Part shown: positions 1-64,000 of the stretch, in pieces | How the letters are laid out: every line of letters starts with the position of its first letter | Position numbering within the stretch: the first letter of the stretch is position 1 | Program-made: the position numbers and the translations under genes | From: Candidatus Latescibacterota bacterium | Lineage (GTDB): Bacteria; Latescibacterota; UBA2968; SICM01 | Direction of reading: 5' to 3' | NCBI GenBank assembly: GCA_965217865.1 | Contig: CBDCJO010000002.1 | Location: forward strand, 736,001 to 800,000 | Length of the DNA stretch: 64,000 bases | The notes under the pieces: generated by a model | Databases searched by the model: none | What the model saw: the letters and a program-made list of their open reading frames with translations, nothing else | Told to the model about the DNA's origin: nothing

Positions 1-494
1 ATCAGAAGGCCGATCGGAAGCAGCCAGTCGCTGTGTATAAACGTCCGCTTCACCAGCGCCTCAGAGCCCAGCGGCGGGGCGACCCAATGGGGGATTAAGT
101 GTGAGATCCCGAACTGCCGCGCGGCCTCCGACTGGACGAGATACTGGTTCCAGAGCAGTCCCTGGAAGGTCCCCGTCTCAGCCGCAATAAGAGACGCCGC
201 CACATAGAAGAGTACGTAGATCTCCTGCCTGGAGAGCGTCGTGAACGAACGTCTCGCGATCTCGATAAACAGGATGATCGTCACCCATTCCGCCGCCGCC
301 CCGAGAGACCCCCCGGTCATCAGCGACAGGTACATGTTCCCCGGCACCATCACCACCGAGATAAAAATCACGCCGAGGATCGTCCTGAGCGTGAACCCCT
401 CCCCGAATGACTTCGGCACCTCCATCAGGGAGCGGTATTCTTCGATCTCCGCATTCGGGTTGCGGACTTTCTTCGGATCTTTTTCAGGCGGCAT
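1..494 (-). CDS. OPT-like peptide transporter membrane protein, 5' part (runs off window start)
   Basis: Manual translation from ATG 494: MPPEKDPKK...EEYRSLMEVPKSFGEGFTLRTILGVIFISVVMVPGNMYLSLMTGGSLGAAAEWVTIILFIEIARRS... Hydrophobic helices, open to position 1, absent from the ORF track because truncated. Confidence 0.75.
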   Translation of the reverse strand, partial: MPPEKDPKKVRNPNAEIEEYRSLMEVPKSFGEGFTLRTILGVIFISVVMVPGNMYLSLMTGGSLGAAAEWVTIILFIEIARRSFTTLSRQEIYVLFYVAASLIAAETGTFQGLLWNQYLVQSEAARQFGISHLIPHWVAPPLGSEALVKRTFIHSDWLLPIGLL

Positions 495-553
495 CTCGAC
501 TCTCGCTTGAACGGTTGACGGTTAATGAATCCCGGTCGGAATATTCTGTGATA

Positions 554-3500
554 TTAATCTGCTGTTTCCAACGAATCTGCTTTGGCGTATTCGTCCCTGA
601 CCTGGTCCGACAGGGTCCGCCAGATCAAAAACTGCTTGCGAAGAAGCGTCAAAAACTGCCGGTTCGTCCGGATCCAGGCCTGCAACTCTCCGCTCATCCG
701 ATCCAACACCGTCTCGATCTCGTATATCCCATAACGACCCGTCGGCATCGCACGCAACACCGTCTCCTGGCTCACACCCATGTCGAACGGCGCAAGCCAC
801 GTCTGCATTTGGATCGTATAAGACGGACCCTCCGGCGTCTCCTCCTCCCGGAAGCTCACACCCTCCGCGTAAAACTCCCCCAGCGAATAGCGGCTGTAAG
901 CACGGAAATAGGTCGCCAAAAACGAAAACATACCCCGCACATCTCGACTCGAAACCGTAAACGGAAACTCGAACCGCCAGTGGTCTCCCTCCGGATCCGA
1001 CAACTCCCAACGGCGCATCACATCCGGAACCGCCATCTGTGAGGCCTTCTTCGAGGGATAAAGCGTCGAAAGCATCACCACACTCATCACCAGGCCCATC
1101 GCCATCACCGCAGACAACGACGAGTAGTTCAACGACAGCCCCTGCAACAATCCCGACTCGAAAAGAACCCGACCCACACCCTGTGCCACCAGATACCCCC
1201 CAACCGCTCCGATCACCGCATACACGCACGACTCCGCCATAAACAACATCCCGATGTGGGACGGCGCCAAGCCCACCGCCGAGTAGACCCCGATGTCCCG
1301 AAAACGCTCATACACGGCACCCATCATCGTGTTCAACACGATCAAGGCCGCAATCGCGATCGGAATCAGCAAAATCCCCAAACCCGATACAGACGTCATG
1401 CCGTGAGAGCTGAAGACAAACACCTCCGAAGGGCCGGACTCCTGCGGAATACTGCCGAACACCGTCAACTCCAGGCGCGATACGAAACTCTCAACCACCT
1501 TCCCAACGTCAACGCCTTCATCGAAACCTACGGCGATGGAACGAAGGTCACCCGTCCCTCCCCACCAGTTTCCGGTGCCCCCCATCTCCCGCATCATATG
1601 ATACGGCAGGAACAACACACGGCCCGGGTTCAGGTGCTTGTAGACGTGGATCCCCACCGTCGATCCCGCAGTCCGGCCGGACTGCTGCTGTGCGGCCCGC
1701 TGAGAAGTCGCTCCCTGCTGAAGCTGCTCCGCAAGCACATCCTCTGGAACCACCCCGAAGTCGACCGGCGTCAACGGCGCGCCGTCAAGATCCTCCAATC
1801 CCTTCAACCGCTCCGAATCCATGATCCCCACCACCGCAAGCTCTCGACCGAACACCCGAACCGTCGACCGGCCAACATCCTCCCCCGTGAGACCAAGATC
1901 TCCTGCCATGCTGTCCGGTATCACGCACTCCGCGTTCCCCGCGATCCAGCGACCCGAAGAAAGACAACTGTCGATCCCCGTGATCAATCGCTCCTCCGGA
2001 ACCATACCCACAACAGACGCCGCCTCTACGGACCGACCCCCCCCCTGGATCTTCGTCGCCTTCGTATACCACGCACGGGGAACGACCCGCCCGACGTCCC
2101 GAAACTCATCCGACGTATACTCCAATACCGAGTCGTCAAGCTCCTTCCAGGCCCCGTCCCGGATCATTGCACCCGCCCGGAACGGACCCTCTGTCCAGGG
2201 GATACGCATGTGACGAAGCATGAACTTCAACGACGTGAACGACATCACCGTGAACGTCAACAACAAGACCGTCACCAACGTCAAACTCGTCCGGAGCTTC
2301 CGACGACGCATGTTCGAAATCCCCAGCATAAACGCCACATAAAACGCACTCCCCCGCCCGATGTCCGTCCCGTGAGCCACCGCAGCATCCGTCCGCAACG
2401 CGCGCATCTGTGCGCTGAATCGGGAGGAAATCACCTTCAACACGAGCGTCGCAAGTGCGAGTATCAAAAACGCGACCAGCACAAGAGCCGGATTTGCGAG
2501 AGAAAAAGCAGGATGAACAACGCTCAGGCAAAACCACACAAAAAAGAAAAACCCGAAGAAACCCGCGATCTGCTTCCGGATGTCCGCAAACGCGAACACC
2601 AGACGCTCCGCGAAAAATGAACACGGGATCAGCATCGCCATGAAGAATACCACCCCGTGAATCACGTCGTTCTGTGTCCCCTTCACATCCGGATACGCCC
2701 GCGCCTCAGCCCCCTGAGCCGCTCTGGCGTTCTGGATAAATCCGCTCCACCGGCGTTCCTTCAACGCTTCCTCCGCCTCCCTCAGATGGCCCCCCGCCTT
2801 GTCGTGAAGCGCCGTCAAACGGGTGTTCTCGATCCCGTAGGACAGAAGCTCACGGATCCGGCCGTCGTCGACTCGCCACATGTCACGCGCAGCCTTGTAC
2901 GCCGTCTGCACGAACGCTGACGGAACCTCCGTCAGGAAACCCGCGCCATCACCCCCCTCGGGGTCCGCATTGACCAGGAGAAACCGCACGCCGAACAGAC
3001 CCGTCGAAAGCGTCAGCTTCACACGTTTGCCCGGCTCCGTAAATACCACACCCATCGTCGGCTCCTCCTCACGGTATTCCGGCCTGGCCGTTTCGAAAAA
3101 ATAACCGTAGTGAGCCGGGATCGAATTCCCCGCGTCCATGATCACGATGTCCGAAAGCCGCCCGAGCTGTCGGGGGTCCACCGTCTCGTAGAACGACGTC
3201 GGCACGCACCGGAACAGCACCACAAGCGGCTTCGTAATCGCCCGGCTTATGCGCGCGGAGATCGGATAGATATCCCCACCCCGGTCCGGAGCGGACATGA
3301 TGTCCCCCGACTCCGGGTCGAGCATAAAGGGATGCACCTCCATTTCGTACTCCCGGAACAGCCGGGTCACGCTGAACTCCCCGTTTTCGTCCGCGACCTC
3401 GATATAATCCCCGCGAACCCCTTTGTGGACCTTCGACTCACGGCCTGAACGGAGAACAACCACAGCCCCACCCATCTTGATGTCCGGGATGATGGCATAA

Positions 3501-5083
3501 CGGGAAAACGCCTTCACCCGCCCCTCGATCGCCCATGCCGTATCGGTGAGATCAAGGTTGATGACATCGTCAAGGGCATCCTTGTTGTTCAGGACCTGCG
3601 TCAGCATTCCCCCAAGGAACACGAGCTGCGTCCGGAGGTTGTCGAAACTGACCCCTTCGATCCGGTCCAGCGGGGAGTCCACACCCATCCGGGCGTCGTA
3701 GGAAGTGATCAAAGACAGCGCGGGAGTCCCGCACGCGAGCGCATACTCGCTCTCGATCGGAAGCGGACGGCCGGAAATCACCTTTGCAAAGGCCCTATCG
3801 CTCTGCATGGAGGCGATCACGTTGGCGAACATGTCCTCGGGATCGCGTTCCATCTTCGTGGAAACGGTCTCTGCGATCTTCGAAAGGCGTCTGCCCAGAG
3901 ACACTCCGAAGAAATGCTTTTCCCGGGTGAATCCGGAGGCGCCCATGCCCTCCCTGGAGTCCCATACCGTAAGCCCGTCGTTGCCGCTCGACAGGTCCAG
4001 GCCCAGGAACAGCTTCGGGAACACACGCTCCTTGACGCCTTCTACGAACTCGTCTTTCTTCCGGCTGTGACGCTGCATGTACGCGTCGATCCCACGGAGG
4101 TTCTGGCAGTGACCCGACGTCGCCAGGAACAAGACCGTCCGCCCAGGAGGATGTGTGCGAAGCATCTCCCCCAGCTCAAGCAAACCCGCGATACTGCAAG
4201 CCATCTCCGCCGCAGGCGCAAGGCTGGGCACAACCGACATCCCATCGTAATAGGCCGAGAGCATCACCTCCTGATCCCTCAGATCCGGATCCGATCCCGG
4301 AAACGTCCCCACAACGTTGTAGCCCTCCCGGACCTCCCAGTCCATACGACCCTTCACCTCAACCTCTAAGCCCTCATCCGCAAGGCCCCTCAAACGCTCT
4401 CCCGCCTCGCGGTCCACGTAAAACCGCGGCATCGCAACCGGAACCTCGGCGAACTTGCCCTCCGCCTCGCCCGATGTCGTCCGTTCCGGCGCGATGAACA
4501 CGACCGCACCTGCATCCAGAATCCCAGCGTTAATCCACCGACCCCCGCTGTTGAAATCCATCAAAACCACGTTCCCCGACACATCCTGTCCGTCGAAATC
4601 CGAAAACTCTCCGTCCCCCGCGTAGATCAAGCGGCCCCGGACCCCCGGCGTCGTCGGCGTCCGAACCACGTTCGGCCAGACGCATCGGAGCGGGATCTCC
4701 TCCCCGGACTCCAAAAGCAGAAGGGACGCACCCTTGTCCATCGGCACCGTCACTTGAAACGGCTCCTGGTGAACGTCCTGCATCCCAAGCCGGAGAAACT
4801 CCGCCTCCAGGAAGTCCGCCGACGCCTTGGCACCCGGATATCCCGTCACGCGAGAACCCACCGACGACAGACGGCCGACCGTGGAACGCATCCGATCCAC
4901 CGATACCTCAGGGAGAAAGACACCTTCCGTCGAGATCTCCTTGTCCTGCTTCCCCGACCCGATCGAGGACAATCCCCGAAAAAACTGGACCAGACCGACC
5001 ATCGCGGCCACCAGGACGGCGACAAGGACGAAGGTGAAAAAGACACGAAGCGTTGTGGAAAGAGAGGTCGTCATAGCAAACAT
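554..5083 (-). CDS. Large membrane protein: PA/M28-peptidase-like domain fused to FtsX/MacB-like permease (paralog 1)
   Basis: 1509 aa. N-terminal TM, SRVTGYPG, PA-like segment, M28-like SAYYDG, central TMs, NMRRRKLRTSLT and AVYERFRDIGVYSAVGL (FtsX-type motifs). Start may be 5074. Confidence 0.8.
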   Translation of the reverse strand: MFAMTTSLSTTLRVFFTFVLVAVLVAAMVGLVQFFRGLSSIGSGKQDKEISTEGVFLPEVSVDRMRSTVGRLSSVGSRVTGYPGAKASADFLEAEFLRLGMQDVHQEPFQVTVPMDKGASLLLLESGEEIPLRCVWPNVVRTPTTPGVRGRLIYAGDGEFSDFDGQDVSGNVVLMDFNSGGRWINAGILDAGAVVFIAPERTTSGEAEGKFAEVPVAMPRFYVDREAGERLRGLADEGLEVEVKGRMDWEVREGYNVVGTFPGSDPDLRDQEVMLSAYYDGMSVVPSLAPAAEMACSIAGLLELGEMLRTHPPGRTVLFLATSGHCQNLRGIDAYMQRHSRKKDEFVEGVKERVFPKLFLGLDLSSGNDGLTVWDSREGMGASGFTREKHFFGVSLGRRLSKIAETVSTKMERDPEDMFANVIASMQSDRAFAKVISGRPLPIESEYALACGTPALSLITSYDARMGVDSPLDRIEGVSFDNLRTQLVFLGGMLTQVLNNKDALDDVINLDLTDTAWAIEGRVKAFSRYAIIPDIKMGGAVVVLRSGRESKVHKGVRGDYIEVADENGEFSVTRLFREYEMEVHPFMLDPESGDIMSAPDRGGDIYPISARISRAITKPLVVLFRCVPTSFYETVDPRQLGRLSDIVIMDAGNSIPAHYGYFFETARPEYREEEPTMGVVFTEPGKRVKLTLSTGLFGVRFLLVNADPEGGDGAGFLTEVPSAFVQTAYKAARDMWRVDDGRIRELLSYGIENTRLTALHDKAGGHLREAEEALKERRWSGFIQNARAAQGAEARAYPDVKGTQNDVIHGVVFFMAMLIPCSFFAERLVFAFADIRKQIAGFFGFFFFVWFCLSVVHPAFSLANPALVLVAFLILALATLVLKVISSRFSAQMRALRTDAAVAHGTDIGRGSAFYVAFMLGISNMRRRKLRTSLTLVTVLLLTFTVMSFTSLKFMLRHMRIPWTEGPFRAGAMIRDGAWKELDDSVLEYTSDEFRDVGRVVPRAWYTKATKIQGGGRSVEAASVVGMVPEERLITGIDSCLSSGRWIAGNAECVIPDSMAGDLGLTGEDVGRSTVRVFGRELAVVGIMDSERLKGLEDLDGAPLTPVDFGVVPEDVLAEQLQQGATSQRAAQQQSGRTAGSTVGIHVYKHLNPGRVLFLPYHMMREMGGTGNWWGGTGDLRSIAVGFDEGVDVGKVVESFVSRLELTVFGSIPQESGPSEVFVFSSHGMTSVSGLGILLIPIAIAALIVLNTMMGAVYERFRDIGVYSAVGLAPSHIGMLFMAESCVYAVIGAVGGYLVAQGVGRVLFESGLLQGLSLNYSSLSAVMAMGLVMSVVMLSTLYPSKKASQMAVPDVMRRWELSDPEGDHWRFEFPFTVSSRDVRGMFSFLATYFRAYSRYSLGEFYAEGVSFREEETPEGPSYTIQMQTWLAPFDMGVSQETVLRAMPTGRYGIYEIETVLDRMSGELQAWIRTNRQFLTLLRKQFLIWRTLSDQVRDEYAKADSLETAD
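588..2938 (+). repeat. ~2.35 kb near-identical direct repeat, copy 1 (3' half of paralog 1)
   Basis: Matches 5265-7618 at offset 4677, then 4680 after a 3-nt indel near 1555/6235. Confidence 0.9.
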
Positions 5084-5224
5084 CGCTTCACAATTTTAAA
5101 GGCCTGGGGAAGGCCTTTAACGAACCTAATCGAATCTTGTATTGAGCTCTGTCGGAATGTTCTGCGCATCTGGACGAATTTACGAATTATTCGGGCACAT
5201 TACCAAATTTTTTTCCTTCAAGCT

Positions 5225-8200
5225 TCAACAATGCGGTCTCGATCCGAATCCGCCTTTTTTGGCATATTCGTCCCTGACCTGGTCCGACAGGGTCCGCCAG
5301 ATCAAAAACTGCTTGCGAAGAAGCGTCAAAAACTGCCGGTTCGTCCGGATCCAGGCCTGCAACTCTCCGCTCATCCGATCCAACACCGTCTCGATCTCGT
5401 ATATCCCATAACGACCCGTCGGCATCGCACGCAACACCGTCTCCTGGCTCACACCCATGTCGAACGGCGCAAGCCACGTCTGCATTTGGATCGTATAAGA
5501 CGGACCCTCCGGCGTCTCCTCCTCCCGGAAGCTCACACCCTCCGCGTAAAACTCCCCCAGCGAATAGCGGCTGTAAGCACGGAAATAGGTCGCCAAAAAC
5601 GAAAACATACCCCGCACATCTCGACTCGAAACCGTAAACGGAAACTCGAACCGCCAGTGGTCTCCCTCCGGATCCGACAACTCCCAACGGCGCATCACAT
5701 CCGGAACCGCCATCTGTGAGGCCTTCTTCGAGGGATAAAGCGTCGAAAGCATCACCACACTCATCACCAGGCCCATCGCCATCACCGCAGACAACGACGA
5801 GTAGTTCAACGACAGCCCCTGCAACAATCCCGACTCGAAAAGAACCCGACCCACACCCTGTGCCACCAGATACCCCCCAACCGCTCCGATCACCGCATAC
5901 ACGCACGACTCCGCCATAAACAACATCCCGATGTGGGACGGCGCCAAGCCCACCGCCGAGTAGACCCCGATGTCCCGAAAACGCTCATACACGGCACCCA
6001 TCATCGTGTTCAACACGATCAAGGCCGCAATCGCGATCGGAATCAGCAAAATCCCCAAACCCGATACAGACGTCATGCCGTGAGAGCTGAAGACAAACAC
6101 CTCCGAAGGGCCGGACTCCTGCGGAATACTGCCGAACACCGTCAACTCCAGGCGCGATACGAAACTCTCAACCACCTTCCCAACGTCAACGCCTTCATCG
6201 AAACCTACGGCGATGGAACGAAGGTCACCCGTCGTGCCGCCCAACCAGTGGCCCACTCTCCCCATCTCCCGCATCAAATGATACGGCAGGAACAACACAC
6301 GGCCCGGGTTCAGGTGCTTGTAGACGTGGATCCCCACCGTCGATCCCGCAGTCCGGCCGGACTGCTGCTGTGCGGCCCGCTGAGAAGTCGCTCCCTGCTG
6401 AAGCTGCTCCGCAAGCACATCCTCTGGAACCACCCCGAAGTCGACCGGCGTCAACGGCGCGCCGTCAAGATCCTCCAATCCCTTCAACCGCTCCGAATCC
6501 ATGATCCCCACCACCGCAAGCTCTCGACCGAACACCCGAACCGTCGACCGGCCAACATCCTCCCCCGTGAGACCAAGATCTCCTGCCATGCTGTCCGGTA
6601 TCACGCACTCCGCGTTCCCCGCGATCCAGCGACCCGAAGAAAGACAACTGTCGATCCCCGTGATCAATCGCTCCTCCGGAACCATACCCACAACAGACGC
6701 CGCCTCTACGGACCGACCCCCCCCCTGGATCTTCGTCGCCTTCGTATACCACGCACGGGGAACGACCCGCCCGACGTCCCGAAACTCATCCGACGTATAC
6801 TCCAATACCGAGTCGTCAAGCTCCTTCCAGGCCCCGTCCCGGATCATTGCACCCGCCCGGAACGGACCCTCTGTCCAGGGGATACGCATGTGACGAAGCA
6901 TGAACTTCAACGACGTGAACGACATCACCGTGAACGTCAACAACAAGACCGTCACCAACGTCAAACTCGTCCGGAGCTTCCGACGACGCATGTTCGAAAT
7001 CCCCAGCATAAACGCCACATAAAACGCACTCCCCCGCCCAATGTCCGTCCCGTGAGCCACCGCAGCATCCGTCCGCAACGCGCGCATCTGTGCGCTGAAT
7101 CGGGAGGAAATCACCTTCAACACGAGCGTCGCAAGTGCGAGTATCAAAAACGCGACCAGCACAAGAGCCGGATTTGCGAGAGAAAAAGCAGGATGAACAA
7201 CGCTCAGGCAAAACCACACAAAAAAGAAAAACCCGAAGAAACCCGCGATCTGCTTCCGGATGTCCGCAAACGCGAACACCAGACGCTCCGCGAAAAATGA
7301 ACACGGGATCAGCATCGCCATGAAGAATACCACCCCGTGAATCACGTCGTTCTGTGTCCCCTTCACATCCGGATACGCCCGCGCCTCAGCCCCCTGAGCC
7401 GCTCTGGCGTTCTGGATAAATCCGCTCCACCGGCGTTCCTTCAACGCTTCCTCCGCCTCCCTCAGATGGCCCCCCGCCTTGTCGTGAAGCGCCGTCAAAC
7501 GGGTGTTCTCGATCCCGTAGGACAGAAGCTCACGGATCCGGCCGTCGTCGACTCGCCACATGTCACGCGCAGCCTTGTACGCCGTCTGCACGAACGCTGA
7601 CGGAACCTCCGTCAGGAATCCCGCCCCATCACCCCCCTCAGGATCCGCGTTGACCAGGAAAAAGCGCACGCCGAACAGACCCGTCGAAAGCGTCAGCTTC
7701 ACACGCTTGCCCGGCTCCGTAAATACCACACCCATCGTCGGCTCCTCCTCCCGATAATGGGCTCTTGCCGTTTCGAAAAAATATCCATAATGCTGGGGGA
7801 CCGAATTCCCCGCGTCCATAACCACGATGTCCGAAAGCCGCCCAAGCTGTCGGGGGTCCACCGTCTCGTAGAACGACGTCGGAACGCACCGGAACAGCAC
7901 CACAAGCGGCTTCTCAAGCCCCCATTTGGTTTTAACCTCGATCGGGTAGTCCGCTCCCCGGTCCGGGGCGTGGGTGATCTCCCCGGTGACCGGGTTTCGC
8001 AAGAAGGGGTGTATCTCCAGCGGCCAGTACTCCCGGAAAATCCGGGTAACCTTGAAGATCCCGTGTTCGTTCGCCAGCTCGAAGAACTCCCCCCGCACCC
8101 CCTTGGCGGACTTCGACTCCCGGCCCGATCGTACGGCCACGATCGCCCCACCCATTTCGATGTCGGGTGTGATCGCGTACCGGGAGAACCCCTTCACACG

Positions 8201-9751
8201 CCCCTCAACCCCCCAGGAATCGTCTTTCATCTCCAGGTTGAGAACGTCGCCGAGCGCATCCGCCTTATTCAGGACCTGTGATACCAACCCCCCGATGAAG
8301 ACCAGCTGCGTCCGGAGGTTGTCGAAATTGACCCCTTCGATCCGGTCCAGCGGAGAATCCACATCCAGACGGGCGTCGTAGGAGGTGATCAAAGACAGCG
8401 CAGGGGTACCGCACGCGAGCGCATACTCGCTCTCGATCGGAAGCGGACGGCCCGGAATCAGCTCCCCCCAGGACTGGTCGCTCTGCTGTGAAGCGATCAC
8501 ATTGGCGAACACGTCCTCCAACTCGCGTCCCATCCCGGCAGCAACCTCCTCCGCCATCGATGCCAAACGGCGTCCCAACGACACACCGAAGAAATTCTTC
8601 GCGCGCGAGAACTGAGTGGCGCCCATCTTCTCCCTGGTATCCCAGGCCGCCAGCCCATCGTTGCCGCTCGACAGGTCCAGACCCAGGAACAGCTTCGGAA
8701 ACACAGGCTCGATTACGCTTTCTAGGAACGGTTCTTTCTTCCGGCTGTGACGCTGCATGTACGCGTCGACCCCACGGAGGTTCTGGCAGTGACCCGACGT
8801 CGCCAGAAACAGAACCGTCCGCGCAGGGGGATGCGCGCGAAGCATCTCCCCCAGCTCAAGCAAACCCGCGATACCGCAAGCCATCTCCGCCGCAGGCGCA
8901 AGGGAGGGCACAACCGACATCCCATCGTAATAGGCCGAGAGCATCACCTCCTGATCCCTCAGATCCGGATCCGATCCCGGTAACCTCCCCACAACGTTGT
9001 AGCCCCTCCGGACCTCCCAGTCCATACGACCCTTCACCTCAACCTCTAAGCCTCCATCCGCAAGGCCCCTCAAACGCTCTCCCGCATCCCGGTCCACGTA
9101 AAACCGCGGCATCGCAACCGGAACCTCGGCGAACTTGCCCTCCGCCTGACCTGTCGTCGTGCTTTCGGGCGCGATGAAAACGACCGCACCGGCCCCCAGA
9201 ATCCCCGCATTAATCCACCGGCCCCCGCTGTTGAAGTCCATCAAAACCACGTTCCCCGAGACATCATGTCCGTCGAAACCCGAAAACTCTCCGTCCCCCA
9301 CGTAGATCAGGCGGCCCCGGACCCCCGGCGTCGTCGGTGTCCGAACCAAATTGGGCCAGACGCACCGGAGCTGGATCTCCTCCCCGGACTCCAAAAGACG
9401 AAGGGACGCACCCTTGTCCACCGGAACCGTCACATCAAACGCCTCCTGGTGAACGTCCTGCATTCCCAGCCGGAGAAACTCCGATTCCAGGAAGTCCGCC
9501 GACGCCTTGGCACCCGGATATCCCGTCACCCGCGAACCGACCGACGACAGACGGGCGACCGTGGAACGCAACCGATCCACCGACACCTCAGGGAGAAAGA
9601 CATCCACCCCGATATGGGCGGCCTTCTTCTCCTCGGACCGATAGGTCCAACTCCTGAAGAAATGGACCAGTCCCACGAGGACGCCGAACAGAACGACCCC
9701 TATGGCGATCGTGGAAAGGATTTTCGGGAAATGTGATTGGGATGTCGACAT
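5225..9751 (-). CDS. M28-like/FtsX fusion membrane protein (paralog 2)
   Basis: 1508 aa, same architecture; C-terminal half nearly identical to paralog 1. Confidence 0.8.
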   Translation of the reverse strand: MSTSQSHFPKILSTIAIGVVLFGVLVGLVHFFRSWTYRSEEKKAAHIGVDVFLPEVSVDRLRSTVARLSSVGSRVTGYPGAKASADFLESEFLRLGMQDVHQEAFDVTVPVDKGASLRLLESGEEIQLRCVWPNLVRTPTTPGVRGRLIYVGDGEFSGFDGHDVSGNVVLMDFNSGGRWINAGILGAGAVVFIAPESTTTGQAEGKFAEVPVAMPRFYVDRDAGERLRGLADGGLEVEVKGRMDWEVRRGYNVVGRLPGSDPDLRDQEVMLSAYYDGMSVVPSLAPAAEMACGIAGLLELGEMLRAHPPARTVLFLATSGHCQNLRGVDAYMQRHSRKKEPFLESVIEPVFPKLFLGLDLSSGNDGLAAWDTREKMGATQFSRAKNFFGVSLGRRLASMAEEVAAGMGRELEDVFANVIASQQSDQSWGELIPGRPLPIESEYALACGTPALSLITSYDARLDVDSPLDRIEGVNFDNLRTQLVFIGGLVSQVLNKADALGDVLNLEMKDDSWGVEGRVKGFSRYAITPDIEMGGAIVAVRSGRESKSAKGVRGEFFELANEHGIFKVTRIFREYWPLEIHPFLRNPVTGEITHAPDRGADYPIEVKTKWGLEKPLVVLFRCVPTSFYETVDPRQLGRLSDIVVMDAGNSVPQHYGYFFETARAHYREEEPTMGVVFTEPGKRVKLTLSTGLFGVRFFLVNADPEGGDGAGFLTEVPSAFVQTAYKAARDMWRVDDGRIRELLSYGIENTRLTALHDKAGGHLREAEEALKERRWSGFIQNARAAQGAEARAYPDVKGTQNDVIHGVVFFMAMLIPCSFFAERLVFAFADIRKQIAGFFGFFFFVWFCLSVVHPAFSLANPALVLVAFLILALATLVLKVISSRFSAQMRALRTDAAVAHGTDIGRGSAFYVAFMLGISNMRRRKLRTSLTLVTVLLLTFTVMSFTSLKFMLRHMRIPWTEGPFRAGAMIRDGAWKELDDSVLEYTSDEFRDVGRVVPRAWYTKATKIQGGGRSVEAASVVGMVPEERLITGIDSCLSSGRWIAGNAECVIPDSMAGDLGLTGEDVGRSTVRVFGRELAVVGIMDSERLKGLEDLDGAPLTPVDFGVVPEDVLAEQLQQGATSQRAAQQQSGRTAGSTVGIHVYKHLNPGRVLFLPYHLMREMGRVGHWLGGTTGDLRSIAVGFDEGVDVGKVVESFVSRLELTVFGSIPQESGPSEVFVFSSHGMTSVSGLGILLIPIAIAALIVLNTMMGAVYERFRDIGVYSAVGLAPSHIGMLFMAESCVYAVIGAVGGYLVAQGVGRVLFESGLLQGLSLNYSSLSAVMAMGLVMSVVMLSTLYPSKKASQMAVPDVMRRWELSDPEGDHWRFEFPFTVSSRDVRGMFSFLATYFRAYSRYSLGEFYAEGVSFREEETPEGPSYTIQMQTWLAPFDMGVSQETVLRAMPTGRYGIYEIETVLDRMSGELQAWIRTNRQFLTLLRKQFLIWRTLSDQVRDEYAKKGGFGSRPHC
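5265..7618 (+). repeat. ~2.35 kb near-identical direct repeat, copy 2
   Basis: See copy 1; the shadow ORFs in the ORF track are duplicated too. Confidence 0.9.
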
Positions 9752-9770
9752 TCGGATAATTGGGAAGGGA

Positions 9771-9875
9771 GGACCCCTCCCCCCGACCTCTCCCCTAAAG
9801 GAGAGGGGAGATCATGTGTTTGAATTTCGGTGAAATAAAGGCCATATCCCCCTTCCCTAAAGGGAAGGGGGTTTG
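9771..9875 (+). repeat. Hairpin-bounded ~105 bp dispersed element (family B, empty copy)
   Basis: GGACCCCTCCCCCCGACCTCTCCCCTAAAGGAGAGGGGAG...CCCCCTTCCCTAAAGGGAAGGGGG; inverted homolog at 56957-57074 and matching arms around the DUF559 gene. Confidence 0.75.
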
Positions 9876-9901
9876 ATTTTTGCCTTTGCACTTTTTATTT
9901 T

Positions 9902-11755
9902 TTATTTTGCACTTTCCTCCCCTGCCTCCCCTTCCCGCATGGTCAGGAAACGATCCGCCTGAACTGACTCGAACCGTTCCACCAGGCCGCTCGGCCAGCG
10001 AATGAGAAGAGAGTCCACCTCCACGACAGATCCGATACCGAAGTGAAGTCGAAAATCCGTATGCGACATATAGCTGGATCCGCTCCGGACCTCCTTCACC
10101 TGTTTTTGCCCATCCGCCCATAAGGTCACCCGCCCCCCGATGCCGCTCCGATTGGAAAGGCGAGATTCGGATGACGGAGGTCGGATTTCGGACCCACCTC
10201 CACCCCCGACCTCTAACCCTTGACCTCCGACTTCTGACCTCTGACCTCCGACACCTGACCCCTGACCCCTGGCTCCCCCCACAAGCTTCACGGTCAACCA
10301 GTGATTCTGATTCCCCCCTTCGTTCCTCAGGAGTGTCGCCGGGCTGTTGTTGTTGTTGATAAAGATATCCACGTCTCCATCGTTGTCATAGTCCCCGAAC
10401 GTCGCTCCCCGGCTCACGCGAGGCACGGACAGGGCTTTCCCCGACGTCTCGGATACTTCCGTATATTTTCCCTTCCCCGAGTTGCGGAACAGAAGGGAAG
10501 GCTGGGCGTAGGAGCTGCCGAATAAATTTGCGTTGTGCAGAGCGTGGCCGTTGACGATATATACGTCGGGCCAACTGTCGTTGTCGTAATCCAGGAAATT
10601 GACGCCCCAGTGAACGTAAGGATACGTCGGGCGATCCAGCCCGGATGCGCTGGATGCATCCGAGAACATCCCGTTCCCTTCGTTGCGGTAAAGACCCACG
10701 CCTTCCCACTGGAAATGCGTCACGACCAGGTCCTGCCAACCGTCCCCGTCGTAGTCCCCGAAATCCGCCCCCATGCTCGCCATCGGGTAGCCCTCCACAT
10801 TGTAGGCCAGCCCCGCGAGAAGAGCGATGTCCTCGAAAGTCCCGTCTCCCCTGTTTCGATAAAAATAATCAGCCACCGTGTCGTTTGCCACATAGATGTC
10901 CACGTCCCCGTCGTTATCGTAGTCTGTGCAGACCAGTCCCATCCCCCTTCCCAAAGGGCTCAACACCCCCGCCGACTTCGTCACGTCCGTAAATGTCCCA
11001 TCACCGTTGTTGTGATACAGGCGGTCGAAGTCGCCCGGAAATATTCCTGGATGGGGATAGAACTTGGTATCGGTTGGGACGGAAGAGCTGGGGACCCCAT
11101 AGGGCAGGAGGTTATCGTAAGCAGCGAAGACCGAGTAGTCCACGTAGTTTGCGACGTAGAGGTCTAAATTACCGTCATTGTCATAATCCAAAAAGGCGCA
11201 GCCGACGCCCCACGCGAAATCTCCGGCCACACCCGCAAGCCTAGCTACATCCCTGAACGTCCCATCTCCGTTGTTGCGGAACAGGCTGTTGATGCCGTAA
11301 CACGTCACGTAGATGTCATCGTACCCGTCGTTATCGTAGTCCCCAACACAGCACCCCATCCCGTAATCCGTCACCGCCACACCCGCCGATGACGTGACAT
11401 CCGAAAAGGTCCCGTCCCCCTCGTTTCGGTAGAGCCGATTCCGCGGAAGTTTCCCTTCATAGCCGGGCAGCACACCTCCATCCACGGCAAAGATATCCAG
11501 CCAGCCGTCGTTGTCGTAGTCCAGAAACGCACAACCCGAACCCACGGTTTCGACAAAGTAACGCTCCCCGGTACCGCCGTGGATATGGCGAAAGTCAATC
11601 CCGGATGATTGTGTCACGTCCACGAAACGGGGTGGATCAGCGTCGGCCGTGAGGCTCCAGCCGAACAGCAGGAAAACCGACCACGAAAGAGAACGTGAAG
11701 CGTATCTCGTGAAGCGTGAAGCGGGAGAGTCACACCAAAAGATCACCGTTTGCAT
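9902..11755 (-). CDS. CRTAC1-family protein (FG-GAP repeats + ASPIC/UnbV)
   Basis: Repeated DYDNDGxxD motifs, FVDVTQSSGIDFRH start of mature domain, C-terminal GSSYMSHTDFRLHFGIG...IRWPSG; signal peptide. Confidence 0.9.
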   Translation of the reverse strand: MQTVIFWCDSPASRFTRYASRSLSWSVFLLFGWSLTADADPPRFVDVTQSSGIDFRHIHGGTGERYFVETVGSGCAFLDYDNDGWLDIFAVDGGVLPGYEGKLPRNRLYRNEGDGTFSDVTSSAGVAVTDYGMGCCVGDYDNDGYDDIYVTCYGINSLFRNNGDGTFRDVARLAGVAGDFAWGVGCAFLDYDNDGNLDLYVANYVDYSVFAAYDNLLPYGVPSSSVPTDTKFYPHPGIFPGDFDRLYHNNGDGTFTDVTKSAGVLSPLGRGMGLVCTDYDNDGDVDIYVANDTVADYFYRNRGDGTFEDIALLAGLAYNVEGYPMASMGADFGDYDGDGWQDLVVTHFQWEGVGLYRNEGNGMFSDASSASGLDRPTYPYVHWGVNFLDYDNDSWPDVYIVNGHALHNANLFGSSYAQPSLLFRNSGKGKYTEVSETSGKALSVPRVSRGATFGDYDNDGDVDIFINNNNSPATLLRNEGGNQNHWLTVKLVGGARGQGSGVGGQRSEVGGQGLEVGGGGGSEIRPPSSESRLSNRSGIGGRVTLWADGQKQVKEVRSGSSYMSHTDFRLHFGIGSVVEVDSLLIRWPSGLVERFESVQADRFLTMREGEAGEESAK

Positions 11756-11778
11756 TTTTCATTTTCCATTTTCCATTT

Positions 11779-13668
11779 TCACTTTGCAATTTCCTCCCCT
11801 GCCTCCCCTTCCCGTACCACGATAAATCGGTTAGCAGGAACCTTTCCAATGCGGCTAACCAGACCGCTCGGCCATCGAATCCGAACCGAATCTGCCATCG
11901 CTGCCGATCCGAGCCCAAAGTGAAGCCGAAAGTCGTTCTGCGATAGGTAGCTCGATCCGCTCCGGACCTCTTTCACCTGTTGCCGCCCATCCGTCCACAC
12001 CGTCACCCGCGCGCCGATGCCATTCCGATTCGAAAGGTGGGGGCTGGATGCCGGATGTCGGATGTCGGGGCCACCCCCATCCCTGACCCTTGCCCCCTGA
12101 CTTCTGACCTCCGACCTCTGACCCCCGACCAACTTCACCATCAACCAGTGATTCCGATTCCCTCCGTCGTTCCTCAGGAGCGTCGCCGGGCTGTTATTGT
12201 TGTTGATGAAGACATCCACGTCGCCGTCATTGTCAAAATCCCCGAATGCGGCCCCTCTTCCCACCGCGGCCGATTCGAATCCGGAACCGGCCTCATCTGA
12301 GATATCCACAAACCGTCCCTTCCCCGTATTTCGCAGGAGGAGGCGGCGCTGTCTATAGGCAGCGCCGGGGTCGAACAGATCGATGTTATCCAGAACGTGT
12401 CCGTTCACAGAGAAGAGGTCCGACCAACCATCGTTGTCACAGTCCACAAAGGACACCCCCCATCCCAGCCTCTTTAGACTCGGCCCCCGGACGCCTGAAG
12501 GCATCGAGATATCCGAAAAATATGTGCTCCCTTCGTTCCGGTAGAGCGAAACCCCTTCATCCTGGAAATTCGTCACGACCAGATCCGGAAGACCGTCTCC
12601 GTCGTAATCCCCGGCATCCACTCCCATGCTGGCCTGTGCGCCGCCAACCTCGTTGTAACCCACACCGGAGTAGAGCCCCACCTCCTCGAAGATCCAATCT
12701 CCTCCTCCGCTTCCCCCCGGATTTGGAGTTGCGGATTTCGGATTGCGGGCTCTCCCGTCATTCCGGAACAGGAAATTCGGGGTCATGTCGTTGCCCACAA
12801 AAAGGTCGGAATCCCCGTCTTCATCGAAGTCCAGGGCCACCGCTCCCAGGCCTTTCCCGGTATGCCTGCCCAGACCCGGATCCTGGTCCGAAAACGTCCC
12901 GTCCCCGTTGTTTCTATAGAGGATGCCCGGGAGCCCCGGAAAATTAATCGGATGCGGGTATGAGCGCTCTTCCGGCCTCTCGGAGGCGGCCCGTTCCGCT
13001 ACACTGGTCGCGTAGGGGGTCAGATCCCGTTCCGCGTCGGACAGTTCGTAGATCAGGTACCCGGCGATGAAAAGGTCCAGATATCCGTCCCCGTCATAGT
13101 CGAAAAAGACGCACCCGGTATTCCAGGGGGTATGCCCTTTTGGGAGCCGGGAATGGATGCCCGCGCTCTCCGAGACCTCGGAAAAAGTTCCGTCCCCCTC
13201 GTTGTGAAAGAGCGAGTTCCTTCCATAGGCTGTGACCAGCAGGTCGTCGAATCCATCGTTATCGTAATCCCCGACACAACACCCCATTCCATAATCCGTC
13301 ACGCCCACCCCGGCATGCTTTGTGACATCCCGGAACCTCCCATCCCCTTCGTTGCGATAAAGGGCGTTGATGGGGCGCTCACCGGTGTATCCGGGAAGAC
13401 GCCCGCCGTTGACAGCGAAGATATCCAACCATCCGTCGTTATCGTAGTCCAGCGCAGCGCATCCCGCCCCCATCGTCTCAACGAAATACTTCTTTCCCGT
13501 CCCCCCGTGAATGTGCCGGAAGTCTATGCCGGAACTGGCGGTTACGTCTAAAAAACGGATCGGTATGCCTTCATCCGCAAAGGATGTAATATATGACGCA
13601 AATAACAAAATGCAAATGAATTTCACGATAAAACCTGAGGACTCAAGTAGCTTGGCAAGGACAGCCAA
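11779..13668 (-). CDS. CRTAC1-family protein (FG-GAP repeats + ASPIC/UnbV)
   Basis: DYDNDG repeats and GSSYLSQNDFRLHFGLG...IRWPSG; paralog of the neighbour; start uncertain. Confidence 0.88.
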   Translation of the reverse strand: MAVLAKLLESSGFIVKFICILLFASYITSFADEGIPIRFLDVTASSGIDFRHIHGGTGKKYFVETMGAGCAALDYDNDGWLDIFAVNGGRLPGYTGERPINALYRNEGDGRFRDVTKHAGVGVTDYGMGCCVGDYDNDGFDDLLVTAYGRNSLFHNEGDGTFSEVSESAGIHSRLPKGHTPWNTGCVFFDYDGDGYLDLFIAGYLIYELSDAERDLTPYATSVAERAASERPEERSYPHPINFPGLPGILYRNNGDGTFSDQDPGLGRHTGKGLGAVALDFDEDGDSDLFVGNDMTPNFLFRNDGRARNPKSATPNPGGSGGGDWIFEEVGLYSGVGYNEVGGAQASMGVDAGDYDGDGLPDLVVTNFQDEGVSLYRNEGSTYFSDISMPSGVRGPSLKRLGWGVSFVDCDNDGWSDLFSVNGHVLDNIDLFDPGAAYRQRRLLLRNTGKGRFVDISDEAGSGFESAAVGRGAAFGDFDNDGDVDVFINNNNSPATLLRNDGGNRNHWLMVKLVGGQRSEVRSQGARVRDGGGPDIRHPASSPHLSNRNGIGARVTVWTDGRQQVKEVRSGSSYLSQNDFRLHFGLGSAAMADSVRIRWPSGLVSRIGKVPANRFIVVREGEAGEEIAK

Positions 13669-13680
13669 AAACGGGTGGGG

Positions 13681-14111
13681 GTAGGAGCGCGCTCCTGATG
13701 GCGAACAGGAATGGGTTTTCGCCGCCGGGAGTTTGTGATTCGTTTATGATCTATGCGGATTTATTGAGGAGTGGTCAATCCAATCGCGTAACCGTTTCAT
13801 ATCACCAATTCAACTGACCGACCTGTTTCCGGGAGGGCCCGCGGCCGCGCGGGCAGTAATTGGTTAACCGATGGGGATAACGCCTTCCCCCTAATCAAAT
13901 CCCATCACCATTACAATTCATGCATTTCCCAGAAAACCGCCAAACCTTTGACCCCATTGGGAATCTCGAAACCCCTGACCTTAACGGCCGGGATGTTAGC
14001 GGACGCCGAGGCCGGCGTCCCTCCCATCTATTCGCGTCACCGTTTCATATGTCCAATTCAACTGAACCGACCAGGTTCTGGAGGTTTTCGCCGCCGGGAG
14101 GCGGCTCCTAC
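13681..14111. repeat. GTAG-type REP pair enclosing a ~40 bp direct repeat
   Basis: GTAGGAGCGCGCTCC at 13681 and GGGAGGCGGCTCCTAC ending 14111; TCGCGT(A/C)ACCGTTTCATAT..CCAATTCAACTGA(A)CCGACC at ~13784 and ~14032. Confidence 0.6.
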
Positions 14112-14242
14112 CATACTGGCTTTGACTTTATTTTTCACCATACCCCCATTCTCCCAACCCCTGCTTTTTACATTTCTTGGTACTGCCACCTGCTACTGCC
14201 TTTCCTGACTTCCGACCCCTGCCTCTGACCCCCCCCCCCGCC

Positions 14243-15748
14243 TCATTCGGTCCGCTTGAACAGAAAGACCCCCTTTTTCGTCTCGACCAGTCCGCTGAGC
14301 TCCCCGATCTTCAGATCCTTAATTGCTTCATAAATTTGATGCTCCATGTCCGAGGGCAGGACGAATCCAAGATCCTGTCCCTGGAACTTCGTGCCCTTCT
14401 CGATCCGTGCGCGCATGGCGGCACCCTTCTCGCGGGACGACGCCAGGATCATCGACAGCCGGATTTTACCCGCCTTAATGGCCTGTTCCCTCCTGACCTC
14501 GGACCCGACGCGTCCCCGCTCCGATTCCCGTTTCTGGGCCTTCACGATCTGGATCGCATCCCGAATTCGGAGATCGCCGGGGGAGATCCTCAGGGCGTCC
14601 TTGAAGACCTCCTCCGCCATTTCCCATCGTCCTGATGAGGCATAGGCCACACCCAGGTTGTAATAGGATCCTGTAAACTCCGGCCGAACGCGGATCGCCT
14701 CCCGGTACACGGATGTGGCCTCATCGAACTGCCCCCGTTCCGTGTAGAGGTTCCCCAGGTTGTTGTAGGCTTCCACCAGGCCTGGCTGGACGCCGATCGC
14801 CTTCCGGTACGCGGAGACCGCATCCTCGAAGCGCTCGATCTCCCGATAGACGTTTCCCAGGTTCACGTACGCCGCCCCATAATCCGGGCTCACCAACACG
14901 GCGCGTCGGTAGGACGCCACGGCTTGATCTAAGCGTCCCGCAGCCCGGTGACCGTTTCCGATGCCATACTGCGCCTCCGCGTAGTCCGGGGCGATCCGCG
15001 CGGCATCCGAGTAAGCCTCGAAGGCCTTCTCCGGACGCCCCTTCTGGGACAGAAGGCTGCCGTAAAGATAGAGGGCCTCCGCGTGTCCCGGATTCAGGCG
15101 AACGGCCTCTTCACAAACCGCAATCGACCTGTCGGTCCGGCCCAGGCCGCTCAGCGCAAGCGCGAAGAGATACTGCGCGTCTGCGTCCCCCTGCCGCGCC
15201 CTTGCGGCCTTCTGTGAGGCCTTCAAGAACCCTCGCCTTGCCCGTTCCGGCCCCGGGTCGATCCGGATGGCTACCCGGTATGCGGCCGCGGACCCATCGT
15301 AGTCCCCTTCACACCACAAGGCGTCCCCAATGCCCGCGTAAGCTTCAATATCGTAGGGGTTCAGAATCAGGTTTCGGCGGCAGACCTCCAGGGCCTCCTT
15401 GCACCGGCCCAACCCGATCAACCCGGCGGCATGACCGTGAAGCGCTACCAGATCCTCCGGGTCGAACCAGAGGATAGCCCGGCTCGCCTTGACCAAGGCC
15501 GAGCAGATATCGGGGTCCCTTGGGGAAAGGCGATGGGCCTCCCGGCACGACGCCAGGGCCTTGTAGGTCATCCCCTCACGGAGGTGCTGCTCCCCTTTTA
15601 GGAGGTGATCCCTGGCCGTGGGCGTTGCCCCGAACGATGGAACGGAGATGGCCGTGAGCAGGAGGGGAAAACAGAAATTGAAAATTGAAAATTGAAAATT
15701 GCGAATATTGAATGAATTCAAGTTCAATACCGGTGATGGAGATATCAA
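14243..15748 (-). CDS. Exported TPR protein with C-terminal degenerate parvulin (PpiC-like) domain
   Basis: 34-aa TPRs (AEAQYGIG, AYVNLGNVY, AYNNLGNLY); C-terminus DLGFV...LKIGELSGLVETKKGVFLFKR. Confidence 0.8.
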   Translation of the reverse strand: MISPSPVLNLNSFNIRNFQFSIFNFCFPLLLTAISVPSFGATPTARDHLLKGEQHLREGMTYKALASCREAHRLSPRDPDICSALVKASRAILWFDPEDLVALHGHAAGLIGLGRCKEALEVCRRNLILNPYDIEAYAGIGDALWCEGDYDGSAAAYRVAIRIDPGPERARRGFLKASQKAARARQGDADAQYLFALALSGLGRTDRSIAVCEEAVRLNPGHAEALYLYGSLLSQKGRPEKAFEAYSDAARIAPDYAEAQYGIGNGHRAAGRLDQAVASYRRAVLVSPDYGAAYVNLGNVYREIERFEDAVSAYRKAIGVQPGLVEAYNNLGNLYTERGQFDEATSVYREAIRVRPEFTGSYYNLGVAYASSGRWEMAEEVFKDALRISPGDLRIRDAIQIVKAQKRESERGRVGSEVRREQAIKAGKIRLSMILASSREKGAAMRARIEKGTKFQGQDLGFVLPSDMEHQIYEAIKDLKIGELSGLVETKKGVFLFKRTE

Positions 15749-15821
15749 ATCAAAAGATCGTTTTCGCCGCCAGGATTCTCTTTTTTACAAATTCCTTCTT
15801 GAAACCCCTCCCCCGGCCCCT

Positions 15822-16061
15822 CCCCTACACCAATTTTGTTTGCCCGCCCGATTCTCGTATTGGGCGAGGCGATACCTCGCCCGGTGATTCGTCCACATCC
15901 CTTCGACGGGCGACCACATCGGGTCGCCCCTACGCCAAATCATTGGGCCTTGGGGGCTAGGTGATGCCTGATCGAATTATGTCTGTTCGTCAAAACTATC
16001 CTGAATTTGATTGGCCTCGATAGGGGCACGGCATGCCGTGCCCCTACACCAATTTTATTTG
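15822..16061. repeat. GTAG-REP composite unit (family A, period ~219 bp)
   Basis: Palindromes GGGCGACCACATCGGGTCGCCCCTAC and TAGGGGCACGGCATGCCGTGCCCCTAC; CCCCTACACCAATTTT at both ends. Confidence 0.75.
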
Positions 16062-16087
16062 TCCACCCGCCCCCCCCATCCACCGAT

Positions 16088-16133
16088 AAAAAGACGGGCA
16101 CCCTTCGCCTCCGCGAGGCAAAGGATGCCCGTC
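16088..16133 (-). terminator. Rho-independent terminator after the PorV-family gene
   Basis: Minus strand GACGGGCATCCTTTGCCTCGCGGAGGCGAAGGGTGCCCGTC followed by TTTTT. Confidence 0.75.
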
Positions 16134-16159
16134 AGATCCATCACACCCCTACGGTTGTC

Positions 16160-17251
16160 CTAGAAATTCACCGATCCGGACACAATCTGGACCGCATCGA
16201 AGAATTTGTCGTTGAACCGCTTATAGGCGTAGTCGACGCTGACACCGCGCCCGTTCGGGGCGACGTAATCAAGTCCACCGCCCACGGAATAGGTTTCGGT
16301 GTCGTGGTTGAACCGGTAGCCCACACGCGCCGAAAACTTGATCGGCTGGTCCGGGGCCTGATAGGTATACTCACCGGCCACCAGCGGCCGCTCGTTCGCG
16401 TCGAACGGCTTCTCCACGTCGAAGTAGATCATCGCCTTCTGGTTTTCACGTGGATTTTCCGTCAACGCCAGAATGTCCGCGCTGAAGGCCATCGCCGCAC
16501 GACGCGGGGGCTCGAGCGCGTCCCCCTGGTAGTCCGTCGAACGGGCGAAGTTGTTCACGTTCAAGCCGATGGCGACGCTCCGGAAACCTGTGTTGAAGTA
16601 GGTCCCCAAGTCTATCGAATAGTTGGTCTTCTCGTTCTCGATGGTCGTCGGGTTGTTCAGCAGGTCCAGGATCCTGCCCGATCCCAGGTTCTGCCGGAAC
16701 ACCTTCACCGAGCCTCCGATCGAGAACCGGTCTGTGATCTTTCGGGCATATCCGCCAACGGCCATATATTCCTTGACCTTGAACGAAGTCGTCAGGTCGA
16801 AGCCCGAGTTGGAGGCCGAGTTGACGGCCGTCCCTTGGGCACTCCCGTTTTCCACGGACATAAACCCGAACCCGAAAGCGTTCACCCCGTCCACGTTGTA
16901 GACGAGCCCCCCGTGTTCGTACGTGATGTCCGCGATCCACTCCGTGTGTCCGCCGAACGCCTGACCGGTCTGGGCCTTCATGAAGGCCAGACCCGCCGGG
17001 TTCCAGAACAGCCCGTGGGCGTCTCCCGTCAACGTGGAGACCGCACCCGAGAGGGCGCCCGCACGGGCCCCCAAAGGATACGAGAGAAATTTGAAGCCTA
17101 CCCGCCCAACTCGCTCAAGGATCGCGACTGGATAGGTCGGGAAGTCATCCCCGGGAAGCGGTGCTTCGCGGCCTCTCGGGACTTGTCCCTCGGCGGTTCC
17201 GGTGCCGTTTAACAGCATGGCGGCCGCCATCAGACATAGCATCTTGCGCAT
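16160..17251 (-). CDS. PorV/PorQ-family outer-membrane beta-barrel
   Basis: Signal peptide; GFKFLSYPLGARAGALSG...FWNPAGLA motif; C-terminal Phe. Confidence 0.85.
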   Translation of the reverse strand: MRKMLCLMAAAMLLNGTGTAEGQVPRGREAPLPGDDFPTYPVAILERVGRVGFKFLSYPLGARAGALSGAVSTLTGDAHGLFWNPAGLAFMKAQTGQAFGGHTEWIADITYEHGGLVYNVDGVNAFGFGFMSVENGSAQGTAVNSASNSGFDLTTSFKVKEYMAVGGYARKITDRFSIGGSVKVFRQNLGSGRILDLLNNPTTIENEKTNYSIDLGTYFNTGFRSVAIGLNVNNFARSTDYQGDALEPPRRAAMAFSADILALTENPRENQKAMIYFDVEKPFDANERPLVAGEYTYQAPDQPIKFSARVGYRFNHDTETYSVGGGLDYVAPNGRGVSVDYAYKRFNDKFFDAVQIVSGSVNF

Positions 17252-17284
17252 GTTAATGCTCTCCTTATTAAACGCGTTCAGGCC

Positions 17285-19825
17285 TTACCGAACTATGACC
17301 AGCCTCAGCATTACGGTCTCTGTCGGATTGTCATCGTTCTGGATATGGCACAGGTAGAGGCCTGACGCCGGCCGCTGATTGTTGTCCGTTACCAGGTACC
17401 AGGATTCCTCACCGGTCCCGTCGGTGTGTTTGAGCGTGTTGATCAGATCTCCTCCGGTCGAGAAGATGTTGATCGTAGCCCGCGCCGGCAAGTTGATAAA
17501 CTTAACCGAGTTCTGGGCGTTGGTGTTGCCCGAGAAGAGGAACCCACCGTCCGACTCCTGTCCGCCCTGGCGGTTGTAGGGGTTCGGGACCACCACCACA
17601 GCGTTCACCCACGCAGTGGAAGGCCCACGAAGCGGAGCCACCGGATTCGTGGCAAGGGTCATCATCTGGGTACCTTCCCGTCCCTGCCCATCCACCGCTG
17701 CCACGGCGTAGTAGTAGTCCGTGCCGCGCTCCACTTTCGTGTCGTCATACGTCAGGCCCGTCACGTTCGCGACGAACCGGCGCTGCTTGCCGTAATCCAC
17801 GAAGGTCCGGTAGATGTTGTAGGAGGTCGCGCCCGGCGCCGCCTCCCAGGAGAGGATATTCTTTCCCGGGGCGCCCTGGTAATTGACCACGGCCGGATAC
17901 CCGATGAAGGTCGGATACTTCGGGCCGAAGAAGCCCGAAGCGATCCCAGCCGCCCAGACCTCCTTCACATCGGCCGCCTCTGCGTAGAGCGAGTCAAAGG
18001 CGCTGTTCAAATAGAAGTGCTTGTCGTGCTCGGTGAAGGCCTGGCCGGCCTTGGCCGAGAACGTGTCCTTCCATTGTGAAAAGGTCTGCAGGTGGTCCCA
18101 GCTGTCGAACAGGTCCGCGAACGTGTCCAGCTGGCTCCGCGTCAGCCAGGTCTTCTTCGCATACATCTGACCGAAGATCTGGTTGAGGGATCGATCGTTC
18201 CCCGCCGCCATAAACGCCATCGCGACGTGGACATATTGATTGAACGGAACGTCCCACGGACCGAAGTACTGGTAAAAATTCATCGTCACATCATCCCAGC
18301 CCTGGCTCGCCTTCGTGTAATCCAGGGATGAGTGGTCCAACCCGTCCTGCCACTTCCCGGCCGGTGCCTCTGTGATCGACTTGTTCGTCACCTGCCAATT
18401 CCCGGCCCATGAAGGTCGGTCTACCCAGGCGTTGTTCAGGTGCGTCCCGGTCCGGTCCGCTCGCGTGGGACCCGCTCTGTCGCCCCGCCGGAATTCGTAG
18501 GCCTCCTGGGGGCTCGAGTCCAGCGCCGACGCCCCTGCCGCTGTGCCCACCCGTATCGTATAGGGCTGCTCGCCTTCCGTGCCCTCGCCCGTCACGAGCC
18601 AGTTCGCGGCCAGGTTGGCCGCGTTCAGATCATTCGGGCTGTCCCGCGTCGGTGACGCGCGGTTCGCCACCGGGGTCTCGTCGATGTGAAGCGGCATGGT
18701 CCCGCCCGTATCCGCATCCGTAAACTCGCCAGGGGTCATCTTGCGGGGAATGAAATTCCACGCCGTCCACTGCGGACCCAACGACCAGATCTGGTCTCCC
18801 CGGTTCGGACGCGTCACCAGGTTCTCGTCATCCCCGTCGGTTCCCCAGAGGATCTTGTTGGTGTCATCGTAATTAAAGTGATCCTCACCCCGCGACCCGG
18901 TCTGGAACCCACCTTCGTAAAAACTCGCAGCCCCCTGATTCTTGGCCGCGATGTCGTAGACCGACAATCCCCCGGGAGCCCTATTCTCCCCGATCATCAT
19001 ACCGCCAAGTGTGGGCTCCTCGGCCGTGATCTCCGCCGGAACTACGGTCGATGCGTGCACCGCGGTCCCGCCCGAGCCCGGTGAGAAAAAGCCGTCCTGA
19101 CCCGGGAAAAGGGGCACACGGCCGGTGTACTGAACGGTCCAGGTCTGGATGACGTGGTCCGTGTAATCAGCCACGCCAGAACCGTAGAGCCAGGCGTCCA
19201 ACTCTGTGCCCGGACCATTGAGGACCCTGACGTAAGCCGCATCGTCCACCAGGAGGGCCGCATTCACGCGGTCTCCGTCCTCAGCGAAGAGGACCTGGTC
19301 CGCGGTCGACGGACGATGGGAAAACTGGCGAACCGTCCGGTCCCTGAATCCGGACCCGTCACCCGCATCCACGTTGACCGTCGGGGGCGTTTGCTTAAAT
19401 ATGTGGGTCACAATACCGCGACCCGCCAGCGGGTTGGGGGACTCGTTGATGTTCGTCCCACCCGTGGGTATCATCCCGGCCGGAGTTTCGACAACCCCGT
19501 AGTCCGTCGTTCCCTGAACTGACGTATCCCCCGGCCATTCGTCCGGGTAGCGATAGCTCTCCGCGATGATATCGTTGAAAAGGCTGCTCCCGTTCCAGAC
19601 GGCCATCTCGTAGTTCCCGAACGAAGACTGCATGTCGTCGTTCTCGGAGCTGTATCTTAGCCAGTTGATCGACGCGTCGCGGGTTAAGCCACCATTGCTC
19701 AACGCCAACCCGGCTCCTATGTAGGCGGACCCTACCCCCTTGGCCCATCGGTTCTGGGAGAGTGCCTCCTCCGGGAGCGCCGCCAGAGCAACAGCCATAA
19801 GCAACGCAATTATCACTCTATACAT
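17285..19825 (-). CDS. Exported protein with Fn3-like domain and T9SS type-A-like C-terminal sorting domain
   Basis: ATG 19825 with AGGAGG RBS; signal peptide; LSWEAAPGATSYNIYR...YYYAVAAVD; VVVVPNPY...KFINLP...IFSTGGDLI...ASGLYLCHI...LVIVR. Confidence 0.8.
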   Translation of the reverse strand: MYRVIIALLMAVALAALPEEALSQNRWAKGVGSAYIGAGLALSNGGLTRDASINWLRYSSENDDMQSSFGNYEMAVWNGSSLFNDIIAESYRYPDEWPGDTSVQGTTDYGVVETPAGMIPTGGTNINESPNPLAGRGIVTHIFKQTPPTVNVDAGDGSGFRDRTVRQFSHRPSTADQVLFAEDGDRVNAALLVDDAAYVRVLNGPGTELDAWLYGSGVADYTDHVIQTWTVQYTGRVPLFPGQDGFFSPGSGGTAVHASTVVPAEITAEEPTLGGMMIGENRAPGGLSVYDIAAKNQGAASFYEGGFQTGSRGEDHFNYDDTNKILWGTDGDDENLVTRPNRGDQIWSLGPQWTAWNFIPRKMTPGEFTDADTGGTMPLHIDETPVANRASPTRDSPNDLNAANLAANWLVTGEGTEGEQPYTIRVGTAAGASALDSSPQEAYEFRRGDRAGPTRADRTGTHLNNAWVDRPSWAGNWQVTNKSITEAPAGKWQDGLDHSSLDYTKASQGWDDVTMNFYQYFGPWDVPFNQYVHVAMAFMAAGNDRSLNQIFGQMYAKKTWLTRSQLDTFADLFDSWDHLQTFSQWKDTFSAKAGQAFTEHDKHFYLNSAFDSLYAEAADVKEVWAAGIASGFFGPKYPTFIGYPAVVNYQGAPGKNILSWEAAPGATSYNIYRTFVDYGKQRRFVANVTGLTYDDTKVERGTDYYYAVAAVDGQGREGTQMMTLATNPVAPLRGPSTAWVNAVVVVPNPYNRQGGQESDGGFLFSGNTNAQNSVKFINLPARATINIFSTGGDLINTLKHTDGTGEESWYLVTDNNQRPASGLYLCHIQNDDNPTETVMLRLVIVR

Positions 19826-19912
19826 AGTTCCTCCTGTCAAAGACCTTATCCCCGGAGGCGCGGTGCGCCTCCGTGCCCCTCACCAAATCCGTGTGGCTTG
19901 GCGGGGGGGGAC

Positions 19913-19998
19913 AGGGGCGCGGCTTCCCGCGGCCCCTGCCTCAAAGGCCTGTATCGATACACCGCCAGGGGCGCGGGCTTCCCCGCGCCCCTGGCAGG
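19913..19998. repeat. Two GC-rich intercistronic hairpins
   Basis: AGGGGCGCGGCTTCCCGCGGCCCCT and CCAGGGGCGCGGGCTTCCCCGCGCCCCTGG between the TBDR and CTD genes. Confidence 0.55.
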
Positions 19999-20004
19999 CA
20001 GTCT

Positions 20005-23000
20005 CTACAGATCGATCCTCACACCAAAGTGGACGTCCCGCTTGTTCGAGTAAGCCGTCCACCATCTCAGCGGCATGAAGTTGTTGAATTCGGTGTCACC
20101 CTCGGAGCCTAGGAAACTGCCGAAAGCTTGCCCTCTCCGGAGATGCTCTTCATACATCTTCTCCTTCCGGGCGTTTGCATTTGTGCGGACGATCCCCGAA
20201 CGCGGGTTCGTGAAGGAGGGACCCTGGCCCCCGAGCCGACCGTCCGTGTCGGACTGGAACATTTGCCCTGGACCGTTGGTTGCGAGCGGGAAAGGCCAGT
20301 CGAACAAGTTGCTGACGCTGAAGTAGAACGCCGGCCGGAAGTCGCCCACGATAAACTGCTTCGAAACATCCATGTTTATCCAGCGCTCCGAAATCCACCG
20401 CGCGTTCCGCTCGCCTCTCAGGTCCGGATCGGACGTCGGGTTGTAGTTGAAGCCCCCACCCCGCTTCCAGTAGTACTGGAACGACAGGTCCCAGCCGCCC
20501 AGGGCCGGGTTGTTCACATACCTGGAAGGCGAGTAGAGCGAAACGAAGGCCTTCGCCACCGGCCGGACGTCAACCCCGCCGGAACCCTCCACGTTCGCGC
20601 CGTCAAACCGGCCGGAGGCGTACAACCGGCCTTCCTTGAACGGGTTGACCGTCTGGTCGAAGCCCATTCCGCTGTAGTGGACCTGCTGGTTCTTCGCGAT
20701 CTCCAGGTTCATCGAGGTCGAACCGTTCCACCACTGGCCGCCCTGCCGCGCCAGCGACAGCTCGAAGCCCCGGAAGTCCGCCAGGTTGTTCTGGACATCC
20801 GGACGCCAGCCCGCAAAACGGCCCGGAGGCGCTCTGAAGCCGACGAACCGGGAGTAGTGGTCCCGGACGCTGTCCTTGAAGTAGACCACCCCCGTGAACT
20901 TAAACGAACCGGGCGTGCCCGTGAAGAACCCCTGCTCGTAGCCCAACTCATATTGCAGCACACGGAGCGCACGGTTATACGGGTTGCCGATGTAGACCGG
21001 TATGGTTCCCCCGCCTTCACCCTGGTAGAGCGCATACATCTCGAGCATGTTGGGTGCGCGGAAGAAATATCCGTAGTTGAAGTAAACCTTGCTCGTCACC
21101 GTGATCGGATACGACAGACCCAGACGCGGCGCAAGGTAGGCCTTCACCGGAGGCACCCGGCTCGGCTTGGTCTTCTCGACATCGAAGTTGGTGACGTCGT
21201 ATCCACCGCGACGCGTGTCACCCCAGAACCAGTTCGCCCTGGGATCTTGCGGGTCCCAGAAGTGGAAGTCTTCGTGCTTCGCATATTTGTCCCAATCCAA
21301 TCGGCCGCCCAAGAACACGACAAGCTGGTTGTACTCCATCTTGTCCTGCAGGAAGGCCGAACCGCTCCAGTGCTGGCGGTTCGCCATAAACTGGAACTCG
21401 TGACCCCAGACCGTCCCGTCGGCCTGGAAACCGTCCGAGAACTGGACCGACGCACCCCCCTTCACCTCGTGACGGCGCGCCAACTGCGTTGTAACCGCGA
21501 TGTTGAAGTCGGCCTGGCGAGACCATGTGCTGCCCGTGCGACGGTTGGCGTCGAAGTTGCCGATACCGTGGACGCCCAGGATGTCGCGGTTCGGACTGTT
21601 CGGATTGAGCCAACCGTTGGGGCCGTTGGTCATCGTCACTGCCCCGCGCTCCTGCTGCTCGTCGGCCCACGCCTGACGCTCCGGCGTATCCGGGTAGAAG
21701 GGGGATCCCCCGCTATCAGACTGCGAAAGAGGCGTATCGCTCGCAAGGCCGGAATACAGCTCAATGTGGCCGTCCGTGTGGACCGCAACGACACCCCGGC
21801 CGTCCATGATCGGCGCCTGTTGGTTCCTCTGCGCGACCCTCTGGCCTGTGAGGGATGCCTCGTAGAAGGTCCGGGCGCTCAACGCGTGCCGCCAGCTCGC
21901 ACCGAACTGCGTGTCCCTTCGCCGGTTGATGTTGGTCCCGTGCTTCCCCGCCCACAATTTGTTGTTCCCTCGGGTAAGGGGGGTCTGCGAACCGGACCAG
22001 TTCGTGCCCCTGAGCACGGTGTTGTCCGACGACCCGTTATTCCTTTCGTACCCGTTGTAGTTCCCGGTCGCCCGAATGAGCATCAGGGTCAGCTTCGTGT
22101 TCAGGGTGGGGGTGAACATCAACCGTGCCTGATGAAGCTTGCTTTCTGAGAACGGCTGGGCCGCGTAAGTGATGTACGGAATCCGCTCCTCACGGTAGGT
22201 GTAGAGGAAGTTCACGTAATTCCGGATGAGCGGACCGCCAACTGAAGCATCGATGGAGCGCGGCCAGGGAAGTTGGTCAGGGTCCAGGTTAAGCTGGCCC
22301 TGAGGGTCGTTCACCCCCGGGTTCGTCCCGTCGATGTACGTCGTCGAGTTTCCGTCCCACGACACCTGCCGGTGCTGGTATAGCCAGATAGCCCGTGCCT
22401 GTTCTTTCGTAAGCACGGATTGGCCCTCGAAGGTGTTCGTGCCCTCAGCGGTGGTCCGGGTGATCCAGTTGCTCCACCCCTCGAAGTCTTCGACTCCGTC
22501 CCCGTCCCGGTCCCCCGTACCGGTGTCGCTCAGATAACGCGTCGCCTGCCAGTAGTCCTCAGTGAAGGTGTCCGGCCCGTAGCGGCCGCCGCCGCCCGGC
22601 CTGCTCAGCCGCAGGTCCGCGCTCACCATCCACTCCTTCGGGTCCTTGCTCACGATGTTGACCACACCCGCACGGGCCTGGCCGTACTCCGGCATGAATC
22701 CGCCGGTCAGGACCTGGATCTCCTGCGTGGACGACTTGGCATATTGAGAGTATGGGTTCTGGTACATCCTCGGGTTGAACTTGACCCCGTCCTGGATGAA
22801 CGCGATATCCTGCTGCGTCTGGCCGCGGATCGTGATCCCCCAGGAGTTGAAGTCGACTCCCGGCAGCGTCCGCAGGAGGTCCGCGAGGCGTTGCGATGGA
22901 ATCGGCGTCTTCGTGATAAGATCCGAACCCAGGATCTGTTGCGTAAACGAGATGTCCGTCTCAACGACCGGACGCGTTCCCAACACCTCGATCTCTTCCA

Positions 23001-23358
23001 GCTCGATCGCCTCGACCGACATCTCAACGTTCACGGAAGCCGTACGGTCCGTAACGACCGGGACCGCGACCGTCTGCGTCGCATAGCCGACGATGCTGAT
23101 CTTCAAGGTGTGGGTCCCCGGGTGGAGCCCCAGGATGACATATTCGCCATCCGCATCCGTAATCGCTCCCAACCGGGTGCCTTCAACGGCAACGGTGGCC
23201 CCTGGAAGCGATTCCTTCGTCTTCGCGTCCAGGACCCGACCGGAAATCTTACCGGTGGTTGTGCCTTGCGCCGACAGGTCTGTCGCGCACCACGCAAACA
23301 GAACCATTACCGCAACGGCGAACGTCCACCACTTAAAACCGTATTGTCCAGAATTCAT
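20005..23358 (-). CDS. TonB-dependent receptor with N-terminal carboxypeptidase-regulatory-like domain
   Basis: GKISGRVLDAKTKESLPGATV; plug (IQVLTGGFMPEYGQARAGVVNIVSK); APRLGLSYPIT; ends FGVRIDL. Start 23358 preferred over 23418. Confidence 0.9.
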   Translation of the reverse strand: MNSGQYGFKWWTFAVAVMVLFAWCATDLSAQGTTTGKISGRVLDAKTKESLPGATVAVEGTRLGAITDADGEYVILGLHPGTHTLKISIVGYATQTVAVPVVTDRTASVNVEMSVEAIELEEIEVLGTRPVVETDISFTQQILGSDLITKTPIPSQRLADLLRTLPGVDFNSWGITIRGQTQQDIAFIQDGVKFNPRMYQNPYSQYAKSSTQEIQVLTGGFMPEYGQARAGVVNIVSKDPKEWMVSADLRLSRPGGGGRYGPDTFTEDYWQATRYLSDTGTGDRDGDGVEDFEGWSNWITRTTAEGTNTFEGQSVLTKEQARAIWLYQHRQVSWDGNSTTYIDGTNPGVNDPQGQLNLDPDQLPWPRSIDASVGGPLIRNYVNFLYTYREERIPYITYAAQPFSESKLHQARLMFTPTLNTKLTLMLIRATGNYNGYERNNGSSDNTVLRGTNWSGSQTPLTRGNNKLWAGKHGTNINRRRDTQFGASWRHALSARTFYEASLTGQRVAQRNQQAPIMDGRGVVAVHTDGHIELYSGLASDTPLSQSDSGGSPFYPDTPERQAWADEQQERGAVTMTNGPNGWLNPNSPNRDILGVHGIGNFDANRRTGSTWSRQADFNIAVTTQLARRHEVKGGASVQFSDGFQADGTVWGHEFQFMANRQHWSGSAFLQDKMEYNQLVVFLGGRLDWDKYAKHEDFHFWDPQDPRANWFWGDTRRGGYDVTNFDVEKTKPSRVPPVKAYLAPRLGLSYPITVTSKVYFNYGYFFRAPNMLEMYALYQGEGGGTIPVYIGNPYNRALRVLQYELGYEQGFFTGTPGSFKFTGVVYFKDSVRDHYSRFVGFRAPPGRFAGWRPDVQNNLADFRGFELSLARQGGQWWNGSTSMNLEIAKNQQVHYSGMGFDQTVNPFKEGRLYASGRFDGANVEGSGGVDVRPVAKAFVSLYSPSRYVNNPALGGWDLSFQYYWKRGGGFNYNPTSDPDLRGERNARWISERWINMDVSKQFIVGDFRPAFYFSVSNLFDWPFPLATNGPGQMFQSDTDGRLGGQGPSFTNPRSGIVRTNANARKEKMYEEHLRRGQAFGSFLGSEGDTEFNNFMPLRWWTAYSNKRDVHFGVRIDL

Positions 23359-23684
23359 ATGTTCGGATTCTCCGCTATTTTCGTGTGTGAATACTGCGGA
23401 TACTCCCGGCTGCTTCATCTTCCGCCACCCAAATCCTGAATCAGGAGATAAGCCGTATCTCCTGAACCCAGTTCCTTCGAAACGGCTGGCATCCCTCCTT
23501 TCGACATTGAATCTCTTAATTTTGCTGTGCTTTATATCCGGCTTTAACGTTACAGAATTCCCGGCTTGAATACCCTTCCTTTCTAAAAACCGACCACAGT
23601 TCGATCTCGCGCATCCCCCCTTTCGCTGTTGAAAAGTTGATGGTTAGATCGAATTATACTACGGGCGTATTTATCCCGCCTAAT

Positions 23685-23721
23685 CCTGTATAATATATAC
23701 AGGGCACTCAGGCCTTGTCAA
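23685..23721 (-). promoter_or_regulatory. sigma70-like promoter of the TBDR operon with overlapping palindromic operator
   Basis: Minus-strand TTGACA (23721-23716)-N18-TATATT; perfect inverted repeat CCTGTATA-N3-TATACAGG at 23685-23703. Confidence 0.55.
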
Positions 23722-23750
23722 GCTTTTTTCTCTGGAAAAGCCTGCTTTTT

Positions 23751-25094
23751 TTATAAACCAACTATTCTCGCCCCAGTATAATTCGAACGGGTGGTTCGCC
23801 CCAGGGATTCCTTCGGGTCGAGTTTCAGGGCGTGTCGGAGTTCCGACATCCCCTCTTCCTTTCGACCTCCGGCCAGCAGCGCCAGCCCCAGCTCCCGGTG
23901 TGCAGCGGCCCGATCCGCATCCAGGAGAACCGCCCGCCTCCCGGCGTCCTGGGCGGAATCAATCCGGCCCAGCCGGCGATAGACACCGGCGAGGAGCACC
24001 CACGTCTCGAGCGTCCCCGGGTCGAGCTCCGCCGCCCTCTGAAGCGATCGCATCGCCTCCACGGTCATTCCCACCGTAAAGAAGGCCGCCCCCAGATTGT
24101 GGTGCGCCGGTGCCATAACCGGATCCAGATGGATCGCCTCCTTGAACGCTGCGACGGCTTCGATATGCCTGCCGTATTGCGTGTTCAACACCCCGAGATT
24201 GTAAAGGAATGTCGCCCGATCTGAGATGTGCTCCGGATCTTCGGGGCTCTGCCGGATACCCTGACGGAAGGTCCTGGCCTGGCTCTGGTATGCGCTCAGG
24301 GACTCGAAGCGTTTCAGCGTTTGCCTGCCCGCTTCGGTCCGCCCCAGCCGCGTATAGGCGTTGCCAAGGCCGAAGAGCGCCTGCGTGTCTTCCGGATCGA
24401 GGTCCAGGGTCCGCTCGTAGGCCGTCGCGGCCTCCTCGAGACGGGCCAGCTGCAGAAAAAGGTCCCCCATGCCGCGATGGACTTCAGGTGAATCCGGGGC
24501 CAGCGTGACAGCCCGCTCATAGGCGGCGACGGCCGCGTCCCACTTCTGGATCTGGGTTAAGGCCCCGGCCAGCTCCCTCTGGGCGCGGCCATCCTCCGGT
24601 TCCAGCTCGGCCGCCCTTTGAAGGCTTTGCACCGCCTCCTCGTTCGCACCCAGAGCCATAAGCGCCATACCCAGGCTGTAGTGAAGCGGGGCCGCCTTCG
24701 GCAGGACGGAGATCCCCTTCCGAAAGACATCGGCCGCATCCTCATAACGGTTCGCCTGAACGCATACCGATCCCAGACTGACGTAAGCGGGGATCGATTC
24801 GGGCTGAAGCTCGACGACCCGGTTGAACGCATCGATGGCTTGATCGAGCCGATTGAGGCTCCGGTAGTAGGTCCCAAGATGATAGTGCGCCCCGACGAGA
24901 GAGGGGTCGAGGTCGATTGCCTTGCGGAAGGCCGTTGCGGCCGAGTCCATATTTCCGGAAGCGACCAGGGCAATTCCTTCCCGGAACCGGTTGACGGCTT
25001 CCTGTGATGGGGACGGTTCAAGGGCCTTTCCGGTTACAGGCAGGGATACCGTCAAGATAGTCAAGATTATTATAATGTTGGAGTTAGTTATCAT
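23751..25094 (-). CDS. Exported TPR protein
   Basis: Multiple 34-aa TPRs; signal-peptide-like MITNSNIIIILTILTVSLPVTGKA from ATG 25094; the longer ORF extension reads through heptamer repeats. Confidence 0.8.
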   Translation of the reverse strand: MITNSNIIIILTILTVSLPVTGKALEPSPSQEAVNRFREGIALVASGNMDSAATAFRKAIDLDPSLVGAHYHLGTYYRSLNRLDQAIDAFNRVVELQPESIPAYVSLGSVCVQANRYEDAADVFRKGISVLPKAAPLHYSLGMALMALGANEEAVQSLQRAAELEPEDGRAQRELAGALTQIQKWDAAVAAYERAVTLAPDSPEVHRGMGDLFLQLARLEEAATAYERTLDLDPEDTQALFGLGNAYTRLGRTEAGRQTLKRFESLSAYQSQARTFRQGIRQSPEDPEHISDRATFLYNLGVLNTQYGRHIEAVAAFKEAIHLDPVMAPAHHNLGAAFFTVGMTVEAMRSLQRAAELDPGTLETWVLLAGVYRRLGRIDSAQDAGRRAVLLDADRAAAHRELGLALLAGGRKEEGMSELRHALKLDPKESLGRTTRSNYTGARIVGL

Positions 25095-25480
25095 TATAGA
25101 ATCCGTGATTCGTGATCGGAGAAGCCGGGGATCGTGATTTGTGACTCGTGATTCGGGGATCGGAGAACCCCGGATTTCAAGGTCTGGATATCCCCTTGGA
25201 TTCTGTGGGACCCGACTCCAGTCGGGGAATAAGGTCATTAGCAAACAGATGGTCCCTGGTAAAGGGATCCTGGCCCTCCAGAGCCAGTTCCCGGTCTGGA
25301 GACCGGTCCCACAACAACCTCTTTTGGCCACATAAAGCCAGGGATTTTAGGTTCTGGACTCATCCATTAGATTTATGGGACCCTGCTCCTTCAGTCGCCT
25401 TACGCCCCTTCAATAATTAGGTGATTGAGTAGATATTGGCACCAGCGTATTTTAATAATATTATATCCTGTATACCGGAA

Positions 25481-28276
25481 TCAAACAAAAAAATACCATA
25501 CAAGGGAGACGATCATCCCTGAGCCAAAGGTTAAAAACACCGTGATGCGCGTCCTTTCTCTCCCCCACCTGACAACCCATCCGGGACGGATCAATCCTGC
25601 AATTAACCCGACTGAGGAAACAAAAAACAGGAGGGTGGAAAAACCTGCGATCTCCAGGACCCGCTCATCCGTTTCCTCTTTTTCGGTTTTCCCCGTACGG
25701 AGTCTCATTCTTTTCAGCTCCGGCCCCGGTTTTACCTGCTGCTTCAATGCTTCATATCTTTCCCGTATGGCCACTACTTTGGGATGGTCCTCTCCCAGGG
25801 CCTTTTCTACGATTCCAAGTGCCCGTTTCTGAATGGGTTCCGCTCTGGCAACCTGACCCTGAACTCTGTGGATTTCCCCTAGGTCGTTCAGGGCGGTCCC
25901 GACATCGGGATGGTCCGGTCCAAGGGCCCTTTCTACTAGGATCAGCGATTGATTTAAAAGCGACTCCGCTTCTCCATATTTAGCCTGGGAGTAGTAAACC
26001 CCCGCCAGGTTGGTAAGGGATCTCGACACCGATTGGGGATCCGATTCCCGATTCTTCATCCTTATGTCCAGGGCCCTTTTAAAAAGCTGCTCGGCATCTT
26101 GCAACTTTCCAATCGCTTTATATAACGCCCCCAGATTGCTCAGAGAGGTGGCCACGGTCGGATGATCCTCGCCAAGGGCCTTCTCTTCTATAGATATGGC
26201 CCTCCGGAAAAGAGAGCCGGCTTCCGAATATTCCCCCCGGGTATAATGAAGGGTGGCAAGATTGTTCAGGGAGGTTGCGACTGCGGGATGGTCCGGCCCC
26301 AGAGCCTTCTCCGCGACTTTTAGGGACCGTCTTATCAGAGACTCCGCCTCGGAATACGCGCCTTTTGCGTAATATAGCGAGAGAAGATTGCTCATGGCGG
26401 TCGTCACGTGGGCGTGGCCGGGGCCAAGGGACTTCTCCGCGATGTCCAGGGACCTCCGGAAAAGCGGCTCTGCCTCAGCATAATTTCCCTGTTTAAAATA
26501 GAGCTGCCCCAGGTTGTTCAGCACCCCCCCTACATCCGGATGTTCAGCACCCAGGGCCTTTTTCCTGATGGTCCCCGCCCTCTGGTACAGGGTTACCGCC
26601 TTCGAATAGTCCCCCTGCGAGTCATAAACTTCGGCCAGGTTGTTCAAGGAGTTCGCCACGTGGAGATGATCGGGCCCGAGGGCCTTCTCCCGAATGGCCA
26701 GTGCACGCTCCAAATGGCTTTCGGCTTTCGAATAGTGTCCCTGTTCTTTATAAAGCCCCCCCAGGTTGTTCAGGGCGGTCGCCACATCGAGATGGTGCGG
26801 GCCAAGGGCTTTCTCAGCGATCGCCAATGACCGCACGTAAAGCGGCTCGACCTTCGAGTACTGTCCCCGGGTTCCATAAAGCTCTCCAAGGTTGTTCAGG
26901 CGGGCAACGATATCGGGATGTTCCGGACCAAAAGCCTTCTCAGCGATGGCCAGGGACCTGATGTAAAACCCCTCCGCTTCAGAATACTGATTCCGGGTGA
27001 AGTAAAGTCCCCCAAGATTATCCAGGGCAGTCGCAAGATCGGGATGCTCGGGCCCAAATGCCTTTTCCCAAATCGTCAGCGCTCGCTTTAAATGAGACTC
27101 TCCCCGGGTATATTCGCCGCGGGCGATGAAAAGTTCCCCAAGATCGTTTAGCGAAGCCGCAACCGAAGGATGCCCTGATCCCAGGGATTTCTCGTTTATG
27201 GCCAGCGACCGCTCGTAAAGTAACTCCGCCTCATCATTACGACCCTGAGAAACGTAAAGCCACGCGATATTGCCCAGGGAGGCCCCCACATCGGGATGAT
27301 CCTTTCCCATGGCCTCTTCACGTATGGCCAGCGACCGTCTGTAAAGCGACTCCGCCTCATCATAGTTGCCCCTGGAGCCGTGAAGGTTTCCCAGGCTGTT
27401 CAGCGCGGAAGCGACCGACGGATGGTTCGATCCCATCGCTTTCTCGGCAGTGGCCAGCGATCTCCGGTAAAGCGGCTCAGCCTCGTCATACAGGCCCCGG
27501 GAATAATAAACGCTCGCCAGATTGTTCATGGCCCTCGCGACTGAGACATCTTCCGATCCAAAGGCCTTTTCCATGATGATCAATGCGCGCTTGTAAAGCG
27601 GCTCCACCTTCGAATATTGCCCCAGGGATTTATAAATTTCGGCCAGGCTGTTCAGGGCTCTACCCACATAGGGATGGTCAAGTCCGTGCACCTTCTCGGA
27701 GATGCTCAACGACCGCTTGACAAGGGGCTCGGCTTCTTGATACCGGCCCTGGTTAATATAAAGCTCTACCAGGTTGTTCAGCGAAGTGACAAGAGAAGGA
27801 TGCACGTCCCCCAATAGCTTTTCCCGGCTTGCGAGCACCCGTTTGAAAATCGGCTCGGCCTCGCCGTAACGGCCCTGGGACGTATAAATTTCCCCCAGGT
27901 TGTTCAGGGCGGCGGCGACAAACGAATGGTCGGGCCCGAGGACCTTTTCCAGGATATTCAGCGCACGCTTGATCACGGGCTCGGCCTCGGAATACCGGCC
28001 CTGGATTATGTAAAGCTCCCCCAGGTCGTTCAGGGCGCCCCCTACGTTGGGATGCTCGGGACCGAAAGTCTCCTCGGATCGCTTCACGGCGTCCTCGGCA
28101 ACCCAGGTCCTTCTTTTATATTGACCCTCCTCTTCCTGACCCTCAGGTTCAGGGGATTCCGCTTCTATGGACCGAATGAACCCTTCCCCTCCGGACCCAT
28201 CCCATACGACAGACCACAAAAACAGGAGAGCTATCCCGCAGAAGGCGATTTTAATCTTTTTCCGAAAACGGTTCAC
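25481..28276 (-). CDS. 42-aa-period TPR (kinesin-light-chain-like) protein with signal peptide and two C-terminal TM helices
   Basis: About 18 repeats of LGPDHPxVAxxLNNLAxLYxxQGxYxEAEPLYxRALxIxEK; GTG start. Confidence 0.88.
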   Translation of the reverse strand: MNRFRKKIKIAFCGIALLFLWSVVWDGSGGEGFIRSIEAESPEPEGQEEEGQYKRRTWVAEDAVKRSEETFGPEHPNVGGALNDLGELYIIQGRYSEAEPVIKRALNILEKVLGPDHSFVAAALNNLGEIYTSQGRYGEAEPIFKRVLASREKLLGDVHPSLVTSLNNLVELYINQGRYQEAEPLVKRSLSISEKVHGLDHPYVGRALNSLAEIYKSLGQYSKVEPLYKRALIIMEKAFGSEDVSVARAMNNLASVYYSRGLYDEAEPLYRRSLATAEKAMGSNHPSVASALNSLGNLHGSRGNYDEAESLYRRSLAIREEAMGKDHPDVGASLGNIAWLYVSQGRNDEAELLYERSLAINEKSLGSGHPSVAASLNDLGELFIARGEYTRGESHLKRALTIWEKAFGPEHPDLATALDNLGGLYFTRNQYSEAEGFYIRSLAIAEKAFGPEHPDIVARLNNLGELYGTRGQYSKVEPLYVRSLAIAEKALGPHHLDVATALNNLGGLYKEQGHYSKAESHLERALAIREKALGPDHLHVANSLNNLAEVYDSQGDYSKAVTLYQRAGTIRKKALGAEHPDVGGVLNNLGQLYFKQGNYAEAEPLFRRSLDIAEKSLGPGHAHVTTAMSNLLSLYYAKGAYSEAESLIRRSLKVAEKALGPDHPAVATSLNNLATLHYTRGEYSEAGSLFRRAISIEEKALGEDHPTVATSLSNLGALYKAIGKLQDAEQLFKRALDIRMKNRESDPQSVSRSLTNLAGVYYSQAKYGEAESLLNQSLILVERALGPDHPDVGTALNDLGEIHRVQGQVARAEPIQKRALGIVEKALGEDHPKVVAIRERYEALKQQVKPGPELKRMRLRTGKTEKEETDERVLEIAGFSTLLFFVSSVGLIAGLIRPGWVVRWGRERTRITVFLTFGSGMIVSLVWYFFV

Positions 28277-28302
28277 TTTCGAACTCCAGAATGGGAAAGA
28301 AC

Positions 28303-28811
28303 ACCCCTCCCCCGGCCCCTCCCCGAAACGGGGAGGGAGATTATGTGCTTTAAGTTTCGTTAAAATAGAGTGTTATATTCATTCTATTTGGGGAAGCAAC
28401 GTCACCGGCGGGTAAGAACGCTTGATATATCCTTCCTTATCTCTTCATTTTTTATTCTTAAAATTCGCAAACCTCTTCCAGTCAAAATCCGGGATCGTTC
28501 GAGATCATATTCGGCTTGCTCTTCGTGAATCGGGCCATCAACTTCCACAACCAGACCAGCCTTATGACAATAAAAATCTACGATGAATCCGTCAATTACC
28601 TGCTGACGACGGAAATGGAAGTCCCCAAACCGGTTGGCGCGAAGTTGGTCCCGTAGAATACTTTCTTCCTTTGTCATTTCTCTGCGAAGTTCTCTTGAAC
28701 GCTGAACTTTCGTCCTCTCCACCTTCTGCCCGATGACAATATTTTTGCCGACATTGAATAAAAGCCTTAGCCCCCTTCCTGTTTCGGGAAGGGGGTTTGG
28801 GGGTTAGGTTT
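28303..28811. mobile_element. Hairpin-bounded element (family B) carrying a DUF559 gene
   Basis: Left arm 28303-28370 and right arm 28755-28811 align with the two halves of the empty elements at 9771 and 56957. Confidence 0.55.
28402..28754 (-). CDS. DUF559 / Vsr-like endonuclease
   Basis: RELRREMTKEE...FRRQQVIDGFIVDFYC...LVVEVDGPIH...RILRIKNEE. ORF track gives 28402-28722; ATG 28754 (MSAKNIVIGQKV) comes in frame if the A5 run at ~28744 is A6. Confidence 0.85.
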
Positions 28812-28847
28812 GACCCTCGGTGGAATTTTATATGTCCGTCACAACTA

Positions 28848-30006
28848 TCACTCAGGACGCTTGAAAATAAAATATCCCTTCTCCGTCTCCACGACCCGGC
28901 TGACCTGCCCGGGCTCCAGACCCTTCACGATTTCCGAAACCGGAGGATCTAAATCCGTGGGGAGGACAAAACCGATGTCATGCCCCGGGAAGGCTTCCCC
29001 ACTCTCCACGCGTGCGATCAGGGCTTCGCCTTCTGCCTGCGATAAGACGACGGCCATCGTCAGCCGGATTTTGCCCGCTTTGTGCGCCTCCACCTCAGCA
29101 TGCTGCTTTCCTTCCACGTCCGCAAGCGCATATTGAAGGGCCTTTACGTGCGGATGGGCCGGCTCGAGCGCCTTCCTCACGATTTCCAAGGCCCGCCTGT
29201 AGAGAGGCACAGCCTCCGCATAACGGCCCTGCATCCGATAGAGGTCCGCCAGGTTGTTCAGGGACCTCGCCACGTAGGGATGGGCCGGTCCCATACCCTT
29301 CTCCACGATGCCCAGGGCACGCTTGAGGAGAGGCTCGACCTCACCATATCGGCCCTGAGCCCGGTAAATGCCCCGCAAGGTTCCCGATAGAGACCGCCAC
29401 GGTGGGATGGTCCGGTCCAAGACCCTTCTCGAGGATCTCAAGGGCTCGTTTGTAGAGTCGTTCCACCTCCCCGTGCTGGCCCCGGTCTCTGTAAAGTCCC
29501 GCCAGGTTGTTCAGGGACCTCGCCAGGGTGGGATGGTCGTCTCCCCGAGACTTCTCCAGGATGCCAATGGCTCGTTTGTAGAGTCGCTCGACCTCCTCGT
29601 GCTTCTGGCCCCGGTGCCTGTAAATCTCCCCCAGGTTGTTCAGGGCGGCGGCGACAAATGCATGGTCGGGCCCGAGGACCTTCTCCAGGATATTCAACGC
29701 CCGCTTGACCAGGGGTTCGGCTTCGGAATACCGGCCCTGGACCATGTAAAGGTCCGCCAGGACATTCAGGGCGCCCCCTACGTTGGCATGGTCTGGGCCT
29801 AAAGTCTCCTCGGATCGCTTAACGGCCTCCTCCGCAACCTGGATCCTTCTTTTAAAGTGCTCCTCCCGACCCCCAAGTTCAGGGGATTCCGCTTCTATGG
29901 ACTGAATGAACCTTTCCCCCCCGGACCGATCCCATTCGATAGACCATAATAAGAGGAGAGCCATACCATAGATAGCGATTTCAATCTTTTGGAGAAAACG
30001 GTTCAC
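28848..30006 (-). CDS. 42-aa TPR protein with C-terminal parvulin-like domain (one frameshift near 29368, probably sequencing indel)
   Basis: ORFs 29341-30093 and 28848-29441 join if GGGCATTTACCGG is GGGCATTACCGG (GHYRAQ as in paralogs); GTG 30006 matches paralog starts. Confidence 0.8.
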
Positions 30007-30059
30007 TTTCGAACTCCAACAAAAGAACGTGAAGCGTGTCTCGTGAAGCGTGAAGCGGT

Positions 30060-30192
30060 CGATAGGGGCACGATGCATCGTGCCTCTACGCAAATTTTGT
30101 CAGCCCACTCGATTCCCGATTGGGGCGAGGCGATGCCTCGCTCGTGATTCGTCCAGATCCCATCGAAGGGCGAGCACATCGGGTCACCCGAC
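30060..30192. repeat. GTAG-REP composite unit (family A)
   Basis: GATAGGGGCACGATGCATCGTGCCTCTAC...GGGCGAGGCGATGCCTCGC...GGGCGAGCACATCGGGTCACCC. Confidence 0.75.
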
Positions 30193-30223
30193 GCATAATC
30201 TTGATGTCTCCATTTTTCATTTT

Positions 30224-31777
30224 TCATTTTCTTCCCCCTTGCCGCTTTCCCTCCACGTCCCCAAGGGCATGTTGAATGGCCTTTACCTGCGGATGGTCCG
30301 GACCCAGGGTCTTTTCATGTATCGCAAGGGCCCGCCTGAAGAGAGGCTCAGCTTCTCCGTATCGACCCTGCGCCAGGTAATGCCCCGCCAGATTGCCCAG
30401 AGAGATCGCCACGGTGGGATGGTCCGGGCCCAGGGACTTCTCGAGGATTTCAAGGGCTCGGTTGAAGAGTCGTTCCACCTCCGCGTGCTGGCCCCGGTCC
30501 TTGTAAAGTCCCGCAAGGTTGTTCAGCGCGGCCGCCACACCCGAATGTTCAGGCCCGAGGGCTTTCTCCCTGATCGCCAGGGCCCGTTTGTATCGTGCCT
30601 CAGCTTTATCGTACTTTCCCTGGGTCCTGTAGAGTTCCGCCAGGTTGTTCAGGGCCGTCGCCACGTGTGGATGTTCCGGGCCAAGACCCTTCCTCACGAT
30701 CTCCAGAGCCCGCTTGTAGAGCGGCTCAGCCTCCGCATAACGACCCTGCATCCGATAGAGGTCCGCCAGGTTGTTCAGGGACCTCGCCACGTGAGGATGG
30801 TCCGGTCCCATACCCTTCTCCACGATGCCCAGGGACCGCCTGAGGAGAGGCTCGACCTCCCCATATCGTCCCTGGGCCCGGTAATGCCCCGCAAGGTTTC
30901 CGAGGGTGATGGCCACTGTGGGATGGTTCGGTCCCATACCCTTCTCGAGGATTTCAAGGGCTCGGTTGTAGAGTCGTTCCACCTCCGCGTGCTGGCCCCG
31001 GTCTCTATAAAGTCCCGCCAGGTTGTTCAGGGCCGTCGCCACGTGGGGATGGCCCTGTCCAAGACCCGCCTTCACGATCTCCAGGGCCCGTTTGTAGAGA
31101 GGCTCGGCTTCATCATAACGGCCCTGGGTCCTGTAAAGTTCGGCCAGGTTGTTCAGGGGCCTCGCCAGGGTGGGATGATCGTCCCCCCGGGCCTTCTCCA
31201 GGATGGCAATAGCCCTTTTGTAGAGTCGTTCGACCTCCCCGTGCCGATCCTGGTCCCTGTAAACTTCCGCCAGGTAGTCCATTGCCTTCGCCACAACGGG
31301 ATGATCAGGCCCCAGGGCTTTCTCTCTGATGGCCAGGACTCGTTTGTATAGGGACTCCGCCTCATCATACTTACCCTGGGTCCTGTAGAGGTCCGCCAGG
31401 TTCTTCAAGGCCGTCCCCACTTGGGGATGGTCGGGCCCGAGGACCTTTTCCAGAATATTCAGCGCGCGCTTGATCAGGGACTCGGCCTCAGAATACCGCC
31501 CCTGGATCGTGTAAAGCTCCGCCAGATTGTTCAGGGCGGACCCTACGTTGGGATGGTTGGGGCCAAAAGTCTCCTCAGATGTCCTCAAAGCCTCTTCGGC
31601 TTCCTGGATCTTCTTTTTAAATTGCTCCCACTTTTCCCCACCCCCCAGTTCAGGGGTTTCCGCTTCTATGGATCGAATGAACCATTCTCCCCCGGACCCA
31701 TCCCATACGATGGACCACAAAAACAGGAGCGCGATACCGCAGAAAGCGATTTTAATCTTTTGGAGAAAACGGTTCAC
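30224..31777 (-). CDS. 42-aa TPR protein with signal peptide
   Basis: About 10 repeats; N-terminus nearly identical to the 25481-28276 protein. Confidence 0.88.
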   Translation of the reverse strand: MNRFLQKIKIAFCGIALLFLWSIVWDGSGGEWFIRSIEAETPELGGGEKWEQFKKKIQEAEEALRTSEETFGPNHPNVGSALNNLAELYTIQGRYSEAESLIKRALNILEKVLGPDHPQVGTALKNLADLYRTQGKYDEAESLYKRVLAIREKALGPDHPVVAKAMDYLAEVYRDQDRHGEVERLYKRAIAILEKARGDDHPTLARPLNNLAELYRTQGRYDEAEPLYKRALEIVKAGLGQGHPHVATALNNLAGLYRDRGQHAEVERLYNRALEILEKGMGPNHPTVAITLGNLAGHYRAQGRYGEVEPLLRRSLGIVEKGMGPDHPHVARSLNNLADLYRMQGRYAEAEPLYKRALEIVRKGLGPEHPHVATALNNLAELYRTQGKYDKAEARYKRALAIREKALGPEHSGVAAALNNLAGLYKDRGQHAEVERLFNRALEILEKSLGPDHPTVAISLGNLAGHYLAQGRYGEAEPLFRRALAIHEKTLGPDHPQVKAIQHALGDVEGKRQGGRK

Positions 31778-31815
31778 TTTCGAACTCCAATATGGGGAAA
31801 GTGCACCCTCCCCGT

Positions 31816-31860
31816 CCTTCGACTTCGTTCCGCAAAAACCGCGGAACTCCGCTCAGGATG
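31816..31860 (-). repeat. REP-like repeat related to the IS110 target (uninterrupted copy)
   Basis: Minus strand CATCCTGAGCGGAGTTCCGCGG...GCGGAACGAAGTCGAAGG. Confidence 0.55.
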
Positions 31861-32006
31861 TGGTCATTATGGTTTATGATTCCCTTAACGATCGCTGGCT
31901 TTTGCTTCGCTTCCAACCACCTCGATCCCTTGCACTTCCTGCCACTGCCACCTGCTACCGCTTTCCCCTGGCCCCTGACCTTCGACCTTCGACCCCTGCC
32001 CTTGCT

Positions 32007-34136
32007 TCACTCCGTGCGCTTGAATATGAAATATCCCTTCTCCGTCTCCACGACCCGGCTGACCTGCCCGGGCTTCAGACCCTTCACGATTTCGGAAACA
32101 GGAGGATCTAAATCCGCGGGGAGGACAAAACCGATGTCACGCCCCGGGAAGGTTTTCCCACTCTCCACGCGTGCGATCAGGGCTTCGCCTTCTTCCTGCG
32201 ATAAGACGATGGCCATCGTCAGCCGAATTTTGCCGGCTTTGTGTGCCTTCTCCTCAGCCCGCTGCTTTCCCTCCACGCCCGCAAGCGCAAATTGAAGGGA
32301 CTTTACGTGCGGATGGGCGGGCCCCAGCGCCTTCTCCACGATTTCCAATGCCCGCCTGTAAAGGGACTCAGCCCTGGCATGCTTGCCTTGAGCGCTGTAA
32401 AGACCGGCCAGGTTGTTCAGGGAGCTTGCCACGTCGGGATGGCTCGGCCCCAGGGCCTTCTCATATATCGCCAGGGCCCTGTTGTAAAGGGGTTCCGCCT
32501 CGGCATACCGGTCCTGGGCCCTGTGAAGCTCCGCCAGATTGTTCAGGGTGGTCGCGACGTGGGGATGATCAACGCCCAGGGCTTTTTCAAATATTGATAG
32601 TGCCCGATTGTAGAGGGGCTGGGCTTCGTCATACCGGTCCTGGGCCCGGTAATGCCCCGCCAGATTGCCCAGAGAGATCGCCACATCGGAATGTTGGTTG
32701 CCCCGGGCTTTTTCCAATATGCCAAGGGCTCGCTTGTACAGGCGTTCCACCTCCTCCTGCTGCTCCAGATCTCTGTAAACTCCCGCCAGGTTGTTCAAAG
32801 CGGTCGCCACGCCGGGATGGTCAGGTCCCAGGGTTTTTTTCCTGATGACCAGTGCCCGCTTGTAGAGAGGCTCGGCTTCACCATGGTTGCCCTGAGCCCT
32901 GTAAAGTCCCGCCAGGTTGTTCAGAGCCGTTGCCAGGTGAGGGTGGTCGGGTCCCAGGGCTTTCTCCGCCAAAGTTAGTGCCCGCTTGTAGAGAGGCTCG
33001 GCCTCCCCATATCTGCCCTGTGCCCGGTAAAGTCCCGCCAGGTTGACCTGGGAGGCCGCCAACCGGGGATGGTCCGGCCGAAGGAATTTCTCCGCCATTT
33101 TTATGGCCCGCTTGTAAAGGGGCTCGGCTTTCCCATACTGACCCTGGAAAAAATAAAACCCGGCCAGATTGTTCAGTGAGGTCGTCACGTGGGGATGGTC
33201 CGGTCCCAGTCCTTTCTCCACGATGTCCAGGGCCCGTTTGTAAAGGGGCTCGGCCTCCCCATACCGGCCTTGGGCATTATAGAGGTTGGCCAGCCCGCTC
33301 AGGGAAAACGCCACTTCGGGATGGGCCGGCCCCACGGTATTCTCCAGGATTTCCAATGCCCGCTCGTAAAGAGCCTCGGCCTTCTCATACCGGCCTTGGG
33401 CATTATAGAGGTCCCCCAGCCCGCTCAGAGCATACGCCACATCGGGATGGTCGGGCCCCAGGGACTTCTCCGTCACCGAAAGGGACCGCTGATAAAGAGG
33501 TTCGGCCTTCCCATACTGGCCCTGAGAATTATACAAATCCGCCAGGCCGCTCAGTGAGACCGCCACGTGAGGATGATCCGGCCCCAGGGTATTCTCAGAG
33601 ATGCTCAACGCCCGTTCAAATAAAGGCTCCGCTTCGAAATATCGACCCTGCCCCATATATTGCTCCGCCAGGCTGTTCAGAGAAGGTACCAGGGAGGGAT
33701 GCAGCTTCCCCATCGTCTTCTCACGGCTTTTTATCACGCGTTTGAAAAGGGGCTCGGCCTCTTCATATCGGCCCATGGAATCGTAAATTTTCGCCAGGTT
33801 GTTAAGTGCTGTCACCACGAGCGCGTGGTCCGGCTTAAGGACCTCATCCATGATGGCCAAAGCCCTTTTGATCAGTGGCTCGGCTTCAGAATGACGCCCC
33901 TTGCTTATGTAAACCTCCGCCAGCCTGTTCAGAGGGCCCGCTACGTTGGGATGCTGGGGACCAAAGGTCTCCTCCGCCTGCTTCAGCACCTTTTCGGCTA
34001 AAAATTGGGACTTCCCCTCCCCTTCCTTTTCAGACGATTGCGCCTTCACCGATGAAATCAGCCTTCCCGGCCCGGACCAGGACGAGAAAATGAGGATCGG
34101 AGGGAGAAAGGCCAGCCTTATAAGAAAACGTTTCAC
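32007..34136 (-). CDS. 42-aa TPR protein with C-terminal parvulin-like domain
   Basis: About 14 repeats; GTG 34136 preceded by the same TTCGAAA leader as paralogs; C-terminus DIGFVLP...LKPGQVSRVVETEKGYFIFKR. Confidence 0.88.
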   Translation of the reverse strand: MKRFLIRLAFLPPILIFSSWSGPGRLISSVKAQSSEKEGEGKSQFLAEKVLKQAEETFGPQHPNVAGPLNRLAEVYISKGRHSEAEPLIKRALAIMDEVLKPDHALVVTALNNLAKIYDSMGRYEEAEPLFKRVIKSREKTMGKLHPSLVPSLNSLAEQYMGQGRYFEAEPLFERALSISENTLGPDHPHVAVSLSGLADLYNSQGQYGKAEPLYQRSLSVTEKSLGPDHPDVAYALSGLGDLYNAQGRYEKAEALYERALEILENTVGPAHPEVAFSLSGLANLYNAQGRYGEAEPLYKRALDIVEKGLGPDHPHVTTSLNNLAGFYFFQGQYGKAEPLYKRAIKMAEKFLRPDHPRLAASQVNLAGLYRAQGRYGEAEPLYKRALTLAEKALGPDHPHLATALNNLAGLYRAQGNHGEAEPLYKRALVIRKKTLGPDHPGVATALNNLAGVYRDLEQQEEVERLYKRALGILEKARGNQHSDVAISLGNLAGHYRAQDRYDEAQPLYNRALSIFEKALGVDHPHVATTLNNLAELHRAQDRYAEAEPLYNRALAIYEKALGPSHPDVASSLNNLAGLYSAQGKHARAESLYRRALEIVEKALGPAHPHVKSLQFALAGVEGKQRAEEKAHKAGKIRLTMAIVLSQEEGEALIARVESGKTFPGRDIGFVLPADLDPPVSEIVKGLKPGQVSRVVETEKGYFIFKRTE

Positions 34137-34361
34137 TTTCGAAATCCCTTCTTCGCGCGACTTTTTGCCGGAACCCTGCCACTTTAAGATTGTGGAGTTC
34201 GGCACGTGGATTGAAAAACAATATAACGATGAATCCTCAGGTATCCCTGGGAAACAAAAAAAAACCGCCCTTATCCAAGATGGTTGCGCTTAGATATAGA
34301 GGCGACCCGTCAACAACACCCCTCTTATTAATGTAATAGAAAGTGCGTCCTTATTTAATGG

Positions 34362-35378
34362 TCAGGAATATAGCGACGCAACATATTCCTCATAGCCATT
34401 GTAAAGCAAGGTTGCTTTCCACTGCTCTTGATTCAGAGCCAAAAGGAACCGTTCGAATTTCTGAGACCATCGAGGATGAGGCACCTCCGGCTCGACGTTT
34501 GCATGGAAGCTATATTCCTGGGGGACCAGGGCGTTCCAGAAGGTGGGGGGTTGTTCAGCGACGAACTCGATGCGGACGATCGACTTGATGCTTTTAAAAC
34601 CGTATTTCCAGGGGACCACCAACCGGATGGGCGCCCCGTGCTGCCTGGGCAGCCCGTGACCGTATATCCCCACGGCCAGAAGCGTCAGTTCATTCGTCGC
34701 CTCCTCCATGGTCAGGGTTTCGGAGTATGGCCATGGCCACTGGGGGCTATTGAACTGCCCGATGGCCACCCCCGGATTGAGAAAGGAGGTCATCTGGACA
34801 AACCTGGCCTCGGACGTGGGTTCTACAACGTCGATGAGGGCTTTCATCGGAAAACCGGTCCACGGTACGGCGATGGACCAGGCCTCAACACACCGCAGTC
34901 GATAAAGCCTTTCATCTATCGGCATATTTTTTAGAAAAAATTCCAGGTCATAGGTCTCCGGATTTCGGACCAAACCGGTGACCTCCACCTGCCAGGGATC
35001 CAGTGAAAGCTTTTGCGCCAGGTCCTTCACCCCGGTCTTCGAAGTGGTGAATTCATAAAAATTGTTGTACGAAGCGGCGAACGACTCTTCGGTTAGGGGC
35101 CGGTCCAGCATGTTGAAAGCCTGGTTCTGGGGGGAAACGTATGTCCTTAAGGCCGGATCCACCAATTCCGTTTCCGTAGGTTCGGTACCTTCAGCAACAT
35201 CTTTCGCTCCGGCTCCCAGAGGGGAGACGGTGGGATCAAAGATTCTCTCGTAACCACATCCCATCAACAGTCCTGCAGCCCCTATTCCCGCGGACTTCAC
35301 AAACCTCCGGCGGTTCATGTAGACATCCTCGGGTGTGGCCTCTCGCTCGGGAATTTCCCAACCACGCCGTGGCATCAA
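34362..35378 (-). CDS. msrP: Protein-methionine-sulfoxide reductase catalytic subunit MsrP
   Basis: Tat motif RRRFVK, YNNFYEF, RLRCVEAWS, HGAPIRLVVPWKYGFKSIKSIV, HPRWSQ. Confidence 0.95.
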   Translation of the reverse strand: MMPRRGWEIPEREATPEDVYMNRRRFVKSAGIGAAGLLMGCGYERIFDPTVSPLGAGAKDVAEGTEPTETELVDPALRTYVSPQNQAFNMLDRPLTEESFAASYNNFYEFTTSKTGVKDLAQKLSLDPWQVEVTGLVRNPETYDLEFFLKNMPIDERLYRLRCVEAWSIAVPWTGFPMKALIDVVEPTSEARFVQMTSFLNPGVAIGQFNSPQWPWPYSETLTMEEATNELTLLAVGIYGHGLPRQHGAPIRLVVPWKYGFKSIKSIVRIEFVAEQPPTFWNALVPQEYSFHANVEPEVPHPRWSQKFERFLLALNQEQWKATLLYNGYEEYVASLYS

Positions 35379-35420
35379 ACCTCTCCTGGAATTATGTTAG
35401 GACTCTCCGGCTCAATCAAA

Positions 35421-35449
35421 AATGTAATTGATTCTAAAGGGAATGTCAA
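35421..35449 (-). promoter_or_regulatory. sigma70-like promoter of msrP
   Basis: Minus-strand TTGACA-N17-TACATT about 45 nt upstream of the start. Confidence 0.6.
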
Positions 35450-35645
35450 AGATGAATACGGGATGGTGAGCGCCTCGCTTCACCCATAAAGCCTAGTATA
35501 AATGAGAGATTCAATCCCCGTCGAGATCCGGTTTCGGAAAGGCCTTTCCAGCTCGGTTCCTGTCGCGAGCTTCGAGTCGCTCACACGCCCAGACGTTCCG
35601 GAAACACGACCACAGCATACATGGCTACGGCTGAGAAAGGGCATT

Positions 35646-36734
35646 CTACTCATCGATTCGGTAGTGTTCAACCGCGTCTTCGTCTACTTCTATGCCCAGT
35701 CCCGGAGCGTGAGGGATGCGGACATAACCGTCTTCCACTGCGAAGAGGGTGTCGCCTTTGACCAGGGTGTTCAGGGGGACCAGGCCTCTTCAGGTAGCAC
35801 CGGCGGCGTGGTGAACACCAGTTCCTGCATCCGGCAGGTGCGGATGGTGGCGGCTATCTGAAGGGAGCCGACCAGGTTCATGCCGTGCGAACCGTGGAAG
35901 ATGCACGCTATCCCGGATAGTTCGGCCATGCCTGCTATCTTTTTCAGGGTCGTGAAGACGTTGGCACAGTGGGGCTGGATGATATCGAAGGCTTCTCCCT
36001 TGATATATCCCTCGTACACATCCGGTGGTTGATGCTCGCCGCCGGTGATTGCGATATCGGTGCCCGCCCGGAGACGGGCGTGGAGATGGATGTCTCCACG
36101 CGCAAAGGGCTCTTCCAGCCAGGTGGCCTCCACCTCCTCCAGGGCCTTGGCGACTTTCAGGGCGGTCTCGTAATCCCAGGTGGTACCCGGGTTCTCCGCG
36201 GTTCGGTCGACCATGACCTCCATCTTGTCCGGTCTTCCGACCCGTTCGCGGATAAGGCGTATAGGCTTCCACATCTTCCATGGGATCGGGACGCCAGATG
36301 CGGATTTTGACCGCCTTGTACCCGCGTTCGGCGTAGCCCAGCACGTCTTCGGCCTGCTGGCGGGGCGTCACGTCGGACTGATCGGGAGCGCCCGGCCAGA
36401 CGCAGGTCAGGTACAGGAGGATCTTGTCGCGATAGGCCCCCAGCAGGTTGTTCAGGGGCAGGCCGGCGGCTTTTCCTACAATGTCCCAGAGCGCGTTTTC
36501 GCCGCCATACCACTGATCGAGACCCGCTTCGAGATGGCGCTCGATCTGAAACGGGTTTTCGCCCAGTAGGAGTTCGCAGACCGTGTTCGCATCCACCTCC
36601 TTGAAGCCGTACCCCGTGATGCCCTCGTCGGTTCGGATTCGGGTCACACCCGTGGTGTGATAGTATCTCAGTTGACGCTGTTCCTCTGAGATGGGGACTT
36701 CGACACGGAAACTGTCGACGGCTGTGATTTTCAT
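35646..36734 (-). CDS. Mandelate racemase/muconate lactonizing (enolase superfamily) enzyme; two apparent frameshifts (~36265, ~35775)
   Basis: MKITAVD..., ALWDIVGK, KAVKIR, VMVD, WLEEP, ITGGE; third frame continues LNTLVKG...GYVRIPHAPGLGIEVDEDAVEHYRIDE to TAG at 35646. Confidence 0.8.
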
Positions 36735-36776
36735 TTTTCATCAATTCCGGAATTTAGAGGTTGTTCAGGGTGTATA

Positions 36777-36982
36777 TGTTCGTCGAAAGTATTCTAAATT
36801 GGATTGTCTTCGATAGGGGCACGATGCATCGTGCCCTACACAAAATTTTATCGCCCCAATAGATTCCCGATTGCGAGGCGATGCCTCTCCCGGTGATTCG
36901 TCACATCCCTTCGACGGGCGACCACATAAGGTCACCCCTACGGGTTATGTCTGACCCCGATCGAATTTTGTCTGTTCGTCAA
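36777..36982. repeat. GTAG-REP composite unit (family A, period ~196 bp)
   Basis: Same palindromes as 15822-16061 but begins and ends with TGTTCGTC. Confidence 0.75.
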
Positions 36983-37006
36983 GCCCCACCGGTCCCCTAC
37001 CCTAAT

Positions 37007-37840
37007 TCACCGTTTGATCGCGACTCCAAACAGGACCGTTTGCCCGGCCGTTGTATTGCAGCCCGCTGCGATGTGAATCAGGTCCAGGCTCAGTTCCAGC
37101 CGGGGGCTTAACCGATAGATTACACCGGGAGAGATCTTGAAGACATTCTGGTCGCCGATCAGGCCCACCTCATCGGTTATAACGCATTTTCCTGAAGTGC
37201 GAATACCCCCCGCAAATCCCTTGATCAGGAAGCGATTCAGGGTGAAACCAGCCTCTAAGAAATAGAACATCTCATTGCTGAAAGCCCCACCGCGGACCCG
37301 GTAACCGACCTCACCTGTCACATATCCCGGGAAGGGATACAGAGACCGCCCGATTAAAAGCCGGACATCCCCATCCAGCTTCCGGCTGCTCAGGGGAACC
37401 CGGGTTCCCTGGGATTCATCGTACCAGAAGGGGACTTTGCCCCCTGCGGCGATCGAGACCACGACCGGTTGGGGGGCGACCAACCATCGAAAACGCGCTT
37501 CAAGGTCACCAAATCCGGATCGCTTCTCGAGTGCGGTCCCATTCTCAAAGATCCGGGTATCGGACAACCTTCTGTATGGCAATGAAGACACGATTGTCAG
37601 CCGGTCAAGGACCCCGTATTCCAGATAGGCCGAGTAGTTGTAATCGGTCAACTCCCCCATTCTGGCTTTCTGAATCCGGTTTCCCATTGCACCGATGTCG
37701 TCTGTGGAATTTAAATAACTCCCCGCGACCTTGAGATAATAACCCCCTTGATCCTGGGTCCACGCGCCGGCGAAGAGCGTAGACGGGAAGCCCAGGCTTA
37801 CGGAACAGGCAAGGAAAACGGGAAATAGGCGGTTTAGCAT
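37007..37840 (-). CDS. Hypothetical outer-membrane beta-barrel protein
   Basis: Signal peptide, AGAWTQ, YLEYG..RLT, GFGDLE, alternating beta pattern. Confidence 0.7.
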   Translation of the reverse strand: MLNRLFPVFLACSVSLGFPSTLFAGAWTQDQGGYYLKVAGSYLNSTDDIGAMGNRIQKARMGELTDYNYSAYLEYGVLDRLTIVSSLPYRRLSDTRIFENGTALEKRSGFGDLEARFRWLVAPQPVVVSIAAGGKVPFWYDESQGTRVPLSSRKLDGDVRLLIGRSLYPFPGYVTGEVGYRVRGGAFSNEMFYFLEAGFTLNRFLIKGFAGGIRTSGKCVITDEVGLIGDQNVFKISPGVIYRLSPRLELSLDLIHIAAGCNTTAGQTVLFGVAIKR

Positions 37841-38116
37841 AATTGTCCTATCGTAAATATCTCATCCATTATCTCATCTAAACGTTTAGAAAGGCATAGA
37901 GTTCCAGATCAGAATCGGATTCGGGTTCCAGGAAAAGCATCGCACGCGAATAAATATCCGCGCTATGTATACAAAGTCCGTAGCAGGCGGACTCCCCCCC
38001 AAAGTGATTCGTTCACATCCCATCGACGGGCGGACACACAGGTCCGCCCCTACGCCTGACCTCCCCTGCCTTTTGCATTTTCCATTTTGCATTTTTCACC
38101 TTGCATTTTCTTCCCC

Positions 38117-38761
38117 TTACCTCTGACCTCTGACCTCCGACACCCGAGGTGTGTCCTCCCCCAGGACCGGCTTCAGATCCTGTTTCAGTTCGTTCAAGCC
38201 CGCCTGCGAGAGCCCGTCGTAGAAACCCCGGATACGTCCCTGGCGGTCCACCAGGGCAAGTTTCGGACTGTGAAAAAGGGGCTGATTCGAGCTGGGGGGA
38301 TTCTCACCGACCGGAATCTTGAAACCCTTCATGCTCAATTCCCAGATCGCATCACGGGTCCCTGTAAGAAACTTCCAGTGTCCATCGTCCGCTTCGGCCT
38401 GTCTTGCGTACTCCTGCAATACCCCAGGGGTGTCGAATTCCGGGTCCACGGTAAAACTCACAAGCCGAATATCCTCCCACAGAGGGTCTCTTGAAAGCTG
38501 TTCCTGAAGCCTGGCCATGTGGACGGTCTGCAACGGACAGGTCGCGGGACATCGGGTGAAGATAAAATTCGCGATCCAAACCTTATCCAGAAGCTGGTTG
38601 AGACCGAACGCTGTCCCGGTCTGATCAATCAGGGAGAAATCCGGCAACTCAGCGAATACCGGAACCCCCTCCCTACGGACTCCGCTGTTCCTGTTCATCG
38701 ATACCACCAGGAACCCGATCCCGATCAGAACAAGGACGATGGGAAGGAAAAACGATTTCAT
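38117..38761 (-). CDS. SCO1/SenC family copper-binding protein
   Basis: N-terminal TM, LPDFSLIDQ, FTRCPATCP (CxxxC), TVDPEFDTP, conserved His (FHS), LVDRQGRIRG. Confidence 0.92.
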   Translation of the reverse strand: MKSFFLPIVLVLIGIGFLVVSMNRNSGVRREGVPVFAELPDFSLIDQTGTAFGLNQLLDKVWIANFIFTRCPATCPLQTVHMARLQEQLSRDPLWEDIRLVSFTVDPEFDTPGVLQEYARQAEADDGHWKFLTGTRDAIWELSMKGFKIPVGENPPSSNQPLFHSPKLALVDRQGRIRGFYDGLSQAGLNELKQDLKPVLGEDTPRVSEVRGQR

Positions 38762-38769
38762 TTAAGCCT

Positions 38770-38901
38770 TTGTAAGGGCACGGCATGCCGTGCCCTTACA
38801 ACCAAATATTGTTGTTCCACTCTATTCCAGATTGGGGCGATGCCTCGCCGGTGATTCGTCCGCATCCCATCGATGGGCGACCACATCGGGTCGCCCCGAC
38901 G
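38770..38901. repeat. GTAG-REP composite unit (family A)
   Basis: TGTAAGGGCACGGCATGCCGTGCCCTTACA...GGGCGACCACATCGGGTCGCCCC; partial copy at ~38003-38053. Confidence 0.75.
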
Positions 38902-38936
38902 CAAAATCAATTCCATTTTACATTTTCCATTTTCCC

Positions 38937-40670
38937 TCACCCATCCGTCGTCATTGAGAACTCCCGGCCCATTTCGTATCCGTCCAGCCGCTTCAGGGGG
39001 ACCACTCGGAAGTAATCGTCTCCCCTTCCCTTCCATGCCCTCAGGTCTTTGCGATGCCCCATCCGCTTTTGGAAGGCCCACTCGCTTGTCCGAAAGTATC
39101 GATTGAAAGTATCCCAGAAGGCCAGTCCGTCGGCACCCGCTTCATAATAATTGATCGCGATCTCACGGAATGCCCTGGGGGGCATCCGGCGCGGATAAAC
39201 ATCGATATAAATCTTGCTCCTCGGATCACGGGGGAGATCTGTGAATTCGCGTATCTTGGATTGAACCCCCGTACCGTCGTGGTTCCCGTAAACGTGCAAA
39301 TGCGCGACCAGATAGTCCACCAGCCCCTCCTTCAACCAGGTCGGGACATCCAGGGCGTGGAACAGAGATTCCGCCAGACTCGATTGGCCGATCTCCGGAA
39401 GCGCACTGCTTAAGTTGACCGGCACCAGGTAGCAGCTGGGAATGTAGCGGCGCTTGGCTTTTCCGACCTCATCCAGCATCTCTCTGATCTCGCGGAGAAA
39501 CTGTGTGACAAAGCTCGCCCGGGTCCGCCATACCCGCTCGTCGTTGATGGGAACCCGGCGCATGTCCTCACCATATTCCTTCTCAAAGGCCTCGCACACC
39601 GGCTGTTCGTAGTAGGCAAACGGCTGGGAGCGGCTGAACAGGGCGTTCACCCCGTCCGCCTTATAGTCCTCCACCCACTCCCGGAACAACCGCACGTAAA
39701 ACGCGCGCACCTCGGGAAAAGCAAACGACAGGTGGCGAATAGGTTCCCCGTCCGCGTACGTGCATCGCAAGTCGAGATGTTCCGCCATGAACATCCCCCC
39801 GTAATTGGCCATAAGATGTTCCGTCGGCAGCTGCGGACCGGAGAACCGATTCTGGGCAAACAGCTTGACGCCGCATTCGTGCGCCGCCGAGATGGCCTCG
39901 GCAAAAGGATCGATCCCCGAATCGACCAATCCGCGCAAAACCCGCCCCATACCTTCCTGGTCGAAATCCGGCCGGATGAACTCCCCGATTTTTGAAGGGT
40001 AGAACGTGATAGGCCCATAGGCCACAGCATACAGGGCGATGTCGAAATCTGATTCCCTGAGAGGTTCAAACTCCGCGATGAAATCCTCGTGTGTCGTAGG
40101 ACCCCACTGGAAGATGTTTCCTCCATCGTAATTGCCTATCAGCAGTTTGGTTTTCTCCGTGGGAAGCTCCGCCTTCCATGCCTCGAGGGCTTTCGGATCC
40201 ATCGGGACCAACCTCACGTAAACGATGCATGATTCTTCGTGCGACATCGTTCCGCGGGTAGGAGGCGAAAAGATCAGCTCCTGACGGGTCAAGTCCGCGC
40301 ATTTCCAGAAAACCTCCGTCACGTCGAAGGCGGTAAAGACCTTTTCCGGATAGCTTCCGTCCTTTCCGGGATCCGACTCCTCCGGGAGGATTCGGTTGAA
40401 GCCTAAGTCGTCCGAAAGTTTGACGCAGAGCGCACGCTGCTTTTTTTGGCCGTTAAACCCACCGTAATAGATCCCCAGGCGGATCTCGTGCCAACCCTCG
40501 ACTTCGGGATTCAGCGTCAGTGGCGGCGCATCGGTGCCAGGCCGCGTGAACAGCATCACCCCCCTGCCCTCTTCCACTTCGTAATCAACGGCAATCCACG
40601 TTCCGTGGCGGCCATCCCTGCTGATGGCCTCCGAAGGCTCACATCGGGTCAGATCGGAAATCCAGATCAT
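38937..40670 (-). CDS. Glycoside-hydrolase-like TIM-barrel protein (DUF187/GHL10-like)
   Basis: IDPFAEAISAAHECGVKL, LSFAFPEVR, YKADGV..FSR, GADGLAFWD; the ORF-track N-terminus is translated tandem repeat. Confidence 0.65.
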   Translation of the reverse strand: MIWISDLTRCEPSEAISRDGRHGTWIAVDYEVEEGRGVMLFTRPGTDAPPLTLNPEVEGWHEIRLGIYYGGFNGQKKQRALCVKLSDDLGFNRILPEESDPGKDGSYPEKVFTAFDVTEVFWKCADLTRQELIFSPPTRGTMSHEESCIVYVRLVPMDPKALEAWKAELPTEKTKLLIGNYDGGNIFQWGPTTHEDFIAEFEPLRESDFDIALYAVAYGPITFYPSKIGEFIRPDFDQEGMGRVLRGLVDSGIDPFAEAISAAHECGVKLFAQNRFSGPQLPTEHLMANYGGMFMAEHLDLRCTYADGEPIRHLSFAFPEVRAFYVRLFREWVEDYKADGVNALFSRSQPFAYYEQPVCEAFEKEYGEDMRRVPINDERVWRTRASFVTQFLREIREMLDEVGKAKRRYIPSCYLVPVNLSSALPEIGQSSLAESLFHALDVPTWLKEGLVDYLVAHLHVYGNHDGTGVQSKIREFTDLPRDPRSKIYIDVYPRRMPPRAFREIAINYYEAGADGLAFWDTFNRYFRTSEWAFQKRMGHRKDLRAWKGRGDDYFRVVPLKRLDGYEMGREFSMTTDG

Positions 40671-40683
40671 AATGCCCCTTCCC

Positions 40684-40873
40684 ATTCGTGATTCGTGATT
40701 CGTGATTCGTGATTCGTGATTCGTGATTCGTGATTCGTGATTCGTGATTCGTGATTCGTGATTCGTGATTCGTGATTCGTGATTCGTGATTCGTGATTCG
40801 TGATTCGTGATTCGTTTAATGAATGCAATGAGAATCGTGATTCGTGATTCGTTTAATGAATGCAATGAGAATC
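40684..40873. repeat. Perfect heptamer array (ATTCGTG)x18 plus partial unit, followed by a 37-bp tandem duplication
   Basis: Counted 40684-40815; TTAATGAATGCAATGAGAATC occurs twice 37 nt apart. Confidence 0.95.
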
Positions 40874-40969
40874 TTTTGAGGAATAGTCAAATGTTTTTTT
40901 GAATGGATTTGGATTATTTGCCTTTCCGATCCCCGAATCACGATCCCGGTCGTTTGCACTTACCTCTTC

Positions 40970-42058
40970 TCATTCAAAACTCTGCTTTTCGACCAAATAC
41001 TTCCCCACCGCCTTCTGATTCAGACTGTAGCCCAGTCCCGGCCGATCCGGGACTAAATAGCAGCCATCCTCCAGGACGAAAGGTTCGTTCACCAGTGTGT
41101 CCTCCCAAGCCAGGGGACCGATCATGTCATGGGGCTGGGTCATATGGGGCATGCAGGAGGCCACGTGAAGAGCGATGGCAACACCGGGCCCATAGGCCAC
41201 GGTCTGAGACCAGCCCCCGAGGCCAAGCTGATGGGCAAGGCGGGACCATCCCACGGCCTCGAAAGGGCTTTCCGCCCCGAGGATGGCGTAATCGAGCGCC
41301 TGAGCTTGAAACACATGAACCAGATCTTCGCCCCGGAGGTGATCCCCGATCGGGATCCGGATCGATTCCCGAAGACGACACATTTCGGAATAAGAACCTC
41401 CCTTTGCCGGTCTGGGAATGGGGCTCTCCAGACAGTCGATCCGGTAGCCCTCCAACCGATTGGCAAGCTCCTGCGCGACCCGTACCTCCCGAAGACGCCA
41501 CCGCACGTCGGGCCTCACGATCATTTCTGGCGTGACATTCTGGATGGCCTCCACCCGATCCGTCACGTACCGAATCCGCTTTTCGGGTGTGTCTTCATCC
41601 GGCGTAATGCACTTCATCTTGTAAGCCCGAAAACCATGCTCCCATCCCCACAGGACATCCTGGGCCGTGTGTTCGGCCGTCTTGTAACCCGTGCACTGCG
41701 TGACGAAGATTCGATCCCGGAGACGTCCACCGAGCAACTGCCAGATCGGGACCCTGAGCGCTTGCCCGCGAAGGTCCAGGACGATCTGTTCGAAATACCC
41801 GGGAAACGGAACCTTTGTATCGGGGTGGTTCACCTTCAGAACGTCCTTGCCCGACCAATCCCCTATGGACGTCTTTATCTCAAGCAGGGGTACGTCGGAA
41901 TGCAGCTCGGACAGACCCGTCAAGCCTTCGTCGGTCTCAGCTTCTACCAGATAGCGATCCCGGGTTTGATGTTCCGGTTGGCCATATACGTCGTCCGACC
42001 ACCACCATCGGCGTTCCGGGACATTCACCACATACAGGTTGACGCGAGTAATTTTCAA
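40970..42058 (-). CDS. Enolase-superfamily (mandelate racemase/MLE) enzyme
   Basis: LDLRGQALRVPIWQLLGG, YKMK, RPD, LESP, IGDH, PDRPGLG. Confidence 0.85.
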   Translation of the reverse strand: MKITRVNLYVVNVPERRWWWSDDVYGQPEHQTRDRYLVEAETDEGLTGLSELHSDVPLLEIKTSIGDWSGKDVLKVNHPDTKVPFPGYFEQIVLDLRGQALRVPIWQLLGGRLRDRIFVTQCTGYKTAEHTAQDVLWGWEHGFRAYKMKCITPDEDTPEKRIRYVTDRVEAIQNVTPEMIVRPDVRWRLREVRVAQELANRLEGYRIDCLESPIPRPAKGGSYSEMCRLRESIRIPIGDHLRGEDLVHVFQAQALDYAILGAESPFEAVGWSRLAHQLGLGGWSQTVAYGPGVAIALHVASCMPHMTQPHDMIGPLAWEDTLVNEPFVLEDGCYLVPDRPGLGYSLNQKAVGKYLVEKQSFE

Positions 42059-42238
42059 AAAACCCCTCGAACCCGCCGGCGATTGGTCTGATACGCATCC
42101 CCAAATCTACGATCGGGATTGGCGTAAATTAGATCAATATACACCTTGATTCGCCGGGTGTCCAGTCATTAGCGCCTGTCTCATGGAAGGGTCACCGGGG
42201 GACCTCACCCTCCCGCGGAAATTATACCCATAATCGTC

Positions 42239-42267
42239 TTGACAGTCATGTCAGATCTATTTACATT
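42239..42267 (+). promoter_or_regulatory. sigma70-like promoter of the sulfatase gene with TGACA-N4-TGTCA palindrome over the -35
   Basis: TTGACA-N17-TACATT. Confidence 0.6.
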
Positions 42268-42338
42268 CGCGTTTCCAATCGTATTTTTTCTTACCTGGAT
42301 CACCTAATTTGTGACCGCAGATACAGGACCACTAGGTC

Positions 42339-43799
42339 ATGCCCTCACCCAATCTCTTATTCATATTCACCGATCAGCAGCGGTGGGACACCCTGGGTGC
42401 CTACGGCAACCCAAGAATATCGACCCCCCACCTCGACCGGCTGGCCGCAGATTCGATCCTTTTCCGCAAGGCCTACGTATCCCAACCCGTCTGCACGCCT
42501 TCCCGTTCGACCCTGGTGACGGGCCTCTACCCCCATACAAACGGCTGCATCTCCAACAACATCGCCTTGGCCGAGAAGGTACACGCATTCCCGGAGATGA
42601 TGACCGCGGGGAACTACGAAACCGCATACATCGGGAAGTGGCATCTCGGGGACGAGATCTTCCCTCAACACGGTTTTAAACACTGGGAGAGCATCGAGGA
42701 CAATTATTGGAAATTCTACTCGTCCCCCGAGAATATGCCCGTCAATTGCAGCTATTATCATTTCCTGAAGAAGCACGGATTTCAACCCGATGTCCGACAC
42801 GGGGACTTCACCTGTTTTTCCCGGTTCTTCGCAACCCGCGTCCCCGAGGACTACAGCAAGCCGGGTTTCATCGCGGAGGAGACCTGTCGTTTTATCGACG
42901 AGAACCGTTCCAGCCCGTTTATCCTGTTCGTGAATTTCCTCGAACCCCACAGCCCGTTTTTCAGCTGTCTGGATGACCTCTACGATCCCGCGGATGTGAT
43001 TCTGCCATCAAATTTTTGCGCGAACATGACAGAGGATGTCCCGTTAAGGACCCGATTGTCCAGTGAGAGAGCACGTCGCACCGGGGATTCCTGGCCATGG
43101 CCTCTGGAGGACGAAAGCGAATGGCGAAAATTCATCGCCCACTACTGGGGATCCGTCAGTCTGGTGGACAGGAGTGTGGGACGGATCCTTACGACCCTTG
43201 ATAATTGTGACCTGAACCGGAATACGATCGTGGTATTCACGAGCGACCACGGGGACATGATGGGCAGTCACGGAATGATCGAGAAGTCTGTCATGTACGA
43301 GGAAGCCGTCAGGATTCCCTTGATCCTCCGAACACCGCAGCTTGGTTTTGAAAAACGCGTCGTGGATCAACCGATAAGCCAGGTGGATCTGGTACCCACC
43401 CTCCTTAGCATGATGGGTCAGGCCGTCCCGGATCACCTCGAAGGGACGGACCGTTACCCATTCCTCAAAGGCCAGGCCGATTGGGGACTCGAAGATGTGT
43501 TCATGGAGTGGAACGGTACAGCCGCAGATCCCGAACCCGACGAATTTCCGGACCTTGTCTCCCCTGAGCAGATCTCCGCGATCCAGGGCAAACGCGTGCG
43601 AACAGTCCTGACGGGTGATGGCTGGAAGTTCAACTGGAACGAGACCGGAGAACACGAGCTCTATTTCCTGAAAGACGATCCCGGCGAGTTGACCAACCTG
43701 TATTCAGACGAAAAACATACCGCAGTCTTGGCGGACCTTAAGGAGCGTATTCGGAAATGGCAGGACAGGACAGGAGACACGGTAGAAATCGGGGACTAG
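42339..43799 (+). CDS. Formylglycine-dependent (S1) sulfatase
   Basis: PNLLFIFTDQQR, CTPSR, GKWHLG, TSDHG, K(S)VMYEE. Confidence 0.95.
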   Translation: MPSPNLLFIFTDQQRWDTLGAYGNPRISTPHLDRLAADSILFRKAYVSQPVCTPSRSTLVTGLYPHTNGCISNNIALAEKVHAFPEMMTAGNYETAYIGKWHLGDEIFPQHGFKHWESIEDNYWKFYSSPENMPVNCSYYHFLKKHGFQPDVRHGDFTCFSRFFATRVPEDYSKPGFIAEETCRFIDENRSSPFILFVNFLEPHSPFFSCLDDLYDPADVILPSNFCANMTEDVPLRTRLSSERARRTGDSWPWPLEDESEWRKFIAHYWGSVSLVDRSVGRILTTLDNCDLNRNTIVVFTSDHGDMMGSHGMIEKSVMYEEAVRIPLILRTPQLGFEKRVVDQPISQVDLVPTLLSMMGQAVPDHLEGTDRYPFLKGQADWGLEDVFMEWNGTAADPEPDEFPDLVSPEQISAIQGKRVRTVLTGDGWKFNWNETGEHELYFLKDDPGELTNLYSDEKHTAVLADLKERIRKWQDRTGDTVEIGD

Positions 43800-43979
43800 G
43801 GGTCGGGGAACGTGAGACGTCAGACGTGAGATGTGAAACGTGAAAAGAAGCAGTAGCAGGAAGAGCAAAGGCGGGGGCCAGAGGTCGGAGGTCGGGGAAA
43901 AGCCACGAGGTTTATCGGTTTCTCTTCGTCTTTGGGACAGTTCAAATTAAATATGTCATCCTACTATGTTAAAAGTCAA

Positions 43980-44190
43980 AGGGAATCTACAGATTGTTGC
44001 CTCACCGCTTTCAAACCCAACCAGCCTACTATTCGAGGTCACACGAAGCGCCACAAGTTATCGATCCGGAGGATTTTGGAGAGGATTCGGCACACTGAGC
44101 CACGGAGTAATCTAAAGCTCTTCAAGGATGACAACGCCGTTCCTCCCTCCGGATCGAAAGAGGTGTTTAAAAAGGGTGCGGACAGTCGTT
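43980..44190 (-). ncRNA. Putative bridge/seek RNA of the IS110 element
   Basis: 12-bp stem 44061-44072/44146-44157 encloses TGTCATCCT and GGCTCAG (minus strand), which match the reconstructed target; boundaries approximate. Confidence 0.7.
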
Positions 44191-44194
44191 AGGC

Positions 44195-45259
44195 TTAAAC
44201 CAGTCCCAGCACATAGGGCTCTTTGCGAATCAGGATCCCTCGGAGCCGAATAATTAGAATCCTGGCAATCGCGACAATAGCTCGTTTGGATCCGGCCCGA
44301 GTTTTGATCCGGTCATACTTTTCTCTCATCGCACCATCTTTTTTGATGACTCGCCATGCGGCCTCAACCAACAGGCACCGTAAGCTGGATCTGCCCTGAC
44401 GCGTGATGTGTCCAAACCGGAGGTTTTCCCCACTCGAATATTGTGAAGGCGTTAAGCCTATATAAGCGGCCAACTGATCAGCCTTTCGAAATCGTGCGAC
44501 GTCCTGCAGTTCCAACAGGAGCTCCATGGCACTGATCCAACCGATACCTGGCGTAGAGGTCAGGATCTCCACGCGATCCCGATATCCATCGCTTTTTGAA
44601 AGTTCCTTCAGCAGGTTCGTCTGCTTTTCGATCTGCTCTGACTGGAAGTCGAATTCATTCAGCAAGGTCTGAAAACATTCTTGCTGATACCGATTCTGAA
44701 ACCTGAAGGCTCTCAACTTATCGATAAAGACCTGGCTCCATTTGCCACTCGATTCTCGAGGCAATTCAATCCCATTCACCCGAAGCTCTGCTTTGATCCG
44801 ATTTTGAGTCCGAACCCGATTGCCGATGCACTGACGACGACGCCTGGACACTTGCCGATGCGCACGCTCTTCCACAGTCGGAACATATATGGCCTCTAAC
44901 TGGCCAGACTGTAGGCACTCAGCTAACTTTCCGCTATCCAGACGATCATTTTTCACCCGACTACCAGAGCGTTGAGGAATCAAATGAGGAGGCGTCACCC
45001 GCGCATCTACCCCATATTCGATCAGCCGATCATATACCCAAAACCCAAAATATCCTGCCTCGTAGACGACCGAGATCTGTCCCGCGTCGGAGAACCGGGA
45101 CAACAATCGCTCCAGGTCCTCCCAACGGCCACCAATGTTGTTGGAAAAAAGGACCAAACCATCTTCGGATCGAATGGTCACGTGCCAACTTTTGCGATGA
45201 AGATCGATAACCATAAAAAGACACTTGCCTTTCCAGGCCTGTTTCGAATATCTTCCCAT
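44195..45259 (-). CDS. IS110 family transposase/recombinase
   Basis: DEDD RuvC (IDLH, YEAG, KNDRLD), PGIG, GLTPSQYSSG (catalytic Ser), AIVAIAR; GGAGG RBS before ATG 45259. Confidence 0.95.
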   Translation of the reverse strand: MGRYSKQAWKGKCLFMVIDLHRKSWHVTIRSEDGLVLFSNNIGGRWEDLERLLSRFSDAGQISVVYEAGYFGFWVYDRLIEYGVDARVTPPHLIPQRSGSRVKNDRLDSGKLAECLQSGQLEAIYVPTVEERAHRQVSRRRRQCIGNRVRTQNRIKAELRVNGIELPRESSGKWSQVFIDKLRAFRFQNRYQQECFQTLLNEFDFQSEQIEKQTNLLKELSKSDGYRDRVEILTSTPGIGWISAMELLLELQDVARFRKADQLAAYIGLTPSQYSSGENLRFGHITRQGRSSLRCLLVEAAWRVIKKDGAMREKYDRIKTRAGSKRAIVAIARILIIRLRGILIRKEPYVLGLV

Positions 45260-45419
45260 CTTGAGCCTCCTGTGAGAGAGAGTTATTGTGAATCTACGGG
45301 ATTTCCAATAAACATATCCTCTCAAGCAGTGAGGCTCAACTACTTTTAACATAGTGACTGAGCCCCTTCACCGCGTTCAGGATAAACTCCGGCGAAGGAT
45401 CTCGATTTATGAGGTTTTT

Positions 45420-46319
45420 ATGGACAACATGTTCTTGAGATGGTGGGGATGCGGGGCGTTCGAGATTATCATGGGCGACGTCAATATCGCCGTAGATCCG
45501 TATCTGTTCGGGGAAAATTTGGAAAAGGCCGAGCCTATCTTCGATTATATCTTCATCAGCCACGAGCACTTCGACCACTGCCATCCCCCGACTCTGCAGA
45601 AGCTCTGCAAAGGGGACCGGTTCAAGAAAATCTTCGTGAACATCGGCTGCCTGACACCCAATGAACCGATCGACAAAAACTACGGAGACGCGGCCTTCGC
45701 TCGAGACCTTCCGATTAACAAACACATCCCGGCGGAGATGATCCAGGTCATCTATCCCAAGTACCTGTCAGACGACGAGCGAAGTTTTCCGGGACCGTTT
45801 GAGGCGGACCTCGGGCCCATCCGCATGGAAGCGGTCGAGAGCGGTGAGAACTCTCGGCCGGACCTGCCGACCTGCGGATACATGATCACCCACACCGAAA
45901 AGAACGTCTCCTTCTATCACATGGGGGACTTGACCAAGAATTTTCCCGCGCTCGAAAACCTGAAAGGCCGGGTGGACTTCCTGGTCCATATGAAACTCGG
46001 GACCCTCATGAAACCGGGGAAAGGTCGCGGAATATGGGATGTCATGTCGGACTTTATCGACATCGTACAACCCCGCTTCTTTATTCCCACACACTACCGG
46101 ACAGACAGCACTTCGGATCCGATACCCCACGGGCACTGGCCCCCGAACCTGACGGATACGAACGCATACTTCGAAGACCTGAGGGATCACATTGGGGACC
46201 GGACCCGGATACTTCCGTTCACAGCCGGAGTTCAATACGAAGTCGAAATGCCCTCAAAGAAGGTCAAGTGGGCGTGGGACTTCTTCAACACCTGGGATGT
46301 CCCACCCTGGAGGGGATAA
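45420..46319 (+). CDS. MBL-fold metallo-hydrolase
   Basis: VDPY, ISHEHFDHC, YHMGD, IPTHY; ATG 45420 after GAGG. Confidence 0.85.
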   Translation: MDNMFLRWWGCGAFEIIMGDVNIAVDPYLFGENLEKAEPIFDYIFISHEHFDHCHPPTLQKLCKGDRFKKIFVNIGCLTPNEPIDKNYGDAAFARDLPINKHIPAEMIQVIYPKYLSDDERSFPGPFEADLGPIRMEAVESGENSRPDLPTCGYMITHTEKNVSFYHMGDLTKNFPALENLKGRVDFLVHMKLGTLMKPGKGRGIWDVMSDFIDIVQPRFFIPTHYRTDSTSDPIPHGHWPPNLTDTNAYFEDLRDHIGDRTRILPFTAGVQYEVEMPSKKVKWAWDFFNTWDVPPWRG

Positions 46320-46320
46320 G

Positions 46321-47247
46321 ATGGGAGGATGGATTGCGAAAAGCCCCATGCCCACACCGCGGCACGATCTGCAGGCGATCCCCGTCGGAAACCGGATCTA
46401 CGCAATCTCAGGCGGAGACGACATCACCACGGAGGTCGTGGAGATATACGATGTGACCGAGGACCGGTGGACATCGGGACCCGCCATCCCGACCAAAAGA
46501 GGGTGGTCCGGATCTGCCCTCCTGGACGATTTGATCTACATCATCGCGGGCAAAACAATCCAGACCCCGGAGGAAAAATCCCGGACCAGGGATGACGGGA
46601 ATTATACCATCAGGAATACGGTTGAGGTCCTGGACCTGAACAGCGGTATCTGGTTATCCCGGAAACCTCTGAGCGCGTCCAGGGCTGGCCTGGCGGCCAC
46701 GGTTTGCAAAGGAAGGATCTATGCGATCGGCGGAAATACCATGGACAACGAGCAGCGGAACCACGGGACCATCCTGGAAAGAGTTGAAATATACGAACCG
46801 GGTATCGACACGTGGTCCCCGGGGGTGCCCCTCCCCGTGGCTGTTCAGGGACCCGTCGTGACCACGATAGATGATCGGATCTACGTCACCGCAGGAAGAT
46901 CGAACGAGGGGGTATTCCCGGCCTACTGCCTGGTCTTCGACCCGGAGACTCAAAAATGGGGCGACCTGGCCCCCATTCCGACCCCCCGATGCGACCCCGG
47001 TTCCGTTGTTGTAGATCGACGAATCTATACATTCGGAGGATGGGGGCCGAACCGTTATTACGATAACGTCGAAATATACGATATCGACTCGGACACCTGG
47101 TCATCCGATGCACCCCTTCCCGAGAAGAAGGCCTGGATGGGAGCGGCGGCCGTGGGAGATCGGATCTTCGTCATGGGCGGTGCTTATAAAAAGACGGACG
47201 GACCGGGATTCAAGTGGATCGATGACCTTCACGAGTTCGTCATGTAA
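46321..47247 (+). CDS. Kelch-repeat protein
   Basis: Six repeats of R...IYxxGG...VEIYD...W; ATG 46321 follows the previous stop. Confidence 0.9.
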   Translation: MGGWIAKSPMPTPRHDLQAIPVGNRIYAISGGDDITTEVVEIYDVTEDRWTSGPAIPTKRGWSGSALLDDLIYIIAGKTIQTPEEKSRTRDDGNYTIRNTVEVLDLNSGIWLSRKPLSASRAGLAATVCKGRIYAIGGNTMDNEQRNHGTILERVEIYEPGIDTWSPGVPLPVAVQGPVVTTIDDRIYVTAGRSNEGVFPAYCLVFDPETQKWGDLAPIPTPRCDPGSVVVDRRIYTFGGWGPNRYYDNVEIYDIDSDTWSSDAPLPEKKAWMGAAAVGDRIFVMGGAYKKTDGPGFKWIDDLHEFVM

Positions 47248-47392
47248 GGCAGGCACGTGATTCGTTAAGAATCGATGCGAAAAATTTTTTGAACGGTCAA
47301 GGATTTTAATCGATAGGATTCGGGCTTTTCCGAGTCACGAGTCACGATCCACGGACCCCGGCTTTTCCGATCCACGGAATAGAGACTTCCTT

Positions 47393-48271
47393 ATGGCTAT
47401 GATTACGATGGGGGATGTCAAGCCCCTCTTCGACGCAACCTCCCTCTTAAGCGATCCGATCCGCTTACAGGATCGCGCTCGCCAGGAGGGATACCTCTAT
47501 TTTAAGGGATTGATCGATCCTCTCCCGATCTTGAAACTCCGACAGCAGATCCTCCAGGTTTGCCTCGAGCAAGGGTGGCTCGACGACGGCTTCCCCCTCG
47601 ACGAAGGCATTGTCAAAAAAGGCGTGTCCTATGTCGAATCCGACACTCCCGATTGGCGTTCCTTCTATTGCGACGTACAGAAACACCATGATTTTCACGC
47701 CCTTGCGCTTCACCCCTCCCTTCTCGATATGTTCGAAAAACTTTTCGGCGAGGGCGTACTCCCTCACAGCCGCAATATTTGTCGGGCGATTTTTCCTGCT
47801 TCGGAAACCTTTACCACACCCCCTCACCAGGATCACTTTCCGATAGGGGGAACCGAAGAGTCCTGGACCGCGTGGATCCCCATTGGGGATTGTGGTGCGG
47901 AGATGGGGGGACTGGCGGTTGCGCCGGGATCTCAACGTCGGGGATTTCTGGAAGTCCATTCCGCTAAGGGCGCGGGGGGGCGTACCGTGGATGTAGAAGC
48001 CGATGCCACCTGGGCAAGCGGGGACATGCTTTGCGGAGACGTGTTGATCTTTCACAGCCTGACGGTTCACCAGGGACGTGACAATCAGACTCCGGATCGG
48101 CTGCGCGTCTCCTGTGACTTCCGATACCAGCCTATGAGCCATCCCGTTCGTGAGGCCTCGCTTCTTCCCCATATGAGGTGGCAAACCTGGGACGAAATTT
48201 ACGAATCGTGGCCCCAAGACGATCCTGTCAGGTATTACTGGAAGGACTGGGATCTGAACGTCGTTCCGTGA
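47393..48271 (+). CDS. Phytanoyl-CoA dioxygenase (PhyH) family protein
   Basis: EGYLYF, PHQD, WIPIGD, GDVLIFHSLTVH. Confidence 0.9.
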   Translation: MAMITMGDVKPLFDATSLLSDPIRLQDRARQEGYLYFKGLIDPLPILKLRQQILQVCLEQGWLDDGFPLDEGIVKKGVSYVESDTPDWRSFYCDVQKHHDFHALALHPSLLDMFEKLFGEGVLPHSRNICRAIFPASETFTTPPHQDHFPIGGTEESWTAWIPIGDCGAEMGGLAVAPGSQRRGFLEVHSAKGAGGRTVDVEADATWASGDMLCGDVLIFHSLTVHQGRDNQTPDRLRVSCDFRYQPMSHPVREASLLPHMRWQTWDEIYESWPQDDPVRYYWKDWDLNVVP

Positions 48272-48291
48272 ACGGTCTTTTTAGAGGGACT

Positions 48292-49131
48292 ATGGATTCA
48301 CCGCGTATCGACAATCGGGACTGGTCCGCGTTAACCCTCGGCGAACGCATCCACCAGATCGAAGTCGAGGGTTATCTTTTGATCCCCAACCAGCTGACAC
48401 CCGATCATATCGCTCAATTGAAGGAAGAGACCGCCAAACTGGAAACCTACCACACCGACTACAGCGTTCATCAGAGGGGCCACAAAGAAATGGAGAAGGA
48501 GGCCGGTCTTTTCGTGGATCTGATCGCCCACCCCCCCATGGTGGCCTTCCTGAAAGAACTCTTCGGTGAAGATATCCAGATGTCTCACTATACCTACTCC
48601 CGTTCGGAACCCGGCCATCCCGGCATCAGCTTACACACCGACGGACAACCCTACGGCTCCAAAATCTTCGGCTTCGAGGGCAGCGTTCCCTGCATGGTTC
48701 GTGTCCTCTATTACCTGGATGACCTCACCCCCGACATATCTCCATTTCGTGTGGTGCCGAGGTCACACCTGTCCATGCACCGGGATGGGAATCCGTACAA
48801 ACGCTACAATACTCACCCGGAAGAGGTGATGGTCACGGGTAAAGCCGGCGACGCCGTACTCATCAGTCACACGGTCTTCCACGGCAACTACCCCAACACC
48901 GGAGACAGGCCCCGTGAGATGCTCGCAATCGCCTACCGGCCCGCCTGGGCCGGACCTGTCGATAAAGTGGATGACTGGGATCCCGAACTTGTGGCCACGC
49001 TACCGGAGGCGGTTCGGCCCTTCTTCGGAGACCGCAACTCGCGTGAATGGGATTGGGGGGGTGCGAACAAACCTCCTAACATGACCGACGAAGCTCCGGG
49101 AATCGATCCCAGCCGGTGGGAGAGAAAATAG
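48292..49131 (+). CDS. PhyH family protein
   Basis: EGYLLI, LHTD, YYLDD, VVPRSH, VFHG; ATG 48292. Confidence 0.88.
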   Translation: MDSPRIDNRDWSALTLGERIHQIEVEGYLLIPNQLTPDHIAQLKEETAKLETYHTDYSVHQRGHKEMEKEAGLFVDLIAHPPMVAFLKELFGEDIQMSHYTYSRSEPGHPGISLHTDGQPYGSKIFGFEGSVPCMVRVLYYLDDLTPDISPFRVVPRSHLSMHRDGNPYKRYNTHPEEVMVTGKAGDAVLISHTVFHGNYPNTGDRPREMLAIAYRPAWAGPVDKVDDWDPELVATLPEAVRPFFGDRNSREWDWGGANKPPNMTDEAPGIDPSRWERK

Positions 49132-49359
49132 ATCTGGGAACCAGTGGTCAGGGGTCAGAAGTCGGGGTTAGGAAAAGGAGGTAGCAGGTGGCAGTGGCAG
49201 GAGAGGCATTGAAGATTGAAGATTGAAGATCGAAGAGATCCATATAGCCAAAAAAGTCCTGAGGTTTTCAAATATTCAATTCTCCGATATTCAATGAAGT
49301 TTTAGGGGTCAGGAAAGCGGCTCGAAACTGCTTACGAACGACATCCATATGGAGCTAAC

Positions 49360-50029
49360 ATGAGACTGATCCTGGTGGGGTGTGAATACGCAGGGAAAGA
49401 CCACACTTGCGGAGGAGATCGTGAAGTGGATCGATCGAACAATGGGCGGGGCACGTGGCTTCCACGACCACTTCACCATACCCGACTCGGAGGCTCCGGA
49501 AGAGGTACAGGAGGAAATCCTGGGACTCAGCCCGAAGCTCAAGGAGTCGCTCCAGCGATACATGATTCATTATCACCTTGTCCCCGACTTCTACGGCGAT
49601 CCCGACCATAATTTGGTCGGGTTCCACATCGAAGAAGCGGTTTACGCACCGCTTTACTACGGATACGGTCGAAAGGGTGAACACAGCTACCGGACCCGGT
49701 TCGCAAGGGGTGTCGAGAGAAATATTATGGAAGTCGCCCCGGACACGGTGCTCGTTCTGCTCAGGGCATCCCCCGATGTCATCGCCAGGCGGATGCGGGA
49801 AAATCCCCATCCGCGGCCGGTGGTGAAGGAAGCGGATATCGAACATGTCCTGGAACGGTTTGATGAGGAATTCGGGGTCACACTGATCCGAAGGCGGTTC
49901 ATCCTCGACACCTCCACCGCAACCGTCGATGAGACGCTCCAGGAGTTCGTGACGAAAAACGAGTTATACCTGACCGATTCGGATCGGAGAAGGATTTTGA
50001 CACATCAGGCACTGGTCAAGGGAAATTGA
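49360..50029 (+). CDS. P-loop NMP-kinase-like protein (frameshift near 49396, probably sequencing indel)
   Basis: MRLILVGCEYAGK joins TTLAEEIVKW if GGGAAAGACC loses one A, restoring Walker A; LLRASPDVIARR, ILDTS. Confidence 0.75.
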
Positions 50030-50177
50030 AGATTGACCATTGAAGATAATTGAAGATTGAAGATTAAAAGACCGTCAAACGTGAGAGATCAGGGGTTAGA
50101 GGTCAGGGTCAGGGAAAGGCAAAGGCCGGGGTAGGAGGAAACTGAAGAATGACATTGACGATTGTGAATCGGAAACG

Positions 50178-50355
50178 CCCTCATCCCCTGTATCCCCTTC
50201 TCCCGCTTAGCAGGAGAAGGGGACAATGACGTTCATTTCACTTATGTTAAGAATCTCGCCTTTCCCCTTCATTCAATAATCAGATGATTTTGGAACTTCC
50301 CCTCTCCCGGTACCCGGGAGAGGGGTGCCGAGCCTGCGAGGCGGGATGAGGGGGC
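50178..50355. repeat. Double-hairpin intergenic element resembling family B
   Basis: CCCTCATCCC...CCCCTTCTCC-N-GGAGAAGGGG...CCCCTCTCCCGG-N-CCGGGAGAGGGG...GGGATGAGGG. Confidence 0.6.
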
Positions 50356-50484
50356 ATAACGGGGCGGTACAATCATCGCGCCTTCTGGATCGACACTGGG
50401 AAATTCTATCCTGTTTTAGGCTTCACTTTTTTTTTGATTTTCCATTTTGCATTTTCCATTTTGCATTTCCATGGGAGTCCTCCG

Positions 50485-51516
50485 ATGAAAATCGCCATCC
50501 TCCACGGTCCCAGAGATCTTCGACTTGAAGAGCAGCCCCTCGACACCCACAACCTGAAACCCGACCAGCTCTGGGTAGAGTCCCTGATCTCCGCCTTCAA
50601 GATCGGCACGGACCGGGGCAACTACGAAGGCGCTGAAGAGGTACCCGGCGCCCCGACCTACCCAAGGTGGGTCGGGGACAGCAACCTGGGCATCGTGCGG
50701 GGCGTTGGCAGTGCGGTAACCCGATTCCAGAAGGGGGACCGGGTGGTCACCCGAAAGCCACACCAGTCCGAGTACCTCATCGAAGAATCCGAGAGCATGG
50801 TGAAAGTCCCGGATGGGGCCGACGACGAGGATGCCGTTTTTTCTCACCTCTACGCCCTGAGTTCCCTCTGTTACCGCAAAGCCCACTTTCAGCCCGGCGA
50901 GAACGTGGCCGTCGTGGGCCTCGGGGTTCTGGGACTGGGGGCCGTTGCCCTCGGACCCTGTTTCGGGGCCCGGGTTGTCGGCCTGGGCAACAGCCCGACC
51001 CGTCTGGATATGGCCAAACGGATGGGGGCCCACGAGGCCTACCCGTCAGACGATCCCGACATGACCGAGAAACTGAACGCCTTCACGGACGGCGTCGGAA
51101 TCGACCTGGTCATCCTCACGGCGAATCCCTGGCCGGCCTTTCGCACCTCCCTACAGATCGTCCGGCCAAACGGCCGCGTCTCCATCGTCAGCCTTCTGGG
51201 CCGCGGAGAGCCTCCTATAGATTTCAACCCCCTCCCTCTGGACCTGTTTTACATCAAAGGCATATCCTTGATCTCCGTGTGCGGACCCCCCGGATATTTA
51301 TATCCGGACCACGGTGTGGGAAACCAAGTGACGGATGACCGCTTCAATCCCGACCGCGCCTGCGCACACGTGCTTTCCCTTATCGCGGATGGACGACTCG
51401 AGCCCAGCCGTCTGATCACCCACCGGTTCCACTACACTGAAATGGTAAAGGCCTACGAGATGGCCTTCAACCGGGAGAAGTCTATGCTCGGGGTCGTGTT
51501 CGAATGGAAGAAGTAA
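50485..51516 (+). CDS. MDR-superfamily (Zn-binding-type) alcohol dehydrogenase-like protein
   Basis: MKIAILHGPRDLRLEE, VVGLGVLG, GIDLVI, LITHRF; canonical Zn Cys/GHE motif absent. Confidence 0.88.
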   Translation: MKIAILHGPRDLRLEEQPLDTHNLKPDQLWVESLISAFKIGTDRGNYEGAEEVPGAPTYPRWVGDSNLGIVRGVGSAVTRFQKGDRVVTRKPHQSEYLIEESESMVKVPDGADDEDAVFSHLYALSSLCYRKAHFQPGENVAVVGLGVLGLGAVALGPCFGARVVGLGNSPTRLDMAKRMGAHEAYPSDDPDMTEKLNAFTDGVGIDLVILTANPWPAFRTSLQIVRPNGRVSIVSLLGRGEPPIDFNPLPLDLFYIKGISLISVCGPPGYLYPDHGVGNQVTDDRFNPDRACAHVLSLIADGRLEPSRLITHRFHYTEMVKAYEMAFNREKSMLGVVFEWKK

Positions 51517-51523
51517 ACTTTAG

Positions 51524-52309
51524 ATGAACATGAGAGAGGCCCTGCTCAAATTGGGGGTGACCGATACGACCCTATCGGAGGAGGAAAAGCACTTCCTCGA
51601 TCACAAGGGCTACCTTCCCTTACCGAAGATCCTTTCCGACGATCAGGTCCGGGCATTCGTAAGACGCCTTGAACAGATCGAAGATGACGAGGGAGAAGAA
51701 GCGGGTGAGGAATTTCATCAGGAAGCCGGGACGATCAGACTCAGCGACCTTGTGAACAAGGCGCCCCTGTTCGAGATCTGCTTCACGCATCCCCGTGTGC
51801 TTGCCGCGATTGCCCACGTCCTTATCGACGATTTTAAACTCTCTTCGCTGAACGGCCGGGCGGCAATCCCCGGACACGGACTTCAAGCCTTACACGTGGA
51901 TGGAAGGAATCTGAACCTTCAACGATCGGGGGATACACCGCTTCATCGGGGGGACCACGTCGTTTGCAACTCCATCTGGCTGCTCACAGATTTTACGCCG
52001 GAAAACGGGGCGACCCGTCTGGTGCCGGGAACCCACCTGTCCGGAAAAATGCCGGCTGATTCGATGGACGATCCGACCCGGCCCCACCCGGATGAGATCC
52101 GGCTACACGCTCCTGCGGGCACTGTCGTCATCTTCAATTCCCACACCTGGCACGGAGGTACGTTGAACAAAGGGGATACCCTCCGTCGCGCAATGCATTC
52201 CTACTTTACCCGTCGCCACCTTCCCCAGCAGACGGACCAGCGAAAACACATCCGCCCGGAGAACTACAACCGCCTGAATGAGGCCGCGCAATTTATCCTG
52301 GACGTGTAA
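51524..52309 (+). CDS. PhyH family protein
   Basis: LHVD, NSIWLLTDFTPENGATRLVPGTH, WHGG. Confidence 0.92.
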   Translation: MNMREALLKLGVTDTTLSEEEKHFLDHKGYLPLPKILSDDQVRAFVRRLEQIEDDEGEEAGEEFHQEAGTIRLSDLVNKAPLFEICFTHPRVLAAIAHVLIDDFKLSSLNGRAAIPGHGLQALHVDGRNLNLQRSGDTPLHRGDHVVCNSIWLLTDFTPENGATRLVPGTHLSGKMPADSMDDPTRPHPDEIRLHAPAGTVVIFNSHTWHGGTLNKGDTLRRAMHSYFTRRHLPQQTDQRKHIRPENYNRLNEAAQFILDV

Positions 52310-52343
52310 ATAATTGTAGATCGATTGCTGCGAGGAACCCGAC

Positions 52344-53564
52344 GTGGAAAAAGACTTGCATCAGAAAATGCGGGAGTGTCACGACCGGATATGGGATCGA
52401 TTCATCCATCCGGAACTCGGCCTGATTTACGACTACGTGTCCAATGATGGCCGTCCCCCGTTCTGGTGGTTGCCCACCGCGGACGAAATCGCCCACCGCT
52501 ATCCCAACCCGCAGGGATGGTCCACCGGTATGGAGGACGGATCACTCAACGGCGGGGTCTATCTTGCCTCAATGGTGACCGCCTATCGCATTACGGGTCG
52601 TGAAGTATACGCAGAGAAAGCCCGAAGATTATACAAAGGCCTGATCCGCACGGCCACGTGCAGTCCGGAGAAAGGGTTCATCGCACGGGCCGTCACATAC
52701 GACAACGCCCACTGGTATCCCGCCTCTTCCGTCGATCAGTATACCTGGTGGATGCACGGCATGTGGGTATACTCCCGCAGCGGAATAGCTGTGGATCAGG
52801 AGATCGATGCCGTCCGCGCCGTCGCCCGGGACGTGTGTGTACGAATGGAGCGGGACGATTGGGAGATCTATCGGGAGGACGGTGAAAAGGCCTACTACCT
52901 GGATATCGGGGCCTTTACCGCGGACCGCAGCACCCGCCTCCTCGAAGTCCTCCGGATCGCCCACGACTTGACCGGTGACGCACATTGGCTGGAAGTGTAT
53001 TACGACAAGGTCCACGAGGAGGACGACCGTCGCCTTCTGAGCGTACAGGATACCGTTGCTTTTTCCCCCACCCCATATACCGTGATCCAGACGGCGGCCT
53101 CCCTCCTGCCTCTGATCGCGCTGGAGTCCGAACAGAACATCAAAAATCAATATATCGCAGCACTCAATGCGTGCGCCCGCGGCATGTGGTACGCGGTTCC
53201 TTCGTGCTATCGATACGAGGCGGAACGAACCCGGAACGCCGATTGGGATCCGGACTGGCGGAAGCGCTATCCCCCCGAGGGATTTCGCAAAGGCGGGCTG
53301 AAGTTCGAACCCCCGGGTTGGGCGTTCGAGGATGAAGTCATCCGCCGTCCCTGCGAGGCCATGATGGTGGTGGCCTACGGGGCCGATACCGATCCGACCA
53401 TGAAACACGGAGTCGTGCGGGACCAGCTGCTCACGGTGATTCGCTGGGCCCTGACGACTTACGACTATGAATATATTCACAGCTATGCGCTCGTCTACGC
53501 CGAGTCTCTCTACTGGCTGGCGATCGAGAAAGGACTCCTCGAAAAAGCAGAGGTTGGGGACTAG
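52344..53564 (+). CDS. Hypothetical protein, possibly (alpha/alpha)-barrel glycosidase-like
   Basis: 406 aa co-oriented ORF; GMED, YRITG, GFIAR, SVDQY, DLTGDAHW. Confidence 0.65.
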   Translation: MEKDLHQKMRECHDRIWDRFIHPELGLIYDYVSNDGRPPFWWLPTADEIAHRYPNPQGWSTGMEDGSLNGGVYLASMVTAYRITGREVYAEKARRLYKGLIRTATCSPEKGFIARAVTYDNAHWYPASSVDQYTWWMHGMWVYSRSGIAVDQEIDAVRAVARDVCVRMERDDWEIYREDGEKAYYLDIGAFTADRSTRLLEVLRIAHDLTGDAHWLEVYYDKVHEEDDRRLLSVQDTVAFSPTPYTVIQTAASLLPLIALESEQNIKNQYIAALNACARGMWYAVPSCYRYEAERTRNADWDPDWRKRYPPEGFRKGGLKFEPPGWAFEDEVIRRPCEAMMVVAYGADTDPTMKHGVVRDQLLTVIRWALTTYDYEYIHSYALVYAESLYWLAIEKGLLEKAEVGD

Positions 53565-55365
53565 TCCTAAAATAAGCGAATAGGCTTGTTGAGCGGTGTG
53601 TTATACAAGATTTCGGAGCATTTCAGACTTGTGACTTGGTGGAGATGATGTCTGGGCTGTTTTTGTGATTGTTTCGGCATGCGATTGTCTAATTAACTGA
53701 GTTTGCGGACGTGTTTTAGCCGGGGTGGACGGACTTGTCCCTGTGATGTTACGACGACAGGTGCTGACATGGCAGTCAGGCCGGTTTGAGCCATCTGATT
53801 CTGTTCCAGGCCGGGAAGAAGTCAGTCATCCACCGGTTGTAGCCCAAGACACGATAGATGATCTGTCTTCCCCGGGTCACGATCTGGCAAGGGATCCAGA
53901 TCAGATTCTGGAGGAAGGCGCGAAACTTCATTCTCAGAAGTTGATCGCGACGCTCACGCTTTCGGATCATCAACGCGAACCAGGCTTTGAGGTTCCACGC
54001 CAGGGCGGTCATGACCATGTAAGCCCAGTTGCTCATCAGGTTGTCGACGGGCATCCGCATGGCGTTGACCCCGTTCTTGAGTTGTTCAATCACGTTTTCC
54101 TGATCGCACCGTCGATTGGCCAGCCTCACGATTTCCGCGGCCGTAAGATCTTTTCGGGTGGTAATGTAGAAGAAACAGCGCTTGTCATCGAACAGGGCGT
54201 TTTCGCCGCGTTCGACGCTCAGGTTTTTTTCGAGGATCACGAGTCGACAGGTCTTCCTGCATCGAGCAGGACGATACGAAACCCCGGCAACACGTTCACT
54301 GGCAAGTCGGATGTTTTTGAAGCCGCGCTCCCGGATGATCCGGGCTTTCACGTTCTCGCGTTTCTGTCTCTGGGAGGTTTTGACCTGGTATTTGGGTTGT
54401 CGTTCAAAGGGCTCCCAATCGCTCTGTGACAGGGATTTGGCGATCTTGACCAATCCTCTGTAAGCATCCATGCCGAAGACGAAGTCGACCTTTTCCGACC
54501 AACGATCGAAGTGCCGGGTGAGTGAGAAGCCGGTGTCTCCGCGCAGGCAGATGCGTTTGGCGAAAGGGGCGACCAGCGCGATGGCGCGATCGATCCACTT
54601 TACGGCACCGTCGTGGCTGGGCACATGGCCGGGTCGATTCACAAGAAACAACACCTCCCTGGTGTTCGCCAGAGAGACCACGAGAGGATGGTATCCCCAG
54701 ATACCGTTGTATGACAGGGCCATGCCCTGCTTGCGTTCTCCGAGGGTGGTGGCCAGGGTGCCGTCGATGTCGATGAGGGCTTCTTTGAGTTCGCCCCTGG
54801 CGCGCTTTTTCCAGATCCGGGTGCGCACCCGGTTGATGCAATCCATCAACGTCTCGATATCCGATGGTCGGATCCGGGAGACGCTGAGCGCCCAAAGCGT
54901 TCAGGAACGTGGCATCCTGCCGGCGCAGCTCAATGTCTTCAAGGCGTTGACCACCAACCAGCGCATTGTAGGCGATGTTCAGAACGTGGTCTGATTCGTG
55001 ACAGGGCAAATGCACTTTCAAAAGATGAAGATGACGGTCAATCTCTTTCACCAGCCCAACCCTGCGGACCATGTGGTGAAACGCGCCGATCCCCCCACAC
55101 GTGATCGCCTCGGCCTTCCCACTTATCTCGTAGTGGATGTTTCCCCCAGACATCATAGGCTTGACCTGACTGCACCACTGCTTCCGACGCAAACGACGGA
55201 CAATTCGTGCTTCCCTGTTCCGAAGAATCTTCCTGTATTCTCTCATCTGAAATGCCCCTTTTGATGGCCTCTTTTTGTCTTTCACACTACAACTATAGGC
55301 CTGAAAACTGGGGCATTTCAACTTTTTTCTACTAAAACCAAGAAAAATTCACGCTTGTATAGGGG
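53565..55365 (-). mobile_element. IS1380-family element
   Basis: CTAG on both flanks (53561-53564, 55366-55369); imperfect IRs TCCTAAAATAAGCG / CCCCTATACAAGCG. Confidence 0.7.
53776..55246 (-). pseudogene. IS1380 transposase, frameshifted near 54865
   Basis: N-part MREYRKIL...LPDPT in one frame; DIETLMD...IDIDGT...GYHPL...LRGD...RCDQENVIEQLK in another; a short internal deletion appears likely. Confidence 0.8.
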
Positions 55366-55488
55366 CTAGTTCAAATTTTCCACTTGTATGAAAAAGTTTG
55401 TCCCGGCCGCCTTTTCGATTCCCGAGTCACGAAACACGATCCACGGGTTTTCCGATCCCCGAATCACGAACCACTGAACCCGGACGCT

Positions 55489-56898
55489 CTAGTGAAAAAC
55501 CGATCCGGATAAAAACGGGCGGAATCGTATCGAATATAGGTCGGCGTCTTTGAGCAGGAAGCGCAGTCTCACCGGCTTGCCTGCGAAGGCCCGCACGTCG
55601 GAACCCCCGGACCACCTCACGACGCGCTCGATATCGTCGCCGAAGATCTCCGGGCAGTTGTCGGCTTCGAAGCCGGGTATTGAGCTGCCTTCTTGATCCG
55701 TTATCTCAACGCGAACGCTCCCGGCACCGGATGTGGCATAGTTGATCACCAGCTCCCGTCCGTCGAAGATGAGCGGCCTGGTGAGCAGCTCTCCCCCCCG
55801 GTACAATGCGTTAACCGAGACGAAACCGTCCGTGCGCAGGACGCAGCGCTTCAGATGGACGCTCGGACGGGTGTAGTGCTGGACGATGTAAACGGAGATC
55901 TCATCCGGGGCCGTGGGCAGTAAGCCATAGGCGATCATGTTGGATCGAGCACCCCAGTTGAGCCTTTCGCGTCCGGGCCGGATGAAGGCTTCCATAAAGC
56001 GGCGATCGAAGTGGAGACCGTCACGGCTGGACATAAACATCGCATCCGACAGGCCGTCGGTTTCGTGTTCCGAGACGCCCCTTCGATCAGTTATGAAGCG
56101 TTTGGGGAAGCCGAAGAGGATGTGGGGTGCTCTGAAGTAAGGGGTGATTGAATTGGTGTAGAGGTTCTCGACGGGCGCGTCGCCGAAATCGAGACGCTGG
56201 AGGGGGGTCCAGTTGATGAAATCCTCGGACGTTCGCATCGCAATGCTGCGAACCTTCCCTTTGATCGGGCGGTACCATATCCGGTGGAACATGACATATC
56301 GTTTGCACTCCGGATCCCACCAGGTGCTGAAGTTGCAGTCATAGGCGGAATCCACCCCGTCATATTCATCGATGACAGGCTTCTCCCCGATCAGGTGCCA
56401 TCGAACCGCGTCCGGCGGCCCGAATGCGAATACGGGCTTTTGGTAGCCGTCGCTGGATATGGCCTTGTAGCGCTCTTCTGCCGTACAGTCGGGATTCGTA
56501 TCGAAGAATGCGCCCAGCGCACAGGGCGAGCCGACGCCGTTCCACACGATGTTGTTTCTCGTGGACCCCTCGAATTCGAGGAGATTCAGTTCGGGCTTCT
56601 CCCAGTGGATCCCGTCCCGGCTCCACGCGTAGCAGACGCGTGCCGTGATTCCTCGTTCCCCGAGTCCTCCTCGATAATACATCCTGAAACGATCCTCGTC
56701 TTTGAAGACCGAGACGTAGAAAATCCGGTTCCCCTCCCACGGCCTGTCGTTTTCGAGCACCCTCTCCGCTTTTATGGGCGAATGCAACTTCAAACTCAGG
56801 CCGTCGGTCATCGTGTCGATCAGTACGTCGTCCACGAACAACTCGAGGCGAGAGCCGATGTCAAAAGGCGTGTCCTTGTCTTTTCTCTGCGATTCCAT
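55489..56898 (-). CDS. Hypothetical beta-propeller glycoside-hydrolase-like protein
   Basis: RLELFVDD, SRDGIHW, SEDFINW, SRDGLHF (Asp-box-like), LRTDGFVS, VRLRF..KDADLYS. Confidence 0.75.
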   Translation of the reverse strand: MESQRKDKDTPFDIGSRLELFVDDVLIDTMTDGLSLKLHSPIKAERVLENDRPWEGNRIFYVSVFKDEDRFRMYYRGGLGERGITARVCYAWSRDGIHWEKPELNLLEFEGSTRNNIVWNGVGSPCALGAFFDTNPDCTAEERYKAISSDGYQKPVFAFGPPDAVRWHLIGEKPVIDEYDGVDSAYDCNFSTWWDPECKRYVMFHRIWYRPIKGKVRSIAMRTSEDFINWTPLQRLDFGDAPVENLYTNSITPYFRAPHILFGFPKRFITDRRGVSEHETDGLSDAMFMSSRDGLHFDRRFMEAFIRPGRERLNWGARSNMIAYGLLPTAPDEISVYIVQHYTRPSVHLKRCVLRTDGFVSVNALYRGGELLTRPLIFDGRELVINYATSGAGSVRVEITDQEGSSIPGFEADNCPEIFGDDIERVVRWSGGSDVRAFAGKPVRLRFLLKDADLYSIRFRPFLSGSVFH

Positions 56899-56956
56899 GT
56901 TGTTGGCCCTTTCAAGACACTAAACGTGAAACGTGAGATGTCAAACGTGAGACGTG

Positions 56957-57074
56957 AAACCTAACCCCCAAGCCCCCTTCCCTAAAGGGAAGGGGGATAT
57001 CGCCTTTATTTTAGCGAAATTTCAAGCCCAATGATCTACCCTCTCCTTTAGGGGAGGGGCCAGGGGAGGGGTCC
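56957..57074 (-). repeat. Hairpin-bounded element (family B, empty copy, inverted)
   Basis: Reverse complement aligns with 9771-9875 and ends GGGGGTTAGGTTT like 28799-28811. Confidence 0.8.
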
Positions 57075-57216
57075 AAAGAAGGAATTAATAAAAGAAACAG
57101 AGAAGTTGCATATAGATAAAACTAAACGTATTTTTTTCTACTGCTACTGCTACTGCTACTGGACTTGACCCGGTTTCGTGGATACCTTATTACTTGGCAG
57201 AAAGGAGGATGCTACG

Positions 57217-57524
57217 ATGCCGAGGACACATCCGCCGTATCCGCCGGAGTTCAAACGGCAGATGTTATGCGAGCGGGTCGCACGCCTCATGAGTTGTCCC
57301 GTGAGTTCGAGCCGTCCGCCCAGGCGATCCGGAACTGGATGTGGCAGGCCGATCTGGATGCGGGCCGCCGCAGTGATGGTCTGACCACCGAAGAGCGGGA
57401 GGAGATCAGACGACTGCGCCGCGAGAATAGGCAGTTGCGACAGGAGCGGGAGATCCTTGCAAAAGCCGCGGCCTGGTTCGCTCGGGAGACCAACTCGGTG
57501 CCAGGGGAGTCTACGAGTTCGTGA
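57217..57524 (+). pseudogene. IS3 orfA, frameshifted near 57266
   Basis: MPRTHPPYPPEFKRQM then frame change to RAGRTPHELSREF...LRQEREILAKAAAWFA; AAGGAGG RBS. Confidence 0.75.
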
Positions 57525-58381
57525 AAGCCAATCAGGCCTTCTATAAAGTAGCCACGATGTGCCGGGTCCTGGAAGTCTCCACCAGTGGGTACTACGCGTG
57601 GCTCAAGCGGCCGCTGTCGGCACGAGCGCAGGCCGATGTGGCTCTGACGGAACGGATCGTGAAGATTCACAAGTGTTCTGATGGCACCTACGGTGTCCCG
57701 CGCATATACGAGGAGCTTGTAGCCGAGGGGGAGCGGATCGGTCGCAAGCGCGTTGCGCGGTTGATGCGTGCTGCAGGCCTGGAGGGCGTAAGTCGTCGCA
57801 AACGGCATCGAACCACCTACCGTGATCGCGATGGGCGCGTCGCTGCTGACCTGGTCAATCGAGATTTCACGGCTAACGGGCCAGACCAGCTCTGGGTAGC
57901 CGACATCACTTACATCAGTACGTGGGCCGGCTTCCTGTATCTCGCGGTCGTTGTGGACGCCTGGAGCCGCCGCGTCGTTGGCTGGGCGATGGCGACCCAT
58001 CTGCGCGCCGAGCTGGTGCTCGAGGCGTTGAATATGGCGCTCTGGCAACGACAGCCGGAAGCCGTCATCCATCACTCCGACCAGGGATGTCAGTACACCT
58101 CCATTGCCTTCGGTCTACGGTGCCGCAAGGCCGGTGTCCGGCCCTCTATGGGCTCCACCGGTGACTGCTACGACAACGCGTTATGCGAGAGCTTCTTCGC
58201 CACGCTCGAATGCGAACGCCTGGATCGCCGAAACTACCGCACACAGGCCGAAGCCCGGATGTCCGTATTTCAATACATCGAGGGCTGGTACAACTCCCAT
58301 CGGCGACACTCAGCACTCGGATATCTCTCTCCAATGAACTTTGAGCAGACCTCCAGCGCTGTTGCCCATGAAGCCGAATGA
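57521..58381 (+). CDS. IS3 orfB DDE transposase
   Basis: WVADITY, HHSDQGCQY, DNALCESFF, YNSHRRHSALGY. Confidence 0.95.
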   Translation: MKANQAFYKVATMCRVLEVSTSGYYAWLKRPLSARAQADVALTERIVKIHKCSDGTYGVPRIYEELVAEGERIGRKRVARLMRAAGLEGVSRRKRHRTTYRDRDGRVAADLVNRDFTANGPDQLWVADITYISTWAGFLYLAVVVDAWSRRVVGWAMATHLRAELVLEALNMALWQRQPEAVIHHSDQGCQYTSIAFGLRCRKAGVRPSMGSTGDCYDNALCESFFATLECERLDRRNYRTQAEARMSVFQYIEGWYNSHRRHSALGYLSPMNFEQTSSAVAHEAE

Positions 58382-58515
58382 ATCGCAACTGATAAACCGT
58401 CCGCTAAACCGGGGTAACTCCAACTGCTACTGCTACTGGCATCTGATTTTACACTTTCCACTTTCCATTTTTCATTTTCCATTTCCCGGGTCGGGGGCCG
58501 GGTAGGGAGGAACCG

Positions 58516-59529
58516 ATGTCTCTATCTATGCGCGTGGCCCTGGGCCAGTTCAATGAGCTCACGGACGAAAAGATCTCTTTCATCAAGCAGCTCGGCGCCG
58601 GCGATTTCCTGATGAATCACGCCAGGCTTCCTGGAGAAGTGAAATGGGAGTACGAAGATCTCGCCGCCTTGAAGAAGCGGGGGGACGATGCCGGACTTCG
58701 GCTTATGGCCCTCGAGAACGTGCCGGGCTCATTCTACGATAAGGCTATGCTGGGTCTGCCGGGCAGGGACGACCAGATCGCCAATATGTGCACCACGATC
58801 CGGAACATGGGTCGGGCGGGCATTCCGATCCTGGGCTATCACTTTATGCCGAGCATGGTATGGCGAACCCCGGAGCCTGCCGTCCTCCGCGGTGGTGCCA
58901 CGGCCACCCGTTTCAACATCGCCGAGCGGTCCCGGGGTTCTTCACCGGAAGGGCCTGTCGAGGTACACGCAAACGAGCTCACACACGGCCGTGTCTACAC
59001 GGAGGGGGAGATGTGGGAGAACTATTCCTACTACCTGGAGCGCATCCTGCCGGTCGCCGAAGAAGCGCGCGTGCGGCTGGCGTTGCATCCGGACGACCCG
59101 CCTGTGGAATCCCTCGGGGGGATCGCCCGCATCTTCAAAAGGTTCGATGATTTCAAGCGCGCGATGGATACGTTCGACAGTCCCTATCACGGGCTGGACT
59201 TCTGCATGGGTTGCTGGTCCGAGATGGGTTCACACGAGAATGTCATCCGGGGCATCCGGTATTTCGGTCCTAAGGGGAAGATCATCTACGTTCATTTCCG
59301 CGACGTTCAGGGCCAGGGGGGCTGTTTCAACGAATGCTTCATCGACGAGGGCCAGGTCGATACCTTCGAGGTGGTGAAGACGCTGAAGGAGGTCGGCTTC
59401 GACGGGTTTATGATTACAGATCACGTGCCGAACATCGTGGACGATACGGGCTGGGGCCACCGGGGAAGGGCCCACTGTATCGGCTATATGCAGGCACTGA
59501 TCCAGGTTGTGAATAAGCTTTATTCGTAA
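58516..59529 (+). CDS. uxuA: Mannonate dehydratase (UxuA family)
   Basis: ILGYHFMP, LALHPDDPP, GLDFCMG, VHFRDV, E.FIDEG, DHVP. Confidence 0.85.
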   Translation: MSLSMRVALGQFNELTDEKISFIKQLGAGDFLMNHARLPGEVKWEYEDLAALKKRGDDAGLRLMALENVPGSFYDKAMLGLPGRDDQIANMCTTIRNMGRAGIPILGYHFMPSMVWRTPEPAVLRGGATATRFNIAERSRGSSPEGPVEVHANELTHGRVYTEGEMWENYSYYLERILPVAEEARVRLALHPDDPPVESLGGIARIFKRFDDFKRAMDTFDSPYHGLDFCMGCWSEMGSHENVIRGIRYFGPKGKIIYVHFRDVQGQGGCFNECFIDEGQVDTFEVVKTLKEVGFDGFMITDHVPNIVDDTGWGHRGRAHCIGYMQALIQVVNKLYS

Positions 59530-59717
59530 GATAGGGGGTACTCATCAAAATTGGTTTCGTTGGCCTTGTACCTTTCTCACAAGTTCCCGTTCCTTGCTCA
59601 TTAATATAGGAGCAGCAGAGGAACACCCCGCTCTTTCCATCCCCTGCCTGATACCCCCGAGACCATCTCCGACGTTGAAAAGATGATCAGGAGTCCCCGC
59701 AGACAACAACCGGATGC

Positions 59718-62608
59718 CTATGCGTCGTAGCCCTCAGGCACGCCTATACTCTTTGGGGGAGGAGCCGGGGGAGGGGTGCGCAGTTCTATTTCAACGGGAT
59801 CTATCGACTTCACGTTGGCATTGGGATCAAAGTTGTCCCAGTTGGGGGGGATACCGGGAAAGGGCCCGTCGTAGACATCATGACCCATCTCGGGCACGTT
59901 TTCGGCGCCACTCGGCCTCTGCCCTTGCGAATCCTTCCGGGTCATGGTCCATGGCCCTGGCTACGGTCGACATCATTAGAGGTATGTAACCACCGAAGGT
60001 CACATTGGTGAAGGTGACGTGGGACAGGGTTTCGACTCGAAGGGCCATATCCGTAAAGAAGCTCAACACGTGGTACTTAGCCCATGCCGCATAGATAGGG
60101 TCCTTTGTCAAGTCGTAGGCCATGCCCACGCCCCCTGGGACGCTGTTGCCCCCTGGAGGCCCTCCCCAGCTCGTCCAGTGCCATCCGTTTCCCACGGGCC
60201 AGAGCCTTGGACCGGGGGGTCAGCCATTCCCGGGCCATATCGAGGGTGAAGAAGCCGGATACCGGGACTTCCCAGACCATGTGGTCAGCCTCGGCCAGGA
60301 TGGTCTTTTTCAGGAGATCGCTGTTGAAATGTCGGACCCCTTCGTAGTAGATGGAGAACATAATGCCCCCATGCTGGGCCGGCTGGGAGGACGGTTGTAC
60401 GAAGGCCTCTTCCCCAAGATCGCCGAGGGTCTGGGCAGAGGAAGGGATCAAACCCGGGACGGATTGTGTCTTGAGGAGCCAGTTCAGACTTCGCCGGGCC
60501 AGCCCTCCGTATTTTTCAGCCCAGGTCACGAGGTAGGCCTCGATCACACAGGCGAGTGGGCCGGTGAACTCCCGCTTTCCTCCACCCCGGCGTTCTGTAA
60601 TGATCCCCGCGGGTTCCTGGTTCCGAACGGCCCAGTCCGCGGCCTCGAGGGCGACCTCCAGGAGGCGCCTGTTGCCGGTGAAGTAATAGTGAAGCATGAT
60701 GCCAAGGGTAAGGGTGTGGGAAGGGCTGTGGCCGCCGGACCACTGGTGGGCGCTATGATAATGTATCAAACCCACGTATTCCGGATGGGAAGGGTGAGCG
60801 TGGCAGACGGTCACATCCGCCATCGTCTGGCTGTAGGCGGAGGCCAGGAGGAAATGGCGGCGCTTCGCGGTGCGGACGAAATTGCCCCAGAGCGCCCAGA
60901 CCTGGTCGTTGGCCTCATTGTTGTAGGGCCCTACGTGCTTCAGTCCTTCGATTGGATTTGTGCGGTAATGAAGACGATAGGCAGCTCCTGCACCCGGGCT
61001 GTGTGAACAGACCAGATTCCCGTAGCGCATCATGCCGTATAGCCGACACCGCTCCCTCGGTTCGACGACAAGGGTCTCGACGATCTGGTCCAATGCCGCA
61101 TCCACTTCGGCGAATCGCTCATCCCCCGCGTAGTAATGCGCTCGGGTCGCCTCTGTTCGGTATGTGTATTGAGGATCGGGAGGCGCGATTATCGGTTCCT
61201 GAACACATATTGCGAAGGCCTCAGCCGATTCATCATCGATGGGCTCGGGGGAGAGGCGGAGCCAGAACTCCGTGGTCTTGGCGGCGCCGGTTCCGTCGCT
61301 GGTGTCCGTGTCGTTGTGCGATGCGGGCCGATCGGGTGCGTACTTCCGGACCATCTCCTCGATCCAGGCCGCGTCCTCTTCACTCTGGCAGTTGAAGCTT
61401 TTCAGGTGCAGGGGTGCGGTGGGATTCTCCTGGAGAATGCGTTTGACGGTTTCCTCGTCTCGGGTGGCATCGAATCTGACGGCCGTTTCCTTCCACGGTG
61501 TGGAAAAAACCAGTTTTTCCCCACACGCTGCGGGCCAGATCTGGAGAGAAAGGCCCCGGCTGTCGACGGTGAAGCCTTTCGGATACTCCTGCCAGTGATC
61601 CCGAATGACAAAGAGCGCCGATCCCTCGCGGCCACAAAGGCTTGCCCATCCGCGTGTCTTCTCCCCCTCGCCGAAGGGTTCACCGTCTCGCGTCACCCGG
61701 TAAGAAATATCCGAGTCCTGAAGAAACCTCCCCTCCGCCCATCGCGCCGCCCAGTGCGCCTTATCCTGTCCACCGAACCCCATCCTCAGATCGTCCCCAA
61801 GATCCAGCGGAAAGAACAATCCGACCTCAGAAAACGCCAGAGCATTCGGGTCCTGGTCGAACACAAACGTGTGAAATATCCGCAAATCGTTCCGACCTGC
61901 ATAGGCGTGGATCCGAACCGTATACGGACACAGATGAAGACCATTTTCTGAGGCGTGATATCCCTTCACGCTAACACAGACCCACATCGGGCCGGATTCC
62001 TCCACAATCACCTTCGGAGTCGGACCCGCTCCAAACGAGTCATAGACCTCTCCGTATGTGTCAACCAGATACAGATAGGGCCCCGGATTGCCCCGGAACA
62101 CATCGTGCCAGCCATCCCCCTTCCTGATCCAGCACCCTGAAAGGAAATCTCTGGCGCCCTCGATCGACGCCACCGCCGGTTGTGGGGGGGGAATGAAGGC
62201 GAAGTGAGGTTGTCCCCCCGAATGAGGGAGCCGGAAGTCCAGTCGAAGCCTACCTGTGTCAACCCGGAGGCGTTCCCTGCTCTGTTCCGTCGAAACCCCC
62301 TGTTCCGGTTCAACCGCCTCGACCCCGGGTCCATATTCCAGGAAATATTCTGGTGTTTTATCCACCATCAGATCCGCTTGAAAGTCCACCAGAAGCCACT
62401 TTACGTACTTCATATCCCGGTTCCACGTGGCAAGACACGTAGCTTGCGTGGGGAGGGCCTCTCCTTCGGGGCCCACCGCCCGGACCGGGGACCCACGTTC
62501 GAGGTCTCCGTCCGCGAACGGCACCCCCTGCGTGATCGGCCAGGCCTTTCGATCGACCCCGCCCGGGTTCTCGATCCTTAACTTGATTCGTTTGATTTTC
62601 TTCGGCAC
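59718..62608 (-). CDS. Large hypothetical protein, possibly rhamnogalacturonan-lyase-like (alpha/alpha barrel); two apparent frameshifts (~60205, ~59893)
   Basis: WPITQGVPFADG, W..KYVKWLLVDF, WQEYPK, YYFTGN; three consecutive ORFs join by single-base changes; GGAGGA RBS. Confidence 0.6.
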
Positions 62609-62843
62609 AATGCTCCTCCAGCTTCTTCCTGTTTTCCTTAAAAAAATCGGAGGGGTTATCGCTGATAGTCGGGGTAAGCGTATTTGTGAAAAATGCCTAG
62701 CTTACATCCCTGAATCCCGCCAGATAGCTTATATCACGGGGATCTTAATATTGCAGAACATGCTTGATAACGTTGAAGATCAACATTTTTCGGCCAAGCG
62801 AAAATATGCTGCATCTTCTTGTTAGTGGCGTTTTCAGATCCTG

Positions 62844-64000
62844 TTACCAGACCGGTTTCATTTGCCATGTATCAAGGGATTTCAGTGTACCGCTCCCATT
62901 CTCGGTAAAGACGGAAACGCCGAGGTCCTTTGCTCCGGGGTAGATCACACGAGTGACGCAAGACATGCCGTCATTAACGAAGACTTCCATCACTGACTTG
63001 TCCAGGAATACATGAAGTCGGAAGGCATTCGCTTTACCCCCCAGCGCAACAGGCACCTGGGTGCCCGCTACATTCAAAGTTCCGCTGGCATACCTCAGGG
63101 TGACGGCCTTCTCTCCGTTTTCGCTGCAGCGGAGTTTCAGACCGATAGCTGTAGCATTCCCCTGTTCCAACTCGGCTACGAGTTCCATGGTGTCGCCCTT
63201 GATCTCGTTAAGGCGTTTCGTCTCGTCGACCACGTTCAGATTCTCAATACTGCGGTGTTGCCCGCGCAGTTTCTTGAGTTCAGGTGCCGGGGTCTGGATC
63301 AAGTTCTGCTCTTTGTCGAGACTCAAGATGCGAGGGAGGGAAAGGCTGCCATGCCATCCTCTGCCTTGCTCGAAACCGCTTACCCATCCGAACATAATGC
63401 ACCGTCCTTCGGGGTCCGGAAACGTGTAGGTGGCATATAGCCCTCGAGTCCAGAGGTTAGGGTGCGCCGGGCCGTAGCTGTAATCCACTACTCCTTGTTT
63501 TTCTGTCGTAAATGTCAGCGTCTCTATATCGAAACTGCCAACAAAATACTCCACCCATCTGTATGCCCCATAGATCAGAACCCACCTGCTGCCAAGCTTC
63601 ATGAAGTTGGGGCATTCACCGCTGTCATTGTGCATGATACCGCGATACCGCCATTTGAGCAAGCTGCCATCTTCGGCCTCATAAATTGGTACTACACCCT
63701 TGCCCTTGATCTTGCAGCTGCTCAAAAGCATGAAGGTGCGTCCACCCTCGCGAAAGATGAATGGCATATCCTCTTTGTCGTATGGATGCTCAGGTGCGCC
63801 GTGTCTCTCACGCGTTCTCCAGCTGAGAAAAGGGTTTCCGTTCCATTTTTCCCATTGAATCAGATCGTCGTCACCCAGAACAGCCCAGTGTTCACGTCTA
63901 CCCTCAAACGGAACCATGTTGTAGAAGATGATGGGTGTTCCGGCATCGTTGAAGGCAAGACAACCGGAATTACAGCGTCTTTCTCCCAATTCCCTGGACG
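62844..64000 (-). CDS. Glycoside hydrolase family 32 protein, 5' end beyond the window
   Basis: CNSG, ECPNF, YFVGSFD, YAT..F.D..GR.IMFGWV, LSLPR, FLDKSVMEVFVNDG. Confidence 0.88.
   Translation of the reverse strand, partial: SRELGERRCNSGCLAFNDAGTPIIFYNMVPFEGRREHWAVLGDDDLIQWEKWNGNPFLSWRTRERHGAPEHPYDKEDMPFIFREGGRTFMLLSSCKIKGKGVVPIYEAEDGSLLKWRYRGIMHNDSGECPNFMKLGSRWVLIYGAYRWVEYFVGSFDIETLTFTTEKQGVVDYSYGPAHPNLWTRGLYATYTFPDPEGRCIMFGWVSGFEQGRGWHGSLSLPRILSLDKEQNLIQTPAPELKKLRGQHRSIENLNVVDETKRLNEIKGDTMELVAELEQGNATAIGLKLRCSENGEKAVTLRYASGTLNVAGTQVPVALGGKANAFRLHVFLDKSVMEVFVNDGMSCVTRVIYPGAKDLGVSVFTENGSGTLKSLDTWQMKPVW

What the first reader, a model, noticed from the sequence alone, without database searches (positions are those of the whole stretch)
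43954..45415. IS110 inserted in a REP-like repeat, with readable bridge-RNA guide segments
Seen: removing 43963-45359 rebuilds TGTCATC-CT-GAGCC..., the start of a REP-like repeat (TGTCATCCTGAGC...TCAGGATAAACTCCGGCGAAGGATCTC), with CT at both junctions. In the non-coding end, on the transposase strand, TGTCATCCT (44133-44125) equals left target + core (9/9), and GGCTCAG (44101-44095) is the reverse complement of core + right target (7/7). Both lie inside a 12-bp stem (44061-44072/44146-44157). ATAGTAG (44032-44026) is the reverse complement of the predicted circle junction CTACTAT; GTGAC (44042-44038) is a weaker left-donor match. Known: IS621 bridge RNAs and IS1111 seekRNAs use such guides, IS621 with a CT core. 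Inference: an intact RNA-guided recombinase with its own natural specificity for a genomic repeat.
Basis: partly seen in the sequence, partly recalled or inferred. Interest (0 to 1): 0.85.

Follow-up and report, generated by a model that had tools for sequence, protein, structure and literature searches.

The report
RNA-guided jumping gene targeting hairpin repeats
This is a 1.4-kb insertion sequence of the known IS110/IS1111 kind that sits at one fixed point in a family of small hairpin repeats; its non-coding end holds four short segments that change in step with its insertion sites and its own ends across dozens of relatives, so it likely uses a two-loop guide RNA to pick its target, making it a well-mapped new member of a known programmable class rather than a new system.

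Summary
The element (43963-45359) has IS1111-type anatomy: 11-bp sub-terminal inverted repeats, 7+3-bp ends, a downstream non-coding region and a predicted junction promoter. A related strain carries the exact empty site, and a second full copy sits at the same point of the same repeat family. Both target guides covary with insertion flanks in 32 diverged relatives (16 of 16 and 11 of 11 informative sister pairs). ATAGTAG is supported as a donor guide. The next base tracks the target base beside the core, like IS621's handshake guide (7 of 8 changes). GTGAC is not a guide: it is a hairpin arm. The second donor guide lies at 44060-44056 and has one mismatch here. The 12-bp stem is confined to a subclade and competes with the conserved donor loop. 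The target repeat clusters around small Ssn-like GIY-YIG genes but fails the published SRM consensus. 'Intact' is unproven: Gly17 is Val and one donor guide mismatches. No circle or RNA was observed. Verdict: new, well-mapped member of a known kind.

The parts
43954..43962 (+). Left half of the target repeat (TGTCATC) plus the CT core
   Evidence: empty site in run X7
43963..45359 (-). IS1111-type IS110-family element, 1397 bp (one CT/AG core counted inside)
   Evidence: second full copy at G000:C2:4650402-4651798 with 1 difference
43963..43976 (-). Right end: 11-bp sub-terminal inverted repeat (43966-43976) plus 3-bp extension (43963-43965)
   Evidence: sequence; 11 of 11 match to the left-end repeat
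43974..43979 (-). Predicted -35 box (TTGACT) of the junction promoter formed in the circle
   Evidence: pattern in 46 of 52 complete elements
44012..44146 (-). Predicted two-loop bridge RNA core: target loop about 44146-44080, donor loop about 44078-44012
   Evidence: RNAalifold; 25 pairs, 93.8% of cells paired, 16 with changes on both sides; expression not shown
44125..44133 (-). Target guide A (equals left target + core; LTG-like)
   Evidence: 259 of 352 matches against permutation mean 143, max 185; 16 of 16 sister pairs
44095..44101 (-). Target guide B (reverse complement of core + right target; RTG-like)
   Evidence: 225 of 288 against mean 134, max 162; 11 of 11 informative sister pairs, 5 ties
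44056..44060 (-). Second donor guide (LDG-like), with one mismatch at 44059 to this element's own left end
   Evidence: relatives with the same left end carry the matching TGAC
44035..44054 (-).
44026..44032 (-). Donor guide ATAGTAG (RDG-like; equals right end + core)
   Evidence: variable base matches the element end in 31 of 32 against 0.33 permuted; 6 of 7 parsimony changes
44025..44025 (-). Predicted handshake base after the donor guide; tracks the target base next to the core
   Evidence: 26 of 32 against 0.35; 7 of 8 changes match the flank, 8 of 8 the base encoded by target guide A
44061..44157 (-). Subclade-restricted 12-bp stem (44157-44146 with 44072-44061) that would sequester the donor loop's 5' arm
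44195..45259 (-). DEDD recombinase, 354 aa (D19, E67, D105, D108, S276; Val17 in place of conserved Gly)
   Evidence: PF01548, PF02371; NF033542 210 bits, cut-off 140
45342..45359 (-). Left end: 7-bp extension including the AG core (45359-45353), 11-bp inverted repeat (45352-45342), predicted -10 box TATGTT (45353-45348)
45360..45403 (+). Right half of the interrupted hairpin repeat

Best explanation
This is an IS1111-type IS110-family insertion sequence that sits at the CT core of a TGTCATCCTGAG hairpin repeat and likely moves by RNA-guided recombination, using a predicted two-loop bridge RNA from its downstream non-coding end. Shown: element ends, precise empty site, repeated use of one target point, catalytic residues, and guide-DNA covariation for both target guides and both donor guides. 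Inferred from IS621 and IS1111 work: the element excises as a circle; joining the ends creates a TTGACT-17-TATGTT promoter that transcribes transposase and RNA; the RNA is trimmed to about 44146-44012; the target loop pairs with both strands of the repeat and the donor loop with both strands of the circle junction; the DEDD/serine sites cut at the core; and the handshake base at 44025 favours strand exchange towards insertion. Read on the CT strand the guide layout equals IS621's. The repeat gives some 20 safe intergenic landing sites.
For: Coordinates and chance test. Empty site contig. Second copy in the same repeat at the same base. Repeat 13-mer 16 times against 0.32 expected. Domains and catalytic residues. 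Target-guide covariation by permutation and sister pairs. Donor and handshake covariation. Independent check in G076: 5 of 6 copies carry the matching donor guide TGAC (1 TGGC), and guide A follows the right flank between copies. Conserved two-stem-loop fold with guides in the loops. Junction-promoter pattern in 46 of 52 complete elements. IS1111 rules from PMC11187229.
Against: No circle junction in 8 runs of contigs and no usable RNA evidence. In single-sequence folding guide B is paired (P about 0.99) and the 12-bp stem blocks the donor loop; forcing the guides open costs about 11 kcal/mol. Donor-side sister-pair tests alone are not significant (2, 3 and 3 informative pairs, all concordant; p 0.25, 0.125, 0.125). 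This allele has Val17 and a donor-guide mismatch. Guide B matches flanks poorly in G076. For other IS1111 members a short target-only RNA sufficed for transposition (PMC11187229).
Confidence: 0.85

Rival explanations
1. seekRNA model: only the target loop (about 44146-44080) is needed; the element ends are read mainly by the protein through the inverted repeats, and the donor loop is accessory.
For: An 82-nt RNA sufficed for ISEc11 (PMC11187229); target-loop-only RNA is the main species and supports one transfer step for CazIS110-1 (10.1101/2025.10.25.684509). Here the inverted repeat is perfect, one donor guide mismatches, and the 12-bp stem favours a target-loop-only fold.
Against: The donor loop is the most conserved part of the RNA; its variable bases follow the element ends (6 of 7 and 8 of 10 changes) and the handshake base follows the target (7 of 8). 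Inverted repeats are imperfect in most relatives (mean 5.7 of 11 ungapped).
Confidence: 0.12
2. The mechanism is right for the family, but this particular allele is weakened or dead and was placed by an ancestor or in trans (not exclusive with the best explanation).
For: Val17 in 1 of 56 aligned proteins; runs X3 and X4 show Gly there; mismatch at 44059; both insertion sites also appear occupied in study P2, so they may predate Val17.
Against: Open frame, all five catalytic residues, perfect ends; the two full copies differ by one base; run X7 lacks the insertion, so the site is polymorphic among close strains.
Confidence: 0.3
3. The element picks hairpin DNA by shape or protein preference, and the RNA matches are chance or copied relics.
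For: The target is a hairpin repeat; the matches are short.
Against: 53 distinct guide pairs among 62 non-coding ends, each following its own flanks; many relatives' flanks show no such repeat.
Confidence: 0.02

Closest known systems
IS1111-group seekRNA elements (ISEc11, ISPa11, ISKpn4; PMC11187229)
   Same: Sub-terminal inverted repeats, 7+3-bp end extensions, non-coding region downstream of the transposase, junction promoter, top-strand target match 5' of the bottom-strand match; ISPa11 also targets a REP repeat.
   Different: Distant protein (best plasmid hits 32-37% identity; the named family among the 30 listed is ISSso6 at 34.5-34.8%); different target; a clearly covarying donor loop and handshake base, which that paper does not describe in the parts read.
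IS621 / ISCro4 bridge recombinases (PMC11208160, PMC11208158, PMC13626964)
   Same: DEDD + serine chemistry, two internal guide loops, dinucleotide core reading CT on one strand, handshake base after the 3' donor guide, REP-like target.
   Different: IS621's RNA lies upstream in the left end with only 2-3-bp inverted repeats; here it lies downstream with 11-bp repeats, and both genes run the other way relative to the core. Protein similarity is weak (E 7e-10 and 9e-11).
Ssn nucleases with SRM/NTS repeats (PMC11893778) and CGTC-tagged REPs (PMC3733652), as the class of the target
   Same: HGTCA-tagged hairpins packed on both sides of a small single-domain GIY-YIG gene (G000:C2:2606511-2606834).
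   Different: The repeat fails the published SRM consensus; GTCATCCTG does not occur in the main text of PMC3733652 (figures not held).

Membership tests
IS110 family (broad) | RuvC-like DEDD domain plus Transposase_20 domain with catalytic serine | tested here: met
   PF01548 E 3.6e-14, PF02371 E 4.1e-24; NF033542 above cut-off; D19, E67, D105, D108 invariant in 56, position 276 S or T in all
IS110 family (broad) | Site-specific insertion at a short core, no target duplication beyond the core | tested here: met
   Empty site skips exactly 1397 bases with 2 shared letters; 2 of 2 full copies at the same repeat position
IS110 family (broad) | Circular intermediate | tested here: inconclusive
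   No junction listed in contigs of 8 runs; contigs drop rare forms
IS110 family (broad) | Non-coding RNA bound by the transposase and needed for movement | not testable with these tools
   Only comparative support
IS1111 group | Sub-terminal inverted repeats of about 11-13 bp | tested here: met
   11 of 11 in this element; imperfect in most relatives
IS1111 group | End extensions of 7 bp (left) and 3 bp (right) | tested here: met
   45359-45353 and 43965-43963; rule from PMC11187229
IS1111 group | Long non-coding region downstream of the transposase | tested here: met
   232 bp downstream holding all guides, against 100 bp upstream
IS1111 group | Top-strand target match lies 5' of the bottom-strand match | tested here: met
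   On the transposase strand 44133-44125 pairs with the top strand and precedes 44101-44095
IS1111 group | Transposase falls in the IS1111 clade of a reference tree | tested here: inconclusive
   No tree with ISfinder references was built; nearest named family ISSso6 at about 35%; 354 aa is just above the 330-350 range given in PMC11187229
IS110 group in the narrow sense (IS621 type) | Bridge RNA upstream in the left end, only 2-3-bp inverted repeats | tested here: not met
   RNA downstream, 11-bp repeats
IS621-type bridge mechanism (works like) | Two guide loops plus handshake base after the 3' donor guide | tested here: met
   Comparative only; the target-loop handshake base is nearly untestable because its partner hardly varies
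Ssn-related motif (target repeat) | Match to the published degenerate SRM consensus | tested here: not met
   The rebuilt repeat does not match, and none of the 48 genomic SRM matches is a TGTCATCCTGAG repeat
Ssn-related motif (target repeat) | Flanks a small single-domain GIY-YIG gene | tested here: met
   6 motif copies near the genome's own gene; motif near 14 of 30 such loci against 30 of 3848 control windows of this genome
Ssn-related motif (target repeat) | Partner protein belongs to cd10448 and cuts the repeat as single-stranded DNA | not testable with these tools
   No CDD library; PF01541 hit only

The most novel reading that the evidence does not exclude
IS1111-type elements run the full IS621 two-loop and handshake mechanism, and in this subclade the upstream 12-bp stem is a built-in switch. 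Unprocessed or read-through RNA folds as a target-loop-only 'seekRNA' with the donor loop locked, and only trimming near 44146 releases the full bridge RNA. One RNA would thus reconcile the seekRNA and bridge models, in an element that parasitises an undescribed class of Ssn-nuclease repeats.
Probability: 0.15. Interest if true: 0.7.

Novelty: new member of a known kind. Interest (0 to 1): 0.4.

Why it matters
IS110/IS1111 recombinases are programmable tools for inserting, excising and inverting DNA, and it is debated whether IS1111-type elements use a donor loop at all. This family (1478 proteins at E <= 1e-30; nearest named IS family about 35% identical) gives a natural map of all four guides and a handshake base in an IS1111-type element, with 53 natural guide pairs, so the question is directly testable here. 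It also links RNA-guided insertion to GIY-YIG-associated hairpin repeats. Neither RNA guidance nor REP targeting is new, which caps the score.

Tried and rejected
GTGAC as donor guide: rejected. The 12-bp stem as family scaffold: rejected; strong only in the window, its truncated copy, L010 and L011 (p <= 0.001), weak in L041, L044 and three G076 copies (p 0.05-0.2). The first column-based test of target guide A gave only 100 against mean 75 (max 104) because the alignment was one column off for most rows; I re-anchored 29 of 32 rows by one column by hand. Rfam: no match at E <= 1. RNA runs X19 and X20 hold one short low-depth contig each (159 and 253 nt, depth about 2-3, 5 and 15 differences), which says nothing about expression. 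No circle junction seen. The genome-contig scan with a single protein gave only 4 loci. Host relatives rarely hold the element (2 of 61 and 2 of 168 genomes, G000 included). Earlier findings: nothing returned. Literature: no paper held 'Ssn', 'single-stranded nuclease' and 'IS110' together; 4 papers held 'IS1111' and 'handshake', and the passages read in 2 of them describe handshake only for IS621/IS110 orthologues. A weak TIGR-Tas hit (31.7 bits, cut-off 100) is shared-domain similarity. No structure was predicted.

Full report
Observation. Removing 43963-45359 rebuilds TGTCATC-CT-GAGCC. The two target matches (9 and 7 nt) occurred together in 1 of 100,000 shuffles of the 237-nt non-coding end. 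The boundaries are confirmed by an independent strain: a 201-nt contig of run X7 (depth 28) joins 43960 to 45358, skipping 1397 bases with 2 shared letters. So insertion adds the element and one core, and the site is polymorphic among close strains.

Anatomy. The minus strand encodes a 354-aa IS110 recombinase (PF01548 and PF02371; NF033542 at 210 bits) with D19, E67, D105, D108 and S276. On that strand the left end is a 7-bp extension including the AG core, then an 11-bp inverted repeat; the right end is the same repeat plus 3 bp. The long non-coding region is downstream. These are the IS1111 rules of PMC11187229. Joining the ends gives TTGACT-17-TATGTT, and such a pattern forms in 46 of 52 complete elements. 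The genome has a second full copy with one difference, inserted at the same base of a sister repeat, and two truncated copies. Both full copies are intergenic.

Relatives. I analysed 84 fetched loci plus the two full copies. Of these 86, 62 had a right end, 52 both ends, 45 both flanks, and 32 remained below 85% identity in the non-coding region. The rest were cut by contig ends or missed by the end motifs. Those motifs came from the window's own ends, so invariant donor positions are circular and only variable ones count.

Target guides. Guide B matched 225 of 288 positions against a permutation mean of 134 and maximum of 162. Guide A matched 259 of 352 against 143 and 185, after I re-anchored 29 rows by one column; before that it gave 100 against 75. 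In 16 disjoint sister pairs taken from a protein tree, own flanks beat swapped flanks in 16 of 16 for guide A and 11 of 11 for guide B, with 5 ties. There are 53 distinct guide pairs among 62 ends. The closest relative (L010, 84%) and this genome's truncated copy carry guide variants that fit other forms of the repeat.

Donor guides. The variable base of ATAGTAG matches the element's right end in 31 of 32 (0.33 permuted) and in 6 of 7 parsimony changes. GTGAC shows no covariation (p 0.87) and is the 3' arm of a conserved hairpin. The real second donor guide lies just 5' of that hairpin, at 44060-44056: 162 matches against a permuted maximum of 159 and 8 of 10 changes. Other elements with this same left end carry TGAC there: L010, L044 and 5 of 6 copies in G076. 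The window has TAAC, one mismatch. The base after ATAGTAG (44025) equals the first target base beyond the core in 26 of 32. Of its 8 changes on the tree, 7 match the flank and 8 match the base encoded by target guide A. This is the position of IS621's donor-loop handshake guide (PMC11208158; PMC13626964). Against this, sister-pair tests of the donor side had only 2, 3 and 3 informative pairs, all concordant but not significant alone.

RNA fold. Across 44 sequences two stem-loops with internal guide loops are supported: 93.8% of cells paired against 81.0% shuffled, and 16 of 25 pairs with changes on both sides (relatedness inflates this control). Read on the CT strand, the order LTG, RTG, LDG, RDG, handshake equals IS621's. 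It is strong only in the window, its truncated copy, L010 and L011, and uses the same bases as the donor loop's closing stem (-21 against -9 kcal/mol duplex). An RNA starting at 44146 folds the donor loop correctly, though guide B stays paired in single-sequence folding. Whether the stem is a control switch or trimmed leader is unknown.

Target. TGTCATCCTGAGC occurs 16 times against 0.32 expected; close variants give 18 + 14 + 2 sites. The repeats crowd both sides of a gene for a GIY-YIG protein of about 108 aa. The motif lies near 14 of 30 such loci from 121 related genomes, this one included, against 30 of 3848 control windows of this genome (kin are not independent). This is the layout of Ssn nucleases and their repeats (PMC11893778), but the repeat fails the published SRM consensus, so I call it Ssn-like only.

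Mechanism. Shown: ends, empty site, target choice, catalytic residues, covariation. Inferred: excision to a circle, junction promoter, trimmed two-loop RNA, pairing of both loops, serine-linked cleavage at the core, handshake-driven insertion. Not seen: circle or RNA. Activity of this allele is open. Val17 is unique among 56 aligned proteins, runs X3 and X4 show Gly, and one donor guide mismatches.

Comparison and novelty. It meets four tested IS1111 features; the protein's place among reference elements is untested (nearest named family ISSso6, about 35%; a YEAGYFG-bearing cluster without an ISfinder name is in the IS621 paper's Supplementary Table 1). It works like IS621 but is not of IS621's layout. 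RNA guidance, IS1111 donor-binding predictions and REP targeting are all published. What is added is a complete natural guide map with a handshake base for an IS1111-type family, and the link to Ssn-like repeats; my searches found neither in print, but the library lacks most subscription papers, including two Science papers on bridge orthologues seen only as references.

Papers seen: PMC11187229, parts 1-5 of 9; PMC11208160, passages and supplement searches (file 3 cut, file 2 unreadable, Supplementary Table 5 with group labels not seen, which bears on group placement); PMC11208158, PMC13626964, PMC11893778, PMC3733652, PMC9778887 and 10.1101/2025.10.25.684509, passages only. Verdict: new member of a known kind, interest 0.4.

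Noticed in passing
G000:C2:2605900-2607150 (L094): Dense array of head-to-head hairpin repeats around a small GIY-YIG gene; the protein reads RKK where a catalytic glutamate (REK, recalled motif) is expected, so it may be inactive.
   Followed up: partly
L001, L021, L027, L035, L036, L057, L061, L076: A clade of relatives inserts at GTT|AG|N behind palindromic DNA, which resembles the GTTRRRY core of integron attC sites (recalled motif).
   Followed up: no
L015, L016, L033, L043, L051, L055, L069, L077, L078, L083, L086, L087, L089: Several lineages share the left target TGGCA|AG with variable right sides; the element targeted is unknown.
   Followed up: no
L129-L134 (G076): Six copies with a right end about 200 bp longer, holding a long hairpin and a repeated motif; guide A differs between copies in step with the flank, guide B fits poorly.
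   Followed up: partly
window 45161-45256: Runs X3 and X4 differ from the window by a cluster of 6-8 bases here, several of which match the truncated copy on C1, hinting at gene conversion between copies.
   Followed up: partly
window 44116: The one difference between the two full copies strengthens pairing of guide B with the inner hairpin in the second copy.
   Followed up: no
L003 downstream of the element: A second partial donor-loop sequence follows the right end, possibly a relic of an earlier copy.
   Followed up: no
window 38937-40865: The long ORF begins with about six ITNHESR repeats, likely an intergenic repeat read in frame.
   Followed up: no
G000:C2, about ten places: A second, distant IS110 family (about 24% identity) is present in ten copies.
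   Followed up: no
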